Shown: positions 1-64,000 of the stretch, one piece after another | Position numbering within the stretch: position 1 is the first letter of the stretch | How the letters are laid out: every line of letters begins with the position of its first letter | IMG/VR virus record: IMGVR_UViG_3300010885_055964 | Span: 32,001 to 96,000 of that record | Strand: one strand, 5' to 3' | DNA length: 64,000 bases | Source: a virus | Translations under genes and position numbers: made by a program | Notes under the pieces: generated by a model | Database searches by the model: none | What the model was told of the DNA's origin: nothing | What the model saw: the letters and a program-made list of their open reading frames with translations, nothing else

Positions 1-1479
1 AGGTCCAATTGCCGTAGCAGGAATCCAATTAAATTTGTGCCTATTGAAATTTCTCTTCTTCACACAGCCTGGTTGAGGTTCCCAGTTTGGTAACTCGAGT
101 TCAGGCACTTCTTCTTGTTGTAGATCTATTCGATAAGATGTGATCTTCTTACATTCGTCCAAAGTCGTTTCTAAAGCTACAAATGTGCTTGTAAAGGCTG
201 GTGCGTCTGATATTATATCAGCATTTGGAGATATGTTTATAAAACGAGCACATATACTTGTGATCAAATCAGAACACAATGTATAAATCACATCATCTTC
301 ACAATCTAACCGCACATTGATTATGGGGCAATCAGCTCTGATGCTTTCAGTATCTATCTCGCAATTAACTAGTCTTATCTTACAATCGCCAGGATCACCA
401 CTTACACCATCAGGCCCTTTTTGCCTTGATTTAATGCCCACTCCTGCCACAAACAATTTATCCCACGAACTGCCTACTGGCAAATAGATAGACCCGCACA
501 CTATATTAGTATTTCGATCATATTTGATAGATTTTAAGGTATTGTCTAATGACAGTTTATCACTGGGTACGTCAGATCTGAAGCTAACTGTTACTTTATT
601 AGGTTCAATAGGATCTATTTCGACTATAACCACAGGTTCTAGCTGTGTGGTGACTTCACCATTCATGACCTTACTTAATTTGATCCCACATAAACTAGAA
701 ACAGATGGCTTAACGCCCATGCTCTGTTGTTGGTAAGCCCATCTAGTTTTCGTAAAATCCTGATATAACTCTGGCCTGCTATCCTTTAAAGGTGCCAAAG
801 TAGCTTCTAAATAAGCTAATTGCAAAGATTCATTCGATTTCTGGGCAGAGATAGTAGATTTAGGAGGATCAATAGCGTAAACTCTAACAGATATTTCAGG
901 CACATGATCATTAGGGAGAGGAACAGGTCCTCCTAGTTTTAAGGGAGTAGGGGTAAATATGGCAAAATCTAATCGATTAGTGTTTATGGTGCTAGGGCTA
1001 TAATAAGGTTCAGGCACTGCATGCCTGCCAGAAGGTCCACGATCTCCAGGATCACCTTGAGGACCCCTGGGGCCAGGACACTTATTTTTAAGCAATATTT
1101 GGTAGATTCTTGCTTTATCGACTTCAATCCTGAGCTGATTTTCGCCTTCGGCTTTGAATTTAATCAGTTTATCACTGGACTTAAAATAATACCAATAAGC
1201 ATCACTACCAGGTAATATCTTTAAAGGACGTAGATCAGGATTATTTTTAGTAAAAGCTTCGAGTTTTAATAATTGGTCATAGATATTAGGAGTAATAATA
1301 CCATCTTTATTTTCACTAACTGTATCAGGTAGAGCAATAGTACCTCTACTAATCCAAGCATCTTGACCGGCGTCATATTGATAACGATTGCCATAAGAAT
1401 CACATATTTCGTCACCATGATTAGCTGATAGGGGAAGGTTATCTATTTTACCAGATTTGCAAAAAGGTTGATTTGACAT
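1..1479 (-). CDS. Cys-rich collagen-repeat structural protein (partial, runs off window start)
   Basis: Not in ORF track. My translation gives an open frame from ATG 1479 (GAGG upstream) to position 1, 493 codons, MSNQPFCKSG..., with Gly-X-Y tracts GPRGPQGDPGDRGPSG and GPDGVSGDPGD. Confidence 0.8.
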   Translation of the reverse strand, partial: MSNQPFCKSGKIDNLPLSANHGDEICDSYGNRYQYDAGQDAWISRGTIALPDTVSENKDGIITPNIYDQLLKLEAFTKNNPDLRPLKILPGSDAYWYYFKSSDKLIKFKAEGENQLRIEVDKARIYQILLKNKCPGPRGPQGDPGDRGPSGRHAVPEPYYSPSTINTNRLDFAIFTPTPLKLGGPVPLPNDHVPEISVRVYAIDPPKSTISAQKSNESLQLAYLEATLAPLKDSRPELYQDFTKTRWAYQQQSMGVKPSVSSLCGIKLSKVMNGEVTTQLEPVVIVEIDPIEPNKVTVSFRSDVPSDKLSLDNTLKSIKYDRNTNIVCGSIYLPVGSSWDKLFVAGVGIKSRQKGPDGVSGDPGDCKIRLVNCEIDTESIRADCPIINVRLDCEDDVIYTLCSDLITSICARFINISPNADIISDAPAFTSTFVALETTLDECKKITSYRIDLQQEEVPELELPNWEPQPGCVKKRNFNRHKFNWIPATAIGP

Positions 1480-1571
1480 AATAACCTCATTATATATTTA
1501 ATTACAATATAATCAGTCGAAAGAAGACAATCAGATAGTCATAATATATGGAAAAGGCTTCCCCGTACTAG

Positions 1572-2145
1572 TTAAAAACCAAAAATCTGATGAACTTTTT
1601 TGGTTTTAATAAGTCGAGACAGGAACTTACTTATAGTTCCTCTTTAACTCCGACACAAGCACCAACTTTGCCTTTTTGGGGAAGTTTCGTTGGTCGAAGT
1701 GTCGTGTCCTTCTCCTGCCCGTGTCACATTCTGCCAAGAATGTCGAACACTCTATCAGTTTCGGTGCCTCAGGAGATTCGAGTTATTTAGATTCTGTCTA
1801 TTACTGTCAGTCCTTACAATCGTACCTTGGCTTTACATGCTAAGAGCTTTGATGCTGGTACTCATGTCGCAAAACTGATAGACCCCAGGTGGAATCTAAA
1901 CTCGTGACTAATCAACAATTTGACCTGAAGCCTATTGCTTCTCTAGTGTCGGGTGATACTTTTAATCTACAACCTCTTGTTGTAATAGCTATGACAGGTG
2001 GCCCATTACGAAACCCGTTCTATTGCTAGAACAAGAACACCCTAAAGAACCTATCATAACCCATTGACAGTCACGATACCAACCTAACAGCAAACAGAGC
2101 TGTTATAAATGACTTGATTGTCATAACGATACTGGGATATCGTTA
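1572..2145 (-). ncRNA. Candidate large structured non-coding RNA
   Basis: No credible ORF in 1480-2167; more than 10 short perfect helices, crossing long-range pairings, and a GCAA tetraloop on the minus strand. Confidence 0.5.
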
Positions 2146-2167
2146 AAAACTCAAATACTTGTAAGAT

Positions 2168-2683
2168 TCACAGTTCTATATAATCTACTTTTGATAACAT
2201 TTCCAAATATTCTTCTGGTATGTTTCTATCATTATTGGTGCTAAATCTCATTAATATACCGTCTTCTTCTCCGAATAAATATTTAGCTATCCCTATAGCC
2301 TTGAACTCATTCTTTTTGAGTAACATGAGCATGGGTAATTTTGTTTCGTTGACCCAAGCATCAATACTACTATTATATATATTATTTAAATCAGTTCGGA
2401 ACATATCTGCTATTAGATATGTTGCTATCTTTTTTCTTCTTTTCTTGGGGTTAACTGTTAGATTAATTATTTGATAATATTTTTCATTCACACTGTAGAA
2501 ATTATATGCTTCAACTTTGTTATTAACTTCAGCTACTTTTGAACTTACATTTTCGTCAAAGAATAGATTAGTTAATGTGTCTATATCCCATGGATGTTGA
2601 TACGATTTGTTTTCTAAATCTAACACTCTATCCACATCAGTATCTACCATCTGCCTCACCGATATATCAATTTTAGCTACCAT
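2168..2683 (-). CDS. GNAT acetyltransferase, RimI-like
   Basis: VRQMVDTDVDRVLDLENKSYQHPW, acetyl-CoA motif NLTVNPKKRRKKIA, WVNETKLPMLMLLKKNEF; GGAGG RBS. Confidence 0.75.
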   Translation of the reverse strand: MVAKIDISVRQMVDTDVDRVLDLENKSYQHPWDIDTLTNLFFDENVSSKVAEVNNKVEAYNFYSVNEKYYQIINLTVNPKKRRKKIATYLIADMFRTDLNNIYNSSIDAWVNETKLPMLMLLKKNEFKAIGIAKYLFGEEDGILMRFSTNNDRNIPEEYLEMLSKVDYIEL

Positions 2684-2765
2684 TGATATACCTCCTGTTT
2701 ATTTTATATTTTCATATTTCTTATCTCCAGATATATCTATTATATATTACGGGAAAACATATGCA

Positions 2766-3881
2766 TCATACTTCTTCGGTTGATTCCAAAGAATATATCT
2801 CGTCACCTTCATGTACCACTTCAGAGTTACACCTTGTTAGGATTGCTATATCTAAATCTTTGATATTATTACTGTCATCTCTTATCCATGCAGCGAACAT
2901 ATCATTGTTAGTAGTTGGTATATGAGATTGCTTATCCGATTCTTTAGATATTTTTACCTGCTTATTGTATAAATCCATCCATCTAACACTATTAGCCCCT
3001 AGAGCTAATATTCTTGTTTTTAAATCATTCTTTTCATTAGGAGTATATTCTCTTTGTAATGCGATTCTTACTATACAATTTTGGATATCTTGTTGTGTTT
3101 TATTATCTATTTCTGTGTCTAATATGGTTGTGAACTGTGGAGGAGCAGTTAGTTCTGGGAAGAATTTTTCACCAGCTCTCCATATATTAATGAATTTATG
3201 TGTGTCTGCCTCTGTATCGTAAACATAGAATCCATGTGGTACGTCCCCCTCATCGAATTTAAAAGGAATTGGGGAACCTGGATACCATACATTATCTCCT
3301 ATCTGTTGCTTACTATGGAAATGTCCAGTATAAATCCTATGAAATGGCATACCTTCGAAAGATACTATAGACCAATCTTTGATCAAGAAACAGGTATTAA
3401 GTGTAGCGCTGCGAACTCCAATATGTGTGAGTAGATTATCTGTAGGTAAAAATGATGGATGCTTGATGATCGATTTAATAACTTTCATATATGTCTTTTC
3501 GTACGTTATGAATGGCACTATCCAAAATCTGGTACCTTGTATTTCTAAGATGCATATGTCTTCTATTACAGTTAGATGTTTACGTAATGGCGAAAGGCTA
3601 TTGATTTCCCAAGAATGTCTTAAGAACATATCATGGTTACCAGGAAACACGACCCATTGTTGATTATATTGTTCTTTGGTTTGCTCGAAGAAAGCACAGA
3701 CCTTGGAATTGATATCTATTTCTATCGATTGTCTATTATGATATAGGTCACCTAGAACTATGATGGTATCTATGCCAAAAACTCGGCAATATTCTCTGAT
3801 TACTCGGCAAGCCCACAATATATCATCTGTACGGCCAGGCACACCAAAATGAATATCTGCTGTGATACATATCTTTGCCAT
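2766..3881 (-). CDS. Mre11/SbcD/T4 gp47-like metallophosphoesterase nuclease
   Basis: Motifs ADIHFG, LGDLYH, GNHD, TGHFH, YPGSP. Confidence 0.9.
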   Translation of the reverse strand: MAKICITADIHFGVPGRTDDILWACRVIREYCRVFGIDTIIVLGDLYHNRQSIEIDINSKVCAFFEQTKEQYNQQWVVFPGNHDMFLRHSWEINSLSPLRKHLTVIEDICILEIQGTRFWIVPFITYEKTYMKVIKSIIKHPSFLPTDNLLTHIGVRSATLNTCFLIKDWSIVSFEGMPFHRIYTGHFHSKQQIGDNVWYPGSPIPFKFDEGDVPHGFYVYDTEADTHKFINIWRAGEKFFPELTAPPQFTTILDTEIDNKTQQDIQNCIVRIALQREYTPNEKNDLKTRILALGANSVRWMDLYNKQVKISKESDKQSHIPTTNNDMFAAWIRDDSNNIKDLDIAILTRCNSEVVHEGDEIYSLESTEEV

Positions 3882-3945
3882 TTTTACTCCTCTATATTGA
3901 TAGGATGACTTTAATTAATTCTAATACATGTAGGCTCTGGATATA

Positions 3946-5013
3946 GTGATACACAATATGCCAATAAATAAATTAACTATAAAAGATAGAAAAACTATTT
4001 ATAGTTACGTGGAGATATTTAATACCTTATATGAGGATTTTGGAATTAAATTGTTCGCTATTGGTGGGACATTATTAGGTGCGATGCGAGAACATGACGT
4101 GATTGAATGGGATGATGATATAGATTATGGTTTGTGTGTAGATGATTTTAAGAAGATGTACGATACGAAGCTTATAAGATTTTTAAATGACAGAGGGTTG
4201 GTCTTATTTAAAAAGAAAGGAATCAAATATGACCACATTTGGCATTTGTTTAAAACAAATACGGGCTTTAGACAAGACGATGTGATAAACATAACCCATT
4301 CCGATTACCATAATATAATGGGTCACAGGCATGGCGATGTGATACCTGAGAATAATATCTGTGCTGATATGTTTGGGTATCAATTATATGATGGTCGATA
4401 TTACTTAAAAAGGGATGGAAAGTACATTCAACCTATATCCTCGAGTGCTATTGAACATGATTTGGTCAAATACCAATTTGGTAAAACTAATATTTTTTCT
4501 ATATGTGAGCCTACGGTTTATCTTACCACTACTTATGGTCCTGATTGGATGACTCCCAAGGCACACCAAGTACATCGCAAACATTTTATAAGAGATAACG
4601 TTGATATAATATATATTATTGGTGTCTTCGACGTGTTGCATTCCGGTCATTATAATTTGTTTCATAGATGCAAATCTTCGAATTGTAAGATAATTATAGG
4701 CGTGTGCTCAGATAGGTTGGTACGATTGACAAAAGGACTTGAATGCTTATTTGATCAACAGCTCAGATCTAGCATGATTGAGCGATTGGACATTGTACAA
4801 CAAGTAATAATATATGATGAAATGGATCAGTCTATTAATCTGATAAGACACAATGTGGATGTCTTTGTAGTCCCGCCTGATTATGGTAGTTTAGAGGGCC
4901 ACGCTCAAGGCTTGTTATTGTGTGATAGGTTAGGAATCAAGGTGCAAAGATTACCGAGAACCAATGGGATTAGTAGCTCGCATATCAAAGAAGCGATAAG
5001 AAAGTCGATGTAG
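3946..5013 (+). CDS. LicD-family phosphotransferase fused to a cytidylyltransferase
   Basis: N-terminal GGTLLGAMRE...WDDDIDYG; C-terminal GVFDVLHSGH (HxGH) and RTNGISSSHIK. Confidence 0.85.
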   Translation: MIHNMPINKLTIKDRKTIYSYVEIFNTLYEDFGIKLFAIGGTLLGAMREHDVIEWDDDIDYGLCVDDFKKMYDTKLIRFLNDRGLVLFKKKGIKYDHIWHLFKTNTGFRQDDVINITHSDYHNIMGHRHGDVIPENNICADMFGYQLYDGRYYLKRDGKYIQPISSSAIEHDLVKYQFGKTNIFSICEPTVYLTTTYGPDWMTPKAHQVHRKHFIRDNVDIIYIIGVFDVLHSGHYNLFHRCKSSNCKIIIGVCSDRLVRLTKGLECLFDQQLRSSMIERLDIVQQVIIYDEMDQSINLIRHNVDVFVVPPDYGSLEGHAQGLLLCDRLGIKVQRLPRTNGISSSHIKEAIRKSM

Positions 5014-5015
5014 TA

Positions 5016-5666
5016 ATGACTAAAGATCAGATCAACTTAGAGACAGTAGCCCGTCTTTTTTGGCAATCTAGGTCTACATATCCTAACTATGGGTTTATTA
5101 AGAGAAGAAGGTTTTATGAGGTGTCATATATTCTTGAGAAAGTAAGCTTTAAGCGTATCGATAAATTAGTAGATTTAGGTTGTGGTGATGGTGGTTTGGT
5201 TAAATGCTTAGATAACTTTTTAGATATCGGCCACATATATTGTTATGACTATTCTGTTTCTCTGATGGATAATATATATGATCCTAAAATCGACAAGCAT
5301 CTATTCGACATAAATGATTTTGCTTATTATAGGAATCTACCCAAGTGTGATTTATTAGTGTTCGGGGGCGTTCTTAATTTCATGTTTGATGATCGTGTGG
5401 CCGTACATTTGTTGGCTCATTTCGATGCTGAGCATATTTTTATCAGGTGTCCTTGTACACAAAAGCCAGATGATGAGGTGGTTAATGTATTCAGTGACCA
5501 ATTGAATTCTTACTACTCGAGCGTGTATAGGACAGTAAAAAATACTATACGATTAATTGAGCAATCTGGCTTGACGATAAATCAGTGTGTCAGAATTTAT
5601 CCTGATGATATAGAGAGCAGCTTTGGTACTAAGCAACAGATGTTTTACTGCACCAGAAAAGGGTAA
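5016..5666 (+). CDS. Class I SAM-dependent methyltransferase
   Basis: VDLGCGDGG motif I, CYDYS motif II. Confidence 0.75.
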   Translation: MTKDQINLETVARLFWQSRSTYPNYGFIKRRRFYEVSYILEKVSFKRIDKLVDLGCGDGGLVKCLDNFLDIGHIYCYDYSVSLMDNIYDPKIDKHLFDINDFAYYRNLPKCDLLVFGGVLNFMFDDRVAVHLLAHFDAEHIFIRCPCTQKPDDEVVNVFSDQLNSYYSSVYRTVKNTIRLIEQSGLTINQCVRIYPDDIESSFGTKQQMFYCTRKG

Positions 5667-5671
5667 ATTAA

Positions 5672-6160
5672 ATGTTTAATGCCGCACTAATATCTTTAAC
5701 AGGCGGGCAGTCATACAAGTCAGTCGAAATATGTGAGTTTAAAGATTTTGATAAGTTGGGTATCCAACCAATATTAGGTCAAAGTACTTCTTGTTTTTAC
5801 AGTGACCGCAAATGTATTGTATTGCATAATTGGTCTATTGCTTTGATTCATTTAAATAAAGATCATATCAAGTCTGGTATATATATAAATAGGTTGATTT
5901 TGTCAGGTGGTATTTCTTTTTCTGATGTTACGTTGATAGACCAATCTAGATTAGGTGATCTGAATATTCCTGATTATTTTAATAATGAACAAAACCAATT
6001 CACATTTTCGCACAGAGAAGGAACGTTTTTGACCAATTCTAATCATGTGATCACGGCGGATATGCCTAATAATAGATTTGTTGGATTGACTAAGAAGTTC
6101 AGTTATAGCCAGAAAACCGTCAAGCAGAGTATACAACCTAGAATCAATAATGCTAAATAG
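5672..6160 (+). CDS. Hypothetical protein
   Basis: 162-aa ORF in operon context. Confidence 0.6.
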   Translation: MFNAALISLTGGQSYKSVEICEFKDFDKLGIQPILGQSTSCFYSDRKCIVLHNWSIALIHLNKDHIKSGIYINRLILSGGISFSDVTLIDQSRLGDLNIPDYFNNEQNQFTFSHREGTFLTNSNHVITADMPNNRFVGLTKKFSYSQKTVKQSIQPRINNAK

Positions 6161-6203
6161 ATTAGGTCGATTGCCACATATTACGTGTATTTGACATAAA
6201 CAC

Positions 6204-6254
6204 ACCCGTCGTACCTCTCCCATCTACGGAAGGTGACGTACATCAAGGACGGGT
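6204..6254 (+). promoter_or_regulatory. Stem-loop in helicase 5' leader
   Basis: ACCCGTC 6204-6210 pairs with GACGGGT 6248-6254; inner ACCT/AGGT and TCC/GGA. Confidence 0.35.
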
Positions 6255-6282
6255 TTATATTCTCGATTAATAGGACCATTTC

Positions 6283-8001
6283 ATGTTACAGCTTGATTGT
6301 ATAGACCAGCACTTTCCAAAGGCTACTTATCGAGAAGGTCAGAAGGAATCTATACAGTTCGCTGTTGAAGCTTTCAATTCTGGTAAAAAGGTAGTCATAC
6401 TCGAATGCCCAACTGGCAGTGGTAAGTCAGCTATAGGCATGACTTTAGCTAATATGTTTGGAAACAGCTACTATTTAACCATAACTAAAATATTACAGGA
6501 TCAGTTAGTCGATGACTTTGGTGATGCTATTGTGGAACTTAAAGGAAGAAATGCTTATCCTTGCACATTCTATGACAGATATGGTGCCAAGCTAGTAGAA
6601 AGAAAACTGTGGTCGACAGATCAACTAGATAGACTTAGAGATAAAGCTAATTGTTCGAGTGGATTTTGTCGCACTAAATTCAACCAAGGTGATGATAAGT
6701 TCAAATGCAGTAAGTGTTTTTTGGAATCAGGTGTAGACGGTAACCCAAAGCCAAAAGGTGAATTAAAACAGCTACCAGTTGGCATGCAATATAGTGCGTG
6801 TCCTTACTATGAACAAGTTTACAAGGCGATCCGCTCTAGCAGAGTGGTTATGAACTTCTCTAGCTTTTTATTTCAGACTCAGATGACCAAGAGGTTCGAT
6901 CTACCTAGAGATTTAATGATTATAGATGAATGTCATAATATTGAACCACAGTTACTAGAGTTCGTTAGTTTTAGCATTAATGATCAGCATTTAAGCACAG
7001 CTGGTATTCAAATTCCGGAATTAGATACGGCTAAAGAATATAGAGATTGGATGTTAGAAGCTAGCATCAAAGAAGTCTTATTTGATCGTATCAAATTAGC
7101 TTCTAGCCAAGGTGACGCAAAATTAGAAGATGATTTATCTAGATCGCTCAAAAAGTACCAGATGTTTATTGATAATATGCAGGAAGAAGATGCAGAATGG
7201 ATATGTGAATACGAGCAAGTCGGCAGCCATGTATCAGCTTATCGTAAGGTAACTCTTAAGCCTGTCTTTGTAAAGAAATTCGTTCATAAGTTACTATTCA
7301 AGTATGCTACTAATATTTTAATGATGAGTGCTACAGTGTTGGATGTGAATGTTATGTGTGGTGCGTTGGGTATAGATAGAGAACATGTGGCTGCTTACCG
7401 CGTTAAGAATAGGTTTCCTAAAGCTAATAGACCAATATTTCTTCAAACTGTTGCTAAGATGACTGGTGGTAAGCAAAGGATGGCAGAGTGGGGTCCGCCT
7501 TTACTAAAGAAAGTGGTAGAAATAGTACGCAAGCACCAGGGCCAGAAGGGTATTATACATACGCATAATTTCGCTATCATGGATATTATATTAAATAAGA
7601 GTGACCCTGATGTGCGAAAGAGATTTCTGGATCAGCGAGATTTTAAAGACAAGAAAGAATTAATACAATACCACAGTCAGTCAAAGCAAGACACTGTGCT
7701 TGTAGCCCCAGCAATGCACGAAGGAGTAGATCTAATAGGAGATCTAAGTAGATTCCAAATAATATGCAAGGTTCCTTATCCTAATTGCTTTGATGATAAG
7801 CAATTAGCACGTAGGGTAGAATTAGATAGAAAGTATTACACTTGGTTGACTACATTAAAGCTAATTCAATCTTATGGCCGATCGATTAGAAGTGTAGAAG
7901 ATCGTGCCGATACATACATTTTAGATGAGTCAATTTACAAACTACTCAAGGACGCGGGTAAGATGATTCCCGCTTGGTTCACCGAAGCCATAGTGGAATA
8001 A
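6283..8001 (+). CDS. DinG/XPD-family (Fe-S) SF2 helicase
   Basis: CPTGSGKS, DECH, Cys cluster between motifs I and II, QSYGRSIRS. Confidence 0.88.
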   Translation: MLQLDCIDQHFPKATYREGQKESIQFAVEAFNSGKKVVILECPTGSGKSAIGMTLANMFGNSYYLTITKILQDQLVDDFGDAIVELKGRNAYPCTFYDRYGAKLVERKLWSTDQLDRLRDKANCSSGFCRTKFNQGDDKFKCSKCFLESGVDGNPKPKGELKQLPVGMQYSACPYYEQVYKAIRSSRVVMNFSSFLFQTQMTKRFDLPRDLMIIDECHNIEPQLLEFVSFSINDQHLSTAGIQIPELDTAKEYRDWMLEASIKEVLFDRIKLASSQGDAKLEDDLSRSLKKYQMFIDNMQEEDAEWICEYEQVGSHVSAYRKVTLKPVFVKKFVHKLLFKYATNILMMSATVLDVNVMCGALGIDREHVAAYRVKNRFPKANRPIFLQTVAKMTGGKQRMAEWGPPLLKKVVEIVRKHQGQKGIIHTHNFAIMDIILNKSDPDVRKRFLDQRDFKDKKELIQYHSQSKQDTVLVAPAMHEGVDLIGDLSRFQIICKVPYPNCFDDKQLARRVELDRKYYTWLTTLKLIQSYGRSIRSVEDRADTYILDESIYKLLKDAGKMIPAWFTEAIVE

Positions 8002-8002
8002 A

Positions 8003-9835
8003 ATGTTAGAAATCAAAAGTGTCGAATGGCGTAACTTTATGTCTTACGGTGATTACGATACCGTTATAGACATAGATACTTTAGGACAATGCTTAATAAC
8101 TGGTGAAGTAATTGGCCAAGATAAATTGGTATATGACGAAAGTAATATCATCAAGAAATCGAATGGTGCGGGTAAGTCTACTATTCCGAATGTTATATTA
8201 TGGACTCTGTTTGGTCGCACTATGCATTCTCATAACCCAGGCGACAAAGTAATCAATTGGTTTACTGGCTCTGATTGCAGATGCAAAGTCACATTCACCA
8301 ATGGCGATTACATCATTCGGACAAGGAAATCCGATGGTAAAAACGAATTAGCTTTGGTTAAGGATGGAGATGAAACCAATCTGGTTTCAGATACGCTTTC
8401 TACTCTTAAAAATCAACAGAAGTTGATTAATCAAATATTCGATCTTGATTGGGAGTTATTATGTGGTTCCATGTTCTTCAATCAATATAGTAAACCATGG
8501 ATGGAAATGGCTGATTCTACTAGGAAGAAAGCAATTGAGAGAGCTTTACATGTAGATAGATTTGAATATAGAGCTAAAGTAGCAAAGAATAAAAAAGACT
8601 ATTTAGACAACCAAGTAGAATCCAAAAAACGAGAAATAGATGACCTCAATAGGGAGACTGACCGATTATCACAGGAGCTTATTAGAGTTAAGCAAGCTTG
8701 CGAGAGCTTTGATACGAGTAGAAGTGAGCGGAAACAAAAAGCTTTGGAAAATGCAGCATTAGCACAGAAGAATAGAGACGATATAACCAAACCCGATTTG
8801 GAAAAATTAAGAGCCAAGTGGGACATAGTCAAAAAAGTCCGTGAAAAAATCCAGATTATGCAGGATCAGGCTAATGATCTGTCTAGATCTATAGCTACAT
8901 TAGAAGGATCGGTTTCAAGCGATAGACAAAAAATATCTTTATGGCGTTCTAAAGCTGGAAAGATATGCAGCAGCTGTGAGCAGTCTGTGCCCGACGGCCA
9001 TACCCATGACAAGATCAAGCCTTATGAAGACCATTTAGCTGAAACGTTATCCAAGATAACTGAGAAGCAGGAGTCTGCCACTCAAGTAGCTGCAATGATG
9101 GATAAGGCTAAGCAGTTATTAAAGGATAAAACTCCTGATATGACTATGAGCGATGCTGCTTCTATTATTGACAGATGGAACATACAAGATAAAGACATAC
9201 AGAGATACCTTGATCTTGCCAAGGAGATACAGACAGAAGACAATCCGCACCAAAAGTCTATTAATAACGTTGAGCTGCTTATACAAAAAATAACCGTTAA
9301 ATTAGCTGAAGCTCATAGTGAAATAGAAAAATTAGATTATCTTAATAGGCATTACCATTATGTGTACAAGGCGTGGAGCGATCGTACCAAAATTAAGAGC
9401 TTTGTGTTTAAAGAGCATATACCTTATATCAATGAGAGGCTCAAGCATTATTTGAATGTTTTTGGTTTAGACATACAGATCGAATTAACTGCAGCATTGG
9501 GTATCAGTAGTAACCTATGGGGATACGAGTTTGAGTCAGGTGGTGAACGTAAAAGAACTGACGTTGCTTTTATGCTTTCGATGTTTGACTTTCACGAGCA
9601 GATGTATGGCCGTCAATCGAACTTATTGGTGTTAGATGAGGTCGACGGCAGGTTAGATGACGATGGTATAGATTCTCTAATCAATATCATCAAGAATGAC
9701 CTGGCACCCAAGGTAGAATCGGTGTTGATCATATCACATAGAAATATGATGCATGACACTTTTGCCAGAGAACTAGTGGTTAAACGTGAGGGGGCTGATG
9801 ATTTTAGAGGTTTTTCTCGTTTAGAACTGGTATAA
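8003..9835 (+). CDS. Rad50/SbcC/T4 gp46-like ABC ATPase
   Basis: Walker A NGAGKST, coiled coil with CSSC zinc hook, signature ESGGE, Walker B VLDE, ISH. Confidence 0.92.
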   Translation: MLEIKSVEWRNFMSYGDYDTVIDIDTLGQCLITGEVIGQDKLVYDESNIIKKSNGAGKSTIPNVILWTLFGRTMHSHNPGDKVINWFTGSDCRCKVTFTNGDYIIRTRKSDGKNELALVKDGDETNLVSDTLSTLKNQQKLINQIFDLDWELLCGSMFFNQYSKPWMEMADSTRKKAIERALHVDRFEYRAKVAKNKKDYLDNQVESKKREIDDLNRETDRLSQELIRVKQACESFDTSRSERKQKALENAALAQKNRDDITKPDLEKLRAKWDIVKKVREKIQIMQDQANDLSRSIATLEGSVSSDRQKISLWRSKAGKICSSCEQSVPDGHTHDKIKPYEDHLAETLSKITEKQESATQVAAMMDKAKQLLKDKTPDMTMSDAASIIDRWNIQDKDIQRYLDLAKEIQTEDNPHQKSINNVELLIQKITVKLAEAHSEIEKLDYLNRHYHYVYKAWSDRTKIKSFVFKEHIPYINERLKHYLNVFGLDIQIELTAALGISSNLWGYEFESGGERKRTDVAFMLSMFDFHEQMYGRQSNLLVLDEVDGRLDDDGIDSLINIIKNDLAPKVESVLIISHRNMMHDTFARELVVKREGADDFRGFSRLELV

Positions 9836-9838
9836 ATA
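9831..9838 (+). promoter_or_regulatory. TATAAATA T4-late-promoter-like element
   Basis: Exact match upstream of ORF 9893; AT-rich background limits significance. Confidence 0.3.
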
Positions 9839-9892
9839 TATCTTTTAGCATATTACTAACCAAATATATATTGATAGAAATAGGAGCCAAAG

Positions 9893-10432
9893 ATGGATTC
9901 TTACGTCACAGATAGAATCAGGTATAGAGCGAATGCAGAGGTAGTACGTCGTCTGTTGATTAAATACTTTATGGAAAAGGGATATAATGAGTCATTTGAT
10001 AGGCAATTATACCCATGTATAATACAGGATCTACCTATGGTTATACCAGTATTATCTTCTAAGGTAGAAATAATTCCTCATATGGAAAATTTAGATAATA
10101 TACAAGGCAAAGCTGTTCTAGGATGGAATCTATTTGTGCTCGGAAATCAGCGAATGTATCTAGGTGACACATATCACAACGACCTGCAAACATTAGCTAG
10201 ACAAATCAAATCTAAGACTTTTTTGATACCTGAGGGAGTTAATCCTAATGCTACAAGGTTATCGACACCTCGCCGCATTATTCATTTTATAATGCGGGCG
10301 TTACAAGGTCATGAGGGAGGGTACGTAGATTTAGCTGCTCCCACTCACACGAACACTTTCCGAATGGGTGCTAATTTCAACGGCTTGGGTATGCAACCTC
10401 AGTTTTATAACCGTAGCGGATATGGGACTTAA
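9893..10432 (+). CDS. Hypothetical protein
   Basis: 179-aa ORF, AGGAG RBS. Confidence 0.7.
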   Translation: MDSYVTDRIRYRANAEVVRRLLIKYFMEKGYNESFDRQLYPCIIQDLPMVIPVLSSKVEIIPHMENLDNIQGKAVLGWNLFVLGNQRMYLGDTYHNDLQTLARQIKSKTFLIPEGVNPNATRLSTPRRIIHFIMRALQGHEGGYVDLAAPTHTNTFRMGANFNGLGMQPQFYNRSGYGT

Positions 10433-10859
10433 AATCATGCACATTGGAAAAGTATATGTAGCAGGTATGTTAGGAAATAATCAAGAGATCAGAATGATCC
10501 AAGATATGTTGAGAGCCAATCAAATACTAATAACATATGATTGGACCACTCACGGTCGGGTAAATGATAGAAGCCAACTTACAGAGATAGCAAAGAAAGA
10601 ACAACAAGGCGTGTCCGATTGCGATGTATTCTTTGCTGTATTGCCAGGCGGTGGAGGTACCCATTGTGAGCTTGGTATGGCTATAACACTAAATAAGCAG
10701 ATTATATTATTAGAAACTGGTAATGTAGAGGAGAAATCTTTTTATAATTTGCCAAATATTCACAGAATCCAAAACGTTGGTCCGGGTTATGAGTCGATAT
10801 ATGACGCCGTACGGCAGACAGTACTATTATTAAACCGTATCAATCAAAACGATAATTAG
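10422..10859 (+). CDS. Nucleoside 2-deoxyribosyltransferase-like protein
   Basis: KVYVAG, EQQGVSDCDVFFAV, GGGTHCELGMA; start moved to ATG 10422. Confidence 0.7.
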   Translation: MGLKIMHIGKVYVAGMLGNNQEIRMIQDMLRANQILITYDWTTHGRVNDRSQLTEIAKKEQQGVSDCDVFFAVLPGGGGTHCELGMAITLNKQIILLETGNVEEKSFYNLPNIHRIQNVGPGYESIYDAVRQTVLLLNRINQNDN

Positions 10860-10890
10860 AAGATAAAATATACTTCATACACAAACATAA

Positions 10891-10898
10891 TATAAATA
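10891..10898 (+). promoter_or_regulatory. TATAAATA T4-late-promoter-like element
   Basis: Exact match just upstream of the GGAGG RBS of ORF 10912. Confidence 0.4.
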
Positions 10899-10911
10899 AT
10901 GGAGGATAATT

Positions 10912-12504
10912 ATGTTAGTATGGTCATTATCTGTGACTGTAACCTATACTGATGGTTCGTGGTCAGGTACTGATTATACTTATCATAGAGGCACATTGAT
11001 AATTAACGGTCCAGATGTAGCGTCACTTACGCGAGTCAAATCATTGTGGGCCATTCTGGGCATGAATCCTAGTTCAGAATCACCTACTAGAACCGACGTT
11101 ACGGACGTAGTTTTTAGGTTTATGTCAATCTATACTAACTCATATATTAACGTTCTAGGATCTAATGAATCGTTAGATATTCAATCTAACGATACCCAGG
11201 CCGTGATTCAAGCTTTGCAAAATAACCCTGAGTTTAGTGAAAAGTTTTTAAGCAATTCATATGCTTTGATATTTGGGGCAGATAATGAATCGGGCTTATA
11301 TACTTATCCTCAGAGTGTGACAGCAGACACGTCAGGAGTATACTCATTATCTCGTTTAGATGGCCAGAGTAATGTAATAGTAGTAAGAAAATTGAGCGGC
11401 TCCCAAATACTATGGACCACATCTTTAGATAGCTTGGCTGATCATTCACCTAGTCGTATTAGGATTAATCCAGTCGATGGCTATTTATATGTGCTCGTTG
11501 CCAGCGGTATCATTAAAATATCGCCGGATAACGGGAATGTGGCTTGGTCTTATTATGATCAAAACGGTGGCATTAATAACTTGTTCTATAGTATAGGATT
11601 TAAATCTAACGGCGATTTGATAACTGTTAGCAGCGGGAACGCCCCCTTTGCTGCTAACAAGATAATCATAGCGACTTGGAGGGGATTCTCTATTTCAGCA
11701 GTTAAGTTATCCGAACACGAAATATCATTAGCTGGACCTCGAGAATTATATATCAACGCTGATATTCTTGTGGATTCATCGGACAATGTCATAATACCAA
11801 TAGACTATTATAGTAATGGTTATGGTACTATGGTCGTAAAATGGAATACATCATCCGCCAGTGTAATTTGGCAATATAATATTTATGAATCTTATTACGA
11901 TGATCAAGATCAAGATTGCACTGCCTGTGGTATGGACGATTTAGGGAATATTTATATAAATGGTTATGGTAGAGGTCTAACTAAACTCAGTCCCGATGGT
12001 AATCTTATATGGGCCAGACTGATTAATAGATATATGCCGGGAATGGGTGTATTTAGCAATGGTGATTGTATAATGTATGGTGATCCAGGTAATGATTTAA
12101 GCCTAGTTAAAATAAATGCACAAGGAGCGATTGAGTGGGCCACGGTGATAACGTCTACTCATGATTTAGATAATGGTGGATGGTACCTGTCGGCTAATTC
12201 GATGGCTCAAGTAGTTAATAATAGATTGTATTTGGTAGCTGGATATACTGTTTATGGTGAACATGAATTAATTATTAATCTTGGCTCTAATCAGGATCTG
12301 GGCACATACTCAGCTATCGATGGCCTAAATACTTTAGATCTAACGTTTACAGATAATGCTAGCGATTTGAGTATCGAGACTGTAACGCCAGTAAATGATC
12401 ATATAAGCATTACACATGTGCCTTCGACTAACTTAGTAGAAGCTATGATCAATCCGATAATTGTTACGACTAGTCAGACAGTAACCAAGATAAGCATAGG
12501 GTAA
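10912..12504 (+). CDS. Beta-propeller repeat protein with N-terminal domain shared with ORF 55571
   Basis: Repeats such as IIKISPDNGNVAWS, LTKLSPDGNLIWAR, LVKINAQGAIEWAT. Confidence 0.65.
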   Translation: MLVWSLSVTVTYTDGSWSGTDYTYHRGTLIINGPDVASLTRVKSLWAILGMNPSSESPTRTDVTDVVFRFMSIYTNSYINVLGSNESLDIQSNDTQAVIQALQNNPEFSEKFLSNSYALIFGADNESGLYTYPQSVTADTSGVYSLSRLDGQSNVIVVRKLSGSQILWTTSLDSLADHSPSRIRINPVDGYLYVLVASGIIKISPDNGNVAWSYYDQNGGINNLFYSIGFKSNGDLITVSSGNAPFAANKIIIATWRGFSISAVKLSEHEISLAGPRELYINADILVDSSDNVIIPIDYYSNGYGTMVVKWNTSSASVIWQYNIYESYYDDQDQDCTACGMDDLGNIYINGYGRGLTKLSPDGNLIWARLINRYMPGMGVFSNGDCIMYGDPGNDLSLVKINAQGAIEWATVITSTHDLDNGGWYLSANSMAQVVNNRLYLVAGYTVYGEHELIINLGSNQDLGTYSAIDGLNTLDLTFTDNASDLSIETVTPVNDHISITHVPSTNLVEAMINPIIVTTSQTVTKISIG

Positions 12505-12508
12505 GAAC

Positions 12509-12778
12509 ATGAAATCACTAGTAGAACAGAGTATTACTATAAAGAGCACGAGCAAGGGTCCGAAAGTTAAGACTATCTTCGATCAGGTAGAAAGAGGCCT
12601 GTCTAAATATTTAGACATATCAGAATTATCTGGTAAGTCTGCTGTCGTAGAATATCAATATGTGGAGGCACAGCTGACCAGTTCGCAAGTATCATATATA
12701 TCAATACCAGCAGACCTAGATGAATTAGGTGTAAAAGAATATATCATAGCAGCAATTACTCAAACATTAAATAATTGA
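12509..12778 (+). CDS. Hypothetical protein
   Basis: 89-aa ORF directly downstream of 10912. Confidence 0.55.
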   Translation: MKSLVEQSITIKSTSKGPKVKTIFDQVERGLSKYLDISELSGKSAVVEYQYVEAQLTSSQVSYISIPADLDELGVKEYIIAAITQTLNN

Positions 12779-12867
12779 AGGTCATAAGAATTGTAACCAG
12801 ATAAGTCTGAATAAAAGTATATATGACCAGCTAAGGCACCAGATATTAAGCACATAGAGAGACAGAC

Positions 12868-13566
12868 ATGACTATTAATTCCCTTTGGGTGGCTGGCGAA
12901 TTACTACCAATTAACCATCTCACGATCGCTTCTTTCAAAGCTAATGGGCATGAATTTGTTCTATGGACTTATGAAAATGATTTGAAAGCTGATTGTATCA
13001 TTAAGGACGCTCGCACTATATTACCAGATACAGAAATATTTTATTATAAGAATATGAATGGAGGTGGGCCTCAGTGGAAATTCGGTGGTATATCTGATAG
13101 GCTTCGTGCTGAATTGATATATGCTATCGGAGGGTGGCATGTAGATTTAGATGTCACTTGTTTGAGGCCGTTTGACGATTTGAATGATGAGTATGTTTTT
13201 GCACCACACCCGCTAGGAATAGTAGCGAATATTATAAAAGCACCCAAAGGCTCAGAATTCGCTAAACGTTATGTAGAACTTACAAAGAAAGTCGATGCAG
13301 ATAACACCAAATGGACTAAATCTTTTGACGGTCTTATTGATATAGTCAAAGAGTTAGAACTTGAACGATATATACAGCCTATTTCGACTTTTGGGATAGA
13401 TGAAGATGCCTATATAGTCCCATTATTAAAAGATTCTAAAATAGCTCCTTCAAAGGAGAGACACGCGATTCATTGGTGTGGTGCCATGCAATGGTATCAA
13501 AATAATGAGGCAGGCTCTTTTTATTCGTTACTACTCGAGAAATATAATGTTACTACTGAGCGATAG
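12868..13566 (+). CDS. GT32-like (alpha-1,4/OCH1-type) glycosyltransferase
   Basis: SLWVAGEL...TIASF, SDRLRAELIYAIGGWHVDLDV (DxD), AIHW. Confidence 0.75.
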   Translation: MTINSLWVAGELLPINHLTIASFKANGHEFVLWTYENDLKADCIIKDARTILPDTEIFYYKNMNGGGPQWKFGGISDRLRAELIYAIGGWHVDLDVTCLRPFDDLNDEYVFAPHPLGIVANIIKAPKGSEFAKRYVELTKKVDADNTKWTKSFDGLIDIVKELELERYIQPISTFGIDEDAYIVPLLKDSKIAPSKERHAIHWCGAMQWYQNNEAGSFYSLLLEKYNVTTER

Positions 13567-14242
13567 AGTTAGTATAGTCATACCATGTTACAACCAAGGA
13601 CACTTTTTGCATGATGCTATAGAATGCTCTCTAAATCAAACTCACAAGAACATAGAAGTAATAGTGGTGAATGATGGTAGTACTGATAATACACGCGATG
13701 TGGCCCACTCATATGGCCCAAAAATCATATATATAGAACAAGAGAATCGAGGATTGAGCGCAGCCAGAAACTTAGGGATCAGATTATCGACTGGTAAATG
13801 GATTATTGCGCTTGACGCTGATGATAAGATACATTTGGATTATGTCAAAAGGTTGATAGGAGTAGACGATATTGTATGTTCCTATCTCCGTTGCTTTGGA
13901 GATAATTATGATGAATGCAAGCTTCCGAAAGCACACCCTACCCATAATGATTTTCTACTACAGAATCATTTGTATTATAGCGCTATGTTTAAGAAGGAAA
14001 TTTGGGAGAAGATAGGAGGTTATGACGAACAGCAATTTATACGTGGAGAACAGAGAGTAAATGGTTTTGAAGATTATAAGTTTTGGCTACGGGCCACTAA
14101 AGCAGGTTACACAATTACTGTTGTTCCAGAATTTATGTTCTTCTATCGTAAACACGGCAGAAGCATGATAAGTGAGGCAAATATCAATAGGGATAAGATA
14201 TTAGCATACATGCGACAAGAATTCCCATTAATAAATCAATGA
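13547..14242 (+). CDS. GT2 glycosyltransferase
   Basis: VSIVIPCYNQG, VVNDGSTD, LDADD, FEDYKFW; start moved to ATG 13547. Confidence 0.9.
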   Translation: MLLLSDRVSIVIPCYNQGHFLHDAIECSLNQTHKNIEVIVVNDGSTDNTRDVAHSYGPKIIYIEQENRGLSAARNLGIRLSTGKWIIALDADDKIHLDYVKRLIGVDDIVCSYLRCFGDNYDECKLPKAHPTHNDFLLQNHLYYSAMFKKEIWEKIGGYDEQQFIRGEQRVNGFEDYKFWLRATKAGYTITVVPEFMFFYRKHGRSMISEANINRDKILAYMRQEFPLINQ

Positions 14243-14243
14243 T

Positions 14244-14759
14244 ATGGGCAGACTCAGAAACATATACGAAGAAGATTCTGATTTTAATCTAAGCATATTC
14301 GACCAGCCCAGACGCAAAATATTAAGAATAGATCCTGATGACTCGAGAAGATTTACACTAGAGTTGTATCGTGGCTTTGACGCTGATTTAAGTAAGATAC
14401 AAAAAGATAAGAATGGATCTTTAATTTTTAGCCCTAAGAAAAGCCAACAGGGTTTGATTTGGTTTACGCATCAGATGATTAGTCATCATGATCCTGTTGA
14501 ATATGCTAAGGCTCATGGCGAATGGTTATTAACATATCCTTTAGAGTGCATTAGGCATTTTACTAGGCGTTGGTATGATGACGGTGACTATTATGACGAT
14601 ATACCAGAGAGCATTAAAAAGCAGACTGTACACACAGAGAATTGTAGATATTATATGGGTATAGAGTTGCCTGAAGGTTGGGTTTTTAGTTATAAAACAC
14701 AAAAATTCATTGGTTGCTCTAACGAGTTGTTGGTGAGTGCCGATATGATATCCAAGTAA
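14244..14759 (+). CDS. Hypothetical protein, possible ADP-ribosyltransferase-like fold
   Basis: LYRG...GLIWFT...EYA pattern; N-terminus MGRLRNIYEE. Confidence 0.4.
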   Translation: MGRLRNIYEEDSDFNLSIFDQPRRKILRIDPDDSRRFTLELYRGFDADLSKIQKDKNGSLIFSPKKSQQGLIWFTHQMISHHDPVEYAKAHGEWLLTYPLECIRHFTRRWYDDGDYYDDIPESIKKQTVHTENCRYYMGIELPEGWVFSYKTQKFIGCSNELLVSADMISK

Positions 14760-15544
14760 TGATACTACCACACGATAAAAACGAATATCTTATATCTAAA
14801 CGATTAGTAGTAGCGATGGTTGAATATACGAGTAGGTGTAATTTAAGATGCTCATATTGTAAAGTAAGCCAACGCGATTGGGTCGGTGTAGACTTATCTG
14901 AAGACATGGCCACTATGGTCACGAATCAGATAATCAAGGCCGCTCCAAATGTGGTTATAATGCATGGTCATGGTGAAACGACTATGCTTAAGAATTGGGT
15001 AGAACATGCTAGTTATTTAGAACGTGCTGGAATTAAATTAAGTATTTGTAGCAATCTGTCTAAAGAATATGATGAGCAAGAGTTACTAGCTCTATCTAAA
15101 TTCGCACATATAGCAGTAAGTATTGACACAGTAAACGCGTCGTTATTTAAAACACTACGCAGAGGTGCCGACATCTATAGAGTATTATATAACATAGTCC
15201 GTATAAAGATGATAGCTGCTAGCTATGATAGGCAGATATTTATTACATGGAGCATTGTGTGTTGTGATAAAACATTACCAGGATTATTAGAGCTAGTCCG
15301 TTACGGTATAGAACTGGATATCAATGGATTTACTTTTTGTAATTTGACCGTTTATGATAATTTGAGCAATGATATGAATCTAATACATATATCGGAGTTA
15401 TCTATTGACGACTGTGTCCGAGCTTTAGATATATTCGACCAAATAAAAGAATTATGTGGTAATAATAATAAGGTCTGCCAAATAAGCGCTGGTATCATCG
15501 ATACAATAGTTCAAAAATTAGAGTCATCAGGAGCTAACATATAA
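14759..15544 (+). CDS. Radical SAM core domain protein
   Basis: CNLRCSYC (CxxxCxxC), HGHGE, VSID. Confidence 0.9.
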   Translation: MILPHDKNEYLISKRLVVAMVEYTSRCNLRCSYCKVSQRDWVGVDLSEDMATMVTNQIIKAAPNVVIMHGHGETTMLKNWVEHASYLERAGIKLSICSNLSKEYDEQELLALSKFAHIAVSIDTVNASLFKTLRRGADIYRVLYNIVRIKMIAASYDRQIFITWSIVCCDKTLPGLLELVRYGIELDINGFTFCNLTVYDNLSNDMNLIHISELSIDDCVRALDIFDQIKELCGNNNKVCQISAGIIDTIVQKLESSGANI

Positions 15545-15864
15545 TGAATAATGAGACTAAGTACTATTCGGTAGCACCTCCTGCTGGGATGACTCGCTTG
15601 TGCTTAGATGCTTGGGGCAAGTGCTTCGTTAAATCCAACGGCGATGTGTGGTTATGTTGTAACAGTACTTTGGTAGGCAATATAAAAAATGACGAATTGA
15701 TGGATATACTCAATAATGTTCAAGCTCAGGCATATAGAAAAGGGCTATTAGACGGTGTTCTACTGCCTGTATGTAAGAATTGCATAGACAAACCAATATG
15801 CACGGTAGAAGCATTATCTTCTGCCGTGAAGGCTTTCTACCACTTCGGTCAATTCGATTATTAA
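15544..15864 (+). CDS. Stand-alone SPASM/Twitch Fe-S domain
   Basis: CLDAW..CFVKSNGDVWLCC...VGNI...CKNC; TAATG coupling to the radical SAM gene. Confidence 0.8.
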   Translation: MNNETKYYSVAPPAGMTRLCLDAWGKCFVKSNGDVWLCCNSTLVGNIKNDELMDILNNVQAQAYRKGLLDGVLLPVCKNCIDKPICTVEALSSAVKAFYHFGQFDY

Positions 15865-15866
15865 TA

Positions 15867-17207
15867 TTATGACTCTGGGAACATGCCGTGGGCCAGCATG
15901 TTGATTCTTATGGTCTCTTTATGTTGATTAACTGCTCGAGTTGTTATCCGCATATGACGAGCGATATGATTGATGCATGCCCTCTTATCACCATATTGTT
16001 TAGTGAACTCGATGAAAGAGTCACCTCGACCAGCCCAAATATCGAACACAAGTTGACATTCTCCATCCGGCAGAGAATTTCTTATAGCTGTTAATACATC
16101 TTCGTTGTCTATAGTCGCGGTGTGACTTTCTTGGTACATTTGCTCAGCTCCAATGGTTCTGTAAGAGACCTGTGAAATGGTAAAACTTTGACCTTCATCA
16201 TCATCATCCGAATTGTTTGGGCCATTGAGCATTAGAACATGCTCAGATTTAGTGACATATGCTTCCAGGAAAGGCACATCATCACTCTTACGAATAATAA
16301 TACTGTTATCACTAGTTATGATAGGGATATTATTACTTTCCGCCTTACACAATATATCTAAGAATTCCGCTGTAAACTCTGGTGGAGTTTTCAGGCCAGA
16401 CACGATAATAACATATTCTTTCTTGGTGCGTGTATCTTTATCATAATGATGTTCTATTTTCATCTTGGAGCAAAGGCACAATATTTCTTCTAATATGATT
16501 TCATCACCAGGCCCATGTATAAATTGAGGGCCTTTATGATGCTCAAACCTGCTATTCTCCTTGAGCATCTGTCGGAAATAGTTCCACAAGTATTCGCTGA
16601 AGAATTTAACCAACTGATCATCATCATTCAATATATTGTCAGGGTTATCGAATCTAGTGCTTATCACATGGTAAGATATTGTGGTTTTACACTCTGGGGT
16701 TATCTGTTCGCAGTTGAAATCTGCGTAGGCTTTTTGGTATTGAGCATGATCAACATACTGGCCGACAGTGAATGCAGTATCGCCAGACTTAATTATTTCA
16801 ACGCAGTTACAAGATGGGCAGATGGGATATTGTCTGTCGAACTCTTTATTACGACCATTTTTACCGATATAAGAAGACTTTAGACAGTGCCTGCAAGAGA
16901 ATCTGTATTTGTTATGGTATATTAGATCAACTGCACCTCTCCATATTGCTATTTGAAACTCTTCTTCGGCCACTGCACGGTCATCTTTATAATCAGCACC
17001 AATGGTGCTGCCTAGCTCTTTGATAAACCTAGCTTTGTGGTTAGCCATTTTAGGATGGCTCGATATCCTCTCTATTGTTTTTTCGATATATTTTTGCTGT
17101 TCTTGAGTTAGGTTAGCCATCGTGACATTAGCGAGAGAACCACGAAGCAGTAATTGGCTCATCTGACGTACTATCGACATCGACTTACTCCTTGTCGTTG
17201 TGGACAT
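15867..17207 (-). CDS. Sigma-70-like factor with Zn-ribbon and other insertions
   Basis: AEEEFQIAIWRG (region 2.1-like), CRHC...CPSC insert, FSEYLWNYFRQ (2.3/2.4-like), C-terminal HTH INHIARHMRITTRAVNQHKETI. Confidence 0.5.
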   Translation of the reverse strand: MSTTTRSKSMSIVRQMSQLLLRGSLANVTMANLTQEQQKYIEKTIERISSHPKMANHKARFIKELGSTIGADYKDDRAVAEEEFQIAIWRGAVDLIYHNKYRFSCRHCLKSSYIGKNGRNKEFDRQYPICPSCNCVEIIKSGDTAFTVGQYVDHAQYQKAYADFNCEQITPECKTTISYHVISTRFDNPDNILNDDDQLVKFFSEYLWNYFRQMLKENSRFEHHKGPQFIHGPGDEIILEEILCLCSKMKIEHHYDKDTRTKKEYVIIVSGLKTPPEFTAEFLDILCKAESNNIPIITSDNSIIIRKSDDVPFLEAYVTKSEHVLMLNGPNNSDDDDEGQSFTISQVSYRTIGAEQMYQESHTATIDNEDVLTAIRNSLPDGECQLVFDIWAGRGDSFIEFTKQYGDKRACINHIARHMRITTRAVNQHKETIRINMLAHGMFPES

Positions 17208-17284
17208 TAAGGGATTAATGTCCGTTATAGTAAACTACTCCCGTATTACTGAATTAACACCTTTGGATAATAACAGGAGCTAAC

Positions 17285-18133
17285 GTGGGACAATACTGCG
17301 ACACAAAGGTCCTTGAGAAAAACTGGTTCCATTGGCTACTGTCGTCATCTGTGCCTGATCTCGAATTATATCGGGAACATGGCTTGTTATGGACAAAAGT
17401 GATTGGTTCTAACCAGTCTAGCAGGCATTTACCTAACCCGAGAAGTCCTGAACGAACACATTGCATAGCCTTAGCTAATCCGATTTACATTGACAGCAGC
17501 AATGGAAGATTACGAAGACAAGGGCATGTGGAATATGCCATTGCTTCTCGAGCACTTAGGCAAGCACATCCTCAAGGTACAGTTATCCAAGGCAAGCACA
17601 AAAGAGTAGACTTGCCTAAGCAAGTACATCCCCAAGGTACAGTTATTATCCAAGGCAAGCACAAAAGAGTAGACTTGCCTAAGATAGAAGATCTGAGCCT
17701 CCTTTCCGATAGTTGGTTGCACGATTTGAACCATCCTCTGAGACAGATCGACGAAGTTATTCCTGCATTGCTGTCTAAAGGCTACATCCTTGAATTGCCT
17801 ACTAAAACGACATGGCATTCGATGTTGGACGATATCAACAAAATGTGCCATGGCATCGCTGTAAGGTTTAAACAACCCACTGACGAAGAACAAGCAGACT
17901 TGGCCAATGAAGCCCTGATACAAGTAATACGTAAACTCGTAGATTACAAATTGGTCTATACGCCGGGACTTGCCCCAGTATTCAATCTGTTGACTACAAC
18001 AATCCATCGTTGCATGTATAGTATTATGAACCGCCGCAAAACCCAAAGAACAGGATTACAGAAGTTTAGCGATGAGGTTCAGGCTGGCATCGTCCCTGGC
18101 TACAAGTCAAACGTAAGGATCAAATCCTGCTGA
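17285..18133 (+). CDS. T4 gp55-like (late) sigma-factor-like protein
   Basis: MLDDINKMCHGIA...ADLANEALIQVI...APVFNLLTTTIHRCMYSIMNRRK resembles sigma region 2 of the gp55 type; GTG start with AGGAG. Confidence 0.55.
   Translation: MGQYCDTKVLEKNWFHWLLSSSVPDLELYREHGLLWTKVIGSNQSSRHLPNPRSPERTHCIALANPIYIDSSNGRLRRQGHVEYAIASRALRQAHPQGTVIQGKHKRVDLPKQVHPQGTVIIQGKHKRVDLPKIEDLSLLSDSWLHDLNHPLRQIDEVIPALLSKGYILELPTKTTWHSMLDDINKMCHGIAVRFKQPTDEEQADLANEALIQVIRKLVDYKLVYTPGLAPVFNLLTTTIHRCMYSIMNRRKTQRTGLQKFSDEVQAGIVPGYKSNVRIKSC
17561..17683 (+). repeat. In-frame tandem duplication (60 bp + 63 bp)
   Basis: Encodes QAHPQGTVIQGKHKRVDLPK / QVHPQGTVIIQGKHKRVDLPK; near-identical at DNA level. Confidence 0.95.
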
Positions 18134-18218
18134 AGACATTAAAACATACCCGATCGAGGTACACAAGATAGGGGTCCAGACTCCATACCGGTCCTCGATA
18201 GAATTATTGTGAACGTAT

Positions 18219-18500
18219 TTGAAAATAAGAGATCTAAAACCATACCTCTTGAGGACCCGACGAATGAACAAGTTGGTCAAAAGAGGCAAGGATGCCGATA
18301 GTATTCCTAATAGCGTTCTACAGGTACTCTCTCAGAATAAAGAAGTGTTAATTATCACTGCTAACCCGTGCCAAGGCGAATCTAATATAGCGGTATACAC
18401 CAAATTATTAGATGATAATGGGGTGTTGGCCAACACCTTAGTAGAGATACTTACCAATATAATGTTGACGGCCAATAGAAATGGTAAATGTACGACTTAA
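18219..18500 (+). CDS. Hypothetical protein
   Basis: 93-aa ORF, TTG start. Confidence 0.45.
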   Translation: MKIRDLKPYLLRTRRMNKLVKRGKDADSIPNSVLQVLSQNKEVLIITANPCQGESNIAVYTKLLDDNGVLANTLVEILTNIMLTANRNGKCTT

Positions 18501-19440
18501 AACACAGCCCCAACTGATTCGCAAGCGTACAATAGTAGCCGTTCCGCCCAATATAGTGGTTAGTCATGCTAGATCACGTATGAGGAGCATACGTGATATA
18601 GCTGTACACCCTGCGACACAACCGCCTAAACATATACCAATACCGGTAGCTGTCGTTTCAGCAAAAAAGACTAGGTCTACGAAGAATATTTATATAGACG
18701 GATCTAATCAAGAACCTAAAGTCAGAAGACCCAAGATTATATATAAAACAAGTGATCCATCCCCAGACTCACGATCCAAAATACTAAAGTTAAAGAATGT
18801 CGGCCTAAACAAGGCCCTGTTGATTATAGGAAATGGTCCATCCATAAATGAAGTAGATTTCACATCTATTAAATCAATACCCAATATTCATACATTGTCC
18901 ATCAACAAGCCTGATCCACGTTTGTGGCCAACCAATTATTGGGCTTTTTTCGACACGTCGCAAGTAAGAAGACACAAGAATCTGTGGGATAGTTATGATG
19001 GCATAATATTTAACAGTACGGCCATAAAGAATCAGAAACCTAGTTCTATGCAATTTAAGAATATCGGCGGGAAAGGATTTAACCTAGACCCATCCCAAGG
19101 CATATATATTGGAAGATCATCAGTCTACGCTGCAATGCAAATAGCCATATGGATGAATTATCTAGAGATTTTTATTTTCGGTTGTGATATGAATCCTGCT
19201 GGCATCAATGGAGTATTACATTTCTATGGCGATAATCCAGATGTAAACCCAGTAGTGAGAAAGAATAGATTCAAGAACGAGGCTGAATACTATGATTTGG
19301 CGGCCGAAACATTAGACGAGCCATTAAGAAAACGGATATATTTTTGTTCTACTTATAATCACTGGAGCTTTGTAAGAAGATTTAATTCACTAGATCACAA
19401 GGAGGCTGTTGATTATATAGTAAATAAATACCAACAATGA
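18481..19440 (+). CDS. DUF115/MptE-like (Maf or sialyltransferase-fold) protein with basic N-terminal extension
   Basis: LIIGNGPSI, SSVYAAMQIAIWMNYLEIFIFGCDM, HFY. Confidence 0.7.
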   Translation: MVNVRLKTQPQLIRKRTIVAVPPNIVVSHARSRMRSIRDIAVHPATQPPKHIPIPVAVVSAKKTRSTKNIYIDGSNQEPKVRRPKIIYKTSDPSPDSRSKILKLKNVGLNKALLIIGNGPSINEVDFTSIKSIPNIHTLSINKPDPRLWPTNYWAFFDTSQVRRHKNLWDSYDGIIFNSTAIKNQKPSSMQFKNIGGKGFNLDPSQGIYIGRSSVYAAMQIAIWMNYLEIFIFGCDMNPAGINGVLHFYGDNPDVNPVVRKNRFKNEAEYYDLAAETLDEPLRKRIYFCSTYNHWSFVRRFNSLDHKEAVDYIVNKYQQ

Positions 19441-19461
19441 TACTATAAATGGAGCTGAGCA

Positions 19462-20889
19462 ATGGCATCGCTTATATTTTATTTTAATCAGCAAGAATTT
19501 ATCGCTGAAACTTTAGATGATCTGTGTGATAAGACGGATATGAGTGACTTAGAAGTGATAATATGTAACGATACTGGCACTTTGATAAATGGCATACAAA
19601 TTAATCCATTGATACGTGAGAAGGTGAGAGTAATCGACAGTAACCGTGTGGGAAGGGCTAAGTCCTGGGCAGCCGCAGCGGATCAAGCTTATAATAAACA
19701 ATTAGTTTTCATAGGAGGAATTACCAAATTTTCGGAAGGATGGTTGCCTTACCTAATCGACCAACTAGATGATACTGCTATCTTGACACCTGTCATTCAT
19801 TTATTAGACACCAACATATGGCAAAGTCAAAGCAATAGATGGCAAAAGATTGGGTGGCAATGGGATCTAGAATTATGTAGTAAACCATTATCCAATGATA
19901 ATTTAACGGCAACTGTTACTTCCTATTGTTTTGCTATTGCCAAGCAGCGATACGACCAGATAGGAGGTTTAGATCTCGGCATGGACGTAGGAGGTGGTGA
20001 AGATATTGAAATATCATACAGGAATTGGATATTTGGTGGCTATTGTGCTGTAGTGCCTAAATCAGTCATAGCCACGGCAGCCCAACGAACCCCTGCAGCT
20101 AATTCATTAAGAAATATACATCGTATCATACAAGCTTGGCTACCAGAATACGAAACATATGTAAAGAGTCATTATGGAGAATTACCAGACACGGGTAAAT
20201 TTAACGATTTGCTACAGCTCGAGAGACTAAGAGTTAAATCTAACCTCGATGTGATACAGCAATTACAACCAGAGCTGCTGGGTGTTTATTCTTTGCGGCA
20301 GTCGATACAGGGCCGCTCCTTGGCCATAGTAGCTCCTGGACATTCATTCGATTATACAGACAAATCTTCGATCAATCGTAATCAAGTAGTGGTAGGTATC
20401 GATTATGTTGGTATGTGCATAGATTGCGATTATGTCATAACCGATAATGTGGATATCGCATTAGAGTTAATGAAGAAATATGAGGCCAATAAATTAATAT
20501 TACCAACAGTCATACGGAACAGGATAATAGGCCGATACGAATTCGCTGCAGAAATTTGCCCTGGAAGTATCGTTTTCGAATTAAAACAGTTTGGCCATTT
20601 AGACATATCTATCCATCCGCCATTCATAAATATAGATGATATAGTGGTAACAGCCGTGCACATGGCTTTATTTATGAAACCATCGAACATTAATTTATAT
20701 GGGGTCGATTATAGATTGATAAATTATAAGAGCCACGCTGCTAAGATTGGATATTATGAAGATGGATCAATGTTGGCTGATTCGGAGACTACTACAAACA
20801 AGTTTAGATTCAGCGAATACGCACTACATAAAATTGGAGATATAGCAGTGATCGCCGGAATACCTATTATGAGGATAAATCATTTGTGA
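19462..20889 (+). CDS. GT27 (polypeptide GalNAc-transferase)-like glycosyltransferase fused to a DUF115-like domain
   Basis: TPVIHLLD, FAIAKQRYDQIGGLDLGMDVGGGEDIEISYRNWIFGG; C-terminal IVAPGHS...INLYGVDY. Confidence 0.7.
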   Translation: MASLIFYFNQQEFIAETLDDLCDKTDMSDLEVIICNDTGTLINGIQINPLIREKVRVIDSNRVGRAKSWAAAADQAYNKQLVFIGGITKFSEGWLPYLIDQLDDTAILTPVIHLLDTNIWQSQSNRWQKIGWQWDLELCSKPLSNDNLTATVTSYCFAIAKQRYDQIGGLDLGMDVGGGEDIEISYRNWIFGGYCAVVPKSVIATAAQRTPAANSLRNIHRIIQAWLPEYETYVKSHYGELPDTGKFNDLLQLERLRVKSNLDVIQQLQPELLGVYSLRQSIQGRSLAIVAPGHSFDYTDKSSINRNQVVVGIDYVGMCIDCDYVITDNVDIALELMKKYEANKLILPTVIRNRIIGRYEFAAEICPGSIVFELKQFGHLDISIHPPFINIDDIVVTAVHMALFMKPSNINLYGVDYRLINYKSHAAKIGYYEDGSMLADSETTTNKFRFSEYALHKIGDIAVIAGIPIMRINHL

Positions 20890-20923
20890 ATGGTATCGAG
20901 TATTGATAATTCAAACATAATAT

Positions 20924-21253
20924 ATGGACATTATACACATCATATTATGTTTGCTAGTGTTATCACAAGTAATCGCGCAACTCATCACATTGGTACTACT
21001 ATACAAGATATATTACATTTTTGATAGATTTAGATTTCCCTGGGAAGAGATCAAGGCTATAACAAATGCTTGGAAAACCACAATACCCCCAAGCGATTTC
21101 TCGTCAAACAAGGATATTACGCCAACTACGGGAGCTAAAGCAGCTAGCACAGTTAAAGAACTCCCACCAGAAGCAATTGCCCCCAGTCTTAAAAGAATGC
21201 AAAGAACATCAGGCTTCGGTTCCGGTATTAGTGACAAGAACAGTGATACATAA
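20924..21253 (+). CDS. Small membrane-anchored protein
   Basis: Hydrophobic N-terminal helix, low-complexity tail. Confidence 0.6.
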   Translation: MDIIHIILCLLVLSQVIAQLITLVLLYKIYYIFDRFRFPWEEIKAITNAWKTTIPPSDFSSNKDITPTTGAKAASTVKELPPEAIAPSLKRMQRTSGFGSGISDKNSDT

Positions 21254-21425
21254 GTTTACTCAACAGGTGACCGTACGCAGAGAGATTAAAGTAATAATCA
21301 ATAGCGATCGTCCAAGACCATGCCAATTACCAAAAGATAGTGCGATACAGCCTGATATTGACCACGCGGTTGATGAGTTACAAGTATATAGGCTAGGTGA
21401 TGTCTTCAACGGCAGGAGAGTAGTT

Positions 21426-22508
21426 ATGCAACACTTAGGCATCGATGTGGGCACTAAGACTATAGTTTTAGCATATAGATCAGATGATAAGGTAGGATAT
21501 CTGTCAGAAATTAATGGCTATTACCCTTTCGAAAGGTGTACACCATTTATCAAGAATATGCTCAATGATCCGAATAAGGTACGGTCTGATGGCACCAAGA
21601 GACCAGCTAGGTGGTTCGAACACGATGGTAAGGCGATCGTATTAGGTAGAGATGCTGAAGAATTCGCATATGCTAAGAACGATACATTATTGAGACCAAT
21701 GGCTGAAGGCGGCATAGCAGCAGATGAAGCGGCTATGACCGTGTTAGCTGCTATAGTTCAGGGTTTAATGACTATGGCTGAGCATGATGTAGGAAAGTTC
21801 GATGATCAAGTTAAGCTATGTTATTGTACTACTGCTAAAGCGATAAACAAGCATTCGAATATAGATTATCATCAGAGAGTCGTTAATTTGGTTCTCGAGG
21901 GTTATGATACCAAGGCCAAGCTATCATATAATTCGATATATGAATCCCACGCTATTGTTATAGACATGAGTGAAGACGGTACTGGAATAGGGATATCATG
22001 GGGGGCAGGTACTGTAACTGTTAGCTACGTCAAGTACGGTTTAGAAGTATACTCTTTCTGTTGGGTAGGTGCCGGTGATTGGATAGACTCACAAGTAGCA
22101 TCTAGGCATGGGTATGATCCAAATGCTGTAAACACTATGAAGAAAAAGGCGAAGGAAACGCCGACAACTGTGGCCAAGAAGAAGACTGAAGTAGACTTGA
22201 CTCCGGGTGTAGATTATAGTAATGATAGATTAGCGATGGATATAGTGCTTCATTACGACGTGCTTATAAATCAAGTGATAGAAGGCATTGTTGAAGGCTT
22301 TAAGCAGAACGAGTCTGAAGCGAGAATTGAAGGTGCTGTGCCTATATTTATGGCTGGCGGCACCTCGTCGCCAGTTGGTTTCGTAGAAAGATGCGCTGAA
22401 AAGTTAAATCAATTAGAACCGCCTTTTGAAGTAGGAACTATCAAAAGGGCCGAACAGCCATTGTATTCCGTAGCGACTGGCTGCCTAAAGGCAGCTGAAA
22501 TGTTTTGA
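21426..22508 (+). CDS. Actin-family ATPase (MreB/MamK/ParM-like)
   Basis: LGIDVGTKT (phosphate 1), LLRPMAEG, GISWGAGT (phosphate 2), MAGGTS (adenosine), YSVATG; AGGAG before ATG 21426; frame also open upstream. Confidence 0.8.
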   Translation: MQHLGIDVGTKTIVLAYRSDDKVGYLSEINGYYPFERCTPFIKNMLNDPNKVRSDGTKRPARWFEHDGKAIVLGRDAEEFAYAKNDTLLRPMAEGGIAADEAAMTVLAAIVQGLMTMAEHDVGKFDDQVKLCYCTTAKAINKHSNIDYHQRVVNLVLEGYDTKAKLSYNSIYESHAIVIDMSEDGTGIGISWGAGTVTVSYVKYGLEVYSFCWVGAGDWIDSQVASRHGYDPNAVNTMKKKAKETPTTVAKKKTEVDLTPGVDYSNDRLAMDIVLHYDVLINQVIEGIVEGFKQNESEARIEGAVPIFMAGGTSSPVGFVERCAEKLNQLEPPFEVGTIKRAEQPLYSVATGCLKAAEMF

Positions 22509-22613
22509 CATAATATGTGACGGACTGCATTTGTATTCTGGTTAGTATTGATATGTGTTTGTATCGAAGTGGCCATTGTATTCAAAAGCAAAAACTTTCA
22601 ATAGATATGAACA

Positions 22614-24062
22614 ATGGCATATGATCCCAAAGATTATAGTGGTTCTACGCAATTTGTACATTTGCACAATCACACTGTATTTTCTGCTCTGGATGGTGTA
22701 GCCACTCCAGAACAATACGCTAAATTATGCTCTGAGCGTGGGTATCCTGCTATGAGTGCTACTGAGCACGGGCATATGGCATCGGTACCCGACATGTACT
22801 TGGCGTTTAAAAAATATGGAATCAAGTATATTCCAGGATGTGAAATATATTATAATGACTGGGAACCGCATAGACAAACGCTGGAACAAAGCGGAACAAA
22901 GGTCAGATCTCCCGAATGGAGAAAAAATAATCCTGATATTTCTGCTAGGATATCTAGAAACAGACATTTAACTATATTATGTAAAAACGAAGTAGGATAC
23001 CATAATTTATTAAAACTTACTACTCAAGCATATGAGACTGGTTTATTCGGCATGGGTAGGACGCAGTATAACCGAATATGGTTTGAAAAGCTATGTGAGT
23101 ATAAAGAAGGTCTTATTATATTATCAGGCTGCTTAAATGGCCCAATTAGTCATGAACTTAGGCATCGCTTCCTTAAGGATAAAGAAGGCGTCAAGATTTT
23201 CGAACGAGATAAACAACAAGCTTTCAATGATGCTATAAAATATGTAAAGATGTTTAAAAAAGAATTTGGTGATGACTATTATATAGAATTACAGATGCCT
23301 GGTATTGAAGCCATTGATAAGTGGGGCGAAAAAACGGTAAGTGATGATGCTGTCTTCAAGTGGTCAATAGCTATAGCCGATAAATACAATATACCTGTCG
23401 TTTTGACCAATGATTGTCATTATTTAGATCGCAAAGACTTCGAATTGCAAAAGCTTATGATGGCTGTGGCTCAAGAAACAACTATGGATTCTCCCGATTT
23501 ATTTCATGTTAATAGTAGTGAGCAATTCGTACAATCTAGAGCTGAATTGTGGTCTAGATTTAAAAACAATAAATATAGCGAAGGTATAGACGATAGAATA
23601 TTTGAAGTGATGTGTGATAATACATTGAAAATAGCAGAAAAATGCGTAGCATTTGATGTAGACACGTCCCCTAAGATACCTGAAATAGATAATGCTGATG
23701 ATTCTATCAAGCAGATCGTAGCCAAACGCTTAAAGGAAGGTGGATACGATAAAATAACTAAGAGATATTTAATAGACGGAAAAGAAGTGACATACGTTGA
23801 GCAAGCTAAAATAGAATTAAATAGATTTATCGATAAGGGATATTCGAGTTATTTTTTAATAACTCAAGATCTTGTTAACTATGGTAGACAAAGAGGTTGG
23901 CCGTTTAGCCCAAGAGGCAGTGCTGGTGGTTCTTTGGTGTGTTTCTTGATGGGCATCCATACGTTGAATCCTATGTTGTGGGGTCTATCGTTTGATAGGT
24001 TTTTATCACCTAGTAGAGGTGGTTATATGTTAAACGTAGACATGCCAGATCCAATCAGTTGA
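22614..24062 (+). CDS. dnaE: DNA polymerase III alpha, N-terminal part (PHP domain + start of palm)
   Basis: HLHNHTVFSALDG, TEHG, GCE, SGCLNG, TNDCH, PRGSAGGSLV, FDRFLSPSR. Confidence 0.92.
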   Translation: MAYDPKDYSGSTQFVHLHNHTVFSALDGVATPEQYAKLCSERGYPAMSATEHGHMASVPDMYLAFKKYGIKYIPGCEIYYNDWEPHRQTLEQSGTKVRSPEWRKNNPDISARISRNRHLTILCKNEVGYHNLLKLTTQAYETGLFGMGRTQYNRIWFEKLCEYKEGLIILSGCLNGPISHELRHRFLKDKEGVKIFERDKQQAFNDAIKYVKMFKKEFGDDYYIELQMPGIEAIDKWGEKTVSDDAVFKWSIAIADKYNIPVVLTNDCHYLDRKDFELQKLMMAVAQETTMDSPDLFHVNSSEQFVQSRAELWSRFKNNKYSEGIDDRIFEVMCDNTLKIAEKCVAFDVDTSPKIPEIDNADDSIKQIVAKRLKEGGYDKITKRYLIDGKEVTYVEQAKIELNRFIDKGYSSYFLITQDLVNYGRQRGWPFSPRGSAGGSLVCFLMGIHTLNPMLWGLSFDRFLSPSRGGYMLNVDMPDPIS

Positions 24063-24088
24063 TTTATTACAATTGCTGGAGTCATTAA

Positions 24089-24580
24089 ATGACAGAGACA
24101 AAAGATTTAGAAATAGCGATTAGCGAACTTAAGCATTCTATAAAGATTCATCTGTTAATAATGGCAGGTCCGAGCCAGCAGCTTTGTGCTTTTTTGGTAA
24201 AAACGATCGATTTATTAGAAGATGATGATATTCAAAGGAAAAAGCAGGAAACATTGTTGTTGGCCTTTAGTATCGTAGAGGCAATAGCGGTGCATGTTCA
24301 ACAGGCGATTGATGCGAGGGGCCAAGTAGCGAAAAACAAAGGTAATCATATGCCAGAGAATGTCAGATCTTATTCTGATAATATATTAATAACGTTAGGC
24401 CAGGTAAGAGGACTAAATGACAAGAGGGTGGCTAAAACGGCTGTGCTTGTCGCTATAGGCAAAGCATTAGATGCTCTGGGGACATTTACTGGCGCAGTAT
24501 ACCCTACGATTTTTGAAGTTGATGGACGTCAGCTGAATAATCACCAGACAAGACCCGGAGAACAAGCGGAGACATTATGA
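24089..24580 (+). CDS. Hypothetical protein between dnaE halves
   Basis: 163-aa ORF, GGAG RBS. Confidence 0.6.
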   Translation: MTETKDLEIAISELKHSIKIHLLIMAGPSQQLCAFLVKTIDLLEDDDIQRKKQETLLLAFSIVEAIAVHVQQAIDARGQVAKNKGNHMPENVRSYSDNILITLGQVRGLNDKRVAKTAVLVAIGKALDALGTFTGAVYPTIFEVDGRQLNNHQTRPGEQAETL

Positions 24581-24831
24581 AGGATTTTAGCTGGTACACC
24601 GCCGTTATTGTATTCGTTATATATATATTATTCGATATATTATATGCTCTTTATGTCATGTGTGTTAGTCAACAAAGAGCTTTGCGGGCTAGTGTTATAA
24701 GCTCGATATTATATAGCATAGGTGCATATGGGGTTATGAATTATTTAGAGAATCCATTGTACATTATTCCCTTAGCATGCGGTGCGTTTATAGGCACTTT
24801 TATTGCTGTGAAATATATGGGCCATTTGTAA
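24577..24831 (+). CDS. Small multi-pass membrane protein
   Basis: 84 aa, about three hydrophobic segments. Confidence 0.7.
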   Translation: MKDFSWYTAVIVFVIYILFDILYALYVMCVSQQRALRASVISSILYSIGAYGVMNYLENPLYIIPLACGAFIGTFIAVKYMGHL

Positions 24832-24873
24832 TTAGGCAGATTGAATAGCGGAATAACGTGTATTAGGAAGAAC

Positions 24874-25293
24874 ATGAACATCAATTATGAGAAGACTGCC
24901 TTTGTGCTGATCAAACCTCCTTCTAAGGTAGTTTCTACACATAAGATCAACAACAGGCATGAGCATATCAAGCTAATCGAGACAGCTAAACATAATGAAT
25001 TGTTGCTATATTATTCCCATGTCATAAAAAAAGGAAATAAATATTACACTGATCAACCGTTAATAGTTGATGAAGAATCAGCTAAAAACTATATCGATAT
25101 GTTCTCTGACAACACAGAGAAGGAGGACAGTGTTGAAGTTCAGCCCAGTGTTCAGGTCGCACCGCCAATCACAGAAGAACGGTCGCTTGTATGTCCTTTT
25201 TGTAATAAAAAAATGTCAAGCACACCGGGGCGGACTTTACACATTAAATCTAAACATCCCGATAAGTTAGATGAGTACAAGGGCATGCTATGA
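24874..25293 (+). CDS. C2H2 zinc-finger protein
   Basis: CPFCNKKMSSTPGRTLHIKSKH; start moved to ATG 24874 (AGGAAG upstream). Confidence 0.7.
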   Translation: MNINYEKTAFVLIKPPSKVVSTHKINNRHEHIKLIETAKHNELLLYYSHVIKKGNKYYTDQPLIVDEESAKNYIDMFSDNTEKEDSVEVQPSVQVAPPITEERSLVCPFCNKKMSSTPGRTLHIKSKHPDKLDEYKGML

Positions 25294-27995
25294 AGAATTG
25301 GGATCAGATAAAGGAATTAGCTTATCGAGTAGTGTCCGATCGTGGTCTAGATAAAAAATATCAAGAACGTTTGGCTTTTGAAATTATTGAAATAGAAAAA
25401 CAAGGTGCTAGTGCTAAGTGGGAAATATATTATAACGATAATAAGAAATTCGCTACCAATCCAAATAATTTAGTGTTACCGTGGTTATTAAATATGGTTA
25501 ATGAGGATCCTATACTTAGTAGGAATGATATTATATTAAACACAGTTAGAGCATCAAAAGTCAAAGAATACCGAGCCAAATATGGGAGTATTCCTTCTGA
25601 TTTTATTAAAGATACAGACATGCCAGACATTGATCTAGATTGCTTACCAGAAGCTAGAGATCCTATTAAAGAATATGCCGCTAAGACATATAGTATGGGT
25701 ATAACGGATGGATATGGTCCTGTCTGTTCTGTAGGAACTTGGCAGACTTATAAATTCAAAAACGCTATTATTGATGCTTGTGCTGGAACAGGATTGGTGG
25801 ATAGAAGTGTAGCTTTCGAGCTGACTACTCAATTGCCAGATGAAGTCGATCAATTAAAAGACGGAGGTGAGGCCGCTTGCAAAAACCGCATTATTGATAA
25901 TGGAGAGGAAAAAGAATGCGGATTTATTCATAGCTTAACCGAATGCCCAAGATGTGGTTCAGCAGACACTGATGCCCCAACCATAGGTAAGTTATTACAA
26001 GAATACGAAATATTAAGAAATTTCGCTTCTACGCATAAAACAGTAGTTGGATATGCTGTTAAACTGGTGGGTCGTGTGCGTAATATGGGCATGCATGCTG
26101 GTGCTCTCATAATAGCAGATAGGTCACTATTCGGTAATATCCCAATGGCTAAAAGCAGCAGCAAAGGCTATTGGGTCAGTATGTGGACAGAAGGCCGCAA
26201 TGCTCAATTATCTAAATTTGGATATAATAAATGGGATATACTTGGTCTCAAAACACTTAAATATATTTTTGAATGTTGTAAATTGATAGAAGCCAATCGC
26301 GGTATATCTTTCGGACCTAACATGGAAGGATGGGACTATAACGATCCCGAAACCGGGATAGCAGGATGGTATATTGATGGAACCGGAAAGAAATGTGATA
26401 TATTACTTAATGACGAACATACCTTAAGATTAGCTAACGAATTAAAAACAGATGGTGTTTTCCAATTCGACACAGATTTAGCTAAACAAATATTATCGAA
26501 TGGTGTACGCAACTTCGATGACTTAATGTTGTTTAATGCTATGGGCCATCCAGGCCCAATGGCTTCGATTCCAGAAGCAGTAGAAAATAGAGATAATTTC
26601 AAGAAAGATTGGCGATCTGCTTTGCCTAAACCTATTTATGAAATATTAAAGTATACATATGGTGTAATCGTTTACCAGGAGCAATTGCAAGCTATTTGGC
26701 AGATAATGGCAGGGTTTACAGCTCCCGAGGCCCAAGAAGCACGTAAGGCTGTAGCCAAAAAATGGACTCATAAACTAAAACCCATAAGAGAAAAATGGCT
26801 TAAGGGTGCGAGCAGGTCTATGAGTGATAAGGATGCAGAAGCATGGTGGGCCAAAATGGAGACATTCGGTCGTTATGCTTTCAATAAAAGCCACGCCGTC
26901 AGTTATTGTTTGGTAGCTCATAGATGTCTTTGGCTCAAAGCTCATTTTACACCAGAATGGTGGGCCGCAGTGATGAGCGATTGCCACCAAGAAAAGCTAG
27001 TAAGATATATGGGGATAGCTAGGTCTGAAAAATGGAGGCCGACCGAAATCACTTATTCTGGGAAACATCGTCCTGCTAAAAAATCGGATGGAGTCATATT
27101 TGATACGCTAAATTTAGAAAATATGACAAGGAGTTTCACTGTAACAGGAGACACGGTCAATCAGGGCTTAATCGGAATAAAAGGTATAGGGGAAACAGCT
27201 GCTGTAAAGTACGAGCGAAAAGGCGTTTATGCGGACATCGACGAGTTTATTACAAAAACAGGTGGAAAAGATAAAGCCGCATGCGAGCGGTTCATAAAAT
27301 TGGGTGCTTTCAAATATATGCAAGGACATAGCAATTCGAAGGCTGTATGGACATGGTATCAATATAAATATTGCAGTGGGAAAGATATTACTGCACTTAG
27401 GACAACTATCAAAGAGCAATTACTAGCTGCAGAAGGATGGAATGATCAGACTATCGAGCAAGAGAGAAAAAGGCAGATCACTGAATACAAGAAGGCTTAT
27501 CCTAATAGAAGGAAAGTTCCTGAAAAGCTAATAAATTGGAAACCGAGTCCAAATGATTCTCGTGATAATGTAATGGCATTGGTAACTGAAGACTTCTCTC
27601 TTGTGGAAGTGCTGCAGTTTGAGAAAGACTATTTAGGGTATTATTTACATTCTCCTTTAGATCTATACGAGTGTAAGGGACAATGCTCTATTGAAACAGC
27701 TAAAGATTATTCTACTAAAGACACATCAACCAGATTAGAAGGAGTTATCGTAAGCGTAGATTATGGTAAGACCAAAAATGATAAAGATTTCGCTAAGATA
27801 ATAATAAGTGATGGTATACAACAGACATTAGTCTTAATGTGGGAGTCAGAAATCAAACATCAAAATCAAGATACATTAAAACCAGGCGTAGGAGTACAAT
27901 TATACGTCAATTATGACCCTACTAGAAATATCTTCTCAGTAGCAAGAAATGAAGCTATTCTTAGACTAAAACGGAAGCAACATGCAACTAGTTAG
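25290..27995 (+). CDS. dnaE: DNA polymerase III alpha, C-terminal part (palm/fingers/HhH/OB)
   Basis: MPDIDLD, GMHAGA, KWDILGL, GVFQF, YQEQL, FGRYAFNKSHAVSY, IKGIG, C-terminal OB fold. Confidence 0.95.
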   Translation: MKNWDQIKELAYRVVSDRGLDKKYQERLAFEIIEIEKQGASAKWEIYYNDNKKFATNPNNLVLPWLLNMVNEDPILSRNDIILNTVRASKVKEYRAKYGSIPSDFIKDTDMPDIDLDCLPEARDPIKEYAAKTYSMGITDGYGPVCSVGTWQTYKFKNAIIDACAGTGLVDRSVAFELTTQLPDEVDQLKDGGEAACKNRIIDNGEEKECGFIHSLTECPRCGSADTDAPTIGKLLQEYEILRNFASTHKTVVGYAVKLVGRVRNMGMHAGALIIADRSLFGNIPMAKSSSKGYWVSMWTEGRNAQLSKFGYNKWDILGLKTLKYIFECCKLIEANRGISFGPNMEGWDYNDPETGIAGWYIDGTGKKCDILLNDEHTLRLANELKTDGVFQFDTDLAKQILSNGVRNFDDLMLFNAMGHPGPMASIPEAVENRDNFKKDWRSALPKPIYEILKYTYGVIVYQEQLQAIWQIMAGFTAPEAQEARKAVAKKWTHKLKPIREKWLKGASRSMSDKDAEAWWAKMETFGRYAFNKSHAVSYCLVAHRCLWLKAHFTPEWWAAVMSDCHQEKLVRYMGIARSEKWRPTEITYSGKHRPAKKSDGVIFDTLNLENMTRSFTVTGDTVNQGLIGIKGIGETAAVKYERKGVYADIDEFITKTGGKDKAACERFIKLGAFKYMQGHSNSKAVWTWYQYKYCSGKDITALRTTIKEQLLAAEGWNDQTIEQERKRQITEYKKAYPNRRKVPEKLINWKPSPNDSRDNVMALVTEDFSLVEVLQFEKDYLGYYLHSPLDLYECKGQCSIETAKDYSTKDTSTRLEGVIVSVDYGKTKNDKDFAKIIISDGIQQTLVLMWESEIKHQNQDTLKPGVGVQLYVNYDPTRNIFSVARNEAILRLKRKQHATS

Positions 27996-28551
27996 TAAAG
28001 ATGGAATAGCATGTGATCAATGTGGTACCACTCATAAATTAGACTTTACATATTATTCGTTCGATTTCAGGGTCGTATCCGTCATATCAGGTAGAAGGTT
28101 AGCTTTAAGGGAATTATTAAGATCTAAGATAGTTCACTCGCTGGACATATGCCAGCAATGCTATGACAATATAAAAATGGAAGTGATTAAAAACTATCAA
28201 TCTACTATGACTAATGATGTGAGAAAACGGGGTACGAGTAATACGGTAATTTGCGAAATTAGTGGTAGGAAAATATTAGGTGCTAACTATAATTATTATT
28301 TATGTTGTGTGACAGAAGTAAATGTGTCTACATCAGGCCAGCCCAACATTTGCACAACATGCAGACAACAGACTAGAGATAGTGATAAAATATGTAGCAA
28401 TTGCAAAGGTAGCTCGTTTACAAGGACAGCTAATACCTCGACATACGATAGATTACTCGATATAAATGTATGTCAGGAGTCATTTAAAGATATGGTAAAT
28501 AAGTCAGAGTTGGTGAAAAAACAAGCGTCAGAGTGGTCTACTAATAGTTAG
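27982..28551 (+). CDS. Cys-rich zinc-binding hypothetical protein
   Basis: CDQC, CQQC, CTTC, CSNC pairs. Confidence 0.6.
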   Translation: MQLVSKDGIACDQCGTTHKLDFTYYSFDFRVVSVISGRRLALRELLRSKIVHSLDICQQCYDNIKMEVIKNYQSTMTNDVRKRGTSNTVICEISGRKILGANYNYYLCCVTEVNVSTSGQPNICTTCRQQTRDSDKICSNCKGSSFTRTANTSTYDRLLDINVCQESFKDMVNKSELVKKQASEWSTNS

Positions 28552-28559
28552 GGATAAAA

Positions 28560-29156
28560 ATGTATAATCCATATGACCTAGTTAAGATCAAGATAAATGG
28601 CAAAGAGACATATGGTAGACCTGTGGCATTCGACTCTGACCCAATAAACATACATACTTTGAAAAATAAGGATGGTGAGCTAATTAAGCCGATTTTATTG
28701 ACTAGTGCCTGTCCAGATTGTGGCCAAGGCCTTGAGATTAATATAAGCCAGGGTGAATGCCCATCAGGAGTGTATATTGAATGCCACCTGTGTAAGGATA
28801 AATCGAAAATCAAGGTCGGAACCGTTAATAGGTTCAGGAAAAATGAGGAAGCACCAACAGATGAACCACTGCTTTGTAAAAATAATGATATTTGCAATAT
28901 CGACACGACAGTAGAACAAAGATTCGATATGCCTGAAGAACAACACCCAGATGTCGCTTCTGAGACTAAAGACGAACCCAAGCAGAACATAAAGAAAAAT
29001 AAGAGAAGTAAGAAGAAGACAGACATTAATGAGCAAACCAATGCCGACCCAGTAGGATTCGTTAATGTACCTCCATTAAAGAAGAGGATCGAATCAGCTC
29101 AAGGCTTAACAGAGGAAGTAGAAATAGACGACGCAGACATGGTCGAATTAGAATGA
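28560..29156 (+). CDS. Zinc-ribbon hypothetical protein
   Basis: CPDC...CHLC, charged tail. Confidence 0.6.
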   Translation: MYNPYDLVKIKINGKETYGRPVAFDSDPINIHTLKNKDGELIKPILLTSACPDCGQGLEINISQGECPSGVYIECHLCKDKSKIKVGTVNRFRKNEEAPTDEPLLCKNNDICNIDTTVEQRFDMPEEQHPDVASETKDEPKQNIKKNKRSKKKTDINEQTNADPVGFVNVPPLKKRIESAQGLTEEVEIDDADMVELE

Positions 29157-30100
29157 AAATCATATTAGGTTCAGGCATAGTAGGACTAATAGCTAAGTTG
29201 ATATTAGGTCCCTCGTGGACGATAATCCCGTTTTATAGAAGCAGGTTTTATAGCTTTAATCCTTCACTAGATGATAACTTCATAATAAGGGATGAACTAA
29301 TAGATGATGTTATAAAGCAGATAACGCAAGAAATCAAATTGTCAGTGTTCGAATATAAAAGAGCTTGGTCGATTGGCGGGCAAATATTACCAGACTGGAA
29401 TGAAGCTATATGTAGTGATTGGTTATACAAGATATTTGGCGATAAGATACCTCCACAATCACAGATTTATAATAAACAAAAAATGACTTTTGGTGTATAT
29501 GATTTGAGAATAAATGATCTATATTCTAAATTAACTAACATATATATAGATGAATTAAAACAGCAATCGGCAGTAGGTAAAGTTACAGAGATAGGAGATC
29601 ATTATATAGTAAGGAACGGTGTGAAGAGCGATTTTGAGCAGGCCATAAACACCATACCTTTAAACCACCTGGCGAGCCTATGTAAGTTATCTATAAATCT
29701 TCCTTGTAAAGATATTCATTACTGGCATGTAAGAACTAATGATTTAAATTTTGAAGGATATAATCAGTTATTGGTCGCTGATCGTCTGTTCGGCTTTTAT
29801 AAAGTGACTAATATAGCACCTGGTAGATTTATGTTTTATTGCCACGAAGACATACCGAATCCTGGTACGTATCTAATGGGATTTATGCAAAAGTTCGAGA
29901 TAATCGATGGTACATCTATTCCGGAGGCGATGCCTTTAGGCCCGATGCCAGAATTGCAAATATTGGATCAAATGGGCATATTTAATGTCGGAAGTTATGC
30001 ACAATGGGATTGGTGCTCTGATGTGGGTAGCAATATACTAAAATTAGTAAGGTTTGCTAATAGGGGCTATGTCAATGCTAAACCAAAATATATTCACTGA
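29153..30100 (+). CDS. FAD/NAD-binding oxidoreductase-like (Glf/HemY-like) protein
   Basis: IILGSGIVG dinucleotide motif, INTIPL, FNVGSYAQW. Confidence 0.6.
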   Translation: MKIILGSGIVGLIAKLILGPSWTIIPFYRSRFYSFNPSLDDNFIIRDELIDDVIKQITQEIKLSVFEYKRAWSIGGQILPDWNEAICSDWLYKIFGDKIPPQSQIYNKQKMTFGVYDLRINDLYSKLTNIYIDELKQQSAVGKVTEIGDHYIVRNGVKSDFEQAINTIPLNHLASLCKLSINLPCKDIHYWHVRTNDLNFEGYNQLLVADRLFGFYKVTNIAPGRFMFYCHEDIPNPGTYLMGFMQKFEIIDGTSIPEAMPLGPMPELQILDQMGIFNVGSYAQWDWCSDVGSNILKLVRFANRGYVNAKPKYIH

Positions 30101-31242
30101 TACATAATAGGATAAGAACGATTTAGCACAGTTAGTCTATTATATAATAATCGGTGTATCATAAACATGTCGAATAATATAGACTGATCAACCATACCAG
30201 CACCTAGTAGAGAAAGATGTTCGACAATACATTGTTCCTGCTCGGTGATATTAGATAATACGAATTTCCACTCTTTAAGTGGGATATTCGATTTAGCCAT
30301 TAGATGATCTCGAGTATCGATGGGTTCGAGTATTCCGCCTAATGAACTAAATGACTCATGAGTAATGAACCCTTTTACTTTATTCCACAGGTGGGCACCA
30401 CCATGATTAGAGCAATGATTGTCTTGCCATAATAAATGTGGAGCGGTATTCCTTTGATTAGAAAAAGGTGCTGTGTCTATCTCAATCGCATATGCATTAA
30501 CAGCACCACGCCAATAAGACGACTTAGGAGGAAAACGCCCTTCGTCGGTGTATGGCTCTGTCAATCGTTCATATCCATGCCTGATGAATATGGAATCTCG
30601 ATTAATATAAAAATATGACAGGACAGGCCTTAAATATAAATAGAATGCATCAATAGTCGATTTAATGTCTTTATCTAAAATGCCATATGTATATGCATAT
30701 CTGCCATCCACCCATTGTCGATGGTCATCATATCTTCTTAATTCTATGCGATCCGCCTTGACTAATGTCCATTCGGTCTGTTGATCAACTACACCAGAAT
30801 GGCGGTATGTGATAGGTTGCAATTGATTGTAGAAGTACTCGAGATGTGTGTCATGGAGTGGTTGTGCATAGCCATTTGTTTTAAGGAAATCGTGCAGAAT
30901 GATTGATACCCAAGTATGTGGATTGATAGTTGAATCTATAAGATAAGCGATAATGCAGCTGCAGATGCCATGGAAGAATCCATGTTCGACATCGTTAAAG
31001 TATGCTTGTATCATTGATTGGTCGAATGGCTTAAATGGGGTTAGATATTTGTTTATTTTGCTATAGTTATGGATTACATTTTTTTTATTAGTATGGGCCA
31101 ATCCTAGCTCGGTTAGGTATTTGATGTTACCGAAAGAACACCTAGTGCATAGGTCATATTTGATCTTTTTGAGACAGACAGATATAGAAGTGTATTGTTT
31201 AAGACATAATTGTCCACGTATATGTTGGTCGAGAGAGGCCAT
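30094..31242 (-). CDS. HD-domain-like protein
   Basis: EHGFFHG...IILHDFLK, H/D residues downstream; start moved to ATG 31242 (GGAG). Confidence 0.5.
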   Translation of the reverse strand: MASLDQHIRGQLCLKQYTSISVCLKKIKYDLCTRCSFGNIKYLTELGLAHTNKKNVIHNYSKINKYLTPFKPFDQSMIQAYFNDVEHGFFHGICSCIIAYLIDSTINPHTWVSIILHDFLKTNGYAQPLHDTHLEYFYNQLQPITYRHSGVVDQQTEWTLVKADRIELRRYDDHRQWVDGRYAYTYGILDKDIKSTIDAFYLYLRPVLSYFYINRDSIFIRHGYERLTEPYTDEGRFPPKSSYWRGAVNAYAIEIDTAPFSNQRNTAPHLLWQDNHCSNHGGAHLWNKVKGFITHESFSSLGGILEPIDTRDHLMAKSNIPLKEWKFVLSNITEQEQCIVEHLSLLGAGMVDQSILFDMFMIHRLLYNRLTVLNRSYPIMYQ

Positions 31243-31303
31243 GTGATTCTCCACTTAAGTATATTTTAGTGATATGTAGCACAAGTAATTATATTGGTGT
31301 ATT

Positions 31304-32026
31304 ATGAAGCATAGTAGTCGTAGAAGCTTTTACGAATCAGGTTTGAGGATAAATAAGCACTCTAATGATAGGTTATCGGAAGAGATAGAAGAATTCGATT
31401 GGCACAATAAGAATATTATAATAACAAAGGTTAATAAACCTAAACAATTGATAGTCGCTGGTTTAACCGAAACAGAAGTAGAGCAGAAGGATAAATTTAT
31501 AGGACAGTTATACACCGCATGTATGACTTGCTCTATTTGCCCTATCGGAACCGAGTGTGTTAGTAAAGACGGTATTTATAGGGATCCTCACTTATTGAGC
31601 AATAGAAATATTTCGAAATATGTTATGGTGTGTGATAGACCAACGTGGGATGATATTACTAATAGGGATAATGATGGGCATGCTAGCGAAATAGAAAAGT
31701 TAACGCAGGTCAAAGAAATATTAGATAGATTATATATAACATATCTTGTTAAATGTAGTAGCATTGATAGAGGTGATTATTACGAAAATTGTCGCCCATT
31801 TATACAATTAGAAATGAATATATTAAAACCCACATTAATCATATCATCAGGTCAGGAACCTTTCGATAGACTCAAGGCAGATAGTAGTTTAGAATATAAA
31901 GATAATGTTAAGAAGATAACGAATAGTATATTTAATATTAAAATGCTAACCATAGCGGATATATCTGACGTACGATTTATTGATCATATAAAAATAGTAA
32001 GTAAACTGATAAGCAGATTAGAATAA
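31304..32026 (+). CDS. Family-4 uracil-DNA glycosylase-like protein, degenerate
   Basis: CMTCSIC, DRPTWDD, LYITYLVKC, ENCRPFIQLEMNILKPTLII. Confidence 0.7.
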   Translation: MKHSSRRSFYESGLRINKHSNDRLSEEIEEFDWHNKNIIITKVNKPKQLIVAGLTETEVEQKDKFIGQLYTACMTCSICPIGTECVSKDGIYRDPHLLSNRNISKYVMVCDRPTWDDITNRDNDGHASEIEKLTQVKEILDRLYITYLVKCSSIDRGDYYENCRPFIQLEMNILKPTLIISSGQEPFDRLKADSSLEYKDNVKKITNSIFNIKMLTIADISDVRFIDHIKIVSKLISRLE

Positions 32027-32036
32027 GTAGATAAAG

Positions 32037-32450
32037 TTAGTCATTATATGGGATAAAAATATAATGAGGATTACCTTGCACTTTGGCCCTAGTAATCGAA
32101 TATGGATTCCCTTTTTCCCGTAACAATTTTTTCATTCTCAGTGTAAATGCTGAAGAATTGGGTATTTTATCACAAACAAGATTTAGTATCTCACTACAAA
32201 GAACACCGTTTTCACCAGATTGAGCGATTTTGTCATAAGCACTCTCCATTGCAGAAGTAATATGATCTGTCGCCTGATTCTTAGCTATTGTTTGCTTGTC
32301 TCGAAGGGCGTCCCTTTCCTTGGCTACACTGATGGCTGTTTCGAGTTCTTGTTTCGCTTGTCCAGTGAGTTCTTCGACTCCTTCGGCTATCAGATCTTGG
32401 ACATTATAGCCCAAATCGATCGGTATGATAGTAATTTTGGTTTTGGACAT
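32037..32450 (-). CDS. Hypothetical protein
   Basis: ATG 32450 with GAGG RBS. Confidence 0.6.
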   Translation of the reverse strand: MSKTKITIIPIDLGYNVQDLIAEGVEELTGQAKQELETAISVAKERDALRDKQTIAKNQATDHITSAMESAYDKIAQSGENGVLCSEILNLVCDKIPNSSAFTLRMKKLLREKGNPYSITRAKVQGNPHYIFIPYND

Positions 32451-32471
32451 TGAAGCCTCAGGGAGATAATA

Positions 32472-33227
32472 ATGAACATTTGTGTTGTTTGTGGCGAAGA
32501 CCAAAATTTAAATACCAAGTTAACTATAGTCATAAATAATGAAAATATCGTAGTTTGTTTATGTGACGAACATGCAGAAGATACGACTGTAAAAATGGCT
32601 AGAGAGAAATATTTGGAAAGGCAGAACCAAATAGATTTACTAGTAGAACAAGCTAAGAAATTGGGGTTAGATACTAGTAGCTTAATGAAAAAAGCGGCAG
32701 CCTCGTCCAATGAATCAAAGCAGGTAGCTAATCCTAACCCACAGCCGTCAAGAGAGGATAAAACTACGAGCACAGAGGAGCAGAGTTTAGAACCTGACGA
32801 AGGGTGGATAAGCACTAAAAAATTCGAAACAGTCGAGTCTAAAGGCTTTACTTCTGTCGGTGGTCAAGGCGTTGCCTCATATAACAGTTATAAAGTAATA
32901 GGTCAATCCGATGTGCTGGATGAGAGCGTACGTCAGGGTAAAGTGAAGATGGGTGTAGCCGAAGGTCGTGGTGGTAGCCAGATTCCTGTTCCGTTAGAGA
33001 GAGTAGACGGTACCGGTACTACCCGGATTCGAATTAACAACGCCGAGACAGATCAATCATTGCAGCGTAGATTTAAGAATATGGCAAATAATCAGGAGCA
33101 TCAGCCCGACTTTAGACAAGGATATAATGATGCTACTAGGAATTGCCCTATATGTCGTGGCGAATGCGTGGTGAATGGGAAAGATTGCCCAAAGTGTAAA
33201 GGTAGTGGGATAATTAGTGTCTACTAA
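32472..33227 (+). CDS. Hypothetical protein with N-terminal Zn site and C-terminal DnaJ-type CxxCxGxG repeats
   Basis: CVVC...CLC; CPICRGEC...CPKCKGSG. Confidence 0.65.
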   Translation: MNICVVCGEDQNLNTKLTIVINNENIVVCLCDEHAEDTTVKMAREKYLERQNQIDLLVEQAKKLGLDTSSLMKKAAASSNESKQVANPNPQPSREDKTTSTEEQSLEPDEGWISTKKFETVESKGFTSVGGQGVASYNSYKVIGQSDVLDESVRQGKVKMGVAEGRGGSQIPVPLERVDGTGTTRIRINNAETDQSLQRRFKNMANNQEHQPDFRQGYNDATRNCPICRGECVVNGKDCPKCKGSGIISVY

Positions 33228-33296
33228 CCGATGCCCCCAAAGGTGTACGGACGAGATAAAATATGGTAGCAAATCAAAGACGCTCATGAGAGAGTA

Positions 33297-33659
33297 GTGG
33301 AAAAGATACTAGAAAGAAAGAAACAAATGGACACAGCCGCTCACATTGAATATTGTCTACGCGAACTCGAGGTTGAATCAGTACAACAATTTGGCGACGA
33401 GGAAAAACAAAAAGTAGCTGCTAAGTGCTTAAAACATATCAATGTATGGATGATAGAGTCATATCAGTCAGGTGTGGCTTACACTAGAAATGATCGACGG
33501 AGGCTAAAAAGGGATTGTTTTAACTCTGTCAAGGAAAGTGTGATCAAGGAGTATCAAGAGGAATATGGATTCGCTATATTATCATTTTTGTTAATATATG
33601 TCGTGTTACCAATGGTTTTAAAATGGTTAATAGAAAGATTATTCAATAAACTAAAGTGA
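33297..33659 (+). CDS. Hypothetical protein with C-terminal TM helix
   Basis: FAILSFLLIYVVLPMVLKWLI. Confidence 0.6.
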   Translation: MEKILERKKQMDTAAHIEYCLRELEVESVQQFGDEEKQKVAAKCLKHINVWMIESYQSGVAYTRNDRRRLKRDCFNSVKESVIKEYQEEYGFAILSFLLIYVVLPMVLKWLIERLFNKLK

Positions 33660-33661
33660 TA

Positions 33662-33868
33662 TTATATCTGATTGCCTGGTAAGCGTATATTAAAGAATTT
33701 TCGATGTTTATTTTTTGTCGGTATTCCGCTAGGCTGCTCTGTAGCCCCAGAAGATCTGGCAGCAGCATCTATGCCAGCATTAGGATTATATAAATGTGGC
33801 GTGTGAAGTGCAGGCCGGTTAAATAACCTAGAACCGTGTAATCCGGCATTTATCCTTTTAAGCTTCAT
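33662..33868 (-). CDS. Small hypothetical protein
   Basis: ATG 33868 overlaps the stop of the upstream gene. Confidence 0.4.
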   Translation of the reverse strand: MKLKRINAGLHGSRLFNRPALHTPHLYNPNAGIDAAARSSGATEQPSGIPTKNKHRKFFNIRLPGNQI

Positions 33869-34403
33869 CCATGTGCCCCGGGCTCGTATCGCCTTCTTCG
33901 AAATCAACATTAGACTCCATAGGCCAGTCTTCTACATCTTCGATTGTAAAATCTAGAGGCTGTTCTGGTTGACTGGCATCAATAATCTCGTCCATCTTAG
34001 GATTGAAACCGAAATCTTTTTCTGCCCATTCTGCTTGGTCATCTTTAAGTTCCTTGATAATAGAAGGAACGAATTTGGCGGCTTTGGCTCTTTCTTCAGC
34101 AGGTACTGCTTGAGCCACCATCTCTTTCTCCATGGCTGTCAAGAATGTAGGATCATCGAGGTATTTATAACTATGCACTTTGGTAAATGATTGGCATACG
34201 CCGTTGGCATGATTAAGCTCAGCGGCTTTTAATGCAAACATTTCGTCAATTTGGTTGTGTAGATATTCGTAGCCTCTTTCAGCCCGGCCAGATTGTTCAT
34301 GGTCAGAACTATGCATCTTAAGACCAAGCTGGGCATCATGCTGCAGCATGGTTTTGATGCTCTCGAGTAATGTCCGCTCGTCTTCAGTGAATTTATCGCT
34401 CAT
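33858..34403 (-). CDS. Acidic hypothetical protein
   Basis: 181 aa, AGGAG RBS, GC-richer codons. Confidence 0.7.
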   Translation of the reverse strand: MSDKFTEDERTLLESIKTMLQHDAQLGLKMHSSDHEQSGRAERGYEYLHNQIDEMFALKAAELNHANGVCQSFTKVHSYKYLDDPTFLTAMEKEMVAQAVPAEERAKAAKFVPSIIKELKDDQAEWAEKDFGFNPKMDEIIDASQPEQPLDFTIEDVEDWPMESNVDFEEGDTSPGHMDEA

Positions 34404-34432
34404 GATTACTCCTTAATAATTCCTTTTTAGTT

Positions 34433-34705
34433 TTGAATCGGATGGATAATCCTGGACAGAGAATAGAAAGGTTCGATCAAGTACGGTTACTTACCGTAAA
34501 AAATGTGTCTTATTTATCTGCCCCACCTAATACTATAGTTACACCTCAAGGTATCTGGTCTGTAGCGGCTGTGGTCGGCCAGAATGATTTGATATTAGCT
34601 AAGGATAATGCCATTATCAGGATCCCAGCTACTGATGTGTTAGTAATATCAGACTACGACTTAGAAGGCTTAAACGATATACTTGGGAGACTATCTGATG
34701 GCTAA
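34433..34705 (+). CDS. Hypothetical protein
   Basis: 90-aa ORF coupled to recA. Confidence 0.6.
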   Translation: MNRMDNPGQRIERFDQVRLLTVKNVSYLSAPPNTIVTPQGIWSVAAVVGQNDLILAKDNAIIRIPATDVLVISDYDLEGLNDILGRLSDG

Positions 34706-35819
34706 ACACAAGAAATCGACTCCGATTGCTAAAGACGAAAAGGATTTGATAAGTATAATTGAGAAGACATATGGTTCAGGGTCGATAATGCTTGGTGAGG
34801 GAACTATAGTCAAAGTAGACTCCTTTTCAACAGCCGTGCCATCGATAGATTTAGCAATGGGGTGTGGAGGCTTACCGCAAGGAAGAATAATAGAAATATA
34901 TGGGCCGGAGAGTGGTGGTAAGACTACTACCTGCTTACAGTTTATAGCGGCATGCCAGCAACATTATTTTGATGCTAAAGAGCGTAGTGGTCGAGCTGCC
35001 TTTATCGATGCTGAGCATGCTTTCGACCCAGAATGGGCAAGGAAAATCGGTGTTAACGTAGATAAATTATTATTCTCTCAGCCTAACAGTGGAGAAGAAG
35101 CTTTTGATATTATGGAGGTGCTGATCAAATCCAAGCTAGTCGATTTGATCATAATAGATTCAGTGGCGGCCCTGACCCCACAGGTAGAATTAGATGGCGA
35201 ACTAAGTGATTCTAGCATAGGCGCACATGCTCGCATGATGAGTAAGGCATTGCGTAGGCTAAAGGGAGAGATCAATAATTCTAAGACTACCATAGTGTTT
35301 ATTAACCAGATTAGAGAAAAGGTCGGTGTGATGTTTGGTAGCCCTGAGACAACACCTGGTGGCAGGGCGCTGAAATTTTATGCTTCTATTCGTGGTGAGG
35401 TGCGTAGAGGCCAGACTATCAAAGAGGATGATGATGTTCTAGGGTTTAGAACCAGCATCAAAATGGTTAAAAACAAAGTAGCAGCCCCATTCAAAAGAGC
35501 TGAATTCGACATCTGTGTTGGACATCCATCACGTCCGATCTATGGCATTGACTCTATATCTTCTCTATTTGAAGTAGCTAAAGAATGCAAGGTGTTGACC
35601 TCCACAGGCAGTTGGTACGTTTATAATGACAAAAAGATAGGCAACGGAGTCAACGCTACATTGTCTTACTTGCGAGAGAATGCAGATATATTAGCCGAGA
35701 TAGAGAAAAAGACATATGATATAGCTTTTAAGACGTATGTGACCAGTGCAGTATCGATTGAAGACTCTGATGAAGATTCTGACGAGCTAGATGATAAAAT
35801 ATTGGATGGAGATGAATGA
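34698..35819 (+). CDS. recA: RecA recombinase
   Basis: GPESGGKTT, FIDAEHA, IIIDSVAAL, FINQIREKVG, ETTPGGRALKFYAS; ATG 34698 with GGGAG. Confidence 0.97.
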   Translation: MAKHKKSTPIAKDEKDLISIIEKTYGSGSIMLGEGTIVKVDSFSTAVPSIDLAMGCGGLPQGRIIEIYGPESGGKTTTCLQFIAACQQHYFDAKERSGRAAFIDAEHAFDPEWARKIGVNVDKLLFSQPNSGEEAFDIMEVLIKSKLVDLIIIDSVAALTPQVELDGELSDSSIGAHARMMSKALRRLKGEINNSKTTIVFINQIREKVGVMFGSPETTPGGRALKFYASIRGEVRRGQTIKEDDDVLGFRTSIKMVKNKVAAPFKRAEFDICVGHPSRPIYGIDSISSLFEVAKECKVLTSTGSWYVYNDKKIGNGVNATLSYLRENADILAEIEKKTYDIAFKTYVTSAVSIEDSDEDSDELDDKILDGDE

Positions 35820-37165
35820 GCATGTCCACTCTGGATATACTCAATAAATCAGAAGAGCAAGATGATATTGTAAGGCCATTTGGGTCTTATGAAGAAGAGG
35901 CGATTATTTCGCTTGCTCTAGATTATCCTGAATTCTTTTCGGCGATTAGCGGCTTTCTACAGCCCAGCTTATTTAAAAGATCCGAATGTCAATGGGTCAT
36001 AGCAGAAATATTAAACGCTTTCGAAGAGTTTAATACGATCCCTACTAGAGAGATCTTATATGATAGAATATCGGCTAAGATAACTGAAGATGATCCATAT
36101 GACCAAGTGCTTGGCTTAGTTAAGAGAAAATCTAATCATCGTGAAATACCGATGGTTAAGGATACATTATTAAAATGGGCGAAAGATAGACAATACGGCA
36201 TGCTCTATAGTGATGAAGCTATAGAAGCTTACCGTATGGGTAATTATGAAATATTAGAAAATTTAGTAACTCAAGCTAATAGAATAGCTGATGTGTCTGA
36301 GGGCGGTTTTTGGTTCTTCGAGAATTTAGAACTGCTATTTCAAGAAGACATCATAGATCACCGTACTACAGGCTTTCCTAAACTAGACCGACTGCTTAAC
36401 AATGGTGGTCCTTCAAAGAAAGAAGTCGTATGTTGGTTGGCTGGAACCAATGTCGGCAAATCGATATTGTTATGTAATAATGCAATTTCATCATTGCAGA
36501 GTGAAACTGTAAACGGTGAAATTGGACAAGATGTTCTTTTGATTACATTCGAATTAGATAGCATTAAGACAGCTCTACGATGCCTGGGTGCGGCCACGGG
36601 TGTCCCGTTAGCAAGCTTAGCAGAACATAAGGACTTGGTTAGACGTAAGATAAAGACCATAGAACGAACATATAAGAAAAAATTCGCCATTTACGAGTGG
36701 GCCCCAGAAGAATGCAGTGTCAATCATATATATGCTTTGCTCGATAATCTAAAACGCACCAAGGGATGGAAACCAGACGTAATTATAATAGATTATATGG
36801 ATTTAATGATTAGTCGTGTTGCCGAATTTAATAAGAAAGACTATGACAGGCAAAAGCATGTTGCTAATGAGATAAGAGGTTTAGCTAAAAACGAGAATGT
36901 ATTAGTTTTTACAGCCACTCAGACCAACAGGAGTGGTACTTCCGGTGACGAAATGGTAGCGGACTTGAATAAAGTGGCAGAAAGCTACGCTAAACAATTC
37001 GCTCTTGATTATATAGTTAGTCTTAATCAAAGTGATACTGACCGCAAAGCTGTGCCACATCCTCGTATTCGATTTTTCGTAGCTAAAAATCGTAACGGGC
37101 CAAAACACGCGCAAGTCGAATGTGAAATTGAATATGACAAAATGCAAGTAAGGGAATTGATATGA
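35816..37165 (+). CDS. dnaB: DnaB/gp41-like replicative helicase
   Basis: AGTNVGKS, ITFEL, IIIDYMDL, TATQTNR, KNRNG. Confidence 0.92.
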   Translation: MSMSTLDILNKSEEQDDIVRPFGSYEEEAIISLALDYPEFFSAISGFLQPSLFKRSECQWVIAEILNAFEEFNTIPTREILYDRISAKITEDDPYDQVLGLVKRKSNHREIPMVKDTLLKWAKDRQYGMLYSDEAIEAYRMGNYEILENLVTQANRIADVSEGGFWFFENLELLFQEDIIDHRTTGFPKLDRLLNNGGPSKKEVVCWLAGTNVGKSILLCNNAISSLQSETVNGEIGQDVLLITFELDSIKTALRCLGAATGVPLASLAEHKDLVRRKIKTIERTYKKKFAIYEWAPEECSVNHIYALLDNLKRTKGWKPDVIIIDYMDLMISRVAEFNKKDYDRQKHVANEIRGLAKNENVLVFTATQTNRSGTSGDEMVADLNKVAESYAKQFALDYIVSLNQSDTDRKAVPHPRIRFFVAKNRNGPKHAQVECEIEYDKMQVRELI

Positions 37166-37335
37166 AATTGAAGATTAGTATCGAAGTAGAAGTCTCCCGC
37201 TCGATGGCTGATACCATGCAGAGAAGTGGATTTACAGTCTGTCCAGACGGTTCAGCAATGCAGGTAAAAGTAGGCAACTCGCCAGCTATACCGAAACGCA
37301 AAACCAAAGTGGTCTATGAACATTCTGACAAGTAG
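37162..37335 (+). CDS. Small hypothetical protein (57 aa)
   Basis: My translation MKLKISIEVEVSR...HSDK; ATGA overlap with dnaB. Confidence 0.5.
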   Translation: MKLKISIEVEVSRSMADTMQRSGFTVCPDGSAMQVKVGNSPAIPKRKTKVVYEHSDK

Positions 37336-37358
37336 ATAACCCAAACAGGAGGATCGAG

Positions 37359-37808
37359 ATGGCGATACCTAAGAGCAAAGTAGCCCAGCAGTTAGACGAT
37401 AAGAATGATACGTTCGTCTCTAACGATCCCCCCAAGGGAGCGAAGACTCTAGTAGCTAAAGTAGACGAATCAGTAATTATTATCAAGCCTGTAGTGTGTC
37501 ATAACAATTATGTTGCCATTTTACAGACTGAGATCGAATCAGCTATACAACTAGCTGGTACCGAGGGTCAGTACAAGAATGAAGGGGTAGTCATCGGGGT
37601 CGGTCCTGGCTTATCTGATGGAAATGGCGGGAGGCTACCGCTATCTGTTAATCTAGGTGATTATGTCATGATTGGATCCAAGAATCACGTTGCGACATTG
37701 ATGCCTGATAATGGGCATTATAAGGGTAAGAAGGTCGTAATTGTTTCAGAGAATAATATTATATGTGAAATACCCACTGATATTAAGTTTAATGTCAAGC
37801 CATGGTAG
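37359..37808 (+). CDS. groES: GroES co-chaperonin with N-terminal extension
   Basis: EGVVIGVGPG, PLSVNLGDYVM, VIVSENNIIC. Confidence 0.85.
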   Translation: MAIPKSKVAQQLDDKNDTFVSNDPPKGAKTLVAKVDESVIIIKPVVCHNNYVAILQTEIESAIQLAGTEGQYKNEGVVIGVGPGLSDGNGGRLPLSVNLGDYVMIGSKNHVATLMPDNGHYKGKKVVIVSENNIICEIPTDIKFNVKPW

Positions 37809-37922
37809 TCCCTATTAGAATATGTCTATCCCGCTACATATATCACCGTGTAATACAACGCATCAAATATAGTTAGATAAGTATATACATTGAGATCGAT
37901 GATTTAATCAAGCAGGTGGCAT

Positions 37923-38375
37923 ATGCCTAGATATAATTATGAATGTAACGTATGTAAGAAACAAGCATATAAAAATAATAAAGATCTGCTGCAGATAAAT
38001 AATTCCGGTGATAAAGAACTTCCGATCGAATTATATGAAGAGTTAGTATTATTCGAGACACAACACTCGATGAGTGCAAATGAGAAGGAGCTAAAGGAAG
38101 CTCTAGAATGCCCTAGGTGTGGAAGTACTGACTGCACTAGAACTGTATATGGTGCACAGATAACTAGTTTTATTAGAGGGTATGGATTTTTGGATAGAGC
38201 TGGTGCAAGACGAGATATGAATCGATTTAAGTTAACCACAGATGATCCTTATGCCCAATACCGTGTTGCCGGTGAAGTAGACCATATAAATGAGACTTTG
38301 AAAAAACAAGGCCGGCATGATCCTAAAACTAAGCACTTTTTAGCATCTGCCCCTAAAGAGAAAAAAGACAGCTAA
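37923..38375 (+). CDS. FmdB-like zinc-ribbon protein
   Basis: MPRYNYECNVC...CPRCGS. Confidence 0.75.
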   Translation: MPRYNYECNVCKKQAYKNNKDLLQINNSGDKELPIELYEELVLFETQHSMSANEKELKEALECPRCGSTDCTRTVYGAQITSFIRGYGFLDRAGARRDMNRFKLTTDDPYAQYRVAGEVDHINETLKKQGRHDPKTKHFLASAPKEKKDS

Positions 38376-38412
38376 TTAATCCTTTAATCGTGATACCGCC
38401 TGTATTAAGTCG

Positions 38413-39609
38413 GTGATGGGTGACCTTTGCGTTTATACACTGTTCGACCCTAAAACTGGCAAACCAAGATGCACAGGTATAAAGGATGGTGATATAGTCA
38501 AAGTATGTGATCTATATAGGCCTGGTGCTGGTAAAACAATACAAAAAATAGACAAGACCAAGAATCTTATCAGACAGATAATACTAAAAGCCAACGCCGA
38601 TAATAGGCGGATTTTAACTTCAGATTTCAAATCTCATATCCTATCTTTTGACTTACCAAGAGATAAGAGAACGTACAATGTCTATGATCTACAACTGCCC
38701 GAAATATTACCGACAAACTCTAAATCAAAAGATGAAATAATTATAAAAAGAATATTGGAAAAAATTTCTAATAAGACTACAGCCGCATATAATCACGTTA
38801 TAGCGAATAGTGCTGTAGTTTATCAATACCTTGAAGACAATGGTATCTTAGTTAATTCTATGCTCGAGAGGCCCAAGTGGTCACAAAAAACGTTTTCAGG
38901 TAGGAGTAAGACCACAAGTTATAACATACAGGGGTTAGCAGACGACTACCATGTAGTATCATCTAGTGGCAAAGAACCCGATGTCTTAATCATGTTCGAT
39001 TGGATATGTGCAGATATAAGGGCAGCTTCATTAATGTCCAACGATGATATTTTGATAGAAACATTTGTCAAATCGGACCCGTATACTGTATTGATGGAGG
39101 TTTTAAATAGAGGATCAGACGATACGATGACCAGATCTGAGAGCAAAAGATATCTATTAAAATCTATAAATTCTATGGATTTTACAAGCACAGCTTTGAC
39201 AGATGTGTATCCGAAATTAGGACAATGGATTAAAAGATGCAAATTATCGATATCTGAAGGAAAACCATTACAAACTATTTTAGGTCGCACTTTCAGACCG
39301 GCTCACGCAAAAAACGAATTGGCTGTTTTGAATGGTATAATGCAGGGTACAGTAGCACATGCGATGCAGATAGTGTTGCGACGTATATGGGAGAGAGCAC
39401 CAGATAGTATAGTTTGTGAAATCCATGATTGTCTTATCATTTCTTCACCACCAGATCCTCAGCAAATTAAGGCCTTAATCAGCACAGTTGCTCCTATAAT
39501 GGCTAGACCTTTCGAAGGATATTTAGATAGTAATCCATATTTTCCAGTTAATGTAAGTATCGGCAATAAGTGGAAACAGTGGAAGGTGTACAAGACATTT
39601 AGGGAGTAA
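38413..39609 (+). CDS. Family A DNA polymerase core (no exonuclease domains)
   Basis: TFSGRSKTTSYNIQ, motif A FDWICADIR, motif B RSESK, QGTVAH, motif C EIHDCL. Confidence 0.8.
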   Translation: MMGDLCVYTLFDPKTGKPRCTGIKDGDIVKVCDLYRPGAGKTIQKIDKTKNLIRQIILKANADNRRILTSDFKSHILSFDLPRDKRTYNVYDLQLPEILPTNSKSKDEIIIKRILEKISNKTTAAYNHVIANSAVVYQYLEDNGILVNSMLERPKWSQKTFSGRSKTTSYNIQGLADDYHVVSSSGKEPDVLIMFDWICADIRAASLMSNDDILIETFVKSDPYTVLMEVLNRGSDDTMTRSESKRYLLKSINSMDFTSTALTDVYPKLGQWIKRCKLSISEGKPLQTILGRTFRPAHAKNELAVLNGIMQGTVAHAMQIVLRRIWERAPDSIVCEIHDCLIISSPPDPQQIKALISTVAPIMARPFEGYLDSNPYFPVNVSIGNKWKQWKVYKTFRE

Positions 39610-39612
39610 GTT

Positions 39613-39894
39613 ATGAAAGGCGAGAAAAAGATCAAGACGTACCGCGCCAAAGTAAGAGCAGTAGCAAGAAATAGAAAGCGTAAGATTAAATTATTAAAAC
39701 AGGCCCAGAAACGTAAGAAGTCATGGGATAAAAATAAGAACATACGAATGCAGTTAAAGGAACAATTATCTCCTACGTTTAGTAGAGCTGCATATATGCC
39801 AGATCATACTATTGCCGTATCAAAAAAAGATGTATTAAAGGTAGATAAATTCAATATGAATAAATGGCAGCCAAAACCATCAGTTGATAAATAG
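39613..39894 (+). CDS. Small basic protein
   Basis: Lys/Arg-rich, GGAG RBS. Confidence 0.55.
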   Translation: MKGEKKIKTYRAKVRAVARNRKRKIKLLKQAQKRKKSWDKNKNIRMQLKEQLSPTFSRAAYMPDHTIAVSKKDVLKVDKFNMNKWQPKPSVDK

Positions 39895-40423
39895 GTACAT
39901 TATGCCCAGACCAAAAGAATACTCCGATTGGATCGAGGCCAATGTACCGGTAGAATTAATTAATTCTAGCCTGTTTAGATTCGAAGTATCTCTAAGGATT
40001 CCTGATCCTGAGAATCCTAAAAAATCTAAAAAAATATTAGTTGATATATTATCAGATTTAGATGTGAATATGGATATATTAGAAGAGCAGATGCAGAACC
40101 TTCCATCTCAATATGCATATTGGGCGGCTGTATACTCAGAGTTAAGGGTAGCAGTGGCTGTAGCAGAACGAAATCTCAAAGTTCGTAAGGGAAAGGCGAC
40201 AGACGAGACAACACAAAGAGTAAAAGAGTCTGGGACTAAAATAACTGCTGATCAGGTAAGGCAGATCATAGAGGTTAATCCTGCTCTAGTTGAAGCAGAT
40301 TTGAAATTAGCGAATGCCCATATGTTAGCAGGCAAGATATATCATATGATGGAGGCGGTAAAGATGAAGCACGAGGTATGTCGCTCACTAATAGGTATAA
40401 AGAAAGCGGAACACAGTAATTAA
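39884..40423 (+). CDS. UvsY-like recombination mediator
   Basis: LPSQYAYWAAVY...helical pattern; sits directly before the gp32-like SSB. Confidence 0.6.
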   Translation: MINRYIMPRPKEYSDWIEANVPVELINSSLFRFEVSLRIPDPENPKKSKKILVDILSDLDVNMDILEEQMQNLPSQYAYWAAVYSELRVAVAVAERNLKVRKGKATDETTQRVKESGTKITADQVRQIIEVNPALVEADLKLANAHMLAGKIYHMMEAVKMKHEVCRSLIGIKKAEHSN

Positions 40424-40429
40424 GGATAA

Positions 40430-40470
40430 TTCGGATCGAATCGAACTGTATTTAATCCGAAGACTTCGAT
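40430..40470 (+). promoter_or_regulatory. Possible pseudoknot in SSB mRNA leader
   Basis: TTCGGAT 40430-36/ATCCGAA 40455-61 crossing ATCGAA 40440-45/TTCGAT 40465-70. Confidence 0.35.
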
Positions 40471-40496
40471 AGTAGTTTTAACCAAAAAGGTGTCAA

Positions 40497-41609
40497 ATGT
40501 CAAAGTACGATGTACAAGCTATACGTAACAAGTTGAAGACCACAATGTCTGGAAAGTTCTCTGATCCAGATGAATTCAAGCCAGAAAAGGCTAATAGTAC
40601 GACAGAGCCTCTCAAATATAGATTCTTTATCATGCCGCCGCTGCTTAAGGGCGATAAGCTCAAGAGTGGTGAAGTCAAAAAGTCTATGGATCAGTTCTTC
40701 ATCACACATGCCAACCACTGGATTAACGATAAACCATACCCTTGTCCTCGAGTGTGGGGAAGCAGTGAATGCAAAGTATGCCAGTTTGGCTTCGACTTGC
40801 TCAAGGAAGAAGCCAATCAAAAGGACGAAGACAAGCGTAGACAGATAATTCGCCAGTGGATGCCAACCACCTACCATATGGTTAATATATTCTTCCCCGT
40901 TTGGAAGGGTAATCCAGAAGAACTGCGTGGCAAGGTAAGGTTCTTCAACGCTTCCAAGACGTTGTTTGACCAATGGACGGCTACTTTGATGCGAGATGAT
41001 TGTGGCGATCCTGATGACCCACAGGCTTATGGTATTTTCTTCGATGAAAATGCAGCTTTCACTTATGAGCTGCAGGTGCTCAAGCAGGGACGGCAGAACA
41101 GTTATAAGACCAGTAAATTCTTGCCAAACGGTGGTGAGCCCACACCGATGATCAAAGCCTCGAATGGAGAAGTGAATGAAGAAATATTGGAGAAGCTTTT
41201 ACGAGCCAGGCACAACTTGTGGGATAAGATAGTTCCCCCCGATGTAGAGAAGCTGGAGCGTATCTTTAATGCCATGACTCTTGGTGATGATGAAGAAAAA
41301 GGCGATAATGGCGGGTTCGACCAGGATGAAAGTGCTTCTAACAAGGTGGCAGAGGGCAAGGCACGTTCTTCTAGAGAAACCACCAAGGTCGAGACATCCA
41401 AATCAGGCCAAGCTCGTACCAAGCCTAAATCTGACGATGATGAGGACAACGAGGATGGCGAAGATGTCGTTACTCATATGTCGGAGGATCTGTCTTCTGA
41501 ACAACCGATGGGCAAGAACACAGAAAAGGGTTCAAACAGCACCAAGGCCAAGGAAGATGATGATGCGAGTGATATCGATGACTTGCTGAGTCAGCTAGAC
41601 GACGACTGA
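40497..41609 (+). CDS. T4 gp32-like single-stranded DNA-binding protein
   Basis: RFFIMP, HW...YPCP...CKVC, acidic tail ending IDDLLSQLDDD. Confidence 0.85.
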   Translation: MSKYDVQAIRNKLKTTMSGKFSDPDEFKPEKANSTTEPLKYRFFIMPPLLKGDKLKSGEVKKSMDQFFITHANHWINDKPYPCPRVWGSSECKVCQFGFDLLKEEANQKDEDKRRQIIRQWMPTTYHMVNIFFPVWKGNPEELRGKVRFFNASKTLFDQWTATLMRDDCGDPDDPQAYGIFFDENAAFTYELQVLKQGRQNSYKTSKFLPNGGEPTPMIKASNGEVNEEILEKLLRARHNLWDKIVPPDVEKLERIFNAMTLGDDEEKGDNGGFDQDESASNKVAEGKARSSRETTKVETSKSGQARTKPKSDDDEDNEDGEDVVTHMSEDLSSEQPMGKNTEKGSNSTKAKEDDDASDIDDLLSQLDDD

Positions 41610-41634
41610 AATAAAACAGAATAATAACAACTCT

Positions 41635-41670
41635 AACAGCCCAGCAGGTTATCCCCGCTGGGCTGTTTTT
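41635..41670 (+). terminator. Rho-independent terminator
   Basis: AACAGCCCAGC / GCTGGGCTGTT 11-bp stem followed by T run. Confidence 0.85.
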
Positions 41671-41682
41671 GTAGGAGAACAA

Positions 41683-42522
41683 ATGCATAATTTACATATG
41701 CTGATAGATGCAAAAAATATATTATATAGAGCGATCTATGCTGTTAAAGCAGACCGCAGGTATGACGTAAAATACCATTATATCACTGTGCTTCTACGAC
41801 AATTTAGTAATTGGATTAATATATATAGACCTACTTCAGTAAGCATTTTCTGGGATGCTCCAAGAAAGACAGTATGGCGTAGATCGATATTGACTTCATA
41901 TAAAGACAGATCAACGAACCACTATATTGGTGATATATCAGAAGAATTGAGAACCACCACGGAAACTGCAAAGGAGCTGTTCGAAGCTATTAATGTTAGA
42001 CAATTCGAAAGGGATAATATGGAGGCGGATGATTTGATATATGCTACTACATCTATCTTACATCCTGCCCAGAGCATAATCGTTTCTTCAGATAGTGATA
42101 TGGTCCAGATACCTTTTACTTTTAATTCATGCAAATTATATGATCCGGGAAAAAAGCGAGAGGTAGTGATGCCGAGTGTCAATCCTGTGATGCAGAAGGC
42201 TTTGGTAGGAGACAAGTCGGATTGTATAGACGGTTACAGGGGAATAGGAGAGAAGAAGAGCCAAATATTGTTAGCTGATCATCATACATTAAATGAATAT
42301 TTAGATACCAATGGGACCAGTAAATTTAATCGAAATTTGCTTCTTATCGATCTATCATTATGTCCCAAATTAATGCATAATAAAATATATTGCTTAAGAA
42401 AATTAGCTTCGAAGACGAATTTCGACCAAAAGTTGGTCAATGAATTAATAATAAAACATAAGATAAATGGATTATTACAGGAATACCATGATATAGTATT
42501 ACCTTTTAGAGTATTGACATGA
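41683..42522 (+). CDS. 5'-3' exonuclease (Pol I N-terminal / T4 RNase H-like)
   Basis: LIDAKN, YKDR, EADDLI, SSDSDMVQ, GDKSDCIDGYRGIGEK. Confidence 0.92.
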   Translation: MHNLHMLIDAKNILYRAIYAVKADRRYDVKYHYITVLLRQFSNWINIYRPTSVSIFWDAPRKTVWRRSILTSYKDRSTNHYIGDISEELRTTTETAKELFEAINVRQFERDNMEADDLIYATTSILHPAQSIIVSSDSDMVQIPFTFNSCKLYDPGKKREVVMPSVNPVMQKALVGDKSDCIDGYRGIGEKKSQILLADHHTLNEYLDTNGTSKFNRNLLLIDLSLCPKLMHNKIYCLRKLASKTNFDQKLVNELIIKHKINGLLQEYHDIVLPFRVLT

Positions 42523-43295
42523 GAAAGTTTATAATACTAGCCCAACCAAGAACTGGCTCTACATTGATGACCAGCTTGATACAAAAAAGTGCACCCAAAG
42601 GAATAAGGTGTATCAATGAACCGATTAATCCTGTTGGGCACAAGCATCACATGAAGGGGCCATCTCCTCAATTAATACCACAAGAAATATTGTGTCACGA
42701 CATTACCAGAGCTTTAGACATATGCTTCGAACCGATATTTGAACATGTAGAAAATGATGTAAAACATGTATCATGGATAAAACATAGAAGAGATGGCCAT
42801 ATAGCCGCAGGTTTTAAGATAATGGCTCATCAAATTGAAGCACTACCACATGAACGTAAGTTTTGGGAATACTTACATAGGCACGATGTGAAGACTATCA
42901 TAATAACTAGAAATAATATATTAATGCAATGGATATCAGATTTGATAGTAAAGCAGACAAGGCAATGTGTCGTATGGAAGGGCCCTGTCATTAGAGCAAA
43001 GGTAGAGGTGCCATTAGCTGATATTGAATATAACCTTGATGAAATAATGCGCCAGAATAAGTATTTGTTGGATAAATCAGCTAGCTTAGATAGGCGTATA
43101 TTATGTTATGAGGATTTTAAAGATAATCATTTAGTGGTTGAAGAATCGTTACCATGGTTGTTGGGTATTAAATATGCTGTCAGTGCTCAGTGCAAAAAAC
43201 AAAATTCGGATGCATTATGCGCGAGAGTAACTAATTACGAACAATTGCGTTCTAGGATAATAGAATTAGGGTTAGAACAGTACTTAACAGATTGA
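42519..43295 (+). CDS. Stf0-like sulfotransferase
   Basis: ILAQPRTGSTL (5'-PSB), ITRNNILMQWIS (3'-PB), CYEDF, KKQN. Confidence 0.8.
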   Translation: MRKFIILAQPRTGSTLMTSLIQKSAPKGIRCINEPINPVGHKHHMKGPSPQLIPQEILCHDITRALDICFEPIFEHVENDVKHVSWIKHRRDGHIAAGFKIMAHQIEALPHERKFWEYLHRHDVKTIIITRNNILMQWISDLIVKQTRQCVVWKGPVIRAKVEVPLADIEYNLDEIMRQNKYLLDKSASLDRRILCYEDFKDNHLVVEESLPWLLGIKYAVSAQCKKQNSDALCARVTNYEQLRSRIIELGLEQYLTD

Positions 43296-43305
43296 GGGCT
43301 TAACG

Positions 43306-43572
43306 ATGGCTATCGAGGTACATGTTGCCAGAGTCGGTTTGTTTAACGTGGATGCAACAGGCAATATTATGAGAAAGAATGATCCAGATATATCAATAAA
43401 GCAGCAATTAACCTCTAGCTTGGAACACTTGGTTATAGAGGACGCGAGTGTTCCAAATTCTGTGGGGAATCCAACTGTGACTGAATATATTAAATTAGAA
43501 GCGACAGATAATTTCGTCGTTCATCACATGGATCAAACGATGATACTTACATACGGGCCCTCCTTGGCCTAA
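43306..43572 (+). CDS. Hypothetical protein
   Basis: 88 aa, GAGG RBS. Confidence 0.6.
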   Translation: MAIEVHVARVGLFNVDATGNIMRKNDPDISIKQQLTSSLEHLVIEDASVPNSVGNPTVTEYIKLEATDNFVVHHMDQTMILTYGPSLA

Positions 43573-43632
43573 GTTATTTAGTAGCAATGGCTTATGCCCG
43601 ATGACCATTGTTTAGAATAGAAGGAACAACAT

Positions 43633-44325
43633 ATGGGTAATAGGATAATGGTATGCTTAGCTCCTGACTTCGATGCTGAGTTAGCTCCAATACCAGCTAT
43701 TAGATATAGAAATTGGTGGGAAGATAATAGAGCCACCCAGAATCATGCACGCCATTGTTTGCCATTAAATATGGCTAACAGTCTTGGATTTTACATTCTA
43801 TCGCCTGGTACATTTAAGGTTAGATGGAATGGTGATGTTCATTCTAGGGCCGTGATCGAACATATAGATAAATCATCACATTACGAGGTAGATGATCATG
43901 CTTCGTTTGCCAGTTTTACAGTGCAAGCAAAATTTATCCCTGTTACTGATGATCCAGGAGACTTTGTGTATATCAAAGGCATACCTAATATGCGATGTAC
44001 ACCATATACTTGTATGGAAGCGATAATAGAAGCGTGGTGGAGCGTTGCTAACTTTGGTTTGGTTTTTATGATTAATCAGCCCGGTGAATTTACTATAGAA
44101 AAAGGCCATCCTATCGCTCAAATGTTCATGTATCATGGGGCAGCTGGGGCCGCCATAGGTGAATTACATCATGGGCATCCAGAAGGTCATCGAGAATGGT
44201 TAGCACGAAGATCTAGACCAGATTATGTCAAAGATTATGATTATTTGAAGGGAAATAACTTTTCAGGTGACAGCATTGAGTCGCATGTAAGTAATTGGAA
44301 AGATGCAGCCAAATTCAGAAAGTGA
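43633..44325 (+). CDS. DUF6065-like protein
   Basis: RNW...HARHCLPLNMANSLGFYILSP, GHPIAQ. Confidence 0.75.
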   Translation: MGNRIMVCLAPDFDAELAPIPAIRYRNWWEDNRATQNHARHCLPLNMANSLGFYILSPGTFKVRWNGDVHSRAVIEHIDKSSHYEVDDHASFASFTVQAKFIPVTDDPGDFVYIKGIPNMRCTPYTCMEAIIEAWWSVANFGLVFMINQPGEFTIEKGHPIAQMFMYHGAAGAAIGELHHGHPEGHREWLARRSRPDYVKDYDYLKGNNFSGDSIESHVSNWKDAAKFRK

Positions 44326-44328
44326 CCT

Positions 44329-45132
44329 ATGTCTATAGATAACTGGGTAAATCCGATATATTTGCAAGATCGGGTAGTGGAAGATATCAAAGAATCAATA
44401 CTAGCTAAGCCTGTTGTTAAATATGCTGTGTTAGATAATTTCTTCATAGAAGATAAGATAGATCTATTAATAAATAAGCATCAGTCTTTGGCTTTTAGCG
44501 AAGCAGCAGACAGAGTCACCACCAGCGGTGTAATATTGCCGTATGATGGGTCAGTGAAATTCGCTGACAAGAATGATGTAGGTGCTGATTTGTTTTTTGA
44601 TCCAGAATGGCATAGATATTGTGCTTATATTACTGGCACCGAATTATCTGATCCTGCTGGTACCGAAGTTAAACTACGATATCATCGAGGCATGGCTGAT
44701 GGATTTTGGATCCATACCGATTCGACCATAAGGGATTTAGTAATAATAGCATATTTTAATAAGGGATGGACCGCTGCCGATGGAGGATTATTACAATTAT
44801 GGAGGGTGGATGAGACACATGACATTAATGCATATAAAGTAAATGCACCTAGTGGTCGTATGGATTTTCTAAGAACTAATAGCAGAATAAGCACAGTTAC
44901 CCCTGGAGGTGGTTTTCCTGATAAAAGACCACATGATTTGGTTCTGATAGACCAAGTAGTGCCCACATATAATCGAGTTTTTATATGTAACCTCAAGGCA
45001 GAACCTGCTTATCATAGCGTAACACCGAGCAATGGAAGAGAACGCTTGGGCTTTGTGCAGTGGTTATATGATTTGAGGAATGGAAAGAGAAGAGAAGAAC
45101 ATATCCCAGATTATAAGAATAATCATAAGTAG
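44329..45132 (+). CDS. 2OG-Fe(II) oxygenase (prolyl-hydroxylase-like)
   Basis: HTD, YFNKGW...GGLLQLW, YHSV, RERL. Confidence 0.85.
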   Translation: MSIDNWVNPIYLQDRVVEDIKESILAKPVVKYAVLDNFFIEDKIDLLINKHQSLAFSEAADRVTTSGVILPYDGSVKFADKNDVGADLFFDPEWHRYCAYITGTELSDPAGTEVKLRYHRGMADGFWIHTDSTIRDLVIIAYFNKGWTAADGGLLQLWRVDETHDINAYKVNAPSGRMDFLRTNSRISTVTPGGGFPDKRPHDLVLIDQVVPTYNRVFICNLKAEPAYHSVTPSNGRERLGFVQWLYDLRNGKRREEHIPDYKNNHK

Positions 45133-45144
45133 GGTATATAATGC

Positions 45145-45582
45145 ATGAACGATTACGTTACTAGTAATAAACTGAGTCAATACCGTAAAGATGAGAAACC
45201 AGAGAAATGCCCTATTCTGGATGTGGCTGATTTTAAACCAGTAGTCGACCACGACCATGTGACTGGGAAAGTCAGAGGAGTGATATCTTCAGAAGGTAAT
45301 GTGTTAATAGGTAAGATCGAGAATTGTTTTAGATCTAGGTGTGTCGATAGCGATTTAGAATTGCCGAATGTTCTTAGAAGAATAGCATTATATCTTGAGC
45401 AGGATCAAGGACCATATCACCCAGTAGGTGTTCGGCAATTGGTCAAGCGTTTTGCTAGAATGGTAAAAGAAGACCAATATACGATATTATTGACCCATTA
45501 TTGTGTCGAATCTATCGAGGAGTGTAGTAATTCTACCGACAGGGCAAAGTTATATAGAAAGATGTTAGTCGGAGAGCAATAA
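45145..45582 (+). CDS. Recombination endonuclease VII
   Basis: CPIL, VVDHDHVTGKVRG, NVLIGKIEN. Confidence 0.85.
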   Translation: MNDYVTSNKLSQYRKDEKPEKCPILDVADFKPVVDHDHVTGKVRGVISSEGNVLIGKIENCFRSRCVDSDLELPNVLRRIALYLEQDQGPYHPVGVRQLVKRFARMVKEDQYTILLTHYCVESIEECSNSTDRAKLYRKMLVGEQ

Positions 45583-45725
45583 TGGCATGTAGCTCCTGTG
45601 GTAGAGCGGGTGCGATCAGATCTACAGGGCTGGTAGTGAAATATTCTGCACAAATGCCTATTAGGATTAGAGCTTCATCAACGGAGCCGTTGAGACCTGC
45701 TAACGACGCAGATAAGAGGCGATAA
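45582..45725 (+). CDS. Small Cys-containing basic peptide (47 aa)
   Basis: My translation MACSSCGRAG...; TAATG overlaps at both ends. Confidence 0.55.
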   Translation: MACSSCGRAGAIRSTGLVVKYSAQMPIRIRASSTEPLRPANDADKRR

Positions 45726-46009
45726 TGTGTTGTGGTAAGTCGAATAGTTCTAACAAGACTATAAGAACACAGAAAATACAGAAGCAGCGAGTCGTTAAGC
45801 CTAGCAAGCAGGCTTCTGCACGAGAAATATCAAGAGCTAAAGCCGCTACGAGTAATACTATAAAGACGTCATCTATCCCGGCACAAAGACAAAGGATGAC
45901 TAGAACTGATCGATGTAGTGAATGTAATCATCCTGTGGTTATGGTAAATATCGCAGGCAGAGAAAGAGAGCAGTGTTCTAATCCAGGATGTAGAAAAATA
46001 AAAAGATGA
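45725..46009 (+). CDS. Small basic Zn-binding protein
   Basis: MCCG..., CSEC...CSNPGC. Confidence 0.6.
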   Translation: MCCGKSNSSNKTIRTQKIQKQRVVKPSKQASAREISRAKAATSNTIKTSSIPAQRQRMTRTDRCSECNHPVVMVNIAGREREQCSNPGCRKIKR

Positions 46010-46452
46010 TAGAAATATCTATAATACTATTGAGTATAATACTATTATCTTTGGCTGTTGAAGCAGTCACCGAAATAATAACATCGTCAGAGATAGCCAA
46101 ACCTGTTCATGCTATGATATATCGATTGGCTTTTACTAATCCCCCTGTAGACACCATGGCTACTAGAATATGGTCATGGGCATATAAGTTAATAACTTGC
46201 GGTTATTGTACGAGTGTTTGGGTATCTCTATTGGTATGTCTATTGCTAAGCCACACTATCATGCACGAATACATTAATATTGTAATATTAGTTTTTGTGA
46301 TACATAGACTGTCTAACTGGATTCATGTTATTTATGAATTAGTTAGAAAGGGTAGAGTAAATACTCTTGATATAGCATTAAGCGTGGAGGAGAAATCAGA
46401 TGGAGGCATTAGAGAAAGCATTACAGAGGGAGGGCCAGAAGCTGGGTCCTGA
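46006..46452 (+). CDS. DUF1360-like membrane protein
   Basis: KLITCGYCTSVWVS between TM helices. Confidence 0.65.
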   Translation: MIEISIILLSIILLSLAVEAVTEIITSSEIAKPVHAMIYRLAFTNPPVDTMATRIWSWAYKLITCGYCTSVWVSLLVCLLLSHTIMHEYINIVILVFVIHRLSNWIHVIYELVRKGRVNTLDIALSVEEKSDGGIRESITEGGPEAGS

Positions 46453-46909
46453 TATATTTAATCAGGTCGAAGTTAAAACATTAGCAGATATACAAAGAAT
46501 ATTAACTGAATTTGATCCAGCAAAGAATAAGCCCCATAACGATATTCCAATATCTACTATACTCAACGAGGTAGAGGGTGGCAAGAATGTGGCATATAAT
46601 GTATCGGCTTCTACTAAATCAAAAAGTAAAAGAGACATGTTGGTAGAAGGAATGGCATTGATACAAAGAAGGCTAGAAACGTCAGAAGAAATAGCTAATG
46701 CTACTGAAGAGATTGAGATAAATGGTAGGTATGTCAAGCCAGCTATATTGCGTAGCAACACACAAGGACATGCATGGGTAGATCCATTGATTAAGCAATG
46801 GACCGGCGGTAGAAGAGATGGAACATTAATCGTTTGGGACTTAGATGATGGCTATCAATACAGGTACGAGATCTTCACCCACAAGCTCACCCGGATTAAC
46901 AAGCAATGA
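46400..46909 (+). CDS. Hypothetical protein
   Basis: 169 aa, GAGGAG RBS. Confidence 0.65.
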   Translation: MEALEKALQREGQKLGPDIFNQVEVKTLADIQRILTEFDPAKNKPHNDIPISTILNEVEGGKNVAYNVSASTKSKSKRDMLVEGMALIQRRLETSEEIANATEEIEINGRYVKPAILRSNTQGHAWVDPLIKQWTGGRRDGTLIVWDLDDGYQYRYEIFTHKLTRINKQ

Positions 46910-47219
46910 TAAGACGCAACTGCCGCCATTAGCCTATCATAGACCAAGGTCACTATACAGTCCTGTATATGGTGATTTAGTGGTGTGGTCTAAGTGGTTT
47001 ACCACCTGGTACGGTGTAGTAATAAACTATGACGCCAAAAGCAGTAAGATGGAAGTCATATTTGAGGGATTGCCCATACTATTGTTCACTATGAACGAAC
47101 AAGCACAGTCTGAGAACATTTTTACTCTGGATTATTTGGAGCTTAAGAATGCGAAGAACGGCAAGTACGCTATCTTACAACGAGATCCCACGACCAGAGA
47201 GCCCATCTGGTATATCTAG
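46848..47219 (+). CDS. Hypothetical protein
   Basis: Start uncertain; overlaps neighbours. Confidence 0.5.
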   Translation: MAINTGTRSSPTSSPGLTSNDKTQLPPLAYHRPRSLYSPVYGDLVVWSKWFTTWYGVVINYDAKSSKMEVIFEGLPILLFTMNEQAQSENIFTLDYLELKNAKNGKYAILQRDPTTREPIWYI

Positions 47220-47799
47220 GAGCACTCTGCCAAAAGTACTACCATACACCATATTAGAACCACTAGCCGTTGATGGACCATTAAAGAATATATTTTGTTA
47301 TATTATAAAGTATTATGGTGAAGAAGGATTATCTGTCCTTATTTATAGGCAAAAATCAAAAGATCAAGTGGTGACCATATTTGGTGACTGGCACGGAAAT
47401 AGCATTGACATTACACAAGGAGAAAGTTCAGACACTAAGCTGTGTTCATCCTTCATACAATCAGACTTGGTAAATGTGTTAGACATGATGCGTGTTATAA
47501 ATATAGACCAGGCACAATACTTTTTTGGTGTTGATCAGCATGGATTAGTGCTGTGCGACGTACAGATATCGATTAATAAGATGGTTGGCCCTGGCATGGT
47601 AAAGGATGTATTTGGTAAGATATTGAGAACACAGGATGTGATTAAGACAGAGATATTAGATGACAGGGCCATGGAAGCTATTATCAAAGGTAACGGATCT
47701 TATGAAGGAGATTTAATAATCAAACCTTCAAGATTTCGATTAAATCATAAAATGGAAGATCAGTCTTATCAACCATTGTACGCTAAGGTAATCAGATAA
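47149..47799 (+). CDS. Hypothetical protein
   Basis: 216 aa, start uncertain. Confidence 0.6.
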   Translation: MRRTASTLSYNEIPRPESPSGISRSTLPKVLPYTILEPLAVDGPLKNIFCYIIKYYGEEGLSVLIYRQKSKDQVVTIFGDWHGNSIDITQGESSDTKLCSSFIQSDLVNVLDMMRVINIDQAQYFFGVDQHGLVLCDVQISINKMVGPGMVKDVFGKILRTQDVIKTEILDDRAMEAIIKGNGSYEGDLIIKPSRFRLNHKMEDQSYQPLYAKVIR

Positions 47800-49790
47800 T
47801 GCCTTATTATATAAATCCTAATCCATATATAGTGCCTCTAGTAGGGGCTGATGGGTTAGTAATAAGAATAAGACCACATTCTAAGATAGAATTACCTGCT
47901 TATTTTGACCGATATGTCAGTCGCGGATTAATAAGGGCAGTAGGTTCGGGAGAATTGAATATAGAAGCTAAGATACAACCAAAGTTGGCTGAGCTGAAGA
48001 GAATAGCAAGAACTGGTACTAATAAACCCATCGTCGACGCTGGACAGAATAAACATACTGAGATATTGGGGATAGACAAGTCAAAGCTCAAAGATCGACG
48101 CACACTGAGAAGCCAGAAGAATACAGTAAAACAGAGTAAGCCAAATAAAACCAGAAAGCCTACTGAGCACCAGAAGCGTACACCTGAGATAATCGATCGT
48201 TCTACATCTGATATAGAAAAAATAGTCGGTATAGCTGTCAATAAGAAAGCCCATATATCGATGTCTTCATATTTAAATGGAGAACGAGTTCCATTGAGTA
48301 ATAATATCGGAGTAGGAATACTATCTTATCAACGGTATAAGAGCCTTAAGAGATTAGTAACATCTATACGTCGGCACACTAATATATATAAAACAACCGT
48401 GTTTATTAGTGATGATGGTAGCACAGACCCAGAATTGGTCGAATACCTAAACGAATTAGATGCGTCCGGTGATTTTACGATTATTAGAAGCACACACAGG
48501 CTGGGTGTGGCTGGTAATAGTAACCGACTGCTCAGGTGTTTAAGCAGATTTAAATATGGCATATTGTTAAATGATGATGTAGAAGTTTTAGATGAAGGAT
48601 GGGAATACTTTTATACGCGCGCTTTAGAACAAACAGGAATGCATCATTTGATGCTCAGGCAGAATGGCATATATGGTGCTAAACAAGGAGTGCCGGTTAA
48701 CGCTAGCGGGATCATACTGAATAAGGTCGACGATAAACCACAAGGAGCTGTGTTAGTCTTCACCCACAAGATGCTGAACAGTTGTGGTTATTTCAATGAG
48801 CAATATGGTTTATATGGAATGGAACATGTCGATTGGTCCGCGAAAGCACACGAGTTCGGCTTACAGCAAAGAGGCTTTTATGATGTGATGGGCTCAGACA
48901 GATACATGATGCTGCATGATGAAAGATCAGCGGTGAGTGATAGAGAAGCGTCACTTGCCAAGGCAAAAGCCATCTTTAAGGACAGAGAGCCTAGACAGAA
49001 GGTGCCTCCTAGTGCAGTATCAGCCGTAGATGAAATAACATATATTATACCTTTTAGAGACCATGAGAGAACAGGTGCTATCAAAACAGTATTAAATAAT
49101 ATTAGGGCACAGCGGTTTCCTGTGATACATATAATCATATCTGAACAGGATGTGGTTTCCCGTATAGACGTCCAAGCGTATGAACCGGTATCTTATGTAA
49201 TGGCCAGCAAAGACGAACAGCTTTTTAATAAGTCATATGCTTTTAACCAAGCAGTGGTTGTAGCCACCAGTGATAAATTGATATTACATGATGCTGACAT
49301 GATGACATTCGGAGATTATGCTAGGAAAATATGGCAAATATTAGAACATGCTGACGCATGTCATATTGGCTCTAGAGTATTGTATACAGATAAACAATCA
49401 TGTGAACAAATCAATATCACTGGAGAAATGGGAGAGTCGACGATATGTGAACGAGTGGTCGGTTATTATGAGGGTGGCTCGTTAGCATGCACAAAGAGAG
49501 CATATTGGCGTTGTGGTGCTTTTAATGAAGATTTCTATGGATATGGATGCGAAGACTGTGACTTTTACAAACGCTTGTCTGAGTCATCCAATTGGTGTGG
49601 AGATCGTGACTATGATCTGATTCACTTATGGCACTCTCGAGTAGAAGGATGGAATGACCATCACGATATTAATAAAGAGCTAGAATCATATCTGAAAAAA
49701 TTATCAGTAAGCCAAAGAATAAACAAACAAATAACCCAGCTTAAACAAAATGGGTATGGACAGACTTTAAGAGAGATGGGCATATCGTGA
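47799..49790 (+). CDS. Double GT2/GT7-like glycosyltransferase with basic N-terminal region
   Basis: SDDGS, LLNDD, YGMEHVDW; second domain IIPFRD, FNKSYAFN, LHDAD, FNEDFYGYGCEDCD, HLWH. Confidence 0.85.
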   Translation: MPYYINPNPYIVPLVGADGLVIRIRPHSKIELPAYFDRYVSRGLIRAVGSGELNIEAKIQPKLAELKRIARTGTNKPIVDAGQNKHTEILGIDKSKLKDRRTLRSQKNTVKQSKPNKTRKPTEHQKRTPEIIDRSTSDIEKIVGIAVNKKAHISMSSYLNGERVPLSNNIGVGILSYQRYKSLKRLVTSIRRHTNIYKTTVFISDDGSTDPELVEYLNELDASGDFTIIRSTHRLGVAGNSNRLLRCLSRFKYGILLNDDVEVLDEGWEYFYTRALEQTGMHHLMLRQNGIYGAKQGVPVNASGIILNKVDDKPQGAVLVFTHKMLNSCGYFNEQYGLYGMEHVDWSAKAHEFGLQQRGFYDVMGSDRYMMLHDERSAVSDREASLAKAKAIFKDREPRQKVPPSAVSAVDEITYIIPFRDHERTGAIKTVLNNIRAQRFPVIHIIISEQDVVSRIDVQAYEPVSYVMASKDEQLFNKSYAFNQAVVVATSDKLILHDADMMTFGDYARKIWQILEHADACHIGSRVLYTDKQSCEQINITGEMGESTICERVVGYYEGGSLACTKRAYWRCGAFNEDFYGYGCEDCDFYKRLSESSNWCGDRDYDLIHLWHSRVEGWNDHHDINKELESYLKKLSVSQRINKQITQLKQNGYGQTLREMGIS

Positions 49791-50746
49791 ATATTTTATT
49801 ATGCCACCGACCGGATGGTGCTTTTGGATACATTTCTGATGGGTGGCAAAACGCTCTACACGATAAGGGCCATCAAGTAAGAAGATGGGATGGGCGAATA
49901 GAATCATGGCGTGAGTTTAAACCAAAAGTATATATTGGCTGTTCAGGCCATAAACAGCCTATACCAAAAGAACGAAATGATTGCAAAATAGCATTGCACG
50001 TCAACCCACATGGTCCTGTAGAAATAGAAGGAATAAACGAATCACTTGATAACGTACAATGGGTAGTAGAGCAGAAGCCCGATGTTGTGTTTGGCTACGG
50101 TCATGATGATGATGGCATAATGTGGAGTGGGTGGTCCGCTCAATATGGTATCGATTGGGTACCCATGCCTTGTGCAGCAGATCGAGTATTATTTAAAAAA
50201 GTTAAATCATATGATGATCGTGATTTGGATCTAGTTTATTTAGGTGGTAGGTGGAAATATAAAGCTAAAACTATAGATGCATATTTAATACCTGTGATTG
50301 AAGAACTAAAACTACAAAATCGGAAAATGGCTGTGAGGGGTTGGGGAGAATGGCCAGATAAAATATGCGGTGGCACACTAGCCAGCGATCAAGTTAATTC
50401 TTTTTTGAACAGTGGTAAAATAGCTCCTTGTATATCTGAGCAGCACACCCACCAATACGGGATCGATATACCAGAGAGAGCTTTTAAGGTGGCTCTTTGT
50501 GGTGCGTTAGTGATACACGATTCTGTATTACACCTGAGGCGTATGATACCATCAGCATTAGTAGCTGCAAATCCCCAACATTTTAGAGATTTATGTTTGC
50601 ATTATATAAATAATGACGCAGAGAGAGTCGAAATAGCTCGTAAGCAACATGATGAGGTGCTGGCTAATCATACATATCATCACCGTATGGCTGGTTTGTT
50701 AAAGTTGCTTGGGTTTGAGGACCAGGCTAAGCAAATGTTGGTGTAA
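49787..50746 (+). CDS. CgeB-like (GT-B) glycosyltransferase
   Basis: LVYLGG, ERAFKVALCG, HTYHHR. Confidence 0.75.
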   Translation: MNILLCHRPDGAFGYISDGWQNALHDKGHQVRRWDGRIESWREFKPKVYIGCSGHKQPIPKERNDCKIALHVNPHGPVEIEGINESLDNVQWVVEQKPDVVFGYGHDDDGIMWSGWSAQYGIDWVPMPCAADRVLFKKVKSYDDRDLDLVYLGGRWKYKAKTIDAYLIPVIEELKLQNRKMAVRGWGEWPDKICGGTLASDQVNSFLNSGKIAPCISEQHTHQYGIDIPERAFKVALCGALVIHDSVLHLRRMIPSALVAANPQHFRDLCLHYINNDAERVEIARKQHDEVLANHTYHHRMAGLLKLLGFEDQAKQMLV

Positions 50747-50747
50747 T

Positions 50748-51392
50748 TTGGCATTAGCTACTGACAAGTATCTGTTTTTACATATTCCAAAGACCGGGGG
50801 TGTATGGTTATCACAAATACTGAGAAAGATATCGGCACCAATAGAAGTCGGGCATCAACATTCTCATTTTCCGCAACTGTGTCAAATATATGAGCCAGAT
50901 TGGTTTATAAGTAAATTTATATTCACAATGGTCAGGCACCCTATTACTTGGTATCAGTCTAGGTGGGCTTTTAGAGTAAAGTACGGCTGGCATTCGAGTC
51001 ACCCATTAGACTACAATTGTGCCAGTAATGACTTTAATCAGTTTGTAATCAATGCTCTGGAATATAAACCTGATGGATGGTACACATACGAGATCGATCA
51101 ATTTATGTGTGGTGTACCAGGCGGAATCAGGCATGTGATTAAACTAGAAGATGGTCTAAATGGAGTGATTGAAGCCATCAATCAAATAGGCCTGCAATAT
51201 GATATAAATGTTATAAAATCTATACCTAGGGTTAACGATTCAGATATGGGTGGGCGAACATCAAAATATTGGGCTAAATACCGACCGGATGTGTATAAAC
51301 GAGTGATCAACGTAGAGAGACGAGTCATCGACCGATATTATTCTGGGCATAAAATCAATCCCAGCGACCATGTAGGTCCACGACCTTGGTAA
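50748..51392 (+). CDS. Sulfotransferase (family 2-like)
   Basis: FLHIPKTGG, TMVRHPITWYQSRW, IKLED; probable TTG start. Confidence 0.8.
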   Translation: MALATDKYLFLHIPKTGGVWLSQILRKISAPIEVGHQHSHFPQLCQIYEPDWFISKFIFTMVRHPITWYQSRWAFRVKYGWHSSHPLDYNCASNDFNQFVINALEYKPDGWYTYEIDQFMCGVPGGIRHVIKLEDGLNGVIEAINQIGLQYDINVIKSIPRVNDSDMGGRTSKYWAKYRPDVYKRVINVERRVIDRYYSGHKINPSDHVGPRPW

Positions 51393-52104
51393 CATTACGT
51401 TCTTTCCACTGAATATATTCTAGATCACTATCATTATTGAGATGGGTGACCAATAAGTTACTGTTAATACCTATGAAAGCCTTGCGTCGGTGAGCTGATA
51501 GACAAAGATTACCATCATCAGCCCCATATAATTGTTGGTCATAAAAGAGGCCGACTGACTCGAAAAACTGGGTATCAATGATTAATAGAGGGCCTGCTGT
51601 ATGTCTGTTGTAGTAAAGCCCAGGATAAAAGTCGGGTGAAGCTTCCAGTATGCGAGCATCGTGCATGATTAATTGATGCTCAAGCTGATATTGCCATGTT
51701 TGATGAGGGAGATTACATATCGCTGGTGCTATTAATCCGACCTTAGTGCATCTTTTGACGTAATAGAATGATCGTTGAAGTTCTATAAGCCATTCTGCTG
51801 GTACTACTATATCCGAGTCTATAGATATGAAGTGCTGTAGAGTATTGTGCCGCATAATAGTATTATACCATTTATTCACTGCGGCTCCTTTTCCGATATT
51901 GTAATCATTAGCATATATAGTGATATTTGGGTGTTTACTATATTGATATAGGTATGAATCAATATGACCTGCAGAATTGTCGATTATAGATAGATGGTAT
52001 GGGCACTCTGTATTATTGAGAATCGAATCGACGCAATTAGTGAAGTCATTGGGCCTATGATATGCCACCATTATGATTTGTGTAGGTTGGATATCTAAGA
52101 GCAT
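51355..52104 (-). CDS. GT2 glycosyltransferase
   Basis: IIDNS, ISIDSD, YGADD. Confidence 0.8.
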   Translation of the reverse strand: MLLDIQPTQIIMVAYHRPNDFTNCVDSILNNTECPYHLSIIDNSAGHIDSYLYQYSKHPNITIYANDYNIGKGAAVNKWYNTIMRHNTLQHFISIDSDIVVPAEWLIELQRSFYYVKRCTKVGLIAPAICNLPHQTWQYQLEHQLIMHDARILEASPDFYPGLYYNRHTAGPLLIIDTQFFESVGLFYDQQLYGADDGNLCLSAHRRKAFIGINSNLLVTHLNNDSDLEYIQWKERNVTKVVDLHGRWD

Positions 52105-52135
52105 AATCTATTTATCGAGTGATGTATGTATACAA

Positions 52136-52164
52136 CAAAAGGGTGCTTTTGTCGCACCCTTTTG
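52136..52164 (-). terminator. Rho-independent (likely bidirectional) terminator
   Basis: CAAAAGGGTGC / GCACCCTTTTG stem. Confidence 0.75.
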
Positions 52165-52190
52165 TATGTTAAGAACGGTATTAGTAAATA

Positions 52191-52418
52191 TCAGCGAGAG
52201 ACGAATGTGATCAGTTTAAGCTTGCTTAACTGTTGGAGCTGAGCCTCGTCAAGACGTACAGTCTCGAGAGACAACTGAGCACCAGGAGTAACGAAGGTCT
52301 GATTGGTTACCTCTGGTTTAAGATCGGAATTAACATTAACGCTAGCATATCCGATAGAATTGACTAAGATCGGAATGCTTTGATTAGAGATGTTGGTGAT
52401 TGTCGTGATATTGGCCAT
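52191..52418 (-). CDS. Small hypothetical protein
   Basis: GGAGG RBS before ATG 52418. Confidence 0.65.
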   Translation of the reverse strand: MANITTITNISNQSIPILVNSIGYASVNVNSDLKPEVTNQTFVTPGAQLSLETVRLDEAQLQQLSKLKLITFVSR

Positions 52419-52461
52419 AATTACCTCCAAGGTTAAAGCAGGTTTACTTTAAATTTGATCA

Positions 52462-53328
52462 ATGCCCGATTTCTCTATTATTAGCTGCATATCACAGCCA
52501 GACGTTTTTGACAGGTGCCTTTTAAGATCTATATATGCTGCAAGAAAAGAATATGATATAGAAATAATTCCTATTTTTAACTATGAAAACAGATATTCAG
52601 CCAGTAACGCTTTGAATATAGGGGCGGACGTTGCCAGATCGGACAAGTTGATTTTCGTGCATCAAGATGTTAGATTATTATCCGATTGGTTTGATATATT
52701 ATATGACAACATTAACAAGATGCCTAAAGATTGGGCTGTACTAGGATCAGCAGGAATAGATCTGAGATATAATAGAGCTGACATAGGTAAGTGGGGAGGG
52801 GCGGCTAACCAATCCACTGTTGCAGTGGGATCAGTATGGTTCAGTGATGAAACAGTAGATCAGCCTCCTGAATGGGGTGGGACTAAGGAATTATCTCTAA
52901 CGCATTGTGTTGATGAATGTTTGATGGTAGTGAATAAGAGATCGGGTCTAAGGTTCGATACGATGTTCAACGGCTTTCATTTTTATGCAGTAGATTTATG
53001 CCTGCAGGCAAGATCAGCAGCATACCCAGTATATTGCGCACATCTGCCAATAGTACATTACGGGAAATATTCTGCGAGCATATCAGACGACAACAGGTAT
53101 TGGCCACAGTTACGTTATTTGCATCATAAATGGAAGATGAGATTCCCAGAATTGTTAGGTACACATATGCATTGGGCCGAAAATGAATTAACGAGCTATA
53201 TTCCTATGTCTATAGTTTCTGATGATCTACAAGAAGTACGAATAAAGGCCATGGGTTTAAGTCAGGTAGTGCTGGCTACCGATAAACAACACGGCATACT
53301 TAATGTAAAAGACAGGAGCAGACCATGA
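52462..53328 (+). CDS. GT2-like glycosyltransferase
   Basis: FVHQD, VDECL, FHFYAVDLCLQAR, IVHY. Confidence 0.8.
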   Translation: MPDFSIISCISQPDVFDRCLLRSIYAARKEYDIEIIPIFNYENRYSASNALNIGADVARSDKLIFVHQDVRLLSDWFDILYDNINKMPKDWAVLGSAGIDLRYNRADIGKWGGAANQSTVAVGSVWFSDETVDQPPEWGGTKELSLTHCVDECLMVVNKRSGLRFDTMFNGFHFYAVDLCLQARSAAYPVYCAHLPIVHYGKYSASISDDNRYWPQLRYLHHKWKMRFPELLGTHMHWAENELTSYIPMSIVSDDLQEVRIKAMGLSQVVLATDKQHGILNVKDRSRP

Positions 53329-54230
53329 TACGAGCTATTGTATTGATGCATCCACAGTCAGCAGATTTGTTACCTAAGGACGTTTTTAAATCTAAGCTGG
53401 TTAAATCTATAGGAATATCATGTGGTGCTTCTAAAGTACCTGGTGCTGACTTATCAGAGGCGGCCGATTTCTTTCCGACTTATGCGTCATGGAATTCCGC
53501 TTTGTTTGAGACATCGATAATATTAACTGTATGGGAGCACGCAGACAATTTAATATCAAACGATCATGTGGCTTTTCTACATACTGATATACGCCCACAT
53601 TTCAAGGCGTCAGAGATATGGAGCAAAATCCATAAACAATTAGATGCAGAACCTGACTCTTCTTTGGCTTTAACAGCTCCGTTAGGATATCAAGGACTTT
53701 GGAATGATTGGTTGGTACGCGAGTCTGCTAAGCTAATACCAAAGAATGACCCATATAAGATACATTGTTTTGATAATGGGATCTTTGTGTGGGATATAAT
53801 CAAGAAATATGATCCAGATATTTATGAGTGGGCGTTTGATACACAACCGAACATGATATATAGCCACCAGTTCGCGTGTTCGAGGTCCACATTGAATTAT
53901 TTGGGCAATAAGTTGACTAGCGTGGTTAGTAAACTCAGGCTAACTGATGTGGGATTTTGGACTCCTCATGTGTTTGAAAGGCTGATAGCCCTATATCTAG
54001 CATATAAGGGGCGTCCAATATTAACAACAGCGTTTTGGCATTACCAATCATCTGGTGTGTATGGGCCAGGACACCATAATTTATATGGCCCCAGACCAAT
54101 TAGATATTATAAGGTCAAGTCTAATAGGACAGTTATAGGAGAGTCGCATGCATCAAAGTCAGAAAAGCTGCTTGAACAGACTCATACCAATCATCATCTA
54201 GATCCTCTATCGTTGATATCCCGATATTGA
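53325..54230 (+). CDS. Glycosyltransferase-like hypothetical protein
   Basis: FETSIILTVW, FLHTD, HVFER; DUF4422-like pattern (weak). Confidence 0.5.
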   Translation: MIRAIVLMHPQSADLLPKDVFKSKLVKSIGISCGASKVPGADLSEAADFFPTYASWNSALFETSIILTVWEHADNLISNDHVAFLHTDIRPHFKASEIWSKIHKQLDAEPDSSLALTAPLGYQGLWNDWLVRESAKLIPKNDPYKIHCFDNGIFVWDIIKKYDPDIYEWAFDTQPNMIYSHQFACSRSTLNYLGNKLTSVVSKLRLTDVGFWTPHVFERLIALYLAYKGRPILTTAFWHYQSSGVYGPGHHNLYGPRPIRYYKVKSNRTVIGESHASKSEKLLEQTHTNHHLDPLSLISRY

Positions 54231-54459
54231 TATTGAGAGGAATATTTGCAGTAATAGTCTTGCTTGGCCAATCAAGCACTACAGGGTCGATTCTAACATC
54301 CACTCCGAATGGTTGGGTAGGTAGATCTTTGCCTTTTTTCCTTTTAACCACGGCGTAAATATATGCATCAAAATGGACTATTTGTGGTGGTATTGCCTCA
54401 ATAAAAGGGCTGGTGAGCCTCTTAGTCACTTTGATAACAGAACATTTTGATTTTTTCAT
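54133..54459 (-). CDS. Hypothetical protein
   Basis: Convergent ORF overlapping the end of 53325 by about 98 nt. Confidence 0.4.
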   Translation of the reverse strand: MKKSKCSVIKVTKRLTSPFIEAIPPQIVHFDAYIYAVVKRKKGKDLPTQPFGVDVRIDPVVLDWPSKTITANIPLNINIGISTIEDLDDDWYESVQAAFLTLMHATLL

Positions 54460-54480
54460 AACTGTATCTACTGGAGTGGC

Positions 54481-54876
54481 ATGATGGTACATCTGACTGA
54501 TCTAGCTGACGACGGTGGCGGAGAGGTCGACGTTCTTGAGCGGCACGCGGTAGAGGTCGACCTAGAATTGGCGAGAAGAGCAATAGTGTTACAAGCACAA
54601 ATCGATACTTTATCAGAAGAATTGGCTAGTGTGAAAGGAAAATTGAGGCTAGCAGCACTAGGACGAACAAAAGAGATATTGGTAGAAGGGGTTGGTAAGG
54701 TGCATATTAGTGCGCCGTTTGCCGGAAGTGAAAAAACGATCTTAGTGCTAAACGATGAGCGGATAAACACTGACCCAGACTTACGCCAGAGATTGCTAGA
54801 TGATGAAGTAATTATGCATCAGATTAAAAAGGTGTCTGCTAGTGTGGCTAGGGTAACTATCAAAACCAACATTTAA
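54481..54876 (+). CDS. Hypothetical protein
   Basis: 131 aa, GGAG RBS. Confidence 0.65.
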   Translation: MMVHLTDLADDGGGEVDVLERHAVEVDLELARRAIVLQAQIDTLSEELASVKGKLRLAALGRTKEILVEGVGKVHISAPFAGSEKTILVLNDERINTDPDLRQRLLDDEVIMHQIKKVSASVARVTIKTNI

Positions 54877-54927
54877 CGTATTTAATGAGCATTGGTGGAA
54901 GTATGGGTGCACTTAAATGAGCACCTA

Positions 54928-55044
54928 TCCGGTGTAGCTCAGCTGAAAAAGAGCTAATTCATGGGTATCACCTGTGAAGAGTAGTCCAGAGCGGCGGTCC
55001 TAAAACCGCAGGTCGCGGGTGCAAATCCTAGCCATCGGCCACCA
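54928..55044 (+). pseudogene. Aberrant tRNA-like element (extra helix, 6-nt CUA-containing anticodon loop, encoded CCA)
   Basis: 5' TCCGGTGTAGCTCAG, AGAGCG, GCGGT-cctaaa-ACCGC, AGGTC, GCGGG-tgcaaat-CCTAGC, CATCGGCCACCA. Confidence 0.7.
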
Positions 55045-55083
55045 ATATGTTAATTATGCTAAGAAGTTAATAGTAGGAATCAA

Positions 55084-55458
55084 GTGTTTGGCATGAACCG
55101 TAGAAATTGGTTTCAGAGTTTAACAGGTTTGTTTGTAAGCGGTTCTGTTGTCAAACAACCTTCATCATCGCCATGCATCACGCCGGCTTACGCAGGTTTT
55201 GATGGCGTTTTGAGAATCGGTGGCAGCCACGGAGGATGGTATAAATTTATTTTGCGTCGAGGGTTGGTGGATAATCCTTTCCGTTACACGGGTATACGTC
55301 ATAATGAATTAGCTGTGTGGAAAAACCACGATGGCTCAGTATCCAAATTACTGTACCGTAATCGCGACGGCAAATTCTTTGACTTACAGTTCGTTCCTAT
55401 AGATGATGAAATTAAAAACCCAGGAAGTTCCTCTACCTCGCCTACTAGCGTGGCATAA
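55084..55458 (+). CDS. Hypothetical protein with twin-arginine-like signal
   Basis: MNRRNWFQSLTGLFVSGSVV. Confidence 0.55.
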   Translation: MFGMNRRNWFQSLTGLFVSGSVVKQPSSSPCITPAYAGFDGVLRIGGSHGGWYKFILRRGLVDNPFRYTGIRHNELAVWKNHDGSVSKLLYRNRDGKFFDLQFVPIDDEIKNPGSSSTSPTSVA

Positions 55459-55508
55459 ACATATTTTGAACAATATCTGGTTAGTATGTGTGTCGGTAAG
55501 GCTAATAT

Positions 55509-55516
55509 TATAAATA
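55509..55516 (+). promoter_or_regulatory. TATAAATA T4-late-promoter-like element
   Basis: Exact match upstream of ORF 55571. Confidence 0.4.
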
Positions 55517-55570
55517 ATTGATATCATATTTAATAAAAAATATTATGAACATAATTACAGGAGAACCGCC

Positions 55571-56536
55571 ATGGTTATTTGGTCAGTCAGCTTTAATTTA
55601 GCTTATAATGATGGTACCGCATCGATATTAGAAATAACCAAAGATGAGAAGTCCATAAATCTGCGGAAAAGTAATAATGTAACATGGAGCATTTGCAAGA
55701 GACTACCCAAGTTCGCTAGCTTTATCGACAGTCTGGGTGGTAGTGTATCGTCCATGATTCCAGATAATGTGGCTGACTATAATTTTAGATTTACGGCAAC
55801 AACCACGAATGGCCATATCCACGTTTTGGGCGGGTCAGATGCTTTAGAGGCCGAGACTGTATGCAATGTGGACATTGCTACCATCTATGCCGAATTATGT
55901 GCTGACCCACGATTCGCTTTATATTTCTTACCATGTGCCGTATTCATCAACACCGACTACGTTGATTATAGACCAGGTAGAAATAGTGCTGAAGCATCCA
56001 ATCTGATAGATACATTGACATCATTTGGTAGGAGTGTTTCGACATTCGTTGATATAACGTCCGCAGGATTCGAAGAAGCGTTATCCGCGACTAGTATGTT
56101 ATTCATACCTGAGATGGAAAGAGATTACTTAATATTAGACCCTGCCGCAAAAGAGGTCATTAAACAATGGGTAAGCAATGGTGGGACATTCTTTGCGTTT
56201 TACTATCTGGCTGATGAACTAATCAACGATGTTTTTGATTTGTCGATAACTCAGCTTGGTGAAGGATACGGTGGTGCTACCAAGTCCGCTGCGGCTGTAG
56301 GATCACCGCTCGAGAATGGTCCTAATCAGATATGGGATAATGATGCCACGAGTAGTGTGGATATCGCATCATTACCGCCTGGATCCAAGTCATATTATGA
56401 TTCGAGAGGCACGCAGAGTTATGTAGCTTCAATCCCATATGGTAATGGTAAGATAATATTTATGGGGTGGGATTGGTATGAGCCTTCGAATAATGATCCC
56501 GGATGGTTAACTGTGCTAGATTTATTGACTCAATAA
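55571..56536 (+). CDS. Modular protein: N-domain paralogous to ORF 10912 + GATase-like alpha/beta domain
   Basis: Shared N-terminal motifs; LFIPE, IKQWVSNGGTF, YGNGKIIFMGWDW. Confidence 0.65.
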   Translation: MVIWSVSFNLAYNDGTASILEITKDEKSINLRKSNNVTWSICKRLPKFASFIDSLGGSVSSMIPDNVADYNFRFTATTTNGHIHVLGGSDALEAETVCNVDIATIYAELCADPRFALYFLPCAVFINTDYVDYRPGRNSAEASNLIDTLTSFGRSVSTFVDITSAGFEEALSATSMLFIPEMERDYLILDPAAKEVIKQWVSNGGTFFAFYYLADELINDVFDLSITQLGEGYGGATKSAAAVGSPLENGPNQIWDNDATSSVDIASLPPGSKSYYDSRGTQSYVASIPYGNGKIIFMGWDWYEPSNNDPGWLTVLDLLTQ

Positions 56537-56551
56537 TACGGTTTATGGCAT

Positions 56552-57601
56552 TTAATAATCAGGGCTGACTATAGAAACGAATTCTTCAAACTTGTAATCT
56601 GGGAATGCTACAACTGGTTCGAGTACGACCTGCACATCAGCGAGTAATTCCTGTATTTCACATATCAGTCGATCAGCGTCACGTATCCCATCAGACATAT
56701 ACTGAAGAGTAACGCTATCCAACTGTGTCTGGATGAGTTTAAACCTGGTAATAGCATATTTCTCATAAAAAGTACGACTACCAAATATAGGCCATTTGCG
56801 TTCACCGTTAGGCATTATAAACATATTACGCACTCGACCATAAATATAAGTGATTGTTTGAAGCGAACGTCCACATGTGCAAGATCCTAGCTGTATATGA
56901 TCACCGTGATTATATCTGGTTATATATGGATTGGTTAATGTGGTGATAATCAGGCCACCATCTTCCGACACTTCGACTAATTGATTTTCCATCACGTGAT
57001 AGTTGCTGGGTACATCTGGGCATTGGATGGCAATTGTGCCGCATTCTTCGCTAGAATACATGGTTCCACCACGTTCTCCTGTGCCCTTCCAGTCTAATAG
57101 ATTGGTTACATTAGACAGATCCAAAGCATCGCGGATAGAAGGGGCACAAGCCAAATAATGAGGGTTTATTTGTTTGATCCATGCCTGTAAATCAGATACT
57201 TTTTCACAGCCTATTTTATGACTCGCACCCTGAATAGGAGCTAATCGTCTTGGTAGCCCCCAGTTAGGGCTTGATTTACGCACCTCGCCCGGCTTGACGA
57301 AAGCTAGCACTTTACTATAGTCCCAATTCCTCCACTGATACTCTCGAATATTGGTAGCTAGCAACCATATCTGATCATCGATAGTTTTTTGAACTGTGAT
57401 AGGCTCGCCAGTTGAACCGCTAGTACGAACGCAAAATAAACCTGGCCGCATTGGTGTGTGATTAAGCTGACTACGGGAGATGATTGGTCGATCTTTAATT
57501 AAATCGAAATTCGGCGTGTGATCCCACTGGCTGGCATTAAGCTTATCTATTAATGATAGAGTTTCAGAGGTGATAAACCGCATTTGATCATGGCTAATCA
57601 T
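56552..57601 (-). CDS. PaaK/CapK-like adenylate-forming ligase
   Basis: RTSGSTGEP, YSSEECG, RYNHGD, IYGRVRN; ATG 57601 overlaps upstream TGA. Confidence 0.8.
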   Translation of the reverse strand: MISHDQMRFITSETLSLIDKLNASQWDHTPNFDLIKDRPIISRSQLNHTPMRPGLFCVRTSGSTGEPITVQKTIDDQIWLLATNIREYQWRNWDYSKVLAFVKPGEVRKSSPNWGLPRRLAPIQGASHKIGCEKVSDLQAWIKQINPHYLACAPSIRDALDLSNVTNLLDWKGTGERGGTMYSSEECGTIAIQCPDVPSNYHVMENQLVEVSEDGGLIITTLTNPYITRYNHGDHIQLGSCTCGRSLQTITYIYGRVRNMFIMPNGERKWPIFGSRTFYEKYAITRFKLIQTQLDSVTLQYMSDGIRDADRLICEIQELLADVQVVLEPVVAFPDYKFEEFVSIVSPDY

Positions 57602-58050
57602 CGAAAATCCCACATAAAGAATGAATAATCTGCTAGAATCGTTGAAGATTGAGGTTTGATATTAAAGTCAGAAGTTTGAGGGAAATAAGCGGCTATTCGC
57701 ATGAGAGGTAGTTTGTAATTGAATGAACGTACTATTAGTCTCTTGCAATAACGAGAGGACATATTTATTATCCCATCGGCTAACTCTTGGGTGAAGTTGA
57801 GTACGCCATCCCCTATGATATTATCATAATGTGTGCTATTGGATAACCAATCTGCTATAATCATCGTATCTGGAATATGCAAAGGGTCGACATCCATCTG
57901 CCTGTGAGATAAGGGGACTAAATTATGGGTACAGCCAAGTAGCAAAGTCGTACCTTGAATCAGACTGTTTTGATAAAAAAGTGCATCATCACTACTAGGA
58001 GAATATGGGGGTAATAGACTGTTCCAGTAATATTTATCGGGCAAGGACAT
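57598..58050 (-). CDS. Hypothetical protein, possibly SAM-binding-like fold
   Basis: LLLGCT, YDNIIGDGVLNF; start uncertain. Confidence 0.5.
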   Translation of the reverse strand: MSLPDKYYWNSLLPPYSPSSDDALFYQNSLIQGTTLLLGCTHNLVPLSHRQMDVDPLHIPDTMIIADWLSNSTHYDNIIGDGVLNFTQELADGIINMSSRYCKRLIVRSFNYKLPLMRIAAYFPQTSDFNIKPQSSTILADYSFFMWDFR

Positions 58051-58388
58051 AACTGGTAGATGATAGAAGAAAGATGGCGGCACCTATTATATTCGATTGA
58101 GAATTCACGGGTATAGATAGTAGTGTAACATATGCTGGTCGCCGTAATCACTAAAATAGGATCAGAGGCTAATAGTATTAGCATCGACTTTCTCAAAATG
58201 GTGAGACCCATCTAGGTTATTATGATTAATCTTACAGAGGTTAAGACTTAAGACTTCTTCTGCGAGAAATACGATGGACAATGTGTCGTTTTGTATGTCG
58301 ATGCTGATATGCTCGGTTGGAAGCCTGTTCACGATCTGGTTACTATATTGGCGTGAACGCCCCTTTGATTAACAGCTAGAAGGATAAC

Positions 58389-58667
58389 ATGAAAAAGCCG
58401 AGAATAATCGTGTTGTCAGGTAGTACCGACACAACGTTCAGCTGGCTGTCGGATGGGTGGTATGATGTAAAGAAGCGTGGCGGCGAAAATGCCAAAGCCT
58501 TGATGGCGAAAGCGAGGCAGGCTATCGCGAGTGGCTCAGACGTCCCAGACACAATCAGCAAGCTCGAGGCGGTTGGATTTGAGGTCACGCAGGACCCAGA
58601 TTTTTCCCTTCTTTATAGACGCTTGGTCGAACAGCCTGGGTGTTATTTTAGACACTATAATGTGTAA
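58389..58667 (+). CDS. Hypothetical protein
   Basis: AAGGA RBS. Confidence 0.6.
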   Translation: MKKPRIIVLSGSTDTTFSWLSDGWYDVKKRGGENAKALMAKARQAIASGSDVPDTISKLEAVGFEVTQDPDFSLLYRRLVEQPGCYFRHYNV

Positions 58668-58728
58668 ATCGATCAAAGATAGGTTTGAGGCACAGGTGCT
58701 TTAGGAATTCCGCAGGACGAGGTTATAA

Positions 58729-58986
58729 ATGGTTATTTTCTCTTGGGACGAGATCAGTGGTGAGTGGGCTACGCACCAACTACCGATTGACACAAAGGAT
58801 CCAATCGAGATCAATCGGGCACTCGGAGCTTCATTAGTAGACTCGGAAGTAGGTGTCGATGCCTTGGGTGATGAATCGCCTGACGGATGGGTGGTTGAGT
58901 CGAGTGGCTGGTCTGGTCCAGTGTTGACGATCGTATCACGCGATGAAAGGAATCATCTAGCTGTAACTGTAGCCATTTATGAGTGA
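58729..58986 (+). CDS. Hypothetical acidic protein
   Basis: GAGG RBS. Confidence 0.55.
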   Translation: MVIFSWDEISGEWATHQLPIDTKDPIEINRALGASLVDSEVGVDALGDESPDGWVVESSGWSGPVLTIVSRDERNHLAVTVAIYE

Positions 58987-59031
58987 TTCTACCTAGAGAC
59001 TGATTCAGCGAGTTCTCCAACTGGGGGTATA

Positions 59032-59520
59032 ATGGCTAACAATCGACCAGAAATAGCAATAGTAGGCAGTACATTTAGCGGCTATCCTAAAAATGCCGAT
59101 CCAATAGATGTATTAGCAGGCATATATCATGTAGCATATAGTGTTAATATTAATGGCGTACGCGGAATGGCTCTATTGATCTATGAGTTCGATGAACGTG
59201 ATATAGTACGCGAAGATGTGTATTCAACGCCACAGATAGCACAGCAGCTCAAGATATATTTAGGAGAACAGAGTCCTCTGACATATTCCTTGCTGTCATT
59301 ACCGGATGAACCCGTCCAATCGAGTGGGCGTAAGAATTCGAGCAAGGACTCGAGCAAGGAATCGGTGGCCAAAGCAAAAAACTTGTGCACCGTTTTGGTC
59401 TATGGTGAGAATCCAATGAACGAGAGCGACGTTCAAGTGGTCGCCAATATGATAACAGAAAACATAGACGATAATAATGGGATTGCTGAAATTAGCGAGC
59501 TGCTCCACATAGATAATTAA
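59032..59520 (+). CDS. Hypothetical protein
   Basis: 162 aa; contains a 12-bp tandem repeat at 59338-59361. Confidence 0.6.
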   Translation: MANNRPEIAIVGSTFSGYPKNADPIDVLAGIYHVAYSVNINGVRGMALLIYEFDERDIVREDVYSTPQIAQQLKIYLGEQSPLTYSLLSLPDEPVQSSGRKNSSKDSSKESVAKAKNLCTVLVYGENPMNESDVQVVANMITENIDDNNGIAEISELLHIDN

Positions 59521-59559
59521 AGCTGCGTGGGGGATTGCTGGCCGAGACAGAGGCTGAGT

Positions 59560-60003
59560 ATGCGACTTAACCAACTATGGTTAGAGTATAAAGGATATCA
59601 TCATGCACCAAATGCAGAAAATGGTGCCCCATTATATGATTTAAAGACTATATATCCTGATGATATATATTCAGCAGATGGTGCAAGAATATACGGTGCG
59701 CGGTGGTGGGGGAAAGTGGATGAAGAAGGAGAATCATATGATGAATTTGCTATAACCATATTGCGGTTAGCTCGAGGCGACCCAGATCGTCAGATAAAGG
59801 TGTACAGAGCTGTCCCGAAATCATTACCATCAGATGTACATATTAACCCAGGTGATTGGGTAACTATTACAAGGCAGTATGCAGAATTGCACGGTGATTA
59901 TGCTTTTAAAGAGCCGTATAAAATATTAACCAAGACCGTAAGAGCCAAGGAGTTATATACTGAGGGTAGTAGTATACATGAATGGGGATACAATCCATCT
60001 TGA
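59560..60003 (+). CDS. ADP-ribosyltransferase-like (polyvalent-protein type) domain protein
   Basis: VYRAVP, INPGDWVTITRQYAELHG, SIHEWGY; start moved to ATG 59560. Confidence 0.55.
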   Translation: MRLNQLWLEYKGYHHAPNAENGAPLYDLKTIYPDDIYSADGARIYGARWWGKVDEEGESYDEFAITILRLARGDPDRQIKVYRAVPKSLPSDVHINPGDWVTITRQYAELHGDYAFKEPYKILTKTVRAKELYTEGSSIHEWGYNPS

Positions 60004-60160
60004 CATCTGTAATACCTTCGCATTCGCACTGTATGAAATTAGACGATTCACGAGTACAGATATGTTACGTCAATGTTTGGGAAGCGTCGCGGACGATGCG
60101 GATAGGTACCATCTATATAACTCGCGATGATGGTTCGATAGTCGAAGTAAGCCTTAAATA

Positions 60161-60233
60161 GCCCCGTTCGTCTAGATGGTCAGGACGCGGCCCTTTCAAG
60201 GCCGAAACGCCGGATCGTTACCGGCACGGGGTA
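60161..60233 (+). tRNA. tRNA-Glu(TTC), CCA not encoded
   Basis: GCCCCGT/ACGGGGT acceptor, CGGCC-ctTTCaa-GGCCG anticodon arm, GCCGG-atcgtta-CCGGC T arm. Confidence 0.9.
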
Positions 60234-60342
60234 TTATTGGTACCGGTGTGATGGGAAACATCGAATATAAAATAACGATCGATACTGATGTATTAGAAAT
60301 GACGTTTGGATGGTGGATAGTTATTACTTTAGGAGAAAAGAA

Positions 60343-60750
60343 ATGCGTTACTTGATTATGTTAGTAATAGTGTCGATGCTTGGTGTGACTGCTAATGCCG
60401 GTGAATCTACATTGGTAGGTGATTGCTCAAGTGGCCGGTGTAATATAAGTTCTTCCAAGGCTCGTCCGGTTATAAACGTTGTAAAGGCACCAGTAAGTGC
60501 TGTAATCAATGTAGTGAAAGTCCCGGCAAGTGTTGCTTTGAATGTGGTCAAGGCTCCGATCATAGCAGTTGACCGCATAATTGATCGTCCCCGTGAGCAT
60601 GTGCGTGAGGTCTCTAGCAATTCTCATTGCGGTTGTGGCTGCGAGAGGTCCACTGTAGTATCTTCTCTATCAGAAAATAGCTGCCAAACCAGTTCTTCTG
60701 GCAGTTGTCGCAGCCGTAGGGTCTTTTCTAATATGCGGCGATGCAAGTAA
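60343..60750 (+). CDS. Secreted Cys/Arg-rich protein with 11-aa repeats
   Basis: Signal peptide MRYLIMLVIVSMLGVTANA; AGGAG RBS. Confidence 0.7.
   Translation: MRYLIMLVIVSMLGVTANAGESTLVGDCSSGRCNISSSKARPVINVVKAPVSAVINVVKVPASVALNVVKAPIIAVDRIIDRPREHVREVSSNSHCGCGCERSTVVSSLSENSCQTSSSGSCRSRRVFSNMRRCK
60475..60573 (+). repeat. Three degenerate 33-bp coding repeats
   Basis: NVVKAPVSAVI / NVVKVPASVAL / NVVKAPIIAVD. Confidence 0.8.
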
Positions 60751-60834
60751 GATTCCTTGGGCAAATATAATACGGAGACCGAGGAAATAAAAATCTAAGG
60801 TCGATGTAAAAAGTTAACCAAGGAGACACTGCTC

Positions 60835-61221
60835 ATGTCTGCACAGCCCGCAAACACGGATATTTCGGTTTTCCGAAGCATACGTAGTTATCGGCAGGCA
60901 CACCGGCATGAATCCGTAGCCGCCTTGATCAAACGGCTCCGCCCGCTGGTCATGAGCATTCCCGGCGACGAGGTTCTTGTCGAGGTCCTGACCCGTGACA
61001 CCAACGTAGTCGACTTCAGCCCATACATGGGTGAGGCTCGTCACACTGCTTCACGTGGTTTCCCGATTGTTGTTGGCCTTAAGCCGGTCGTATCGCTTGA
61101 GGATGCACAAGAGGGTATTCCTGATGTTGATTTCGCCTACCAGATCGGTGGCGACGTCTTCCTTAAGAATACCGCCGCAGGCCTCTCTGGCGACCTTCAT
61201 GGTGATGCTCGCGCACTTTGA
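60835..61221 (+). CDS. Hypothetical protein with GC-rich codon usage
   Basis: AAGGAG RBS; many C/G third positions. Confidence 0.7.
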   Translation: MSAQPANTDISVFRSIRSYRQAHRHESVAALIKRLRPLVMSIPGDEVLVEVLTRDTNVVDFSPYMGEARHTASRGFPIVVGLKPVVSLEDAQEGIPDVDFAYQIGGDVFLKNTAAGLSGDLHGDARAL

Positions 61222-61346
61222 AGTCGATCAGTGCTGGTAAACGCATTCGGCCCAGTAGTATTACTGGGCCGAATGCATATCCGGACATAATGATAGACAC
61301 AGACCCATTAATACTTCTCGCCAAACCTAAGATAAGGAGATAACAC

Positions 61347-61610
61347 ATGTCATTCGAGACCATAGTAATATATCGAGATCTGCCAATAAAAAACGGTTAC
61401 GTACAGATACCCCCCAATAATCCAAGACTCAATAGTATGGTTCAGGCAGATGTTGCTGCTGAATTAACTAATAATCAGATAGTTAGACTGTCATCTGGTT
61501 CAGGTAAACCAACAGGGTCTGGATACGGCCAGCAAGAATTTTTAAGGTTGGTCGGTATCAACCCAAATTCATGGTATACTGTCGATCCAGTAAGCCAATT
61601 GCTCGATTAA
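61347..61610 (+). CDS. Hypothetical protein
   Basis: AAGGAG RBS. Confidence 0.65.
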   Translation: MSFETIVIYRDLPIKNGYVQIPPNNPRLNSMVQADVAAELTNNQIVRLSSGSGKPTGSGYGQQEFLRLVGINPNSWYTVDPVSQLLD

Positions 61611-61629
61611 ATTTATAGAGGAGTCGAAC

Positions 61630-62172
61630 ATGCCCAGATTGGTACCATTTACATTGCACATTAAAATAGTACCTGATCACGGATCGGGTATACTAAAGAG
61701 CAAAAGATTAGAATATGTAAGAGATATGCAGAAGATAGCTAGTTTGATGTATAAGTCTGTTAGCAACATAGCTGGAATCCAATTGGCACAGCCTGGTGGT
61801 GGCCAACATGCATCTTATTATGGTGGAGACCACAACAATAGCGGCATGGTGAGTGGTATGGCAGTCAAGCCTCAATTTGGGGAAACGCCTGCACAGGTTA
61901 TGATAACTGGATTTGCAAACGATTCAGGATCAGCTAATGTCCAGAACTATGTCGAGATTCAACGTATATCTGGTAACGAAGTGTATACTGGATATGCCCC
62001 TAGTAGAGCTGAGTACAATCCGACTTCGAATCTTGATGATTTGGTGAGTGATCTTAAGGATTTAGTAACTAACGCTCTAGCTGCCGATTTACCATCTGGT
62101 ATAGTATATGATATCTTTAGAATAGAGATGTCGGGGGTGATTTATGGAGACAGAGGTTATCATTTTCCATGA
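61630..62172 (+). CDS. Hypothetical (probable virion) protein
   Basis: GAGGAG RBS; precedes neck gene. Confidence 0.65.
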   Translation: MPRLVPFTLHIKIVPDHGSGILKSKRLEYVRDMQKIASLMYKSVSNIAGIQLAQPGGGQHASYYGGDHNNSGMVSGMAVKPQFGETPAQVMITGFANDSGSANVQNYVEIQRISGNEVYTGYAPSRAEYNPTSNLDDLVSDLKDLVTNALAADLPSGIVYDIFRIEMSGVIYGDRGYHFP

Positions 62173-62354
62173 AAATGGCAAAGGAGGATCTTCAAAGAAT
62201 TAGGCACATAGTCGCTTTTAAAGGTGTTGAGATGACACCAGACCAGATAATCCAACTACTCCGAGAAGTAGAGCCTGATATCAGAATAGTAGAAGAGCCG
62301 GGTTTAGTGACGCTTATTAAGGAATTAGAAAATGGCGATAATAGCACCGGCTGA
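62169..62354 (+). CDS. Small hypothetical protein
   Basis: 61 aa, overlaps both neighbours. Confidence 0.55.
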   Translation: MKMAKEDLQRIRHIVAFKGVEMTPDQIIQLLREVEPDIRIVEEPGLVTLIKELENGDNSTG

Positions 62355-63114
62355 CCTACCATCGGTGCTAAAGCTCCGTAGTGAGCCAATGAAGAAGTAT
62401 GTATTAACTCAACTAGGCCATCCTGTTACCGAAGTAGAGATGACCGAGGACCAATGGGAAACCATATGGAAAGTAGCAGGTGATTTTATAGCTGGTTACT
62501 TTCCCAAAGAACAAAAGTTGGGATTATTTTACACGCATCCTTTAGAATCAACATACCCATTACCTGATGATGCTTATTGGATCCAAGAAGTGCATTGGGA
62601 TCCAGTAACCACTCGGATAGATGATGTTTTTGGTGCTGAGTCATTCCTATTCAACATAGGAAATATATCAGGAATACAGAACATATTATTAGATTACCAT
62701 TTACTGCAAGCGTACAGAAAATTCTCACAGAAGATATTAGGGACTGAAGGTCATTGGGAGGTGATAAATGAGGGGGTTAGTCATGTTCAAGGTGACAGTT
62801 TAAGTGCTAAAGATCAGAGGATAAGATTGTACCCAACCCCAAAGGGCGCATTTCCTGTAGTGGTTCTTTACATTCCAGTGATCAATCATTTTAGAAGCCC
62901 TCAAGCTAGAAGAGTATGTTATGATATGATGCTGGCAGAGGCAAAGTGTGTGTTGGGACATGCAAGGCGTAAAATACAGGGTATGCCAACACCAGATGGT
63001 GGTTCTATTAATTATGATGGTAATGATCTGGTCCAGGAAGGTGAAAAGATGAAGACAGAAGTACTCGAGATGGCGATTAAATTAGGTGAACCTCTCGGTG
63101 TTTGGACCTGGTGA
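62332..63114 (+). CDS. T4 gp13-like neck/head-completion protein
   Basis: KKYVLTQLGHPVTEVEMTEDQ; AKCVLGHARRKIQGMPTPDGGSINYDG. Confidence 0.75.
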   Translation: MAIIAPADLPSVLKLRSEPMKKYVLTQLGHPVTEVEMTEDQWETIWKVAGDFIAGYFPKEQKLGLFYTHPLESTYPLPDDAYWIQEVHWDPVTTRIDDVFGAESFLFNIGNISGIQNILLDYHLLQAYRKFSQKILGTEGHWEVINEGVSHVQGDSLSAKDQRIRLYPTPKGAFPVVVLYIPVINHFRSPQARRVCYDMMLAEAKCVLGHARRKIQGMPTPDGGSINYDGNDLVQEGEKMKTEVLEMAIKLGEPLGVWTW

Positions 63115-63198
63115 TTATTTAGATATCGATTGGGTATAGTGCATCTATAATCAAATATAAAGCGACGACCGATTAAAATATTATAAAACGTTGGTGCT

Positions 63199-63906
63199 AT
63201 GGTGCACACCTACATTAGGAATCAGCGTGCTCCTTATGATAATATAAGTATTGAAACAAGCCCTATTATCAATATGACAAGCATACGCGGCAAGATAGAC
63301 CAGACATACCAGTTGGAGATCACCGCTAACAATAAAATCATAATACCAGGCCAAGAACCTACATCTGCTGTATCTGCTCCTAAAATATCACCATATAACC
63401 CAGTAAGACATGATTATAACGTAATGGTCGATTATAAAGATGTGCTAGAAGCTATTCCGGGCAGTTATATAAAGTACGGCATGAATTTTAACAAGGGATC
63501 AAGACAAAAATGGATAGTATTCCCTCCATCGAATTACGATTGTCCCTGTGAGCCTAGGAAAGATTATTATCAAATATTAAGTACATTACCGTGTACAACA
63601 CCTTCAGTCGCTGAAGAATATGATAGGTGTGATATGCTAGGTATGGGTTATTGTCCATCACCTGATTTCGAACAAGAAGGTGCGTGCCCCACACCACAAC
63701 CTTATGTCAGAGAGGATTGTCCAACACCTTGCCCCAAGGGTCCTGTAGGACCAGTTGGACCACCAGGCCCTCCAGGAGATACGGTAACCAAGCTAGACCA
63801 GCTAATAGATGTGGTAGCACCACAACCAGTAGAAGGAAGTGGGCTCAGATATATCGATGGGGTCTGGAGGGATGTGCCAAATATCGTGGATGGCGGTGAA
63901 TTCTAA
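63199..63906 (+). CDS. Cys/Pro-rich protein with short collagen repeat
   Basis: CPTPCPKGPVGPVGPPGPPGD, C-terminal DGGEF. Confidence 0.7.
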   Translation: MVHTYIRNQRAPYDNISIETSPIINMTSIRGKIDQTYQLEITANNKIIIPGQEPTSAVSAPKISPYNPVRHDYNVMVDYKDVLEAIPGSYIKYGMNFNKGSRQKWIVFPPSNYDCPCEPRKDYYQILSTLPCTTPSVAEEYDRCDMLGMGYCPSPDFEQEGACPTPQPYVREDCPTPCPKGPVGPVGPPGPPGDTVTKLDQLIDVVAPQPVEGSGLRYIDGVWRDVPNIVDGGEF

Positions 63907-63914
63907 ATGAGATT

Positions 63915-64000
63915 ATGATGCCTGTTTATGACAATATTCGAATTCGACGACGCACAAGTGGAGCAGGTGGTCCACCAGCTTCGTTGCTCAATGCTGAACC
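63915..64000 (+). CDS. Tail-fibre-like protein start (Mtd/hyaluronidase N-terminal-like), partial
   Basis: My translation MMPVYDNIRIRRRTSGAGGPPASLLNAE. Confidence 0.55.
   Translation, partial: MMPVYDNIRIRRRTSGAGGPPASLLNAE

Follow-up and report, generated by a model that had tools for sequence, protein, structure and literature searches.

What does a viral genome encode in a gap of 688 nt that lies between two genes and contains no open reading frame (ORF) of note? The gap in question is found at positions 1480-2167 of the window, i.e. the whole stretch of 64,000 nt analyzed here, which corresponds to bases 32001-96000 of a 178-kb IMG/VR virus record (contig G000). The completeness of this record, as given by CheckV, is 49%, from which a phage genome of ~360 kb is estimated. 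A sequence-only reading had described the gap as the longest non-coding one in the genome, dense in helices and apparently pseudoknotted, and had proposed a large RNA transcribed from the minus strand. Indeed, no other internal ORF-free stretch of the 178-kb contig is as long, the gap being surpassed only at the two contig ends, and the absence of an ORF of note holds under translation table 11, table 4, TAG=Q and TAA=Q. The contig ends themselves (1-874 and 177149-178026 of G000, both outside the window) are ORF-free over ~875 nt each, with a G+C content of 55% and 46%, respectively, versus 41% for the genome.

Both genes flanking the gap are located on the minus strand. The upstream one (2168-2683) codes for a RimI-like GNAT acetyltransferase of 171 aa, with matches to Pfam PF00583 (E = 6e-4) and TIGR01575 (E = 3e-11) that are both below the curated cut-offs. 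The downstream one (1-1479, running past the window edge) codes for a protein of 559 aa containing numerous cysteines and collagen-like G-x-x repeats, for which no match was found in Pfam, PHROG, NCBIfam or PDB sequences. This protein has 67 homologues, many of them on contigs of 300-440 kb, and the consensus of the family (alignment A9) shows GxxG repeats. The 559-aa protein itself has two runs of collagen-like G-x-x, and many of its cysteines are conserved; a fibre or another virion protein is its probable identity. Relatives carry extra PKD domains, and the close homologues on L013 (8001-10094, 697 aa) and L014 (1253-3994, 913 aa) are longer than the window's copy; the Hint/Hom_end_hint domains present in these two homologues indicate inteins, and the window's copy is devoid of such domains.

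The wider surroundings of the gap contain genes of replication and recombination, namely SbcD, a helicase, SbcC and a split DNA polymerase. The polymerase is distributed over two plus-strand ORFs (22614-24062 and 25290-27995), ~1.2 kb apart, one matching the N-terminal and the other the C-terminal part of a single PHROG (phrog_405); this arrangement points to a split gene or to the insertion of a mobile element. The sole tRNA of the window, tRNA-Glu at 60161-60233, is situated 58 kb from the gap.

All 13 complementary pairs listed in the sequence-only reading exist in the gap, 12 of them as perfect helices and one as a bulged 13-bp pairing. Folding is better than for dinucleotide shuffles, with z scores of -4.1 for the plus and -4.5 for the minus strand (0 of 20 shuffles were as good). 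Among the covariance models of Rfam 15, none reached its gathering score in the window, and nothing real was found at E<=10 over positions 1400-2250, where the sole matches, SNORD37 and SurA (E ~7), were rejected as noise. Five homologous loci gave no Rfam 15 match at E<=1, and the models of ROOL (RF03087), GOLLD (RF01998) and OLE (RF01071) match neither the window nor the homologous loci. The earlier remark that no RNase P, tmRNA or intron consensus is visible agrees with the lack of a corresponding Rfam match and of a tmRNA call by ARAGORN. In the case of group I and II introns, no Rfam match was obtained at the locus or in the homologous loci, and both ORFs flanking the gap are complete in all homologues, each with its own start and stop, i.e. 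without the interrupted gene expected for an intron. Of the two possibilities raised at the outset, ROOL/GOLLD membership or a new class, the latter holds, since ROOL, GOLLD and every other family of Rfam 15 are unmatched. In the literature, no paper on this RNA family was found; a 2023 survey of IMG/VR covers motifs of 29-151 nt only.

Sigma-70 and terminator sites were no commoner in the gap than in shuffles. Two further candidates were discarded: the direct repeats at 1534-1584 and 2116-2155, considered as insertion scars, are not conserved in the homologues and are therefore treated as chance, and the 16-mer GTACGGGGAAGCCTTT, considered as a repeated genomic motif, occurs once in the contig and is accounted for by hairpin H22 and pairing PK2 (described below).

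Neither the gap nor the 559-aa protein had a BLAST match among 50,697 phage records. Exact-pattern scans with the invariant blocks of the RNA found nothing in viral contigs and four matches in metagenome contigs, all by chance (only a 20-mer aligns); the 24 matches of a 17-mer in genome contigs were likewise all due to chance, as judged by model R1 (see below). Since the DNA searches failed, homologues were sought through the neighboring proteins. The close set (L013, L014, L020, L021, L022 and L050) was obtained via homologues of the 559-aa protein and the GNAT protein; in L023 the stretch is identical to that of the window. All close contigs hold a gap of 590-700 nt at the same place, which can be aligned end to end and shows long invariant blocks and compensating hairpins, and no open reading frame is conserved across the gap homologues. 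The nucleotide identity of the RNA between lineages is 72-81%, on average above the 65-78% of the flanking coding genes, and in a few pairs equal to or slightly below it.

A profile of the 559-aa family led to twelve IMG/VR loci (one of them G001 again) with a protein identity of 37-47%, and homologues are thus available from the 6 contigs of the close set and from 12 IMG/VR jumbo-phage records at a greater distance. Two models were used, R1 for domain 1 (1902-2082) and R2 for domains 2-4 (1641-1901). The window itself scores 185 bits with R1 and 262 bits with R2, and all motifs of the family were located in it. R2 matches every distant record, with E values between 1e-8 and 1e-28, plus G001; the R2 match in G013, on locus L067, is complete. 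R1 matches six of the distant records, and the remaining ones keep the 5' motifs and have a larger, diverged domain 1. One copy of the RNA is detectable per genome. The RNA was not found in G002-G004, which are fragments with 28-31% identity in the neighboring protein, and the RaK2 genome gave no match (best E = 5.5 with R2, none with R1). The known range of the RNA is one clade of uncultured jumbo phages (350-410 kb).

Covariation among homologous intergenic regions, which had been named as the check for such an RNA, is strong in three alignments. For the close set, RNAalifold on six distinct sequences (A5) gives 151 pairs, of which 62 are changed on both sides, compared with 29 +/- 3.6 compensated pairs in shuffles; none of the 500 shuffles reached the observed value. 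Standard pairs fill 93.9% of the cells, versus 34-45% when the 3' partners are slid. For domain 1 (R1, alignment A11, 12 sequences), 44 of the 57 pairs change on both sides, with 93.6% of the cells paired versus 28-41% after sliding, and for domains 2-4 (A12, 16 sequences) both sides change in 55 of 64 pairs; A11 and A12 were fitted to the models, and these pair counts are somewhat inflated. Across the three alignments ~94% of the cells are paired, the corresponding value for slid partners is 28-45%, and the observed values are attained by 0 of 500 shuffles.

The orientation of the RNA can be read from the same data. Transcription from the minus strand, proposed in the earlier reading, is borne out by 92 G-U versus 8 A-C cells on that strand, the ratio being reversed on the other one. 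The consensus energy calculated with alifold is -123 kcal/mol for the minus strand and -96 kcal/mol for the other strand. Together, the G-U/A-C asymmetry and the consensus energies indicate that the RNA is read from the minus strand. The segment from 2150 to 1558 on this strand is thus almost certainly the gene for a structured non-coding RNA of ~600 nt, whose family is absent from Rfam, a conclusion drawn from comparative sequence analysis.

Twelve of the 13 helices of the sequence-only reading are kept in relatives, with compensating changes counted for nine of them; for the hairpin at 1621-1641 and the tip at 1575-1607, recurrence with different stem sequences was judged by inspection. The one helix not kept is the 11-bp pairing 1751-1761/1872-1882, which was rejected: its 5' arm UCAGUUU pairs instead with GGACUGA (1807-1813), forming the nested helix H14. 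In G010, H14 becomes CCGAUGU/GCAUCGG, and similar changes are seen elsewhere; the rejected partner stays CUGAUAGAG. Thus, the crossing of 1751-1761/1872-1882 with 1779-1794/1892-1904 does not stand, as the first of the two pairings is not conserved, and pseudoknots are present elsewhere in the RNA. The pairing 1902-1909/2069-2076, previously regarded as a competing one, actually closes domain 1, and it covaries. The GCAA tetraloop predicted on the minus strand is genuine, with a GNRA loop at hairpin H8 in five of the six close lineages. For helix 3, covariation is limited to the six close sequences, and several distant relatives lack this helix.

The whole structured RNA would measure ~595 nt (1558-2150, minus strand), with the 5' end at ~2150 and the 3' end at 1558 or slightly beyond. 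Conservation and covariation extend over the whole span in the 6 close sequences (A5) and, domain by domain, over 12-16 sequences (A11, A12 and A13). The predicted fold comprises four domains between three small hairpins on the 5' side and one long hairpin on the 3' side, and is locked by three long-range pairings (PK1, PK2 and PK3). In the family, the elements follow one another in the order GTATTT, 5' hairpins, domain 1 with a GGGUGUU junction, AACUCGAA, domains 3 and 4, 3' hairpin, and G-rich tail. All the elements described below are on the minus strand.

The stem of hairpin H2 (2126-2143) covaries, and its loop UCCCAG (2132-2137) provides the 5' strand of PK3. H2 is followed by H3 (2109-2124) and H5 (2085-2105), the latter preceded by a conserved AUAG-type motif; both sides change in four of four pairs of H3 and, in the 15-sequence set, in four of five pairs of H5. 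Domain 1 (1902-2076) is closed by H6 (2062-2076/1902-1917) and contains H7, H8 (2016-2033, GNRA-capped), H9, H10 and H12, as well as PK1. Domain 2 is a long arm (1785-1901) consisting of H13 (1892-1901/1785-1794), H14 (1872-1878/1807-1813) and H15, in which 9 of 10, 6 of 7, and 10 of 11 pairs, respectively, change on both sides (A12). The internal loop CUGGGG (1883-1888) of this domain is the 3' strand of PK3. Domain 2 is the most size-variable part of the family, being shortened in several relatives and, in G001, replaced by a tandem array of a 9-mer.

The most widely conserved block of the family (1712-1784) is formed by the linker AACUCGAA (1777-1784) and domain 3, in which H16 (1770-1775/1712-1717), H17 with its conserved loop AAACUGAUAGAG (1750-1761), and H18 (1726-1743) all covary. 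Domain 4 (1646-1708) comprises H19, with all nine pairs changed on both sides, H20, and a C-rich loop, CUUCCCC (1678-1684), which is the 5' strand of PK2. The 3' part (1563-1641) contains a variable hairpin at 1621-1641 and the AU-rich 3' hairpin H22 (base 1606-1614/1563-1571, tip 1575-1607); both are present in every relative, with differing sequences. The 3' strand of PK2, GGGGAAG (1558-1564), is invariant in the close clade.

The first long-range pairing, PK1, is a junction-junction contact within domain 1, between GGGUGUUCUU (2033-2042) and AAGUAUCACCC (1951-1961), and is compensated as GGGCCGUU/AACGGCCC and GGAUGUU/AAUAUCC. PK2 joins the C-rich loop of domain 4 with GGGGAAG, beyond the long 3' hairpin. 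In distant relatives this pairing takes the form of CUCCACC/GGUGGAG, CCCCAC/GUGGGG, CCUUCCCC/GGGGAAGG or GGCUUCCCC/GGGGGGAGCC, and in G001 that of CCCACC/GGUGGG; the duplex energy is -16.3 kcal/mol with the own partner versus -13.7 kcal/mol with other ones. PK3, formed between the H2 loop and the internal loop of domain 2, is found in relatives as CCCAAA/UUUGGG, CCCAAC/GUUGGG, UUCCAG/CUGGAA and UCUGGC/GCCAGA. The p values for own-versus-other duplexes (0.004 for PK1, < 5e-5 for PK2 with 0 of 20,000 permutations as good, and 0.0008 for PK3) are generous, because the permutation tests ignore sequence relatedness. The compensating events fall in separate lineages.

Upstream of the RNA, the motif GTATTT (2153-2158, minus strand) is located 5-10 nt before the first hairpin and is invariant in 15 of 15 aligned members. 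It is a candidate promoter element or RNA 5' end, and its position does not change whether the upstream gene is co-oriented or divergent. GTATTT is not a general promoter motif of G000, and a genome-wide search gave no support for TATATTAC and AAGTATTT as general promoter motifs. In five lineages (G005, G006, G008/G015, G011 and G013) the upstream gene is divergent and starts within ~50 nt, which argues for a promoter belonging to the RNA; transcription would start from this promoter, marked by the invariant GTATTT. The location downstream of the GNAT gene, emphasized in the earlier reading, is correct for the window's clade and fails as a rule: the GNAT gene upstream of the RNA is confined to the close clade, distant relatives are without it, and in the five lineages just listed the upstream gene is divergent.

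At the opposite end, G-U pairs in the H22 base of relatives, noted by inspection, indicate that transcription continues beyond the U-rich tip and into the G-rich tail. No canonical intrinsic terminator was found after this 3' tail. Outside the RNA, at 1493-1500 (minus strand), TAAATATA is a copy of the motif nAAATATA and a likely promoter of the downstream gene. In G000 this motif stands 10-35 nt before many start codons (for instance at window positions 1493-1500, 2705-2712 and 9861-9868), and the 8-mer CAAATATA is ~11-fold enriched upstream of ORFs (12 seen versus 1.05 expected). The copy before the gene of the 559-aa protein is conserved in close homologues. The motif nAAATATA, reminiscent of T4 late promoters, is likely a phage-specific promoter. 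As the downstream gene has an nAAATATA motif of its own, the RNA is not simply its leader.

The position of the RNA in the genome is also constant. In four of four genomes examined, it lies at most 2 kb from the main gene-orientation switch and at a GC-skew minimum, either global or local. The cumulative GC skew of G000 reaches its global minimum at 34-35 kb, at the RNA locus, and gene orientation changes from minus to plus at 35.9 kb. In the case of G001, the 354-kb contig closes on itself inside the RNA, as the same 9-mer array is found at both of its ends (L107 13942-14090 and L090 1-125), with at least 16 tandem copies of TTGAACCAG at one end, continuing at the other. Once the contig is closed through this terminal tandem repeat, the RNA is placed at the skew minimum and exactly between a minus block of 75 kb and a plus block of 230 kb. 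Local skew minima are observed in G014 (switch at 280.4 kb, RNA at 282.0 kb) and in G012 (switch at 128 kb), where the RNA, at 125.7-126.4 kb, heads a block of 126 kb. The same-strand block behind the RNA extends over at least 35 kb in G000, 230 kb in G001, 126 kb in G012 and 30 kb in G014, and the RNA and the genes downstream are co-oriented in all loci compared. Short repeats related to those of G001 (AGUUGAA; GCUCUUAGCA) are found in the same variable region of other members; the short repeats in the domain 2 region may be protein-binding sites.

As for the function of the RNA, the depth of the tertiary constraint argues that it works as a folded object. Our preferred reading, held tentatively and yet as a serious possibility, is that the RNA acts in trans as a compact folded particle, rather than serving as a message or leader or marking a site on the DNA. 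By analogy with ROOL and GOLLD, such a particle could be a scaffold, a multimer, or the core of a ribozyme or RNP. The location at the head of a gene block and at the GC-skew minimum speaks against the trans-acting particle, as it would fit a role in cis, in transcription or replication.

In size and architecture, ROOL and GOLLD appear to be the closest analogues. ROOL is 581 nt long on average and has three pseudoknots (PMC5737381). Both ROOL and GOLLD are frequently found beside tRNA genes, in phages or prophages (PMC5737381), and ROOL, GOLLD and OLE assemble into homo-oligomers free of protein (PMC12286853, with cryo-EM of ROOL); the phage-borne cages of ROOL and GOLLD are protein-free and their functions are not known (PMC5737381, PMC12286853). 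The new RNA resembles ROOL in its size (~600 versus 581 nt), multistem junctions, three long-range pairings and occurrence in phages. However, it does not match the ROOL model at E<=10, and it is found in one jumbo-phage clade alone, at the gene-orientation switch. The phage context is shared with both ROOL and GOLLD, but the new RNA is not beside tRNA genes, the nearest one being 58 kb away. Like the new RNA, GOLLD is large and ornate; it is often carried by phages, and its first sightings were in metagenomes from lakes. GOLLD is the larger of the two, is often located near tRNAs and assembles into a nanocage, and its model does not match the new RNA.

Phage and bacterial RNAs this large and structurally complex are very rare, and the new family adds one to them. 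It is tractable, being clade-specific and present as a single detectable copy, with a conserved start motif, three tertiary pairings and a fixed place by replication genes. Its genomic position yields concrete functional hypotheses (origin priming, antitermination, free particle), which ROOL and GOLLD have lacked. Models R1 and R2 can be used for annotating the family in metagenomes.

Two models of action in cis are kept alive by the constant placement of the RNA at the start of a gene arm and at the skew minimum. Taken together, they amount to the possible, if doubtful, idea that the RNA, ribozyme-sized and folded, located where the two gene arms diverge, is a control element of the chromosome start, which would either prime replication or reprogram RNA polymerase for read-through over more than 100 kb. 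If true, control at the start point would be a mechanism of a class new to large phage RNAs, and would offer the first handle on the start of replication or transcription in these uncultured giants.

In the first model, which we consider unlikely, the RNA would be a transcription element heading a giant operon, and the nascent transcript would modify or assist RNA polymerase, either by processive antitermination (as HK022 put and the EAR RNAs do) or by a control of read-through exerted at the U-rich 3' hairpin. Such an element would let the long co-oriented gene block behind the RNA be transcribed, and in four of four whole records the RNA is indeed found at most 2 kb inside the start of a long same-strand block, always co-oriented with the downstream genes. 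However, SbcD and GNAT, which belong to the same block, are upstream of the RNA in the window's clade and would gain nothing, and the next gene bears its own promoter-like motif. The U-rich 3' side of the 3' hairpin, with no strong terminator after it, is consistent with read-through, but none of the Rfam families is matched. The known antitermination RNAs are also far smaller and simpler than the present RNA, which counts against this model.

The second model, an origin-associated pre-primer RNA in the manner of ColE1 RNA II, seems to us rather improbable. The RNA II pre-primer, reportedly established in the work of Masukata and Tomizawa, is a folded transcript of ~550-600 nt in which an interaction between G-rich and C-rich segments matters near the 3' end. 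In the new RNA, the purine/G-rich end of the transcript would stay hybridized to the template past the structured part and prime leading-strand synthesis, and hybrid formation would be governed by the C-rich loop through its pairing with the G-rich tail or, alternatively, with the displaced strand of the DNA. The skew minimum or orientation switch at the RNA in G000, G001, G012 and G014 is in line with an origin, but phage GC skew largely tracks gene orientation, so that the minimum may reflect just the transcription switch. The proximity of SbcD, the helicase, SbcC and the DNA polymerase, the one detectable copy per genome, and the at least 16 tandem 9-mers inside the G001 element, which are iteron-like, also favor this model, but in the window's clade no conserved AT-rich unwinding element or initiator-binding repeats were found. 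The covarying 3' strand is G-rich in every member; the G-U pairs in PK2 and in the H22 base are, however, most simply explained as RNA-RNA pairs, and the structural conservation (three tertiary pairings, GNRA loops) is deeper than priming needs. With RNA II (~550 nt in ColE1) the new RNA shares a similar length and a G-rich/C-rich pairing near the 3' end, and it is located at a GC-skew minimum. In contrast, there is no homology between the two, no antisense regulator is seen for the new RNA, and its structure is far more constrained.

Finally, a DNA-level element (packaging site or protein-binding array), the remnant of a protein gene, or inverted repeats arisen by chance would agree with the raw sequence, which shows just inverted repeats, and with both strands folding better than shuffles, but covariation and strand asymmetry make this very unlikely: the G-U asymmetry of one strand is strong, the compensating changes preserve pairs and not sequence, GNRA loops and unpaired junctions that are conserved typify RNA, and no reading frame is conserved.

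A minor feature is visible at the 3' boundary. In the window (1543-1571, minus strand) and in its relatives, a TATAWT-like hexamer follows the G-rich tail in most members. The hexamer sits 14-17 nt after TTAG(G/T)A, which is also the 3' strand of H22, and this spacing corresponds to a weak sigma-70-like geometry, with the PK2 strand falling in the promoter spacer.
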